Positions 1 to 31,239 of a stretch of 31,239 nt of DNA are shown piece after piece; the stretch's first letter is position 1; each line of letters starts with the position of its first letter. Source of the stretch: a virus (lineage: Duplodnaviria > Caudoviricetes); the IMG/VR virus record IMGVR_UViG_3300037789_000005, positions 1 to 31,239 of that record, one strand, 5' to 3'. The notes beneath the pieces were generated by a model that worked only from the letters and a program-made list of their open reading frames with translations, had not been told where the DNA came from and did no database searches. The position numbers were made by a program, and so were the translations under genes.

Positions 1-224
1 GACTCAAGAATAGTAGTACGTGCAAGTACGCCAGCGTTGTAGGTACCAAGACCTACTTCGAAGTCACCAGTACCAGCATCAACAATAGCGTAGTATGTGG
101 TATCGCCATCGCTTAAAGCGGCAGCAAAGGACTGAAAACCATCTGCAGCACCAGCAAGGGTAACCGAGCCAGTACCAGTAGTTACAGACGTTTCTTTTAC
201 TCTGTCTTTTACGACCAAAGCCAT
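1..224 (-). CDS. Putative tail/tail-fibre-associated virion protein, N-terminal part (runs off window)
   Basis: Not in ORF track. Manual translation MALVVKDRVKETSVTTGTGSVTLAGAADGFQSF...FEVGLGTY; GAGGT RBS upstream of ATG 224. This N-terminus is typical of alphaproteobacterial phage tail proteins. Confidence 0.7.
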   Translation of the reverse strand, partial: MALVVKDRVKETSVTTGTGSVTLAGAADGFQSFAAALSDGDTTYYAIVDAGTGDFEVGLGTYNAGVLARTTILE

Positions 225-239
225 AGCGATACCTCAGTG

Positions 240-677
240 TTAGGCGATACGAATGATTGCGTTCGAAGCGTCAGCAGTCGGGAACTGAATAGTGAAGTCA
301 CCATTAGTCGAAGTCTTCGTGCCGCCGAAGTCGATTACTGCAATTGCTCTGTTAGCTTTGGAAGAGTTGTAAATGATACAACCATCTGCAGATACAGTTG
401 CAGTCAGAATAACTTCATCAGCGAAGTCAACGAATGCAGTCGTACCAGAAAGCGTTACAGTAGCACCATCAAGTGCTTGACCACCAGCAGAATAACCAGT
501 GCCTACAGCTTCATCTGCGTTACCAGTTACATCAGAGTAGTTGGTAGTTGCAGCAGAGTAGGAACCAGTTGGAGATGCTTTGATCAGAGCCAGCTTGATG
601 ACATCAGTGTCGAGGTCATGAATACCACCAAGAAGTTCTTGCTTGAAGGTATTGCAGAGCGCCGTAGTGATAGCCAT
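240..677 (-). CDS. Virion structural protein downstream of the major capsid gene
   Basis: 145 aa, A/T/G-rich beta-type protein (MAITTALCNTFKQELL...IDFGGTKTSTNGDFTIQFP); AAGGA RBS; lies in structural module. Confidence 0.7.
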   Translation of the reverse strand: MAITTALCNTFKQELLGGIHDLDTDVIKLALIKASPTGSYSAATTNYSDVTGNADEAVGTGYSAGGQALDGATVTLSGTTAFVDFADEVILTATVSADGCIIYNSSKANRAIAVIDFGGTKTSTNGDFTIQFPTADASNAIIRIA

Positions 678-716
678 GCTAGATTTCCTTGTTTAAGGGT
701 GTTACAAGACACAATA

Positions 717-743
717 GGGCCAGTGCTATAGTAGCACCAGCCC
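717..743 (-). terminator. Hairpin after major capsid gene (probable terminator or attenuator)
   Basis: Minus strand GGGCTGGTGCT-ACTAT-AGCACTGGCCC (11 bp with G-U pairs) followed by TATTGTGTCTT. Confidence 0.55.
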
Positions 744-756
744 CAAGTAGTGTCAA
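728..756 (-). promoter_or_regulatory. Sigma70-like promoter overlapping the post-capsid hairpin
   Basis: TTGACA (756-751), 17 nt spacer, TACTAT (733-728). Confidence 0.5.
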
Positions 757-1809
757 TTAGGCAGCGTTGTAGTTTGCGGTAACGATAGCCTCAGGACGCA
801 GAATCTTGCGACCATAGAGGTGTGCACCACGAACAACGTCAGCGAAGGCAGTCTGCGAACGGAACGATTCAACTTTGTTGATCTGTTCAGCAGTTGCGAC
901 AGCCGAGTCATGACCTGCGACGAGAACGCCATAGTTGGTTGACTGAGCAGTTGCACCAGACGTACCAGAACCAGTACCAACCTGAACAGTGTTGTTCGAA
1001 ACGTATACACGGAAGCCGTGCAGGTTGTTAAGAACCAGACCGTTCTGGAGGCCAGCGCCGCCAAAGTCAGCGTTCAGCAGACGGGAGTCTTCGTCTTTCA
1101 GCAGTTCAACAAACACTGGATCGACAACAACCCAACGACCACGGGTATCAACGTTACGCTGATCCATCAGGCGACCCATACGTGCCAGAATCTGGAGCGG
1201 GGTAGCAGTGGTAGTCGAAGCCGACTGAGCGCCACCAAGACGAGGAGCAACTGGGATCGAGTCGCCAGCAGAACCTGCAGTGGTGATGTTACCGAACGAA
1301 GTGATGTCCAGTTTGTTTGCAGCCAGAAGTTCGTCAGCGCCTGCAGCCGAGTCAGCTTTGGTGCCGTTAGGTGCAGTACGTGCAGTACCGTCAGCATTGT
1401 AGCCCGACATGTAAGCAAGAACTTCAAGGTCGTAGGTGTCAGCCAGACGGTAACCAGCACGATCAGTAGCCATACGCATGAAGTCAATATGCGAGTGAGC
1501 TTCTTCGATGTCGTCGAGTTCGAACTGGAAGTAGTTAGCCTGATCGATTACCAGCGAGAAGTCTGCATCGTTGAGAGCCTGAGAAACCAGCGGAGTACCA
1601 CGCTTCAGCGAGTTAACGGTGATTTCAGGTTCTTTGATGATGCGAACGGTGTCGCCTTGGTTTGCAATCTCACCGAAGTAATCGGAGTTGGTGATTGCAG
1701 CAGCAGTTGCAGATTTACGGAAAGCAATCTGTGCCTGCTTCGAGTAGATGACTGGCGAGAAGTTGCCATTCGGCAGGTTAGTCCATGCCGTTTCAGATGC
1801 GAATGCCAT
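757..1809 (-). CDS. Major capsid protein (P22 coat/N4-gp56-like)
   Basis: 350 aa; motifs ITNSDYFGEI..QGDTVRI, L.IDQANYF.F..DDIE, FADVVRG.HLYGRKILRPEA; strong codon bias; AGGAG RBS; follows scaffold. Confidence 0.92.
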   Translation of the reverse strand: MAFASETAWTNLPNGNFSPVIYSKQAQIAFRKSATAAAITNSDYFGEIANQGDTVRIIKEPEITVNSLKRGTPLVSQALNDADFSLVIDQANYFQFELDDIEEAHSHIDFMRMATDRAGYRLADTYDLEVLAYMSGYNADGTARTAPNGTKADSAAGADELLAANKLDITSFGNITTAGSAGDSIPVAPRLGGAQSASTTTATPLQILARMGRLMDQRNVDTRGRWVVVDPVFVELLKDEDSRLLNADFGGAGLQNGLVLNNLHGFRVYVSNNTVQVGTGSGTSGATAQSTNYGVLVAGHDSAVATAEQINKVESFRSQTAFADVVRGAHLYGRKILRPEAIVTANYNAA

Positions 1810-1874
1810 AATAGTGTCTCCTATGAATATGACAGTTTCTTTGGGGGTTGGTTAGTTCAAAACATCATATCCAC

Positions 1875-2055
1875 GTAAGAGGCCTATCGTTTTCGAGGGT
1901 TGCAGAACATGAAGGGATGCCTCCCTTATTATGCGCTGGGCCTCTACTTGTAGGGTAGTTCTTGTGTGGGTAGTGCTTTGGTGAGGTAGGAGGAAACGTT
2001 TTAAGTCCGCAGCCCTACCTCAGAAAGCATACAACAAAACTACATCTGTTGTATG
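1875..2055 (-). ncRNA. Structured 5' leader of capsid mRNA
   Basis: Three stems: 2028-2055, 1982-2022, and 1875-1947 with an inner AAGGGA/TCCCTT stem. Confidence 0.5.
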
Positions 2056-2061
2056 TCAGTA

Positions 2062-2089
2062 GTTATACATATCCTTTTGGTAGTGTCAA
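2062..2089 (-). promoter_or_regulatory. Sigma70-like promoter for the capsid gene
   Basis: TTGACA-N16-TATAAC(T); same motif recurs at 12986-13013 and 25650-25678. Confidence 0.7.
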
Positions 2090-2092
2090 CTA

Positions 2093-3001
2093 CTATTTCT
2101 TCAAATCATACACAAACTTACCTTCACGTTGTGCCTGAATAATCTTGTCGTAGTTCTTTTCAAACTCTTTGTCCGACATCTTTGCTACACTGGACTCGCT
2201 GAATGCAGGTTCAACTGTATCTTTAACAACCGCAGTCTTAGTGCGAGGCTTAACAGAAGATGCAGCAGCTTTCTCATCTGCCGTAGAAGTACCCTTAGGT
2301 TTAATACCCATGGCATTCTTATAGGAGGAGATCACATAAGCAATCTCTTCTACGGTAGAGTCTTTGCTGTACAAGGCGTTCTGTACTAGCTTTGGTTGTT
2401 TTTCTGCCCAATCATGGAAAGCATCATCATCACGAATAGAAACAAAGTCAGGGTGTATAGCCATAAGCTCAGCTTCTGCACGTTGACGTTTAGCCTTCGC
2501 CTCCATCTTCTCAATCTCTTTGAGACGGGCATCCAGTTTAGCATCATTCTCTTGTGCTTTCTGTGCAGCAATAGCCTCAATGACACTAGCTGCCTCAGGA
2601 TATTTCTTAACCCATTCCTGTACATCAGTCTGGGTCTTCGGAAGTTCAATAGCGTTTTGCTTTGCTTCCTCAATCTGAGCAAGATAAGTTTGCTCTTTCT
2701 CTTTCCACTCAGCTTCTTTACGTTGCATCAATGCACGTAAGTCACCATAGCGTTTCTTGAAAGTCTTATCTTCCTCAGAGAGTTCTTCCTCAGCCTCAGG
2801 CTTTTCAGTAGTCTCTACCTTTTCAGCTTCAACTACTGGTGTCTCTTGCCTCTCTTCCTGTTCTACTTCTTGGGCTTCTGGCTCTTCTTTCTTTGTGCCT
2901 AGATGCTCAGCTAGTAGTGCTTCCAGTTCTTTCTCTTCACGTTGAATACGATCTTGATTACGCTTATGCGAGAACGAGGTAAGTTCCTGATCTTCAGTCA
3001 T
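2093..3001 (-). CDS. Capsid scaffolding protein
   Basis: 302 aa, acidic coiled-coil, FKKRYGDLR motif, C-terminal MS..EFEK..D.I..A..EG; directly upstream of major capsid. Confidence 0.75.
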   Translation of the reverse strand: MTEDQELTSFSHKRNQDRIQREEKELEALLAEHLGTKKEEPEAQEVEQEERQETPVVEAEKVETTEKPEAEEELSEEDKTFKKRYGDLRALMQRKEAEWKEKEQTYLAQIEEAKQNAIELPKTQTDVQEWVKKYPEAASVIEAIAAQKAQENDAKLDARLKEIEKMEAKAKRQRAEAELMAIHPDFVSIRDDDAFHDWAEKQPKLVQNALYSKDSTVEEIAYVISSYKNAMGIKPKGTSTADEKAAASSVKPRTKTAVVKDTVEPAFSESSVAKMSDKEFEKNYDKIIQAQREGKFVYDLKK

Positions 3002-3069
3002 GTGTATTTCCTTATGTTGGGGCCAGCCTTAGCTGGGTAGGCCTTATTGTTTTATGGAGGGTTAGTAGT

Positions 3070-4227
3070 TTATTTGTCTTCGTCGTCTTTGTTCCCACTG
3101 AAGAAGTCTTTAACTCCTTGCCAGAAACCTCCGCCTGTACTTTCATCGTTAGCGGAACCAGATGATGCATCACGTGAATCATCCAAACTCTTAGCTTGTT
3201 TACCTGTACCACCAGTACGTCTTGCTCCATTGAAGGAGTCACCAAGTCCTGCACCTTGTACGCCAGCCTTACCGTCAAGACCAAGCAAGTCACCAAACCA
3301 AGTATCACCGAGGTCACGTTTACCGTCACCATCGTTATCATTAAGAGTACCGCCGCCACCCATGACGCCACCACCACCAAAGATACCATCGCCAACATCT
3401 TTACCACGAGTGGTAGCTTGGTCGAAGATATCAAAGTACTGCTGCTTTTCTGCTTCAGTAGTAGCATTTTGGAAACGTGTCTGAGCTTCACGAGCAACAG
3501 CAGAGTTAATTGCACGAGAGCCAATGCCAACAAGCCCAGCAAATGGCGTAGCAGAAGCAAGACCCATGGCAATGTTGCCACCCTTACCTGTGAGGAAACC
3601 AGTCAGATCTCCTAGCTGTTCACCAGAAAGCTCTGAGAGGCCCTTAGCAGCGTCTTCTACTTCATTCCTAGCTGTCCTACCAATTTGTGTCTCAGGGCCA
3701 TCAGAACGGCTCTCCGTGACTGTGACAGCCTGTTCAGTAGCTGGAGTGTCAGCGGCTGCATCATACGGAGTATAACCCGGAGGAATAGGTGATACAGGCT
3801 GACCATTCACAAAGCGGATAGTAAGTGTCATACCTTCTGCGTTGCGATAGGTGCGATACTCTTCATTACCACCAGCAGAGGTACCCTGCAGAAAGTCTGG
3901 TACTTCCATCTGAGTTACAACACCACCTTCAGCAAAACCGGGTACATCATCCTCTACATCAATAACACTAAGCTCCTCGGCGGAGAATGGCATATCGTCA
4001 TCCATAGGCTCATTACCCATGCGACCCTCAGAGTGCATATCCTGTAATTCACCTTTGGCTTTCTGACCAAGCTCCTCAAAGAAGCGTACGCCAAAGTAAC
4101 GTACAACATCAGCAGGGACAACATACTCGCCTTCACTTAGTTTAGCGTCTACGTTATCACGTACTTCTTGGGGCATAGCACCTACGGGTACTTCATTACC
4201 GCTTACAGGATCAATCTCATTTTCCAT
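3070..4227 (-). CDS. Putative virion/internal protein
   Basis: 385 aa; AKLSEGEYVVPADVVR motif, FAEGG motif, Gly-rich C-terminus with DNDGDG; between portal and scaffold. Confidence 0.6.
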   Translation of the reverse strand: MENEIDPVSGNEVPVGAMPQEVRDNVDAKLSEGEYVVPADVVRYFGVRFFEELGQKAKGELQDMHSEGRMGNEPMDDDMPFSAEELSVIDVEDDVPGFAEGGVVTQMEVPDFLQGTSAGGNEEYRTYRNAEGMTLTIRFVNGQPVSPIPPGYTPYDAAADTPATEQAVTVTESRSDGPETQIGRTARNEVEDAAKGLSELSGEQLGDLTGFLTGKGGNIAMGLASATPFAGLVGIGSRAINSAVAREAQTRFQNATTEAEKQQYFDIFDQATTRGKDVGDGIFGGGGVMGGGGTLNDNDGDGKRDLGDTWFGDLLGLDGKAGVQGAGLGDSFNGARRTGGTGKQAKSLDDSRDASSGSANDESTGGGFWQGVKDFFSGNKDDEDK

Positions 4228-4408
4228 TTAGTACATCCCTCATATACTTTAGTTTTCGTAGTGCGCCAATGGAACCCTGCATACGATAGATAGCTACAGT
4301 ATCATTAAGGTTTTCTAAGCTGCGGTTATACTTTTCAATCTCTTCATCAAGGTAGTCGCAGAACTGATCCCACGACTCCTTGTTGTTTACCATAGACTTA
4401 AGCGACAT
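4217..4408 (-). CDS. Small conserved protein after portal
   Basis: 63 aa with IYRMQG.I.AL motif; overlaps both neighbours, consistent with translational coupling. Confidence 0.7.
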   Translation of the reverse strand: MSLKSMVNNKESWDQFCDYLDEEIEKYNRSLENLNDTVAIYRMQGSIGALRKLKYMRDVLNGK

Positions 4409-6524
4409 TACCTGTGAATCCTTGTTCGCCGGGTGCTGGAGCCATACCTACACCGATCTGTGAACCGCCGCCACCAGAGGTATCCATTGCCTGTGCTCCT
4501 GCTGGTACTTCACCCTGAGGCGCTGGGCCTTGAGGTTGTGGACCCATAGGAGGTTGTGCAGGTTGTTGGAAGCCTTTGAGAATCTCAGCTTGGATGGCTG
4601 CGTCTTGCATAGAGTTAGTAACCTTATCAGGATCAAGGTCCATGCTCTTAGCAATCTCACGAATAATATAATCCATTTTTGCGAAGGGTGCAAGTGTTGG
4701 ATTCTGTGCAACTCCAAGGAACTGCATAAGACGCTGAGATCGTACCTCATTAGCCATGAGAGACTCAGTACCAGATGCATGTACTTCAAGGTCACCACGG
4801 ATATCAGGATCAAAGTCAAACTGCATGTTGAATGCGAAGAATGCTTTGCCGATAGGACGCAGCAGGTAGTCGTCTACGTTCTTGACGACACTACGAATGC
4901 TACCATTAGCAGCAGACATAAGCATAGAGATACCAGATGCAGTCCGACCAACCCCAGATACACCTGTCTGACCATGAGCAAAGCTTGGGAAGCCTGTGCT
5001 TTCATCTGCAAGAACTCGTGCTTTATCAAAGAGTTGCAGGTTTTCGTTAGCTACGTTAGGGAACTTAGTACCGAAGATAGCCTGACCCGGTGCACCACCT
5101 TGACGACGGAATACCTTACCGGGGTATACAGAAAGGTCTTGCCCCGGAACAAGGTTAGTCTCATCTACTTCAATGATAAGGTTACCAGAAAGTGCAGCGT
5201 TATCAATAGCCATACGCATGAAGCCATTCATCAAGGTCTGCGTATCATCCATGTTCTCAGCAATACCGATACCGAAGAACGAGTAAGGGTTATGCTCGTA
5301 AGGTACAGCGTAGTAAGGAATACGTGCAGGCTTGAACGGGTTAAGCATTAGGCGAAGGATACGACCATTGCATACCCAGATGTTAGCATTAACTTGATCC
5401 AAGTCTTTCAGAGCGCTGGGCAGCTTCATGCCGTACTCTTCAAGCATCTCAGAGTCAATGTAACCCCAGAACTCCTTTACTTCCCAACGTTCAGATGCAG
5501 CAGGTACAGCATCACCGTCTTCCATCTTCTGTTCCCAGTGTTTCAAGATGTAGTCAGGACCAGCAGCTACAGCAAAGTCAATCTCATCATCAATGAAGAA
5601 TGGGCGGTTCTTAAGTGCATACAGATCACGGCGAGACATCTTGTGACGCTGCACAACATACTCTGCCTCATCCATGCTACGTGCTTCTGGATCTGGATAG
5701 AAGTCCCATACAGAAACGTGGCTAGTTTCAGGTACAGTCTTAATCAGCGGCTCATATTCACCGTCTTCATTCCAGTTAGGGTACTCTTTGTCTACAGCAA
5801 ACGGTCCCTTCATAACACCAGTACCAAGCAAGGCCATCTCAAATGCCATGCTACGCAGGTGAGTAGAAGCACCAGACTCCATCAACTGGTCATGGATTTT
5901 CTTTTCCATCTTCTTAGCTGCAATCATAGCAGGATGGAAAGTTACAGTGGTAGGACCAGTGCCGTCACCTTCGATGATCTTCTCTGTTACAGGTGCAAGC
6001 TTATCCTTAAGCGGACCTAGACGTGCCTGTAGGTCTTTGAGTGTCTCACCCGGTTTAAGCTTAGTGTCAGGCCCAATGAGGTAAGGTGCAGGTGCAGAGT
6101 CCTGCATAGCAGCCTTAAGTGGGTCCATACCCTTTTCAGCATTAGGGTCAATGTTGATATGCACAGACTCAGCTACACCATCAGGAAGTACAGAAGGCTC
6201 AACCGAAAGAGGGAACTTGTTGTTACCAAACAGTACGTCAACGATCTGACCATAAGCTGCTTGTGTCTTTGTCTTAGTTACCTTGATGAATACACGAGAC
6301 TTTTCAGTATCAGTGAACTGTACATCAGGACCATAGATACCACGATAGTTACGATACGCTGTCATCCAACGTTCTTCGTCACCACGTCTTGCGTCCTCTG
6401 AGCGTGTAAAGCGTTCTTCAACGAACGATACAATGCTGCCTGAGGAAGTTATAATCTTATCATCCGCACTTTCAGCGGCGATCATTTCGTCTGTTTCAAA
6501 TGGGGCTTCGTTCATGTCTGCCAT
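4398..6524 (-). CDS. Portal protein
   Basis: 708 aa after TerL; SVWDFYPDP, PYSFFGIGIAE, RTASGISML motifs; Q/P-rich tail. Confidence 0.88.
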   Translation of the reverse strand: MADMNEAPFETDEMIAAESADDKIITSSGSIVSFVEERFTRSEDARRGDEERWMTAYRNYRGIYGPDVQFTDTEKSRVFIKVTKTKTQAAYGQIVDVLFGNNKFPLSVEPSVLPDGVAESVHINIDPNAEKGMDPLKAAMQDSAPAPYLIGPDTKLKPGETLKDLQARLGPLKDKLAPVTEKIIEGDGTGPTTVTFHPAMIAAKKMEKKIHDQLMESGASTHLRSMAFEMALLGTGVMKGPFAVDKEYPNWNEDGEYEPLIKTVPETSHVSVWDFYPDPEARSMDEAEYVVQRHKMSRRDLYALKNRPFFIDDEIDFAVAAGPDYILKHWEQKMEDGDAVPAASERWEVKEFWGYIDSEMLEEYGMKLPSALKDLDQVNANIWVCNGRILRLMLNPFKPARIPYYAVPYEHNPYSFFGIGIAENMDDTQTLMNGFMRMAIDNAALSGNLIIEVDETNLVPGQDLSVYPGKVFRRQGGAPGQAIFGTKFPNVANENLQLFDKARVLADESTGFPSFAHGQTGVSGVGRTASGISMLMSAANGSIRSVVKNVDDYLLRPIGKAFFAFNMQFDFDPDIRGDLEVHASGTESLMANEVRSQRLMQFLGVAQNPTLAPFAKMDYIIREIAKSMDLDPDKVTNSMQDAAIQAEILKGFQQPAQPPMGPQPQGPAPQGEVPAGAQAMDTSGGGGSQIGVGMAPAPGEQGFTGNVA

Positions 6525-6526
6525 AG

Positions 6527-8125
6527 TTAGTATCCAAACTTACTGTCTGCTGCCTGAAATCCAGTGCGTTGTGTTGCGGGGTTGAAGTCCCATATAGAAC
6601 TCCGAGGTCTAGTCATAACACCGTACCTGATTGCGTCATACAGGTGGTCTTCGGCATTAGTGTCAACATCTTCTGGATTCTTCTTGTCCAGTGGGATGGA
6701 AGGAAGTTGTGCGATTACGTTAGTACAGTTAGAGAAGAACACAATGCGAGGCTTACCTGTAAACTCATCCACCTGCAAACGTCTGTGAATTTCGTTCTTA
6801 CCTGCAATGCGAGAACCTCTAGAGCGATCTGATGGACGCCAGCGGCAACCCTTCATGTTCATTTGTTCTGCTAGTGATGGACCAGTGTCACCTCTGTTAT
6901 GCCACAAGGAGGAGTCGAGTACTCCATAACGAATACCACCATCGCCTTTCTCAACATCAAGGATCATGTCCGCCAGATCAGTAGCTGTAACTTTAGAGCA
7001 GTATAGTTCACGGTAAACGATAAGTTGTTCGTCAGGTGATACAGCGAACCAAACGACCCCAGTATAACTTCCATATCCATAGTCACACGCCCTAAACTTT
7101 GTCCACGTTGATGGGATTTCGAACGGTTCAATTACATGGTCTTTACGAGAGAACTCAGGGAAAGCAGCCCCTTCGTTGATATCCCAGTTACCTTCAAGAA
7201 GTTGTTTCCGTTGGTGCTCAGGTAGGGACAGAAGCATGGCTTCATAGTCACCTGTCTCAGCTAAGTATGGGTTGTCAAAAAGGCTAGCAGGAATGAAACG
7301 GCGTTTGAACAGGGGTTGCCCTGCTTTACTATGACCTTCGGGAAACGTAATAGTCTGCCCCGTTTCAATATTGGTAGCCCAGAAGGACTTACCTGAAGGG
7401 GCAGGGTCGATGAACATCTTCTTAACCCAAGCATGACCAGAGCCACCAGGGTTGGTTGTAGCTCTCATGTACAAACCTAGTTGGTTCGAGTGAGCACTAC
7501 GTAGACGTGATCTCATATAATCCCAAGCGTAAGGGCTAGGCCATTGAGTAAGCTCATCAAAGCCAATCCAGTTAAACGCCTGACCTTGGTATCTCGTAAC
7601 GTCGAGATCTTTGTCAAGGTAAGACATCCATAGTCGCCCACCTCTAGGTGATATCCAAGAAGACTTACGCTCTGACCACTTGATGCCGGGGATTGCACGA
7701 GGGTATAACTCCTGAGATTTCTGGATAAGTTCACGAAGTTCTTCTGTAGTGTGACGTACAAGTAGACCAGAGAAGTTAGGATCATTCAATCCATGTAGAG
7801 GGTCAGCAAGCATAGCGTAAGACTTACCACCACCTGCTGCACCACCATACAGAACCTCACGTTCTGATGCACTAAGGAACATGCTTTGAGGTCCTGGGTT
7901 AGGCTTGAACACAATGTTCTGTGCCTCTTGGACATCATACTCAGCAGGAACCGCCTGTGCAGGAACCTTAGGGGTGGCTTCTACTGCTTCACTCTTGGTC
8001 TGGCTCGACTGCTGAGTATGAACCGATGCTTTGTCTTTCGAGCTTTTCGATCTCTTGTAACGCCTCTTCGAGCCGCTTGGCAAGTCGGCGTTTGATAACA
8101 GATGCTTTCTTACGTCTTCGCTCAA
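6527..8125 (-). CDS. terL: Terminase large subunit (start uncertain)
   Basis: Walker A YGGAAGGGKS, Walker B IGFDE, RATTNPGG, nuclease motifs ACDYG and EDHLYDAIRY. Confidence 0.93.
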   Translation of the reverse strand: MSEDVRKHLLSNADLPSGSKRRYKRSKSSKDKASVHTQQSSQTKSEAVEATPKVPAQAVPAEYDVQEAQNIVFKPNPGPQSMFLSASEREVLYGGAAGGGKSYAMLADPLHGLNDPNFSGLLVRHTTEELRELIQKSQELYPRAIPGIKWSERKSSWISPRGGRLWMSYLDKDLDVTRYQGQAFNWIGFDELTQWPSPYAWDYMRSRLRSAHSNQLGLYMRATTNPGGSGHAWVKKMFIDPAPSGKSFWATNIETGQTITFPEGHSKAGQPLFKRRFIPASLFDNPYLAETGDYEAMLLSLPEHQRKQLLEGNWDINEGAAFPEFSRKDHVIEPFEIPSTWTKFRACDYGYGSYTGVVWFAVSPDEQLIVYRELYCSKVTATDLADMILDVEKGDGGIRYGVLDSSLWHNRGDTGPSLAEQMNMKGCRWRPSDRSRGSRIAGKNEIHRRLQVDEFTGKPRIVFFSNCTNVIAQLPSIPLDKKNPEDVDTNAEDHLYDAIRYGVMTRPRSSIWDFNPATQRTGFQAADSKFGY

Positions 8126-8417
8126 TGTCTACTCTTTTCTTTAAGCCCATAGCTGTGATGCTACGACCTGTGTGCTTTGTTAACCAAGCTGCTACATTCT
8201 TATAGCTGTATTGTTTCAGGTGTCTCTTGGCTAGTTCTAGCGCCTCAAGTTCAGACGGGATAGGTAAAAGCTGTCTAGGGTTATCTGGGTTTATCTCATA
8301 GCCAAAAGGTACAGAACTACTTACTTTAGCGATAACGTGCCACTCACGTTCCTTACCTTTCTTTGGCTTTGGTAGTTCCCAGAAGCCTAAGTCCCTATCG
8401 TAATCAAAGCGTGGCAC
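7989..8417 (-). CDS. DNA-binding protein resembling the recombinase domain of large serine recombinases
   Basis: VPFGYE...LLP.P.E.EAL......SY..VA.WL pattern, then a basic coiled coil; GTG start just after the terS stop. Confidence 0.6.
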   Translation of the reverse strand: MPRFDYDRDLGFWELPKPKKGKEREWHVIAKVSSSVPFGYEINPDNPRQLLPIPSELEALELAKRHLKQYSYKNVAAWLTKHTGRSITAMGLKKRVDIERRRKKASVIKRRLAKRLEEALQEIEKLERQSIGSYSAVEPDQE

Positions 8418-8419
8418 TG

Positions 8420-8794
8420 TTACTCGTTTTTACCTTCTTTAGGTGGCAGATAGAAGATACCGCCTTCGGAGGAAGAGATATCTACTTTGTCTACTTTACC
8501 AAGTCCTGCACGATCAAGCAAGTCTTTTGCTGCAGCCATCTTCTCTTTTACACCAAGCTCAGTAGGATCAAGCAACACATTGCTCATCGATACAGCAGCA
8601 CGTGGTGCAATACGTGAGAAGTATGTACGAGTTGCCTCAGTGATCTCATCCTTGAGTGCTTCAACAATAGCAGTTGTTGCAGTGCTGTCACTGTATCCTG
8701 CGAGTTTCTTTGCTGTTACTACATCACCATTAGCTTCCTCAAAGAGTACTTCAAGGAAACGCTTTTGATTGTCAGTTAGATTTTTCTTAGCCAT
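8420..8794 (-). CDS. terS: Terminase small subunit (putative)
   Basis: LTDNQKRFL...A.KLAGYS HTH-type N-terminus; AAKDLLDRAG; upstream of TerL. Confidence 0.7.
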   Translation of the reverse strand: MAKKNLTDNQKRFLEVLFEEANGDVVTAKKLAGYSDSTATTAIVEALKDEITEATRTYFSRIAPRAAVSMSNVLLDPTELGVKEKMAAAKDLLDRAGLGKVDKVDISSSEGGIFYLPPKEGKNE

Positions 8795-8805
8795 GTCTAG
8801 CGTTC

Positions 8806-9255
8806 CTATAGGGGGTTAGCTACGAGTGAGTCGTATGCTTTCCAGATGTCATCAATCTCAGTAGAGAATGTGTCTAGCTTGTCACCAATACCATCTGTAA
8901 TAGTTGTACTGCGTTCTACCTGACTACGTAAGTCTAGTAGTGTGCGTTGCTGTTCAAGAATTGTCTGCATGTTAGTGCTGATCTGCGACAACCTAGTGTT
9001 TAGACCACGAACATCATTATCCTGAACAGCTTGCTCTAATGCTTGGATGCGAGATGCCAGAGCTATAGATGTCTCATCAAAGGTCTCTGATGCCTGTAGT
9101 ACTTGTTCAATGCCTGCCTCAACAGCATAGAACCGCTGAAGTGTATCATATCCGAAGTATATTGCACCACTAATACCAGAAAGGATGGGCAGGGCGGCAG
9201 CAATGTACCACCCCTTAAACGTAAACCCACCAATCTTTAGCTCTGTATCTTCCAT
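8806..9255 (-). CDS. Membrane-anchored coiled-coil protein
   Basis: N-terminal TM segment (WYIAAALPILSGISGAIYFG) followed by heptad repeats. Confidence 0.7.
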   Translation of the reverse strand: MEDTELKIGGFTFKGWYIAAALPILSGISGAIYFGYDTLQRFYAVEAGIEQVLQASETFDETSIALASRIQALEQAVQDNDVRGLNTRLSQISTNMQTILEQQRTLLDLRSQVERSTTITDGIGDKLDTFSTEIDDIWKAYDSLVANPL

Positions 9256-10070
9256 TACATACTCGCTGAAGAAGCACCATTCTGAAGGATGTACTGGCTT
9301 GCACCATAGATATCGTTAGCATCACGCATATCATTGGTGAGGTAACCAGACCAACCAGTAGCATTACCTGCATTATCCCACACAATCACAAACTCGTCTA
9401 CGCTTTGAGTGTAGGTGAGGGCAGTGTACGTACCAACAACAATACCGTTATTAGCAGTGTAGGTATCAATACTTGCAGTAAGGCTAGAGTTATTAGCTGC
9501 AGCCATAAATGCACCAGCTTGCTGAGCATAAGTCTCAACTGCATCAAGTGCACTGTTGTATGAATCAACCTCACTTGCATCAATGCTATATGCATCTGTA
9601 GCAAGCATCTCTTGTAGTGCTACACGCTCAGGTGCTGTGTCCGCTGCCGCTGCTGTATCTGCAACAGAAGTAGCCGTCATAAGTACAGAGGTAGCATCAG
9701 CAAGAGTATCAACAGCTAGTGACAAGTTGTTCATAGCTGCAGCATGTTCCTGCATAAAGAGCTGGTTAGCATTCTGTGCAGTCTGATAGTCATGTGCCTG
9801 TACAGCAGCTACTGCATCCTCATATGCAAGAAGCATAGCCTCAGTAACCTTAGCACCATCTAGTGACCCATCTACAATAACGCCACCTACCTCAGCATAA
9901 CCTACAGCACCAATGCCATAGTTGATAGAAAGCTGAAGCCTATTATCAATAACATCAATAGTGTTGATAAGGTTCTGAATCTTTTCGTCACCTGTCTCTG
10001 CGTGTAGTACGGAACCGTTCGCTAAGACTACGAGTGTCGCTGGTAGCAACAACTTGTTCTTCACGCTCAT
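9255..10070 (-). CDS. Exported Ala/Asp-rich helical protein
   Basis: Signal peptide-like MSVKNKLLLPATLVVLANGSVLHA; GGAGGA RBS; 271 aa. Confidence 0.75.
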   Translation of the reverse strand: MSVKNKLLLPATLVVLANGSVLHAETGDEKIQNLINTIDVIDNRLQLSINYGIGAVGYAEVGGVIVDGSLDGAKVTEAMLLAYEDAVAAVQAHDYQTAQNANQLFMQEHAAAMNNLSLAVDTLADATSVLMTATSVADTAAAADTAPERVALQEMLATDAYSIDASEVDSYNSALDAVETYAQQAGAFMAAANNSSLTASIDTYTANNGIVVGTYTALTYTQSVDEFVIVWDNAGNATGWSGYLTNDMRDANDIYGASQYILQNGASSASM

Positions 10071-10698
10071 TAGTTAAATCCTCCCCGATCCTTAATAAGC
10101 TATTCCAGAAGTATGGATCACTGTCATAACCAACAATGAACTCCTCTGGATATTGTCTGTAGAGTTCTATGGCTCTCTGTCCCATAACGAGATTGCCAGT
10201 TACTACATCCATAATAGGACAAGGTGTAGAAGCTAACATCATAGCTTTAAAGACTTGAGGAGAGGCACACATAACACTAATGGCACTTACCTGTAGACCT
10301 AATCCACCCAAGGCCTGAGGGGTACCTAAGAGTCTAGCGTTCTTGCGGATGTTACAGGCCTCATCCTGTTCCATACCACCACTAGAAATACCTACTACGC
10401 TTAACTGTACGCCAGCAGACTTAGGGATAAGACAGGAGTCGTTACCTCCACCACCCATCATAGTAGGTGATACCGCTGACATAACTGGAGCAGGAGAACC
10501 TGCACCTGTAGCATTGTAGTTGTTTGTTGTAGACGGGTTGTTACTATCTACAGTCGAATCTTGTATGTTGGTGTTAAAGTCACCATTAACATCATTACTT
10601 CTTGCAGGTGTCACCCAAAGTAACAGCAACGTCAGGGTCCATACACATAAGCTGCTCAGCAGCGTCTGGCCTTCCAATAGCCGCAAGTGTCTCAGCAT
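9988..10698 (-). CDS. Exported cysteine-containing protein (start uncertain)
   Basis: Hydrophobic signal-like segment ending WVTPARS, N/T-rich linker, then DSCL...EACN...VMC...TPCP. Confidence 0.7.
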   Translation of the reverse strand: MLRHLRLLEGQTLLSSLCVWTLTLLLLWVTPARSNDVNGDFNTNIQDSTVDSNNPSTTNNYNATGAGSPAPVMSAVSPTMMGGGGNDSCLIPKSAGVQLSVVGISSGGMEQDEACNIRKNARLLGTPQALGGLGLQVSAISVMCASPQVFKAMMLASTPCPIMDVVTGNLVMGQRAIELYRQYPEEFIVGYDSDPYFWNSLLRIGEDLTNEREEQVVATSDTRSLSERFRTTRRDR

Positions 10699-10807
10699 TA
10701 AGATTACGTTCACAGACTGTATCTCCCTCCCGACACGACGAACGCATAACAACTTGTGTAGTACTACATGCGCCCAGCGCTAACAGAAGTAAGATAGACT
10801 TATACAT
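10595..10807 (-). CDS. Small lipoprotein
   Basis: MYKSILLLLALGA-C lipobox; four further Cys; 70 aa; overlaps the next gene. Confidence 0.65.
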   Translation of the reverse strand: MYKSILLLLALGACSTTQVVMRSSCREGDTVCERNLNAETLAAIGRPDAAEQLMCMDPDVAVTLGDTCKK

Positions 10808-10808
10808 C

Positions 10809-11174
10809 TTAACCTACAGGGATGAACGTCTCAGTTACAGTACACATAGCATCAATGTTAGGCGTAGTGTTACCAGTAGGCATGATGCGGATCTGATCAC
10901 CGGGTTCTAGTACAAGTGTAGCACCAGTAAGTAGGATATACTCACCACTACCCATGTTCTTGCCACCAAGGATATTGAATGAATCAGACAAGGCAGAACG
11001 ATACCAGAAAGCACTTACTGTCGTGTTACCATTAGCGTTGACTACAAATAGCATTGTAATCTCAGCACGAGTATTCGCAGGACATGTGTACAGTGTGTAG
11101 AGTTGGTTCTCTACTTCACAGCTAACTGCCTCAGACTTTGTACGGGCTGGTTTGCCCTGCGAGTATAGTGTCAT
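10809..11174 (-). CDS. Probable virion structural protein
   Basis: 121 aa beta-rich; LYTCPAN and LVLEPGD.I motifs typical of podovirus minor structural proteins. Confidence 0.6.
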   Translation of the reverse strand: MTLYSQGKPARTKSEAVSCEVENQLYTLYTCPANTRAEITMLFVVNANGNTTVSAFWYRSALSDSFNILGGKNMGSGEYILLTGATLVLEPGDQIRIMPTGNTTPNIDAMCTVTETFIPVG

Positions 11175-11305
11175 TTCTTAGCTTTCTTGCGCTGGGCCTT
11201 AGATGTCTCAATAGCTCTGCCTTGCTTCTCAGCTTCAGCTTTAGTCGGGTACACCTTCCCGGTATCACCCCACTTGTATCCACCTTTTACTTTACGTACA
11301 GGCAT
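11171..11305 (-). CDS. Small basic protein (44 aa)
   Basis: Not in ORF track. MPVRKVKGGYKWGDTGKVYPTKAEAEKQGRAIETSKAQRKKAKK; overlaps both neighbours at TAATG/ATGA junctions. Confidence 0.75.
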   Translation of the reverse strand: MPVRKVKGGYKWGDTGKVYPTKAEAEKQGRAIETSKAQRKKAKK

Positions 11306-11565
11306 TACCACTTCACCTTATCAGCCCAGTATGCTGCAGACATCTTACCCTTCTTGATGTTCTCAGCATGTCTAGCCTTAAAAGACTTCTGACGTGCAGT
11401 AGGCTTCTTATCACCTGTCACACCCTGCTGACCAAAACGGATAGTCTTAATCTGGTCACCCTCTTTAGCCACAACTACATGCGACTTCGTAGGATGCTTA
11501 GGTGTACGCTTAGGCTTGTTGTAGCCATCTACACCTGCACGTTCTAGTCTAGGGTCTTTAGCCAT
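11305..11565 (-). CDS. Conserved basic phage protein
   Basis: MAKDPRL...IRFGQQG...SFKARH...SAAYWADKVKW; ATG 11565 preferred over the longer ORF call. Confidence 0.75.
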   Translation of the reverse strand: MAKDPRLERAGVDGYNKPKRTPKHPTKSHVVVAKEGDQIKTIRFGQQGVTGDKKPTARQKSFKARHAENIKKGKMSAAYWADKVKW

Positions 11566-11896
11566 CCTTCTTATCCTTAGATTTAGTGTAGGCTTGTCCA
11601 CCATAGAAGGCAGCAACAATAGCAGCTACAGATACAAAGTACACAGATGCCATGCTACCTAAGACAGTCGCTGCTTCACTTAAGCCTAAGGCTACAGCAA
11701 TAACTACAGCAAATGGATACAAGAGCATTCCAGCTAAGGCAAACCATGCCATGTTGCGCTGGGCATCTTCCTTCTTGTCTTCATTCTCAAAGCGTACCTT
11801 ACGCTCATACAAAGCAATCTCATCTTCAGTGATGACACCATCACCGTCAGTATCAGCCTCTGCCCACTTAGACTCCTCACTGATACTCTTAAACAT
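11558..11896 (-). CDS. EF-hand plus two-TM membrane protein (holin-like)
   Basis: DTDGDGVITEDE canonical EF-hand loop, two TM helices, charged C-tail; ATG 11896 follows GGAG. Confidence 0.65.
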   Translation of the reverse strand: MFKSISEESKWAEADTDGDGVITEDEIALYERKVRFENEDKKEDAQRNMAWFALAGMLLYPFAVVIAVALGLSEAATVLGSMASVYFVSVAAIVAAFYGGQAYTKSKDKKDG

Positions 11897-11898
11897 GC

Positions 11899-12288
11899 TT
11901 AGTCGTAGCTCCGCATAGAGGGCTTCTCTTCCCAAGCCTGACAGGTACGTAGGTTATGACAGATAAAGTCAAACTTATGGCAGTAACCTCTGCCACCACC
12001 ATCCATGTCAAACTCAGTCATGGGGATGGCTTCCATCTTTTCCATCATCTTAGTGGAATCATCAAAGTATTCACAGTTAGCACAAAGCTGTCTACGTGCC
12101 TGTGCTGTGTCTACCATCCAAAGTCTAGCCATCTTGTCCCAATATTCTGCATTAGCAGTAGGGTCTTCAGATGCCTTCTCTGGACCGAGGTTCCACTCAT
12201 CAGCTACCATCTGCATGTTAGCCTCATTCTCAGAAGCACTAACAATAGTCAGGTCCATAGGTGGCATCATGTACGTGTCAATCTGCAT
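11899..12288 (-). CDS. Cys-rich protein with HiPIP-like motif
   Basis: CANCEYF...GYCHKF...CQAW. Confidence 0.6.
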   Translation of the reverse strand: MQIDTYMMPPMDLTIVSASENEANMQMVADEWNLGPEKASEDPTANAEYWDKMARLWMVDTAQARRQLCANCEYFDDSTKMMEKMEAIPMTEFDMDGGGRGYCHKFDFICHNLRTCQAWEEKPSMRSYD

Positions 12289-12535
12289 AAGGTCTCTTCC
12301 TGTCTGGATCTAGCACTTCATTACGCTTTAGGTGGCCTTCTAAGTACATAGCACGTTCAACGTGGTCCAATGTGTACCTAACACCTGTAGCAGCCTCTAT
12401 AGCAGCACGGACATAGAATACATCTGACTTGGGGATGTGTACTGTTTCTAGCAACTTACCGTTATTGCTAGCAAGATCAGAGTAGAAGTTACCTAAAACG
12501 TCTTCATCTGCATATAGTTTTACTGTCTTCTTCAT
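12278..12535 (-). CDS. Hypothetical protein, first gene of the leftward arm
   Basis: HIPKSDVFYVR.A.EA.TG..Y.LDHVERAM.LEG; overlaps the next gene. Confidence 0.65.
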   Translation of the reverse strand: MKKTVKLYADEDVLGNFYSDLASNNGKLLETVHIPKSDVFYVRAAIEAATGVRYTLDHVERAMYLEGHLKRNEVLDPDRKRPYAD

Positions 12536-12569
12536 AGATGTCAACACATATGTTCATAAGAGGCACAGA

Positions 12570-12663
12570 AACAGGTCTGTGTCATCCGCAAATTATTGCT
12601 ATACAAGTGATCGGAGAGGTGGTGGAATCATGTATCACATAAGTCACGTGACACAGACCTGTT
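12570..12663. repeat. 15-bp perfect inverted repeat
   Basis: AACAGGTCTGTGTCA (12570-12584) and TGACACAGACCTGTT (12649-12663). Confidence 0.85.
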
Positions 12664-12756
12664 ATTACCACAAGAGAGTTAAGCTATGAGAGGAAAGCCT
12701 AACTCATCCAGTAATACAAGAGTAACTACAAACAGATATTGTGTCAACCCTATGTG

Positions 12757-12964
12757 TTACATTAAAGTTTAACTAGGATAGATTCAAAATCCTATACTAT
12801 AGTTTGTAGTTTTACTGTATGTAATACTAAAGTAGTAGTAATATATAATATGTATACTATAGAGTAGTTATAACACTAAAGTCTTTACATTAAAGTTTAA
12901 CTATTCTTAGTAATACTACTTATTTTGTATTACTTCTTTTTGTCTAAACATTAAAAGTTTAACT
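12757..12964. repeat. AT-rich tract with three direct repeats
   Basis: TTACATTAAAGTTTAACTA exact at 12757 and 12885; variant ACATTAAAAGTTTAACT at 12948. Confidence 0.8.
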
Positions 12965-12985
12965 TTATGCTGCTACTGCTACGCA

Positions 12986-13013
12986 GTTATACTGATATTT
13001 GTACCTGTGTCAA
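12986..13013 (-). promoter_or_regulatory. Leftward (late arm) sigma70-like promoter
   Basis: TTGACA-N16-TATAAC(T). Confidence 0.65.
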
Positions 13014-13288
13014 TGCATTACCTAACGTAACAGCCTAATATTGTGATAATTGTTACAGTTTCTACCTGTATGTTACAAGATGTTACTGCCTGGAGTCCCT
13101 GCTCGTGGTCCATATGGGGTGCAATGCTATCATATGTCTGTGCATTTATGCAGAGTCAGGTATATAAAAACTGTATATGTGTATACAACTATAAGATGTA
13201 GCCTAAAATACCCCTTCCGTGTGCTTGTACATATACGTAATACGGGGTAACCCCTACTGGCCCTCGCCCCTCCCCCTTCGTTAAAGGC

Positions 13289-13301
13289 TAACACGTTGAT
13301 T
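13289..13301 (-). promoter_or_regulatory. IHF consensus site
   Basis: AATCAACGTGTTA matches WATCAANNNNTTR. Confidence 0.55.
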
Positions 13302-13373
13302 TTATTGCAGTTTATACCTTGAGATGCAGCGATGCCAAAGACACACGTTCAATTGTGCTACTGATTCTGCTGC

Positions 13374-13386
13374 TAAGGCATTGATT
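13374..13386 (-). promoter_or_regulatory. IHF consensus site
   Basis: AATCAATGCCTTA matches WATCAANNNNTTR. Confidence 0.55.
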
Positions 13387-13527
13387 TTACAGTATTTCAT
13401 AAGTGATTTTGCATCATTTGCTGCGATATACTGTGGTAAAATGGTACCCCACCCGAAAGGACTTTGCAGTTTTGCAAAACGGATGCATGAAACACAAAAA
13501 GACTTTGCAAACTTGCAAACAACATCA

Positions 13528-13731
13528 CAGCAATGACATATATCAGAAATGACATACAACAATAACCAAATATAACAGCATTGACATATAACAGAAATGA
13601 CATCCTTCCCGGTCAGCATCACAACAATCACATATGTCAAACTTAACATATCTCAACAATGACATATCTCAACAATGACATGCTTCCCAGTTAGCATCAC
13701 AACAATGACATATATCAGATTTAACATATGT
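13528..13731 (+). repeat. Tandem array of 13 degenerate units (eleven of 16 bp, two of 14 bp)
   Basis: Consensus about CAACAATGACATATNT, punctuated by CCCRGTYAGCATCA at 13608 and 13686. Confidence 0.85.
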
Positions 13732-13823
13732 CAAAACCGGGATGTGTTCCTTATATAATAAAGATTCACGTGGGATCTATTCCATCCAAAAGAGAAACAT
13801 TTCAGATTCGACATGTATCATGA

Positions 13824-13838
13824 GAACGAATCAGGAAC
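13824..13838 (+). promoter_or_regulatory. Alphaproteobacterial LexA (SOS) box
   Basis: GAAC-GAATCAG-GAAC matches GAAC-N7-GAAC; followed in phase by GAAC-N7-GAAA. Confidence 0.6.
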
Positions 13839-13925
13839 ATCATAGGAAACACCCAAAAAGCAAAGAAAAAAGCAAAAAAGTTTTGTTTGTTTTCAATGGT
13901 TTATAAGAAAAGTAAACCAGGTATG

Positions 13926-13966
13926 AAAAAAATCGCTTGCGGTTTCAAATCGCTTGTGGCCTTAAT
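13926..13966 (+). promoter_or_regulatory. Early rightward promoter, rrn-like
   Basis: A-tract UP-like element, TTGCGG (13937-13942), 18 nt spacer, CTTAAT (13961-13966). Confidence 0.55.
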
Positions 13967-13971
13967 TGGTC

Positions 13972-14300
13972 ATCGGCAAACAAGACACGCCGAAGCGACC
14001 TAGGCGGTTCCTAGGCCAGCGATACCTAAGTGACCCCTACGGCGAGGTAGCATGTCACGGCGATGGTGGACCTGAGTGCTTTTTGAAATCGTTAGATATA
14101 CGTTAGCGGGTTTATCCCCTAGGCATGACAGGCCGATAATGGGTTAGCGACTAGACGCACCGCAACGTTGATAAAGGTCTAGACCCCGTGTCGCTGGATA
14201 CCGCAGCGGCTAGGGCGTGGGACGGTAAAGCATAACAAGCCAGCCGATCACGTGACAGGGGACACATTGTGCAGGGTGCGGTTCGTTTCAGGATGGGCTT
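13972..14300 (+). ncRNA. Structured early leader/ncRNA containing a boxA-like motif
   Basis: GC-rich ORF-free tract with at least six stems; TGCTTTTTGAAA at 14077-14088. Confidence 0.55.
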
Positions 14301-14379
14301 TGCGAATATGTGTGAGTGTTTCTTATGTGCTCATCTTAACGGGTGAGCATTTATGGCAACACAGGAAAGGACGCCTAAG

Positions 14380-14634
14380 ATGAAATCTGTAACAGCAACA
14401 GCGATACAATCAATGTCTCAGATTATTGATGAAACAAATGTGCTTGGCTATACGGTTGTGTCTGGTCATGTCTTAGAAGCTGGCATGTATGCCTTCTATG
14501 CCTTGCACAAAAATAAGCTGACTGATGTCATTGAAGATGTCTACTTCACAGCGAAACGTGGTCGTGGTGGTATGATCGGCAAGTGGATCTATGCGCCTAT
14601 GACGGCTGATGAGTATCACGACTTGAAAGGTTGA
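14380..14634 (+). CDS. Early hypothetical protein
   Basis: ATG 14380 after AAGGA; 84 aa. Confidence 0.7.
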   Translation: MKSVTATAIQSMSQIIDETNVLGYTVVSGHVLEAGMYAFYALHKNKLTDVIEDVYFTAKRGRGGMIGKWIYAPMTADEYHDLKG

Positions 14635-14697
14635 TCTATAAGGGTGCACCTGCGGGTGCATCTCAATGGCTTAATCTATAAACATGGGAGAATTGTC

Positions 14698-15405
14698 ATG
14701 TCTTGGAAGGGTAAACTGATCGCTTGTGGTAACAACGCTAAGACCGTCAAAGGTGACGGCTCAGAATATCTCACAGCTATCATGTATATGAAACCGTGGA
14801 AACATGCTGGCGTGAACGTATGCCCTATGGCTGAGCAAGCTTCCTGTATTGATGGCTGTCTCAATAGCGCTGGGCGTGGGCAGATGAACACGGTGCAGAC
14901 AGCACGTGAACGTAAAACTGAATGGTTCGCTAAGGATCGTGATGGCTTTATGCGTCAGCTTGTGGATGACGTTACACGTTTTGTTTCATACTGTAACAAA
15001 CGTAACATCCAGCCATGCATCCGTCTCAACGGAACGTCAGACATTCGCTGGGAGTTAATCAAGGTGGATGGTCAGAACCTCATGGAGATGTTCCCTCAGG
15101 TTCAATGGTATGACTATACAAAGATTGCTAATCGCAAGAACGTTCCAGCGAACTATCACCTAACATGGTCCTACTCTGCTGCTAATCCTAAGTATGCGGA
15201 GATGATGCATCAGGCGCTAGCTAACATGATGAATGTGGCTGTAGTGTTCCGCCGTAAAGAAAGTATTCCAGCTATATGGAACAAGCTTGTGACTGTTGAT
15301 GGTGACAAAGATGATCTACGCTTCCTAGATCCTAAGGGTGTGGCTGTAGCATTGTATGCTAAGGGTAGCGCTGTTCATGATGATAGCGGCTTTGTGCAAG
15401 ACTGA
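14698..15405 (+). CDS. Gp88-like protein (radical-SAM-like Cys motif)
   Basis: CPMAEQASCIDGCL, RLNGTSDI.WE, YDYTK, DGDKDDLRFLD; GGGAG RBS. Confidence 0.7.
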   Translation: MSWKGKLIACGNNAKTVKGDGSEYLTAIMYMKPWKHAGVNVCPMAEQASCIDGCLNSAGRGQMNTVQTARERKTEWFAKDRDGFMRQLVDDVTRFVSYCNKRNIQPCIRLNGTSDIRWELIKVDGQNLMEMFPQVQWYDYTKIANRKNVPANYHLTWSYSAANPKYAEMMHQALANMMNVAVVFRRKESIPAIWNKLVTVDGDKDDLRFLDPKGVAVALYAKGSAVHDDSGFVQD

Positions 15406-15419
15406 TAGGAGGATTGAGT

Positions 15420-15620
15420 ATGATCACTAGATATGAAGTGCAAACGTATACGCTATGTGATGGGTGGATTAACTGTTGGACCACATATGAGGATGACGGT
15501 CATAGCTATCCCACATACTATGAGACATATGCTGAGGCTGAGGCGGATCTAAATGATGTGCTGCGTGAATGGCCTGAGTATATGCGAGAGGAATATAGGA
15601 TCGTTGAGGTGGAACAATGA
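15420..15620 (+). CDS. Early hypothetical protein
   Basis: AGGAGG RBS; DGW.NCW...EEYRIVE. Confidence 0.7.
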   Translation: MITRYEVQTYTLCDGWINCWTTYEDDGHSYPTYYETYAEAEADLNDVLREWPEYMREEYRIVEVEQ

Positions 15621-15850
15621 AAGTAACAATTGAAGTAACACGCACTGAGGTATGGCTAGCCAATGTTGAAGTGCCTGATGGCCTAGATCGTGATGACATT
15701 GTGAACTACATCTATAATGATAACGCAATGAATGACTGGGTGCATGATGAGTATAATCACAGCGGAACGTATGACCAAGAGATGTGGCTAGATGTTATGC
15801 CGCATGTTGATGACACCGCAAAGACATACAAGGAAATGAACAATGGCTAA
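15617..15850 (+). CDS. Early hypothetical acidic protein
   Basis: ATGA overlap with upstream gene; GAGG RBS. Confidence 0.7.
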   Translation: MKVTIEVTRTEVWLANVEVPDGLDRDDIVNYIYNDNAMNDWVHDEYNHSGTYDQEMWLDVMPHVDDTAKTYKEMNNG

Positions 15851-16055
15851 TGACTTCTATAAGAAATACTATGAGCAGCTCGTAGGTTTCCACATCCACA
15901 AGGTAACGTTTGAGGATGATGAGTTTGGTGGTGATCCATTCCCTGTCCTGCATGTTCGCAACACTGAGGGTGACGACCTACAGCTAATCCTATCTTGTGA
16001 TGAAGAGGGTAATGGCGCTGGGTTTCTATTCATTGAATTGGCTGGGAGTGAATGA
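15843..16055 (+). CDS. Early hypothetical protein
   Basis: S.DEEGNG.GFLFI motif; AAGGA RBS. Confidence 0.72.
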   Translation: MANDFYKKYYEQLVGFHIHKVTFEDDEFGGDPFPVLHVRNTEGDDLQLILSCDEEGNGAGFLFIELAGSE

Positions 16056-16056
16056 C

Positions 16057-16209
16057 ATGAATACATATGATGTATACGTGATGCGTAAGGGGGTGTTGAG
16101 TGTGTATCGTATGGACATCCCTGACCTAGTGCAGGATGTTATGCAGTGGTGCCTCGAAGAATTTGAAGGCGAGGACTTAGCTATTACTGAGATCGTGAGG
16201 ATAGACTGA
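16057..16209 (+). CDS. Early hypothetical protein (50 aa)
   Basis: ATG 16057 after GGGAG; fills the gap in the operon. Confidence 0.6.
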   Translation: MNTYDVYVMRKGVLSVYRMDIPDLVQDVMQWCLEEFEGEDLAITEIVRID

Positions 16210-16925
16210 TGAAACGTAGGGTAGTTCTAAGCTTGTATGATTACACAGGTGAGGCAGTGCGGCCTTGGGCTGACGCTGGATATGAATGTCACTGCTACGA
16301 TATTCAACACACAGGTGACGCAGTAGAGACCTACCCTAGTGGTGGCATCATTCGATATCTCAATGCGGATCTACACGATAAGCAGACACTGGTGGATCTG
16401 TCTTCGAGATATCTCAATGAGGATGTTGCTTTCGGTATGGGCTTCCCTGTCTGCACTGATCTAGCTGTATCGGGTGCAGCACATTTCGCTAAGAAAGCAG
16501 CGGCTGACCCTGAGTTCCAAACTAAGGCAGCATCATATGCTGTATGGTGCGCTGAATTGTTTGATGCGCTGGGCTGTCCTTACTTTATTGAGAACCCAGT
16601 GTCTCGCCTGTCTACACTTTGGCGTAAACCTGACCACAGCTTCCATCCGTGGTGGTATGGTGGCTACATCCCAGAGGATCAGGCAGAGCATCCTAAGTGG
16701 CCTGACTATATCGCACCACGTGATGCCTATCCTAAGAAGACTTGCCTTTGGACAGGTAATGGTTTCAACATGCCTTACTGGTTACCCGTTCCTGTCGAGG
16801 AGGGTTACAGTAGGCAGCACAAAAAGCTAGGCGGTAAGTCTATGCGAACAAAGAACATACGCAGCGCTACACCACGTGGCTTTGCACTTGCAGTATTCCA
16901 AGCTAATGTAAGGGAGACAGTATGA
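16209..16925 (+). CDS. DNA cytosine-C5 methyltransferase-like protein
   Basis: VLSLYDYTG (motif I-like), FPVCT (PC-like), IENP (ENV-like), KKTCLW, RSATPRGFA. Confidence 0.65.
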   Translation: MKRRVVLSLYDYTGEAVRPWADAGYECHCYDIQHTGDAVETYPSGGIIRYLNADLHDKQTLVDLSSRYLNEDVAFGMGFPVCTDLAVSGAAHFAKKAAADPEFQTKAASYAVWCAELFDALGCPYFIENPVSRLSTLWRKPDHSFHPWWYGGYIPEDQAEHPKWPDYIAPRDAYPKKTCLWTGNGFNMPYWLPVPVEEGYSRQHKKLGGKSMRTKNIRSATPRGFALAVFQANVRETV

Positions 16926-17149
16926 CACGCAGATTATATGAGGTGAGCATCAAATATCTGTATAAAGGTATGGATGTATGCGTCGATAGTCCCGTCTGGG
17001 ATAGCGACTTTAAACGGAACCAGCCATATGAGGTAAAGGAGGTAACCCTGGACCCGTATGGTATTTATGCAACACTAATCAATGACGAGGGTAGGCTATG
17101 TGACGTGGAGATTAGCAGCCTATATGCCTACTGCACTCAACAACGCTGA
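16922..17149 (+). CDS. Hypothetical protein
   Basis: GGGAG RBS; ATGA overlap. Confidence 0.6.
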   Translation: MTRRLYEVSIKYLYKGMDVCVDSPVWDSDFKRNQPYEVKEVTLDPYGIYATLINDEGRLCDVEISSLYAYCTQQR

Positions 17150-17164
17150 TAAGGAGACACAGCT

Positions 17165-17380
17165 ATGACTACTACACAACACACACAGATCCTGAACCAC
17201 CTGCGTAAGACCAAAGGCCTGACTGTTCGTGAGGCAATGGTAGACTACAGCATTCAGTCATTCACTAAGCGCATCTCTGAGCTGCGTAAGCTTGGCTATC
17301 AGATTGATGGCGTAAAGGGTAAGCACCCTGTCACTGGTCAGCGCTACACTCGTTACGTTTTGGTGGAGGATGCACAATGA
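17165..17380 (+). CDS. Winged helix-turn-helix protein
   Basis: TQ..QIL.HL....LT..EA...Y.I.....RISELRK.G..I; AAGGAG RBS. Confidence 0.75.
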   Translation: MTTTQHTQILNHLRKTKGLTVREAMVDYSIQSFTKRISELRKLGYQIDGVKGKHPVTGQRYTRYVLVEDAQ

Positions 17381-17559
17381 AACGCAGATACAACACGGAG
17401 GATCTAGTTGATATACATACGTATCATACCAAACTACAGAGAACTATAGATGAGTATATATGGAACAACAAAGACGCTGACATCACGGCCCTTGAAGCTG
17501 AGCTTGATACAGTTAAGCAATACAAAGATGACGGTCACGTCTACTACCCCTTGTTCTAA
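17377..17559 (+). CDS. Hypothetical protein
   Basis: GGAGG RBS; ends G..YYPLF. Confidence 0.7.
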   Translation: MKRRYNTEDLVDIHTYHTKLQRTIDEYIWNNKDADITALEAELDTVKQYKDDGHVYYPLF

Positions 17560-17560
17560 C

Positions 17561-17707
17561 ATGCTAGCTGTATTACCTTTAACACTCATCGCCGTATACC
17601 TAGTGTGCATGGTATACTTTATGAAAGATAGCCACAAGGAGTTGAAACGTGCAGGACACCTTTCCCTTGAGCGACAAAGAGAGGCAGAGCGACGATCCAC
17701 ACGATGA
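17561..17707 (+). CDS. Small membrane protein (48 aa)
   Basis: MLAVLPLTLIAVYLVCMVYF TM segment plus basic tail; starts just after the upstream stop. Confidence 0.45.
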   Translation: MLAVLPLTLIAVYLVCMVYFMKDSHKELKRAGHLSLERQREAERRSTR

Positions 17708-17831
17708 TTGGAGCGACCACCCAATACCAAGTACGTTGGAGGAACTATGTCGAAGACAAGAGCAACACCAAAGAAGTCAGCCACACTTGCTGATGTGGTA
17801 TCATATTACCTCAACGGACAACGATTCCTGA
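17649..17831 (+). CDS. Small protein overlapping the recombinase start
   Basis: GTG 7 nt after AAGGAG; DDPHDDWS segment. Confidence 0.4.
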   Translation: MQDTFPLSDKERQSDDPHDDWSDHPIPSTLEELCRRQEQHQRSQPHLLMWYHITSTDNDS

Positions 17832-18670
17832 ACCTCTCTCCGACTTCACAAGAGCAGTATGAACGCCACCTCAATCACGTTTGTGCTACTAAGTTGGAGA
17901 GCGGCAAGGCATTGGGTGACATGCAAGCTAGGCATATCAAGCTTAGACATTTGACTGATGCCTACGAACAGTGGCTAAACAATGGCATACGTACAGCTAA
18001 TGCACGTGTGTCATACCTCAGTGCAGCATGGACCTACGCTATGCAGCGTGAGATCATTAGTCACAACCCGATCAGCCTACTTGATCGCAAGTCTACTAAG
18101 CCACGCAAGGTAAGGTGGGAACGTGATCATGTGAAAGCCTTCCTGTCTACAGCATATGGTGACTTCAAGTGGCGTAGCATTGGGCTGATCGTACACATGG
18201 CGTATGAGTGGGGACAGCGTGTCGGTGATATGCGCACCCTTAAGTGGGACAACATAGACCTAGACGCCCAGCGCCTTGACCTAACGCAAAGCAAACGTAA
18301 TGCTGATGTGCATCTGCCTATCAGTAACAACCTAACATCAATGCTTAGGCAACAGCGTGAGGACTTTGGGTTCCAGCAGTATGTTGCACCTCGTGTAAAG
18401 CCTAGCGCAGGTGTGTACTCGCCTTATAGGACAGAGGAAATATCTGAGCTTATTAACGAGGTGAAACGTGAGGCAGGGTTACCTGAGCATCTAACTGCGA
18501 TGGATCTACGCCGTACTGCTATCACTGAAATGCTTGAAGGTGGTGTTGACTTGGCTGGTATCATGCAGGTATCAGGACACAGGAACCCAGCATCAGTGAA
18601 GCCTTACATGGTGAACACATTCAGTGGTGCATCCCGTGCACTCTCAGCAAGAGGCGGAGACGATGACTAA
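17747..18670 (+). CDS. int: Tyrosine recombinase/integrase
   Basis: GQRVGD (R), QSKR (K), MDLRRT, SGH, KPY catalytic Tyr; GGAGG RBS. Confidence 0.88.
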   Translation: MSKTRATPKKSATLADVVSYYLNGQRFLNLSPTSQEQYERHLNHVCATKLESGKALGDMQARHIKLRHLTDAYEQWLNNGIRTANARVSYLSAAWTYAMQREIISHNPISLLDRKSTKPRKVRWERDHVKAFLSTAYGDFKWRSIGLIVHMAYEWGQRVGDMRTLKWDNIDLDAQRLDLTQSKRNADVHLPISNNLTSMLRQQREDFGFQQYVAPRVKPSAGVYSPYRTEEISELINEVKREAGLPEHLTAMDLRRTAITEMLEGGVDLAGIMQVSGHRNPASVKPYMVNTFSGASRALSARGGDDD

Positions 18671-19460
18671 CATTCGTAAGTATGTAGAGACGATGGACCT
18701 GCGTGATGGTGAAGCAAAGCGCATCAACTGCCCTGTTTGTGGTGGCAACAATACGTTCACTGCATACAACGACATGGGTTCTATCGTATACAACTGCTAT
18801 AAACTAGGCTGTACCGCTAAAGGTGTGTACAGTGGGAAGCTGACTGCCTTAGAGATAAAGGCTAGGATGCAAAATCATAATCAGTCTAAACCTAAAGATG
18901 AGGTACAGACTATGACGATACCAGAATATGTGGTGATACCAGATGCAGATAACGAACTACTTAACAATTTCGTATCCAAGTGGGGGCTGCAAAGTCACCG
19001 TATCCTCTATGACGTTAAGGATCGCAGGGCTGTATTCCCTATCTATTACAAAGGTAGAATCGTGGATGCAGTTGGACGAGCACTTGATGGTAAACAACCT
19101 AAGTGGCTGCGGTATACAGGTAACGCCGTTACGTACCAGTATTGCAAAGGTGAACCCAGTGGTGTCTGTGTTCTAGTTGAGGATGTTATCAGTGCTATCA
19201 CTGTAGGTTCTATCTTCACAGGCACGACAGGTGTTGCTATACTTGGTACCTCATTAGGCCCAGCGCACATGGAACAGCTTGATGGTTTCCGTAAGGTAAT
19301 CGTAGCGTTAGATCCTGATGCGTACAGTAAGACAATCAAGTTCAAGCATGAGGTTGAGTCGTGGCTGGGTGTACCAACAAAGGCTTTGCTTGTTGACGAC
19401 GACATCAAGTATAAGCAGGAAGCAGACCTAGATAAACTTAAGAGGATGATACATGAGTGA
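18663..19460 (+). CDS. DNA primase (Zn finger plus TOPRIM)
   Basis: CPVC...CYKLGC zinc ribbon, VGRAL, LVEDVISA, ALDPDA. Confidence 0.88.
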   Translation: MTNIRKYVETMDLRDGEAKRINCPVCGGNNTFTAYNDMGSIVYNCYKLGCTAKGVYSGKLTALEIKARMQNHNQSKPKDEVQTMTIPEYVVIPDADNELLNNFVSKWGLQSHRILYDVKDRRAVFPIYYKGRIVDAVGRALDGKQPKWLRYTGNAVTYQYCKGEPSGVCVLVEDVISAITVGSIFTGTTGVAILGTSLGPAHMEQLDGFRKVIVALDPDAYSKTIKFKHEVESWLGVPTKALLVDDDIKYKQEADLDKLKRMIHE

Positions 19461-19665
19461 GCCAGCGTGGTTATATAAACTAGAGGATGCCATGTTTCGT
19501 ACTGGCAATGACCCTGCCCAAATGATTGAGTGGATACTTAAGACAGATGAGATACCACAAGAAAAGCGTAGGGCGTTGTTACAGAAGTATGACTATACGC
19601 CCACACCTATTGAGCCACAGCCAAAACGCAGAGGCAGACCAGCAAAGGTTAAGCAGGATGACTAG
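19453..19665 (+). CDS. Hypothetical protein with AT-hook-like tail
   Basis: PKRRGRPAK near C-terminus; GAGG RBS. Confidence 0.65.
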   Translation: MSEPAWLYKLEDAMFRTGNDPAQMIEWILKTDEIPQEKRRALLQKYDYTPTPIEPQPKRRGRPAKVKQDD

Positions 19666-19879
19666 CTTAACACACTACTTTGTACGTATCTTTCTGGCGC
19701 TAAGTGTATTACTAAACGTAGTAATTGGTGGACCTAGCAATCAAACATTTAGTGCTAGGAACTGGGAGTGGAAACGTAAAGGGAAGACAAACCTGGTATG
19801 GCTTATTGATGCATTACTAGGTGATTCACACTGCTCAGATAGCTGGGTGTACTGGAAAGTAAGAGAAGGAAAATGGTAA
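19658..19879 (+). CDS. Small conserved phage membrane-associated protein
   Basis: LSVLLNV..GG..NQTFSAR...ID.L....HC..SW. Confidence 0.65.
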   Translation: MTSLTHYFVRIFLALSVLLNVVIGGPSNQTFSARNWEWKRKGKTNLVWLIDALLGDSHCSDSWVYWKVREGKW

Positions 19880-20628
19880 TGATTAAGGTAACATACATCG
19901 ACCACATGGGCAGTGACCTGTCTGTAGTTAACGCAGCACGGGTGAGCTTTGGGAAAGTATCTGACGGGGAGCGTATTGAGTTTGACCTTCTCCACCATGA
20001 CCCAGAGGTCATCAAGGCCTCTGTTGCTAAGTACAAAGCAGATGGTTGGGTGGTTACTTCTGACCTTGATGACTGGAAGATTATTGTTCAACGTCCAACA
20101 GGCAGGGATTCAAAGCTTATCAGCTACCTTGCGAACCACAAACACATCAGCCCATTCGGTCATGCGTTTGCATCCTTCCACGTAAAGGCCCCGATCTTCG
20201 TAGCTAGACAGCTAGTGAAACACAAGTTCTTGCGTTGGAATGAGATCAGTCGTCGATATGTAGATGATGAACCTGAGTTCTATCAGCCTGATGTATGGCG
20301 TGGACGTAGTGCTGACAAGAAGCAAGGGTCTGAGGGTGTTGTTGAGTTTCCATCCTACTACGTGGATAGAGTAATGCAGACTACTATATCGTCTTATAAT
20401 ATTCTGCTTGCCCGTGGGGTAGCACCTGAGCAAGCCCGTATGGTTCTCCCACAGTCTACCATGACTGAGTGGTACTGGTCTGGATCACTGGATGCCTTCG
20501 CTTCCATGTGCCAGCTACGGTGCAAGCCTGACACCCAGTATGAGAGCCGACTAGTTGCTGACCAGATCAGTGAGAAGATGGTGGAACTATTCCCTGTGTC
20601 GTGGGAAGCTTTGATGAGCCATAGCTGA
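19873..20628 (+). CDS. thyX: Flavin-dependent thymidylate synthase
   Basis: VVNAARVSF, H.SPF.H, APIFVARQL.KH, NE.SRRY, PEQAR.VLP, Q.E.R. Confidence 0.93.
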   Translation: MVMIKVTYIDHMGSDLSVVNAARVSFGKVSDGERIEFDLLHHDPEVIKASVAKYKADGWVVTSDLDDWKIIVQRPTGRDSKLISYLANHKHISPFGHAFASFHVKAPIFVARQLVKHKFLRWNEISRRYVDDEPEFYQPDVWRGRSADKKQGSEGVVEFPSYYVDRVMQTTISSYNILLARGVAPEQARMVLPQSTMTEWYWSGSLDAFASMCQLRCKPDTQYESRLVADQISEKMVELFPVSWEALMSHS

Positions 20629-20654
20629 CCCATTCTATAACTCAAAGGAGAGAA

Positions 20655-20861
20655 GTGATGACTAAAGAATCATTCTTCATAGGCGTAGAGGAAGTCGAAG
20701 AGACGGAGATCGGCGGCACTACATACAGATTCCAAATGAATGATGAGGTGGCAGGAGACATGCAAGCCTTAGGGCTTAAACTGATCCTACACTGTGGTGT
20801 TATGCAAGTAGATCTACAGGATGTGTTTAACTGGATACTTGAGCAAGGAGAGACGGGATGA
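20655..20861 (+). CDS. Hypothetical protein
   Basis: AAGGAG RBS; 68 aa. Confidence 0.65.
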   Translation: MMTKESFFIGVEEVEETEIGGTTYRFQMNDEVAGDMQALGLKLILHCGVMQVDLQDVFNWILEQGETG

Positions 20862-21031
20862 AAGAAGACGTATGGTTAGCCCGAAAGATTGAGGCTTGGT
20901 ATCGGTCAGCATATGCCACGATTAAAGAGGCAGGTGGGTATCCAGAGGAAGTCTTAGAAACTATGCCAGCAGAACTGATTATTACGATGGCACGTAACGA
21001 CATCCACCTTGTTTACAAAGGAGATAAGTGA
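20858..21031 (+). CDS. Hypothetical protein (57 aa)
   Basis: Not in ORF track. MKEDVWLARK...LVYKGDK; AAGGAG RBS; coupled at both ends. Confidence 0.65.
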   Translation: MKEDVWLARKIEAWYRSAYATIKEAGGYPEEVLETMPAELIITMARNDIHLVYKGDK

Positions 21032-21216
21032 TGAATGATAATCTATTTGAAAGGCTGAACGACCTGAGCATTGGCACTGGCAGTCGCACCCCCCTAGCTG
21101 CGATTGAACGCATCAAGGAACTTGAGCAGCGCCTCAACGAACTAGCTGCCGACAAAATCAATCTGCGCTCAGAAAACATTGAACTTAAATCTAAACTGGC
21201 GAAGGTGATGGAATGA
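21031..21216 (+). CDS. Coiled-coil hypothetical protein
   Basis: AAIERIKELEQRL; AAGGAG RBS. Confidence 0.65.
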   Translation: MNDNLFERLNDLSIGTGSRTPLAAIERIKELEQRLNELAADKINLRSENIELKSKLAKVME

Positions 21217-21422
21217 TAGCTGACGTAAACAACATCACGTTAGAGACGGATGAGTTAGGTATCTGGTTAATCCACGAAGAGCCTAACTGGGGGACCAAAA
21301 GCCAGATGGGTCACATTAGCTGGCGTGAGGTAATCACGGGTATTCAACAGCAGCTACTGCAAGAGAAGTTCATGCTGGTGTTAGCCGAGATGGATAAGGA
21401 GTTGTTAGATGAAAGTGATTGA
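21213..21422 (+). CDS. Hypothetical protein
   Basis: ATGA overlap; 69 aa. Confidence 0.65.
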   Translation: MIADVNNITLETDELGIWLIHEEPNWGTKSQMGHISWREVITGIQQQLLQEKFMLVLAEMDKELLDESD

Positions 21423-21648
21423 GCTACTAGCTAAGTCCTTAGAGCATGAGTCTGTATGGGAACTGATGGACCACTTCGTAGTAGAGGCCCTAAAGAACTC
21501 CCGTGAGTCACTCATTGATAATCGTGAGAAGCTGACTAAGATTGCTGATGAACGTGGGTTACTTCCACACCAACGTGCTGATTGGGATGATACAGTAATG
21601 CTAATCGCTGCGTTCAACCGAGTGATTGCATACTATGGAGGTGATTGA
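21409..21648 (+). CDS. Hypothetical protein
   Basis: AAGGAG RBS; 79 aa. Confidence 0.68.
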   Translation: MKVIELLAKSLEHESVWELMDHFVVEALKNSRESLIDNREKLTKIADERGLLPHQRADWDDTVMLIAAFNRVIAYYGGD

Positions 21649-21734
21649 TGTCTGACGACAAAGACATTACACCCATGACTGACGAAGAACGTAAACGTGC
21701 AAAAGAACGTGAAGAGAAAAACAAAGGAGAATGA
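21648..21734 (+). CDS. Tiny charged peptide (28 aa)
   Basis: GGAGGT RBS; MSDDKDITPMTDEERKRAKEREEKNKGE; TGATG coupling. Confidence 0.5.
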   Translation: MSDDKDITPMTDEERKRAKEREEKNKGE

Positions 21735-21735
21735 T

Positions 21736-21936
21736 ATGAGTAAAGGTGGAACGCAGGACTTAGCAACAGCTATCGTTGATGTTATCTATAGCTTTGAGAA
21801 CATTACAATTGGTGATGTACTTGGTGCACTAGAGGCAGCTAAGATGCACATAGCATTGACAGAGCTTGGTATTGTAGGCCAAGATGAAGAAGAAGAGACT
21901 GTACATTACTTTGATGGTACACGTACTGTGAACTAA
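21736..21936 (+). CDS. Hypothetical protein
   Basis: AAGGAG RBS; I...LG.LE.AK motif. Confidence 0.65.
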   Translation: MSKGGTQDLATAIVDVIYSFENITIGDVLGALEAAKMHIALTELGIVGQDEEEETVHYFDGTRTVN

Positions 21937-21966
21937 ACTTAGTGATGACAGAATAAGGAGAGGATT

Positions 21967-22200
21967 ATGTTTACTATTGAGATGGAATCAGATTGTTCTG
22001 TCATCACTGCTCTTGATGAGACAGATGCATACGAAGATGTATCAGTAAAGATTGACGATGATGGTAGCGTCTTTATCTACCAGCACTACCCTGACCTAAG
22101 CACAACAGAGGTAGTCTTTATATCGTATCAGCAGTTGAAGGATATAATGTACGCATTAGACCTACCTGTTGGTATATACCAAATTGAATCGCAAGGATGA
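21967..22200 (+). CDS. Hypothetical acidic protein
   Basis: AAGGAGAGG RBS; MFTIEM...V.I.Q...LDLP.G.Y. Confidence 0.7.
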   Translation: MFTIEMESDCSVITALDETDAYEDVSVKIDDDGSVFIYQHYPDLSTTEVVFISYQQLKDIMYALDLPVGIYQIESQG

Positions 22201-22204
22201 AGCT

Positions 22205-22399
22205 ATGATTATCGCTATATGGACAGCCCTGATTATGTATTTCTTGGGTGTTATTACACTCAACGCTATGCTTGCAGGTGCAAGCAACCGAGATGAGATT
22301 GATATGGAGCCTATCCTCATCGCTTTACAGTGGCCTCTCATTGGTGTACGTGTCATCTTTGCTATGATTACAGGCCGTGGCCTAGACGAGGACGAATGA
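22205..22399 (+). CDS. Small two-TM membrane protein
   Basis: Two hydrophobic segments with WP motif; AAGGA RBS. Confidence 0.65.
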   Translation: MIIAIWTALIMYFLGVITLNAMLAGASNRDEIDMEPILIALQWPLIGVRVIFAMITGRGLDEDE

Positions 22400-22400
22400 T

Positions 22401-23627
22401 ATGATGGAATTAGCACTACTTAAAAGCCTCATGAACCGTGAGTTTTATGAGAGCCACAAGGGTATCCGTTGCCCTGACAAAATCTTTAGCAAAGATATCC
22501 GTAAGGTAAAGCAGACACTCGACACAGCCATGAACAACTATGACACCGACCTTAGTGTGTCAGACTTGGAGGCTTTGTTTGTCGCTACCAACCAGACTAT
22601 GACAACAGCAAACAAGGAAGTGTTCTCTGATCTGTTTCGCCGTATGGAGAAAGAGAAGCCACTCAACAATGACATTGCTACAGAAGTATTGTCTAAGATG
22701 TTCCAGCAACACGTTGGTGAACTGGTAGCTAACGTAGGCTTTGACTATGTGAATGGTAATGCATCTAGCCTTGAGCCTCTGCGTAAGATCATCGAAGACT
22801 ACAAGGATGACTTCACCCCTAACGTCGATGTTAAGTGGGAAGACATGAGCATTGAATATCTTCTTGAGGCTAACGAGATGCAGTCGCAGTGGAAGTTCAA
22901 CATCCCAAGCCTACGCCGCCGTGTTGAGGGTGTTAGTGGTGGACACTTGATGCTTGTTGGTGCACGTCCCAACACAGGTAAGACATCCTTCCATGCATCG
23001 CTTATTGCAGGGCCTGGTGGCTGGGCTGAACAAGGTGCCAAGTGTGTTATCCTCTGTAACGAGGAAGCCTATGAGCGTGTCGGTGCACGTTACCTTGCTG
23101 CTGCTACCAACATGAGCATCCCTGAAATTCGTGGTAACATGGCACTAGCTAAGAGTCGCTACTCTAAGGTAGAGAATAACATCAAAGTCAAAGATGCTAG
23201 CAACAAAGACATGGCATGGGTTGAGGCAGTAGTGAAAGCATCTAACCCTGACATTGTTGTGCTAGACATGGGCGATAAGTTTGCCGCTAAGACCAGTGAC
23301 AAGTCCGATGTCTACCTTAAAGAGGCAGCTATCCATGCACGTCACATTGCTAAAGAATACAATTGCACTGTGATCTGGATGTCTCAGCTATCTGCTGTAG
23401 CAGAGGGTAAGGTATACGTTGATCAGTCTATGATGGAAGGGTCGAAGACAGGCAAGGCAGCAGAGGCAGACCTCATGGTACTGATCTCTAAGAATCCACA
23501 GGTCGAGGGATCTGATGAGCAAGACACACAACGCCACTTGAATATTGCTAAGAATAAGCTACAAGGTGGGTGGCATGGTGTAGTTCATTGTGAACTGGAC
23601 GGAGAACGGAGTATCTATTCAGCATGA
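22401..23627 (+). CDS. DnaB-like (SF4) replicative helicase
   Basis: Walker A GARPNTGKT, NEE, VVLDMGD, MSQL, AEADL, KNK. Confidence 0.9.
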   Translation: MMELALLKSLMNREFYESHKGIRCPDKIFSKDIRKVKQTLDTAMNNYDTDLSVSDLEALFVATNQTMTTANKEVFSDLFRRMEKEKPLNNDIATEVLSKMFQQHVGELVANVGFDYVNGNASSLEPLRKIIEDYKDDFTPNVDVKWEDMSIEYLLEANEMQSQWKFNIPSLRRRVEGVSGGHLMLVGARPNTGKTSFHASLIAGPGGWAEQGAKCVILCNEEAYERVGARYLAAATNMSIPEIRGNMALAKSRYSKVENNIKVKDASNKDMAWVEAVVKASNPDIVVLDMGDKFAAKTSDKSDVYLKEAAIHARHIAKEYNCTVIWMSQLSAVAEGKVYVDQSMMEGSKTGKAAEADLMVLISKNPQVEGSDEQDTQRHLNIAKNKLQGGWHGVVHCELDGERSIYSA

Positions 23628-25669
23628 AACTTGTACTAGATGTAGAAAACACTGTCACTAAACGTGATGGCAAAGACTTTCTTGATCCATTCGAGAAGGG
23701 CAACTACTTGGTGCAGGTGGGTATGGTCAATGCAGATGATAAGGCCCAGCGCTTTATCGTTAACATCGATCACAACGAGGCAAAGGATACAGGTGCAGGA
23801 CGTAAGCTAGTACAAGATGTGTTAGACATGACGACACTTCTTATTGGTCACAACTTACAGCACGATCTTATGTGGCTGTGGGAGTGTGGCTTCAAGTATG
23901 ATGGTGATATCTATGACACGATGTTAGCTGAGTACTTGTTGCAACGTGGTCAGAAACAGCCGCTTAGTCTTGGTGCTTGTGCTGAACGCCGCAACCTATC
24001 TCACCAGAAGGATGACACGCTAAAGCGCTACTTCAAAGAAGGATACAATACCAATGAGATACCTCTCAAAGAACTCACTTACTATCTTGACTGCGACCTT
24101 GACACTACTTGCGAGTTGTACCACGCACTCGAATCCGATTTCGCCAGTGATGAGTCCAATTCACTCTTACCCGTCCGTACCGTTACCTTCGCCACCTGCA
24201 AGGCCCTCACCAGAATTTACACAAAGGGAATCAGGGTGGATCGTTCCGCCCTCAACGATGTCCGATTTCAATTCGAATCAGAATTAGCCGACATCGAAGA
24301 TAGGTTGCAGCGTCAGGTACGTGAACTTATGGGTGACACCCCTATTAACCTTAACTCCCCAGAGCAGATGTCTCAGGTGGTGTTCTCTCGGAAGGTCAAC
24401 AACAAGAAAGAATGGGCAGACCTATTCAATTACGTGAAGACCGACAAAGAGTTTAAGGATACCATCAATGCCAACAGCACTATAGTTAAGAAGACACAGG
24501 CATTCACATGCCCTACCTGTGGCGGTGAAGGTAAGGTGTTCAAGGTTAAGATGGATGGCACTAAGTACAAGAAGCCAAACAAATGTAAGGACTGTGATGC
24601 ACGTGGTTACCAACTTAAAGAACTACCTCAGGTCGCTGGCCTTTGCTTTACTCCTCCGTCTAAGACTTGGGTTTCTGCTAACGGGTTTGGGACAGGCAAA
24701 GACAATCTTGATGCACTTATTGCGACTGCTCATAACAATTCTATGGATAGCGCAGTTGCTTTTCTTACTGATCTTAAGCGTCTATCTGCTGTCAGCAGTT
24801 ATCTATCAGCATTTGTAGAAGGCATCAGTGTCTATACACGTGAAGATGATATGCTGCATGTAGGTCTTACACAGCACATCACTGCTACTGGTCGCTTCTC
24901 TGGTCGTAATCCTAACATGCAGAACATGCCACGTGGTGGTACCTTCCCTGTTAAGAAGGTCTTTGTGTCACGCTGGGAAGGTGGACAGATCATGGAGGCT
25001 GACTTTGCTCAACTAGAGTTCCGTGTTGCTGCATTCCTAAGCCAAGACCCTGTTGCTATGCAGGAGATTGCTACTGGGTTCGACGTACACAGTTACACTG
25101 CAAAGGTTATCTCTGATGCAGGTCAGCCTACGTCACGACAGGCAGCTAAGGAACATACGTTTGCTCCACTGTTCGGTGCTACCGGGTATGGCAGATCTAA
25201 GGCGGAGGAGGCTTACTACATCCACTTCAATGAGAAGTATGAAGGCATTGCATCATGGCACAAGAAGCTAGCTGATGAGGCTCTGCGTTTCCAGAAGATC
25301 ACTAACGTCTCTGGTCGTCAGTATGCTTTCCCTGATGTAACTCGACGTGCCAATGGTACACCAACACACTTCACCATGATCAAGAACTACCCTGTTCAAG
25401 GCTTTGCTACTGGTGATGTTGTGCCTGTTGTTCTAGTTGAGATGGAGAAACGTCTCGACCCACTGCAGTCTTGCCTAGTTAATACTGTACATGACTCGAC
25501 TGTTGTTGACGTGCATCCTGATGAGGTTGATCAGGTTATTCAGATTGTTCAAGACATGAACACAGAACTGAATGATCTGGTTGAGAAAGCATACGGTGTC
25601 ACAATGAATGTACCTCTCTTACTTGAAGCTAAGATTGGTCCAAACTGGCTTGACACAAAGGACGTATGA
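23624..25669 (+). CDS. polA: Family A DNA polymerase with 3'-5' exonuclease and DnaJ-type Zn-finger insert
   Basis: LDVE, GHN...D, YDT, Y...D exonuclease motifs; TGRFSG.NPNMQN; motif A DFAQLE.R; motif B R..AK..TF; motif C VHD. Confidence 0.95.
   Translation: MKLVLDVENTVTKRDGKDFLDPFEKGNYLVQVGMVNADDKAQRFIVNIDHNEAKDTGAGRKLVQDVLDMTTLLIGHNLQHDLMWLWECGFKYDGDIYDTMLAEYLLQRGQKQPLSLGACAERRNLSHQKDDTLKRYFKEGYNTNEIPLKELTYYLDCDLDTTCELYHALESDFASDESNSLLPVRTVTFATCKALTRIYTKGIRVDRSALNDVRFQFESELADIEDRLQRQVRELMGDTPINLNSPEQMSQVVFSRKVNNKKEWADLFNYVKTDKEFKDTINANSTIVKKTQAFTCPTCGGEGKVFKVKMDGTKYKKPNKCKDCDARGYQLKELPQVAGLCFTPPSKTWVSANGFGTGKDNLDALIATAHNNSMDSAVAFLTDLKRLSAVSSYLSAFVEGISVYTREDDMLHVGLTQHITATGRFSGRNPNMQNMPRGGTFPVKKVFVSRWEGGQIMEADFAQLEFRVAAFLSQDPVAMQEIATGFDVHSYTAKVISDAGQPTSRQAAKEHTFAPLFGATGYGRSKAEEAYYIHFNEKYEGIASWHKKLADEALRFQKITNVSGRQYAFPDVTRRANGTPTHFTMIKNYPVQGFATGDVVPVVLVEMEKRLDPLQSCLVNTVHDSTVVDVHPDEVDQVIQIVQDMNTELNDLVEKAYGVTMNVPLLLEAKIGPNWLDTKDV
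24054..24287 (+). CDS. Putative overprinted proline-rich lipoprotein (+1 frame within polA)
   Basis: MRYLSKNSLTILTATLTLLAS-C lipobox; AAGGA 10 nt upstream; Pro/Ser-rich mature part; atypical polA codons over the same span. Confidence 0.5.
   Translation: MRYLSKNSLTILTATLTLLASCTTHSNPISPVMSPIHSYPSVPLPSPPARPSPEFTQRESGWIVPPSTMSDFNSNQN
24711..24818 (+). CDS. Possible overprinted membrane peptide (+1 frame within polA)
   Basis: MHLLRLLITILWIAQLLFLLILSVYLLSAVIYQHL; local excess of T-ending polA codons; weak RBS. Confidence 0.3.
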   Translation: MHLLRLLITILWIAQLLFLLILSVYLLSAVIYQHL

Positions 25670-25678
25670 CAGTATAAC
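25650..25678 (+). promoter_or_regulatory. Internal sigma70-like promoter at the end of polA
   Basis: TTGACA-N17-TATAAC(T). Confidence 0.7.
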
Positions 25679-25715
25679 TACGACTCCTGAAAAAGTTCTA
25701 ATGAAAGGGAACTAT

Positions 25716-26585
25716 ATGTCTACAGAACTAACCATTGCAAACGATATGGGTATGTCGCTTGCCGAAGCTATGGGTGTATCTACCTCTACTGGTGGCGGAG
25801 GCTCGTCCCTTTATCGTATTGCACAGATCCATACAGCACGTATGGGTGAGGTAGAATTTAACGGCAAGAAGATCAAGACCGAGGTTCTGCCTATTGGTGC
25901 GTACACTCTCACACGTGGTGAGGAAGTTGTTTACGCTACGTCAATCACTATCCGTGTCTTTGCCCAGCGCCAACAGTGGCAGCGTTGGAACTCGAATACT
26001 AGTGTTATGGAAAAGACTGTGATGGCTAACAACCTGAGCAACGATCTTAAGGACAACATTGGTACGTTCAACTTGGGTCGTCCAGGCGGTTACATCAAAG
26101 ACTTCCAAGCTCTGCCTGAAGCAACCAAAGAGTTGATGCGTTCCGTTAATCGTGTCCGTATCTTCTTTGGCGTTGTGACTGTAGACAACCCGATGAATGA
26201 GAATGGTGAGCCACTTGATGTTGAAGTGATTAACGCACCATTTGTCATGGATGTTAAGAACACTGACTCTCTTAAGTCTATTGATGCAGCACAGAAGAAG
26301 ATGACTGCAAAGTCTATCCTTCCTATCATGTACACACTGCAAATGACTGGCGATGTTAGGTCGATCCCTACAGGTGCACAGTATGGTGTGATGGTTGCTG
26401 CAGTCGGTGAGCAGGTTCAGCTTACTGGTGATGACAATGAAACGCTCAAAGGCTTCTTGGACTACATCGAAGCTGGCAACCGTTACATCCTAAACAAGTG
26501 GGATGAGAAGAACGTAGCAGCACTGACAGAGGAAGATGCAGATCTTGTTGGTCAGTTCGTAAATGTGGAGGGTGCAGAAGAGTGA
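25716..26585 (+). CDS. Putative single-stranded DNA-binding/annealing protein
   Basis: 289 aa beta-rich, acidic C-tail, between polymerase and nuclease; function inferred from position. Confidence 0.5.
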   Translation: MSTELTIANDMGMSLAEAMGVSTSTGGGGSSLYRIAQIHTARMGEVEFNGKKIKTEVLPIGAYTLTRGEEVVYATSITIRVFAQRQQWQRWNSNTSVMEKTVMANNLSNDLKDNIGTFNLGRPGGYIKDFQALPEATKELMRSVNRVRIFFGVVTVDNPMNENGEPLDVEVINAPFVMDVKNTDSLKSIDAAQKKMTAKSILPIMYTLQMTGDVRSIPTGAQYGVMVAAVGEQVQLTGDDNETLKGFLDYIEAGNRYILNKWDEKNVAALTEEDADLVGQFVNVEGAEE

Positions 26586-27460
26586 CACATCCAGCAGAGA
26601 TTGCAGTCTACTCATTCCTTCAGGATGCTATGGCTGGCAAGACTACCATGGATGAGGAGGTGGCTGAACAAGTCGCCTCCGACATTAAAGCTGCACTCTT
26701 CAAGCAGTTCGATAGTGGGCCACGTGATGCGTTCCGCCTTCGTATGTCAAACATTGGTCGTCCTAAATGCCAGCTATGGTTTGAGAAGAATGACTCAGAA
26801 GATAAGGCACTGATGCCACCCCACTTCCTGATGAACATGTTACTTGGTGATATCACTGAGGCTGTGTTCAAAGGATTGCTTCGCTCAGCAGGTATTGAGT
26901 TTAAGGATAACGACAAGGTTACACTTAAGCTTAGTGATGGTACCGAGATCAAGGGCGAGTACGATATGGTACTTGATGATCGTATCGATGACGTTAAGTC
27001 TGCATCACCTTGGTCATATGAACATAAGTTCAAAGACTTCGAATCCCTATCTAAGGGTGATAGCTTTGGTTATGTTGCTCAGCTTGTAGGGTATGCTACC
27101 GCCGCTAAGAAACAAGTTGGTGGTTGGTGGGTAGTCAACAAAGCTAACGGCGCATTCAAGTATGTTGATGCATCAGAGGCTAACGTTGATGAGGTACTCA
27201 AAGAAGTCGAAGCTAAGGTAGACTACATCAATAGCGATGCACCTTTTGAGCGTTGCTTCGAGCCTGTCGAAGAGAGTTACTACAAGAAGAAGAGTGGTAA
27301 CTTGGTACTGAATGGTAGCTGCCACTTCTGTTCGTTCAAGCACAAGTGTTGGCCTACACTACAGGCACTGCCTTCGAAAGTATCTAAGGCAAAAGAACCA
27401 CCCATTGTTGAATACATCTATGTAGCAGAGGAAGAAGATGGAAACGATCACACTGAATAA
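26582..27460 (+). CDS. Cas4-like PD-(D/E)XK exonuclease
   Basis: RMSNIG.P.C, G.YD...DDVKS, Y..QL..Y, C-terminal CHFC.....C (1+3 Cys, Fe-S type). Confidence 0.82.
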   Translation: MTHPAEIAVYSFLQDAMAGKTTMDEEVAEQVASDIKAALFKQFDSGPRDAFRLRMSNIGRPKCQLWFEKNDSEDKALMPPHFLMNMLLGDITEAVFKGLLRSAGIEFKDNDKVTLKLSDGTEIKGEYDMVLDDRIDDVKSASPWSYEHKFKDFESLSKGDSFGYVAQLVGYATAAKKQVGGWWVVNKANGAFKYVDASEANVDEVLKEVEAKVDYINSDAPFERCFEPVEESYYKKKSGNLVLNGSCHFCSFKHKCWPTLQALPSKVSKAKEPPIVEYIYVAEEEDGNDHTE

Positions 27461-27644
27461 CAAGCAGTACAACAAAGAAGATCTGACACAGGATCAGCTT
27501 AATGGTGTACGTGAGGCTCTAGTTGCACAGGAACTTATGGGTCAGCATGAGTACCAGTACGTGCTACTTAAGACACGCTATGACTCTATCCTGCGTACTC
27601 TGGAAGAGCAGCTTACGGCAGAGGCAGATGGCGAAGCGGCCTAA
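27438..27644 (+). CDS. Coiled-coil hypothetical protein
   Basis: METITLNNKQY..EDLT.DQ; GAGG RBS. Confidence 0.65.
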   Translation: METITLNNKQYNKEDLTQDQLNGVREALVAQELMGQHEYQYVLLKTRYDSILRTLEEQLTAEADGEAA

Positions 27645-28086
27645 CGGAACAGTAAAACGTCACGTTAAGAGTAAGTACAAGAGCGGACTTGAGGATAACA
27701 ATGTACGCCTACTAAAAGATAAGGGTGTACCTGTTAACTATGAGACGTTGATCATTGAGTGGGAAGATCTAGCTTACAGGACATACAAGCCTGACTTCCC
27801 ACTACCTAACGGCATCATCGTTGAAACCAAGGGTCAGTTTGATAACGAGGATAGGAGAAAGCATCTTGCAATTAAGAAGCAACATCCTGAATTGGATATC
27901 AGATTTGTATTTACATATCCTAATGCCAAACTATATAAAGGTAGCAAGACAACCTATGCTGATTGGTGCAACAAACATGGCTTCCAGTATGCAGCTAAGT
28001 TGATCCCGGATGAGTGGCTAGAGGAAGAAGGTCAGCCTATTAATGTTGACCGTATCCTTCTAAAGTATGAAAGGATTGAGCGATGA
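27628..28086 (+). CDS. T7 endonuclease I-like Holliday junction resolvase
   Basis: YKSGLE, Y.PDF.LPNGI.VETKG, DR.KHL, DIRFVF, TYADWC.K.GF. Confidence 0.9.
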   Translation: MAKRPNGTVKRHVKSKYKSGLEDNNVRLLKDKGVPVNYETLIIEWEDLAYRTYKPDFPLPNGIIVETKGQFDNEDRRKHLAIKKQHPELDIRFVFTYPNAKLYKGSKTTYADWCNKHGFQYAAKLIPDEWLEEEGQPINVDRILLKYERIER

Positions 28087-28325
28087 GCAAAGAGAAGGTG
28101 GCATCTACGGGTGCCGCCACTTCTTATTACAAATTACCTGAACATGCAAAAGAGCTTCGGCACTTGATATCAGCTAAGGGTATGAGTAAAAGCAGGGGCG
28201 ACATCTTTAAAGCTTGCTATAGACTGGGCGAGAAAGAAGGCACTGACGTATTGTACGATCTCAATAAGATGGAGTTCTTTATCCGTGATCTTAAAGAGAT
28301 GTACGAAAGAGGAGAGCACCTATGA
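28083..28325 (+). CDS. DUF3310/T7 gp1.7-like small protein
   Basis: G....YY...G.IFKA.YR.G.K......DL.K. Confidence 0.6.
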   Translation: MSKEKVASTGAATSYYKLPEHAKELRHLISAKGMSKSRGDIFKACYRLGEKEGTDVLYDLNKMEFFIRDLKEMYERGEHL

Positions 28326-28489
28326 AGAAGACATTCTATGTTAACTTTACTATGGTGGTAGAAGAGTATAACAACATCCTGTCCTCACTAGAGGATAACC
28401 ATGAGGAAGATATCCAAGATTTGGTTGCAGATTTGTTCTACGATGTGGATGACGTGACTGTTAAAAGCATTAGCGTACAGGAGAGATAG
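28322..28489 (+). CDS. Hypothetical acidic protein (55 aa)
   Basis: Not in ORF track. MKKTFYVNF...NNILSS...YDVDDV; AGGAG RBS. Confidence 0.7.
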   Translation: MKKTFYVNFTMVVEEYNNILSSLEDNHEEDIQDLVADLFYDVDDVTVKSISVQER

Positions 28490-28858
28490 ATGCTGAAACG
28501 AGATGACATTGAAGATATGGGCTATGGGTATTACGACAATACCTATACCAAGTTTGACTACAGTAAGTGGGTCGAAGATAAGATCATTACTGAGGGTACC
28601 GAACGCCTGATGGAGAACACGCTTGGCCTTATGGGTGAAGCTGGTGAGGTAGCCGAGAAGATCAAGAAGATGATCCGTGATGGTAACCGCTTTACTCCAG
28701 AGGACATCGTTAAAGAGCTAGGCGATGTAGTGTTCTACGCTACTGCACTCGCTAACTACTATGGCTCTAGCCTATCTGGTATGTTGGCAATGAACATTGA
28801 TAAACTTGATAGCCGTGAAAAGCGTGGCGTAATTAAAGGAGAGGGTGATAACCGATGA
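28490..28858 (+). CDS. mazG: MazG-like nucleotide pyrophosphohydrolase
   Basis: LGL.GEAGEVAEK.KK..RD, KELGDV.FY, N..KL.SR..RG...G.GDNR. Confidence 0.9.
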   Translation: MLKRDDIEDMGYGYYDNTYTKFDYSKWVEDKIITEGTERLMENTLGLMGEAGEVAEKIKKMIRDGNRFTPEDIVKELGDVVFYATALANYYGSSLSGMLAMNIDKLDSREKRGVIKGEGDNR

Positions 28859-30867
28859 ACAACCGTCAACAGTTTTCCACTCGTGCAAACGTAGTTACAC
28901 GCCGTACGTACAACCGCCCAAAGGATGATGGTACGTTTGAGACGTGGGATGAAACAGTGGCACGAGTTATCTCACACCAAGAGTGGCTGTGGGAACGGGC
29001 TAAGGGTAAGCCCCTAGACGCTACTGAACTAGCAGAACTCGAAGAGCTACGTGAGCTTATGCTTGACCGCAAGGCTACCGTATCTGGTCGTACTCTCTGG
29101 CTCGGTGGTACAGATGTATCGAAGAACCGTGAGGCTTCTCAGTTTAACTGTTCGTTTGGTCGTATCGAAACTGTCCATGATGTAGTTGATGCTTTCTGGC
29201 TGCTGCTACAGGGCTGTGGTGTAGGCTTCGAACCTGTTGTCGGCACACTGAACGGATTTGCTAAACCAGTAGAGCTTGAGGTTGTACGCTCCAAGAAGAC
29301 TACCAATGATGGTAAGGGCTTTGAGCGTAACCGTACCTCTACCTACAACCGTGAAGATGGTAAGAAAGTATGGCACCTCACTGTAGGTGACAGTGCTGAG
29401 GCATGGGCTAAGGCTATCGGTAAACTGATGGCACTCAAGGAAGCTGTTGATGTTGTTATCATTGACTTCTCTGAGGTACGTGCTGCTGGTATCCGACTGA
29501 AAGGTTACGGTTGGATTAGCTCTGGTGACGAGACTATCTCTGTAGCTTTTGCTAAGATTGTAGCACTGATGAACAACCGTGCAGGTAAGCTACTCACACG
29601 TATCGACATCCTTGACCTGCTGAACCACCTCGGTACCACACTGTCATCTCGTCGTTCCGCTGAGATTGCCCTAATGCCCGTAACAGATGCGGAGATTGAC
29701 GACTTTATCTCCGCAAAGAAAGACTACTGGTTGTACGACAATGCTCACCGTCAGCAGTCCAACAACTCTATCGTGTTCTGGAACAAGCCGACCAACTGGG
29801 AACTGCGTTACATCTTCGACAAAATGGTTGAAGCTGGTGGCTCTGAGCCTGGGTTCATCAACGGTGAAGCAGCTAAGAAACGTGCACCTTGGTTCAAGGG
29901 TGTTAACCCCTGTGCTGAGATCCTGCTCGGTAACAAGTCGTTCTGTAACCTAGTAGAAGTTGACTGGGGTAAGTTCCTCACGGACTTTGGTGATCTACAA
30001 CGTGCAGTCTATATTGCGGCTCGTGCTAACTATCGTCAGACCTGTGTTGATCTTGATGATGGTGTTTTGCAGCGTAGTTGGCATGAGCTTAACGAGTTCC
30101 TCCGCCTGTGTGGTGTAGGCGCTACGGGTATCGTTAAATTTATTGATGCACACAAGGGCTACAATAACTTGGAGGACATGGTTCGTATTCTCCGTAAGGA
30201 AGCACAGAAGGGTGCTCACTCTATGGCTGACCAACTAGGTCTACCACGTGCTAAGGCTGTCACTACAGTTAAGCCATCTGGTACCCTGTCTAAGATCATG
30301 GACACTACAGAGGGTGTACACAAGCCACTCGGTAAGTACATCTTCAACAACGTTACCTTCTCTAAGCACGACGAGATCATCCCAACACTTCGTCAAGCTG
30401 GTTACAAGGTATTCGACAAACCGTTTGAGTCTGACTCAGTACTTGTCACTTTCCCTGTAGCTTACGAAGATGTGAAGTTTGACGTAGTTGATGGTAAAGA
30501 AGTCAACATGGAGTCTGCTGTAGATCAGCTTGAACGCTATAAGTTCATGATGGACAACTACGTAGACCACAACTGCTCAGTTACGATCAGCTATGACGTT
30601 AACGAAGTCGAAGAGATTGTTGAGTGGATTCTTAACAACTGGGATGCTTACGTAGGTGTATCTTTCATCTTCCGTGATGACCCTTCGTTGTCCTCTGAAG
30701 AGGCTTGTCAAAAGCTAGGCTATGCCTACCTACCACAGGAAGTAGTAACTAAGGAGAAATACTATTCGTATGCCTCTACGTTGCTGCCTGTAGACCTGAC
30801 TAACCTGGGTTCTACTGATGACCTATCTGATGAAGCCTGTGCCACTGGTGCTTGCCCTATCCGTTAA
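28855..30867 (+). CDS. nrdJ: Class II (B12-dependent) ribonucleotide reductase
   Basis: RTY.R, GR.LW..G, NC, G.GVGF, NPCAEI, TVKPSGT.S, C-terminal CATGACPIR; no NrdB adjacent. Confidence 0.9.
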   Translation: MNNRQQFSTRANVVTRRTYNRPKDDGTFETWDETVARVISHQEWLWERAKGKPLDATELAELEELRELMLDRKATVSGRTLWLGGTDVSKNREASQFNCSFGRIETVHDVVDAFWLLLQGCGVGFEPVVGTLNGFAKPVELEVVRSKKTTNDGKGFERNRTSTYNREDGKKVWHLTVGDSAEAWAKAIGKLMALKEAVDVVIIDFSEVRAAGIRLKGYGWISSGDETISVAFAKIVALMNNRAGKLLTRIDILDLLNHLGTTLSSRRSAEIALMPVTDAEIDDFISAKKDYWLYDNAHRQQSNNSIVFWNKPTNWELRYIFDKMVEAGGSEPGFINGEAAKKRAPWFKGVNPCAEILLGNKSFCNLVEVDWGKFLTDFGDLQRAVYIAARANYRQTCVDLDDGVLQRSWHELNEFLRLCGVGATGIVKFIDAHKGYNNLEDMVRILRKEAQKGAHSMADQLGLPRAKAVTTVKPSGTLSKIMDTTEGVHKPLGKYIFNNVTFSKHDEIIPTLRQAGYKVFDKPFESDSVLVTFPVAYEDVKFDVVDGKEVNMESAVDQLERYKFMMDNYVDHNCSVTISYDVNEVEEIVEWILNNWDAYVGVSFIFRDDPSLSSEEACQKLGYAYLPQEVVTKEKYYSYASTLLPVDLTNLGSTDDLSDEACATGACPIR

Positions 30868-30872
30868 CACCA

Positions 30873-30900
30873 ACACCTGAGCATGTGTATAAACTGCTCA
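30873..30900 (+). ncRNA. Compact H-type pseudoknot in intergenic RNA
   Basis: ACAC-CT-GAGCA-T-GTGT-ATAAAC-TGCTC: S1 ACAC/GTGT, S2 GAGCA/TGCTC. Confidence 0.5.
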
Positions 30901-30919
30901 CCTAACAAAAGGAGTTACT

Positions 30920-31102
30920 ATGAGCTACACGAACAAAGAGTTTAACCCGTCTGGATCGGCTAAAGTAGATGCCATCAAGGAAGCAGCAGAACAACTTGCT
31001 AGTACTATCTTTGAGAACTGTCCAGAAGGCCCACTGCGTGACAAGGCACTGATCGACACTCAGTCTGCTTCTATGTTTGCTGTTAAGAGCCTCTTCCAAT
31101 GA
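30920..31102 (+). CDS. Acb2/Tad1-hairpin-like small protein (putative anti-defence nucleotide sponge)
   Basis: FNPSG...VD.IK..A..L...I......R..AL...Q.A.M.AVK; AAGGAG RBS. Confidence 0.55.
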   Translation: MSYTNKEFNPSGSAKVDAIKEAAEQLASTIFENCPEGPLRDKALIDTQSASMFAVKSLFQ

Positions 31103-31239
31103 GCTACACAGTAATCAGCAGACCTAACTGCTCTTGGTGCGACAAGGCAATTGACCTTCTGTATGAAGAGGGTATCGACTATGATGTTGTGAATATCTAT
31201 GAGGAGCCATGGGTAAGGACATTACTCCTACAGACAGAG
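31099..31239 (+). CDS. Glutaredoxin/NrdH-like redoxin (partial)
   Basis: Not in ORF track. MSYTVISRPNCSWCDKAIDLLYEEGIDY; CxxC motif; near nrdJ. Confidence 0.85.
   Translation, partial: MSYTVISRPNCSWCDKAIDLLYEEGIDYDVVNIYEEPWVRTLLLQTE

Follow-up and report, generated by a model that had tools for sequence, protein, structure and literature searches.

A predicted lipoprotein gene nested within the DNA polymerase gene of HMO-2011-type roseophages co-occurs with a distant holin-like gene

The window analysed here is the whole 31,239-nucleotide stretch of a tailed-phage record (Caudoviricetes) and shows no differences from one contig of run X1, possibly its source. It carries polA (23624..25669, + strand; phrog_17 match), coding for an HMO-2011-type family A DNA polymerase that includes a DnaJ-like zinc domain. 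The polymerase is 74% identical to those of CRP-603 and CRP-2, 72% to that of CRP-207 and 57% to that of HMO-2011. The +1 frame of polA codons 144-221 contains an ORF of 77 aa with an ATG start (24054..24287, + strand). An earlier note had read this ORF as a hidden lipoprotein gene, and the features it described are present: the N-region is basic, the core uncharged, and Cys22 ends an L-A-S-C motif. A Shine-Dalgarno-like AAGGA (24039..24043, + strand) lies 10 nt 5' of the ATG and is formed by the Glu139-Gly140 codons of polA. A signal peptide II is predicted at residues 1-21 (24054..24116) from the sequence, a rule-based scan and AlphaFold2; the latter models a single helix at residues 2-24 and coil for the rest (pLDDT 66). 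Cys22, the predicted lipid anchor, closes the lipobox L19-A20-S21-C22 (24108..24119) and is followed by Thr, not Asp. The mature part of the window protein is 21% Pro and includes a conserved C-terminal block, residues 45-63 (24186..24242), with Pro45, Pro48, Pro51, Glu54, Ser60 and Trp62. The window copy is atypical: it is 6-11 residues longer than its relatives and lacks the C-x-C of nearly all of them, having Phe and Gln in place of Cys55 and Cys57. Most relatives thus have two cysteines in the mature chain, which are forced by polA Met198/Met200, and the window copy has none.

Among 34 diverged representatives of the window clade the nested frame contains 12 stops against 153.5 expected (30 of the 34 have none); in a control clade without the ORF, the same frame contains 130 stops against 164.4 expected. 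Of 84 window-clade sequences, 78 keep the frame open for 55 codons or more. Suppressed synonymous variation, to be expected under dual coding, was indeed found: inside the ORF it amounts to 0.667 of the random expectation versus 0.854 and 0.843 outside, where synonymous sites are near saturation, and the ORF region is the lowest 62-codon window of polA. When codons were redrawn 20,000 times with the amino acids of the window polA fixed, the frame stayed open in 0.26% of the draws and had both the start and the lipobox in 0.005%.

The codon shift described by the earlier note holds up as well, the nine codons it named occupying 20 of 28 eligible positions at polA codons 166-220 versus 22 of 250 outside the ORF (Fisher p 5e-13). 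Across the representatives, 24 of the 30 most biased codon columns fall inside the ORF, which takes up 58 of 573 columns, and the favoured polA codons are those that spell Met1, Leu19, Cys22, the prolines, Glu54 and Trp62 of the nested protein. Thr162 is encoded by ACT in 33/34 (background 0.28) and Leu165 by TTG or CTG in 33/34 (background 0.26), the sole exception being an ORF-less lineage. ACC is used for Thr188 in 30/34 (background 0.16), for Thr191 in 24/26 and for Thr194 in 23/28, while Arg197 is AGA or CGA in 29/33. Within the Shine-Dalgarno-like element, Glu139 is GAA in 28/32 (background 0.39) and Gly140 is GGA in 19/34 (background 0.14) versus 7/35 in the clade without the ORF. The lipobox is conserved too: the strict consensus [LVI][ASTVI][GAS]C, as given in the accessible text of PMC6139136, is present in 21 of the 34 representatives, near variants in 11, and none in two ORF-less ones. 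The residue after the lipobox Cys is Ser or Thr in 33/34, and the mature chain of intact copies contains 6-21% Pro.

Sequence comparison thus indicates that the +1 frame is very probably a real, selected, overprinted gene. It combines an open frame, synonymous suppression and a spread narrower than that of polA, and the comparative tests strongly support a nested envelope lipoprotein, for which lipidation and processing by signal peptidase II are predicted. It is highly improbable that the open frame is instead a by-product of polA amino acids, shared ancestry or an RNA/DNA signal, since, although Cys55 and Cys57 are imposed by polA, the relatives are not independent, six of the 78 open frames start with ACG and another +1 window of polA (codons 480-541) is also stop-poor (12 versus 38 expected), synonymous variation drops and biased columns cluster inside the ORF, the favoured codons spell key nested residues and lineages losing the frame gain many stops while polA stays intact.

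The ORF was found in 54 of 60 window-clade and 0 of 26 outgroup representatives. It is confined to one clade of HMO-2011-type roseophages and is absent from the HMO-2011/CRP-1 clade. Cultured CRP-2, CRP-207 and CRP-603, phages of three host strains, carry it unannotated; CRP-1 infects the same strain as CRP-2, yet lacks it. Among the best 80 of 321 matches of a profile search, all 80 lie within polA, and two protein searches returned 3 and 8 matches, which were nested copies, products of frameshifts or chimeras, and one spurious repetitive match; neither kind of search found a stand-alone homologue. No PHROG, Pfam (25 members tried) or NCBIfam family matches the nested ORF, including the known o-spanin families such as Rz1, and a search for a prophage copy found no relative in the GTDB collection. 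We found no account of a polA-nested lipoprotein in the literature covered, mostly the main texts of openly accessible papers; in the text of PMC9038755 neither "spanin" nor "overlap" occurs.

The best genomic correlate of the nested ORF is a holin-like membrane protein of the CRP-603 gp47 type, encoded about 15 kb away and reported here for the first time in this connection. The gp47 family ranked first among all families (1,942 called ORFs in 35 genomes): it is present in 17 of 20 ORF-bearing genomes, the other three of which do not reach the gp47 slot, in 1 of 10 ORF-less window-side genomes and in 0 of 5 outgroup genomes. The window contig itself ends before this slot, so that gp47 is known from its relatives only. 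Both traits could be scored in 79 records: 56 carry the ORF and gp47 together, 21 lack both, two have gp47 only and none the ORF only. Of the 58 gp47-positive rows, 35 are records chosen for having gp47; among ORF-bearing records not chosen by gp47, it is present in 23/23. Four of the five lineages that lost the ORF also lack gp47 (the slot is empty in G006, G012, G013 and G014) and one, G068/G069, keeps it. On a tree leaving out polA codons 135-222, four independent pairs lie on supported branches, of which 3.7 agree and 0 oppose (sign test, p=0.125). A common cause, for instance a host switch, could also explain the co-loss.

gp47 is predicted to have two membrane helices flanking a long periplasmic beta-hairpin (low-confidence model, pLDDT 55). 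Its Atlas feature similarity is 0.94 to a cluster in which 14% of members have GTA_holin_3TM (PF11351). It matches PHROG 38283 (function unknown; E 1e-10), with no Pfam match, PF11351 included, at E up to 0.1, and its alignment has no conserved Cys. A fold search with the low-confidence model gave one unnamed match (E 2e-4) and a non-significant Rz-like match (E 0.35). ICP1 is a useful comparison, as its holin TeaA belongs to GTA_holin_3TM and has a dedicated partner affecting lysis, ArrA, according to the accessible text of Hays and Seed (2020, PMC7182436). Unlike TeaA, gp47 has a long predicted periplasmic insert in addition to lacking the PF11351 match. Homologues of gp47 in CRP-4, CRP-5, CRP-7, HTVC031P and Skadi-4 are accompanied by no credible lipoprotein and no match to the nested-ORF profile, so gp47 does not need the nested partner. 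A nested lipoprotein was also sought within gp47 itself; no +1 or +2 frame is open there in 23 + 5 homologues.

In CRP-603, a six-frame scan found the nested ORF to be the only credible lipoprotein, by a rule of our own which atypical lipoboxes can escape. No membrane helix follows the Cys in any scanned copy, so the C-terminal helix of a unimolecular spanin is lacking. In this the nested protein differs from the roseophage u-spanins (CRP-1 gp54 and CRP-345 gp68; cobavirus spanins, PMC6775973), which share the lipoprotein signal and the phage group but have a C-terminal membrane helix and adjoin the endolysin. u-spanins were found only in genomes without the nested ORF and gp47: in the ORF-less CRP-1 and CRP-345 and, as the sole match among 40 records, in the ORF-less G012, adjoining an endolysin; a search of 29 further records, run without a positive control, gave 0 matches. 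In G006, HMO-2011, G003 and G004 the ORF, gp47 and a recognisable spanin are all missing, so loss of the ORF is not always compensated.

As the ORF is kept and lost together with a distant holin-like gene, the lipoprotein probably helps the phage to leave the host cell. Our preferred reading, to which we give a probability of about 0.4, is that it serves as the outer-membrane partner of gp47 in lysis. The gene would have arisen de novo in one HMO-2011-type roseophage clade, overprinted on the variable region of polA behind the exonuclease domain, and would be translated from the replication-module mRNA by means of an internal ribosome-binding site. Its product would be exported by Sec, lipidated at Cys22 and cut by signal peptidase II. 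With the outer membrane as its most likely destination, it would leave a flexible Pro-rich periplasmic chain of 40-55 residues with a conserved tip. This chain may act as a partner or helper of the late inner-membrane gp47 from the outer-membrane side, much as an o-spanin does, although its partner would be no spanin and is encoded some 15 kb away.

The nested protein resembles lambda Rz1 and other embedded o-spanins, as described in the accessible text of Kongari et al. (2018, PMC6139136): these too are small Pro-rich lipoproteins in the +1 frame of another gene, have a flexible linker after the lipidated Cys and usually two periplasmic Cys, and are overlooked by gene callers. Size and Pro content of the nested protein fit, as would the two Cys of most relatives, which polA forces and the window copy lacks. 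The differences are that the host gene here is a DNA polymerase rather than an i-spanin, that no cognate type II i-spanin embeds, overlaps or adjoins the ORF, and that the probable partner, a hairpin protein with two predicted membrane helices, is encoded about 15 kb off, the published maximum being about 1 kb (PMC6139136). An Atlas match of the nested protein to an Rz1 cluster (0.90, rank 18, 133/256 features) is a weak lead only.

Phages of the HMO-2011 type rank among the dominant viral groups of the sea, and the accessible part of the same survey counts about 13% of phages infecting Gram-negative hosts as lacking any identifiable spanin (PMC6139136). Gene callers do not see a lipoprotein hidden in polA, nor do spanin searches that expect a neighbouring i-spanin. 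It offers a concrete candidate route by which spanin-less phages might lyse the outer membrane or time their lysis, and has three cultured carriers. It would also be a clear example of a gene born de novo within a core replication enzyme, one whose origin can be dated, which has been lost repeatedly and which has an apparent partner. Since polA is a marker gene of the group, dual coding affects codon and selection analyses based on it. We speculate, with considerable doubt, that abundant spanin-less marine phages possess an unrecognised outer-membrane disruption module in which proteins of the gp47 type, which pelagiphages and cobaviruses have as well, take the place of the spanin, that one HMO-2011-type clade recruited a de novo polA-nested lipoprotein to it, and that the sister subclade, that of HMO-2011, overprinted another small gene on this polymerase independently.

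The same co-occurrence would also suit a timer of the antiholin type, in which the lipoprotein would be produced early, from the replication operon, and delay lysis by binding gp47 at its periplasmic hairpin. We consider this unlikely, though it explains the asymmetry that gp47 can occur alone and the ORF was never seen to (0/56), and location in a pre-late gene suits an inhibitor. Available descriptions of two other systems are relevant: the GTA_holin_3TM holin of ICP1 is under antiholin control (PMC7182436), and the dispensable lipoprotein of mycobacteriophage D29 gene 64 is an accessory encoded off the lysis cassette that can modulate lysis (bioRxiv 10.64898/2026.08.27.747656). The D29 protein belongs to a phage of a mycobacterial host and is not polymerase-nested by that description, and ArrA is a transmembrane protein encoded beside its holin (PMC7182436), not a nested lipoprotein. 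Against the timer, mutual exclusion with the u-spanin points to an outer-membrane job. In enterobacteria the residue after the lipidated Cys bears on outer-membrane sorting; by this rule, which may not hold in roseobacters, the prevailing Ser or Thr likewise suggests the outer membrane.

Superinfection exclusion, which the earlier note had suggested, has gained no direct support and stays as a rival reading, in our judgement an improbable one: as T5 Llp and Cor do, an outer-membrane lipoprotein would block the phage receptor from inside. Both of these have genes of their own that are tied to a receptor-binding protein, whereas the nested ORF is linked to a holin-like gene, and we found no homology of its product to either. 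The likeness lies in a small, here predicted, outer-membrane lipoprotein made before the late genes, as Llp is made soon after infection in the available accounts (PMC9586334; bioRxiv 10.64898/2026.03.26.714494), and these phages carry an integrase (see also the accessible text of PMC9038755). However, the top correlate is the late membrane gene gp47 and not a tail or receptor-binding gene, and the protein is kept across three host strains while CRP-1 does without it on the strain of CRP-2. Moreover, a promoter scan of 22300-24500 gave two sites, both on the - strand and at chance level, and thus no + strand sigma-70-like promoter for expression in a lysogen.

The lysis side of another suggestion of the earlier note, a displaced spanin, gains support from the co-loss with the holin-like gene and the exclusion with the u-spanin. 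The canonical form, an o-spanin with an ordinary type II i-spanin elsewhere, is very unlikely. Many ORF-bearing genomes do encode proteins that combine a membrane helix at the N-terminus with a coiled coil, and spanin genes separated by more than about 1 kb escape the method of Kongari et al., as its accessible description has it (PMC6139136). Yet these candidates belong to several unrelated families, and no single conserved type II coiled-coil family tracks the nested ORF, so its product is not a canonical displaced o-spanin. CRP-603 gp76 was rejected as the i-spanin, its family being present also in the u-spanin-bearing CRP-345 and not tracking the ORF. The window gene at 8806-9255 was rejected likewise, as its family is found in 7 of 20 ORF-bearing genomes and does not track the ORF; this family travels with a lipoprotein of its own (10595-10807).

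The polA gene of the window (23624-25669) carries in its +1 frame an ORF for 77 aa (24054-24287), with L-A-S-C at residues 19-22 of the product and AAGGA 10 nt 5' of the start, as an earlier note had described from the sequence. The shift in polA codon usage claimed there is also present: the uncommon codons it listed fill 20 out of 28 eligible positions at polA codons 166-220 vs 22 out of 250 outside. When the codons were redrawn with polA amino acids held fixed, the frame was open in 0.26% of cases, and the start together with the lipobox appeared in 0.005%.

Selection was evaluated in 84 sequences: the best 80 of 591 relatives, three cultured phages and the window. A frame of at least 55 codons is open at the same place in 78 of them and not in the other six, starting with ATG (70), GTG (2) or ACG (6). 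Relatives L027, L041, L065, L225, L243, and L486 have intact copies with ACG at the start position that keep the lipobox; judging by sequence, non-canonical initiation is possible in them. Among 34 representatives at 90% nucleotide identity, the +1 frame of polA codons 144-205 contains 12 stops vs 153.5 expected, and 30 representatives are stop-free. The observed to expected ratio is 0.08 at the nested ORF vs 0.31 in the best non-overlapping segment, while the control clade (35 representatives around HMO-2011) has 130 stops vs 164.4 expected in the same region. Synonymous variation inside the ORF is 0.667 of expectation, the lowest in polA, vs 0.854 and 0.843 outside. The ORF, covering 58 of 573 scored codon columns, holds 24 of the 30 most biased ones; the control clade has two of its 30 there. 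The conserved open frame, the lipobox and the synonymous constraint, which the earlier note had suggested looking for in an alignment, are all borne out.

The bias falls on codons that matter for the nested product, showing selection on its start, its lipobox and a C-terminal block. polA Asn144 is AAT in 27/31 representatives, giving the nested start, while Thr162 is ACT and Leu165 is TTG or CTG (33/34 each), giving the lipobox Leu and Cys. C-ending codons of Thr188 (30/34), Thr191 (24/26), Thr194 (23/28), and Ala209 (23/26) spell prolines against backgrounds of 0.11-0.16; binomial p-values for such biases overstate significance, as the sequences are related. Two C-terminal cysteines, absent from the window copy, are dictated by polA Met198 and Met200 and therefore provide no independent evidence. 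We are confident that the ORF is a real gene, very probably a clade-specific lipoprotein gene overprinted on polA; set beside the stop and codon counts, the absence of any gene here is the least probable of all readings.

The nested protein is 61-77 aa long in the examined copies, with Met1, Leu19, Cys22, Pro45, and Ser60 invariant in 25 aligned ones. Its AlphaFold2 model (pLDDT 66) has a single helix (2-24) followed by coil. It matches no family of PHROGs, Pfam or NCBIfam; an Rz1 cluster at rank 18 of the Atlas results (0.90) is a weak lead. Apart from nested copies, protein searches returned nothing but frameshift or chimera products and a single false match, repetitive in sequence; the profile matches examined among viral contigs (the best 80 of 321) all sit within polA. 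No paper on a lipoprotein nested in phage polA was found in literature searches, which covered articles without supplementary files, and the GenBank entries for CRP-603, CRP-2, and CRP-207 have no feature annotated within polA.

Window polA is 74% identical to that of Roseobacter phages CRP-603 and CRP-2, 72% to CRP-207 and 57-59% to HMO-2011, CRP-1, and CRP-345; these six are described as members of HMO-2011-type subgroup I or its cultured relatives in the relevant part of PMC9038755. The ORF is intact in 54/60 window-clade representatives vs 0/26 in the outgroup. On a polA tree built without the ORF's own columns its distribution needs six changes, five of them forced by well-supported branches, which fits one gain and several losses. 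Candidate loss lineages are G012, G013, G014/L289, L033, G006, and G068 (the latter two may represent a single event). The ORF-less G088-G090 form the first branch on the window side, subject to a long-branch warning. Since the gene is narrower in distribution than its host frame and has no stand-alone homologues, the pattern expected of de novo overprinting, we infer such an origin. In two distant relatives (36-40% identity), on different contigs, polA is broken in the nested-ORF region (L333:2001-2540 and L335:2001-2540): one frame meets a stop and the polymerase resumes in +1. This split suggests that the region is a tolerant linker.

The HMO-2011 subclade has a different +1 frame at polA codons 487-553 (window numbering; about 25083-25286), seen in 29 representatives (L086 and 28 relatives), cultured HMO-2011 among them; the window clade, CRP-1, and CRP-345 do not conserve it. 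Its ATG arises from GAT in 29/29 (background 0.44), Thr492 is ACC in 29/29 (0.15), Thr503 ACG in 29/29 (0.11) and Ser547 TCC in 24/24 (0.06); the frame closes with a stop at 554 in 26/29. The putative product of 67 residues begins with a hydrophobic stretch, is basic in the middle and lacks a lipobox. As this subclade is less diverged, the case for its frame is not as strong as that for the main ORF.

Clustering of 1,942 ORFs from 35 genomes or fragments identified a membrane protein of 140-148 aa, CRP-603 gp47 (L167:12697-13140; a homologue is at L349:17120-17560), as the best family correlate of the nested ORF. This holin-like protein is present in 17/20 ORF-bearing, 1/10 ORF-less window-side and 0/5 outgroup genomes. 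The three ORF-bearing genomes lacking it, the window included, end short of its slot; the slot, preceding gp46, is present but vacant in G006, G012, G013, and G014. A further set comprised 38 records; among the 22 that reach the slot, gp47 occurs in 10/10 ORF-bearing, 0/5 ORF-less window-side and 0/7 outgroup records. Sampling by gp47 gave 36 of 50 records covering the polA segment, 34 with an intact ORF and two, of a single lineage (G068, G069), without. The pooled table (n=79; 35 of 58 gp47-positive rows were chosen for having gp47) has 56 records with both, 21 with neither, two with gp47 only and none with the ORF only. Independent pairs on supported branches number only four, of which 3.7 agree and none oppose (p 0.125). 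Homologues of gp47 were found in 27 phage records. Since a six-frame scan of five such phages (CRP-7 from base 8,200 on) revealed no credible lipoprotein, and the nested-lipoprotein profile had no match in 13 genomes (best E 0.16), the dependence seems one-way: the lipoprotein needs gp47, but gp47 does not need the lipoprotein.

gp47 has no Pfam match and falls into PHROG 38283, where no function is assigned. By language-model features it is similar (0.94) to a cluster with 14% GTA_holin_3TM members, a family which, according to the section concerned of PMC7182436, takes in the ICP1 holin TeaA, controlled by antiholin ArrA. A low-confidence model (pLDDT 55) has helices 6-56, 60-79, and 130-145, strands 82-98 and 115-128 and a short tip helix, predicting a long periplasmic beta-hairpin. 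The protein is widespread and highly conserved (1,256 matches, including pelagiphages, cobaviruses and a Verrucomicrobia phage); in Skadi phages it is labelled 'peptidase M15', for which we saw no support. Peptidoglycan domains (Hydrolase_2, LysM, PG-binding) are frequent in the product of the gene directly upstream, but ORF-less genomes also have them in this slot. A non-exhaustive search for stand-alone endolysins in ORF-bearing genomes (72 selected proteins, BLAST with three endolysins) gave none apart from G018, with a lysozyme-like protein immediately upstream of gp47.

Most likely, the function of the nested lipoprotein is tied to lysis via this distant holin-like gene, although the link itself is suggestive, not proven. 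Bacterial lipoproteins undergo Sec export and processing by Lgt and Lsp, and in enterobacteria their sorting to the outer membrane depends on the residue following Cys. The nested protein would follow this route and, as that residue is Ser or Thr in 33/34 representatives, would reach the outer membrane, where its tethered Pro-rich chain may contact the gp47 hairpin. We tentatively favour, at a probability of about 0.4, an o-spanin-like helper in outer-membrane disruption, because a u-spanin occurs only where the nested ORF and gp47 are both absent; gp47 and the u-spanin were never found together. CRP-1 gp54 (L171:36836-37177, unannotated) and CRP-345 gp68 combine a lipobox with a C-terminal membrane helix and adjoin the endolysin, a u-spanin layout by comparison with the part of PMC6775973 on such proteins. 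Among 40 records the only one with a homologue is the ORF-less G012 (L347:626-994). NCBIfam spanin2_3 matches CRP-345 gp68 (E 3e-14) and the G012 copy (E 1e-12), both below the curated cut-off. In G006-G008 a GH108 endolysin is found instead, together with a membrane protein of the HMO-2011 gp58 type, and in HMO-2011, G003, and G004 there is a lysozyme; no credible spanin was seen in any of these six genomes. Near the lysis genes of G006, L341:12070-12432 encodes a protein with a signal peptide and, towards its C-terminus, alternating strands like those of a barrel; it has no Pfam match.

An early-made antiholin-type timer would account for the same co-occurrence and the one-way dependence; we consider it distinctly less probable than an o-spanin-like helper. 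Receptor blocking, proposed in the earlier note as superinfection exclusion, is no more probable than the timer: timing agrees with it but linkage does not. Other roles are less probable still. As to the displaced spanin proposed there, the resemblance to lambda Rz1 in layout and make-up stands, but the protein does not qualify as a two-component spanin, as neither a type II i-spanin partner nor a match to a spanin family was found, and a canonical pair is quite improbable. Kongari et al. (PMC6139136) surveyed 677 phages and could find no spanin for 91 of them; they put the widest identifiable separation of spanin genes at about 1 kb and allowed that other membrane topologies might serve as well.

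The window, a virus record of 31,239 bases which also encodes capsid, portal, terminase, integrase, primase, helicase, polymerase and reductase, has a four-gene envelope cassette on the minus strand (8806-10807), upstream of the terminase small subunit. Its products are a lipoprotein of 70 aa that has four more Cys (10595-10807), two proteins whose N-termini are signal-like (9988-10752 and 9255-10070) and a coiled coil anchored in the membrane (8806-9255), whose CRP-207 counterpart is labelled 'putative lysozyme' despite having no matching domain. Cassettes of this type occur in 7/20 ORF-bearing genomes. The 125-aa product of 11558-11935 (minus strand), which has membrane helices and resembles an EF-hand at its N-terminus, weakly matches holin family PF07332 (E 4e-4) and has homologues in CRP-207, CRP-1, and CRP-345. 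The ribonucleotide reductase (28855-30867) is 26-27% identical to that of CRP-603, as are those of G012 and G013, while the remaining compared genomes show 64-100%, suggesting a swap of reductase type.
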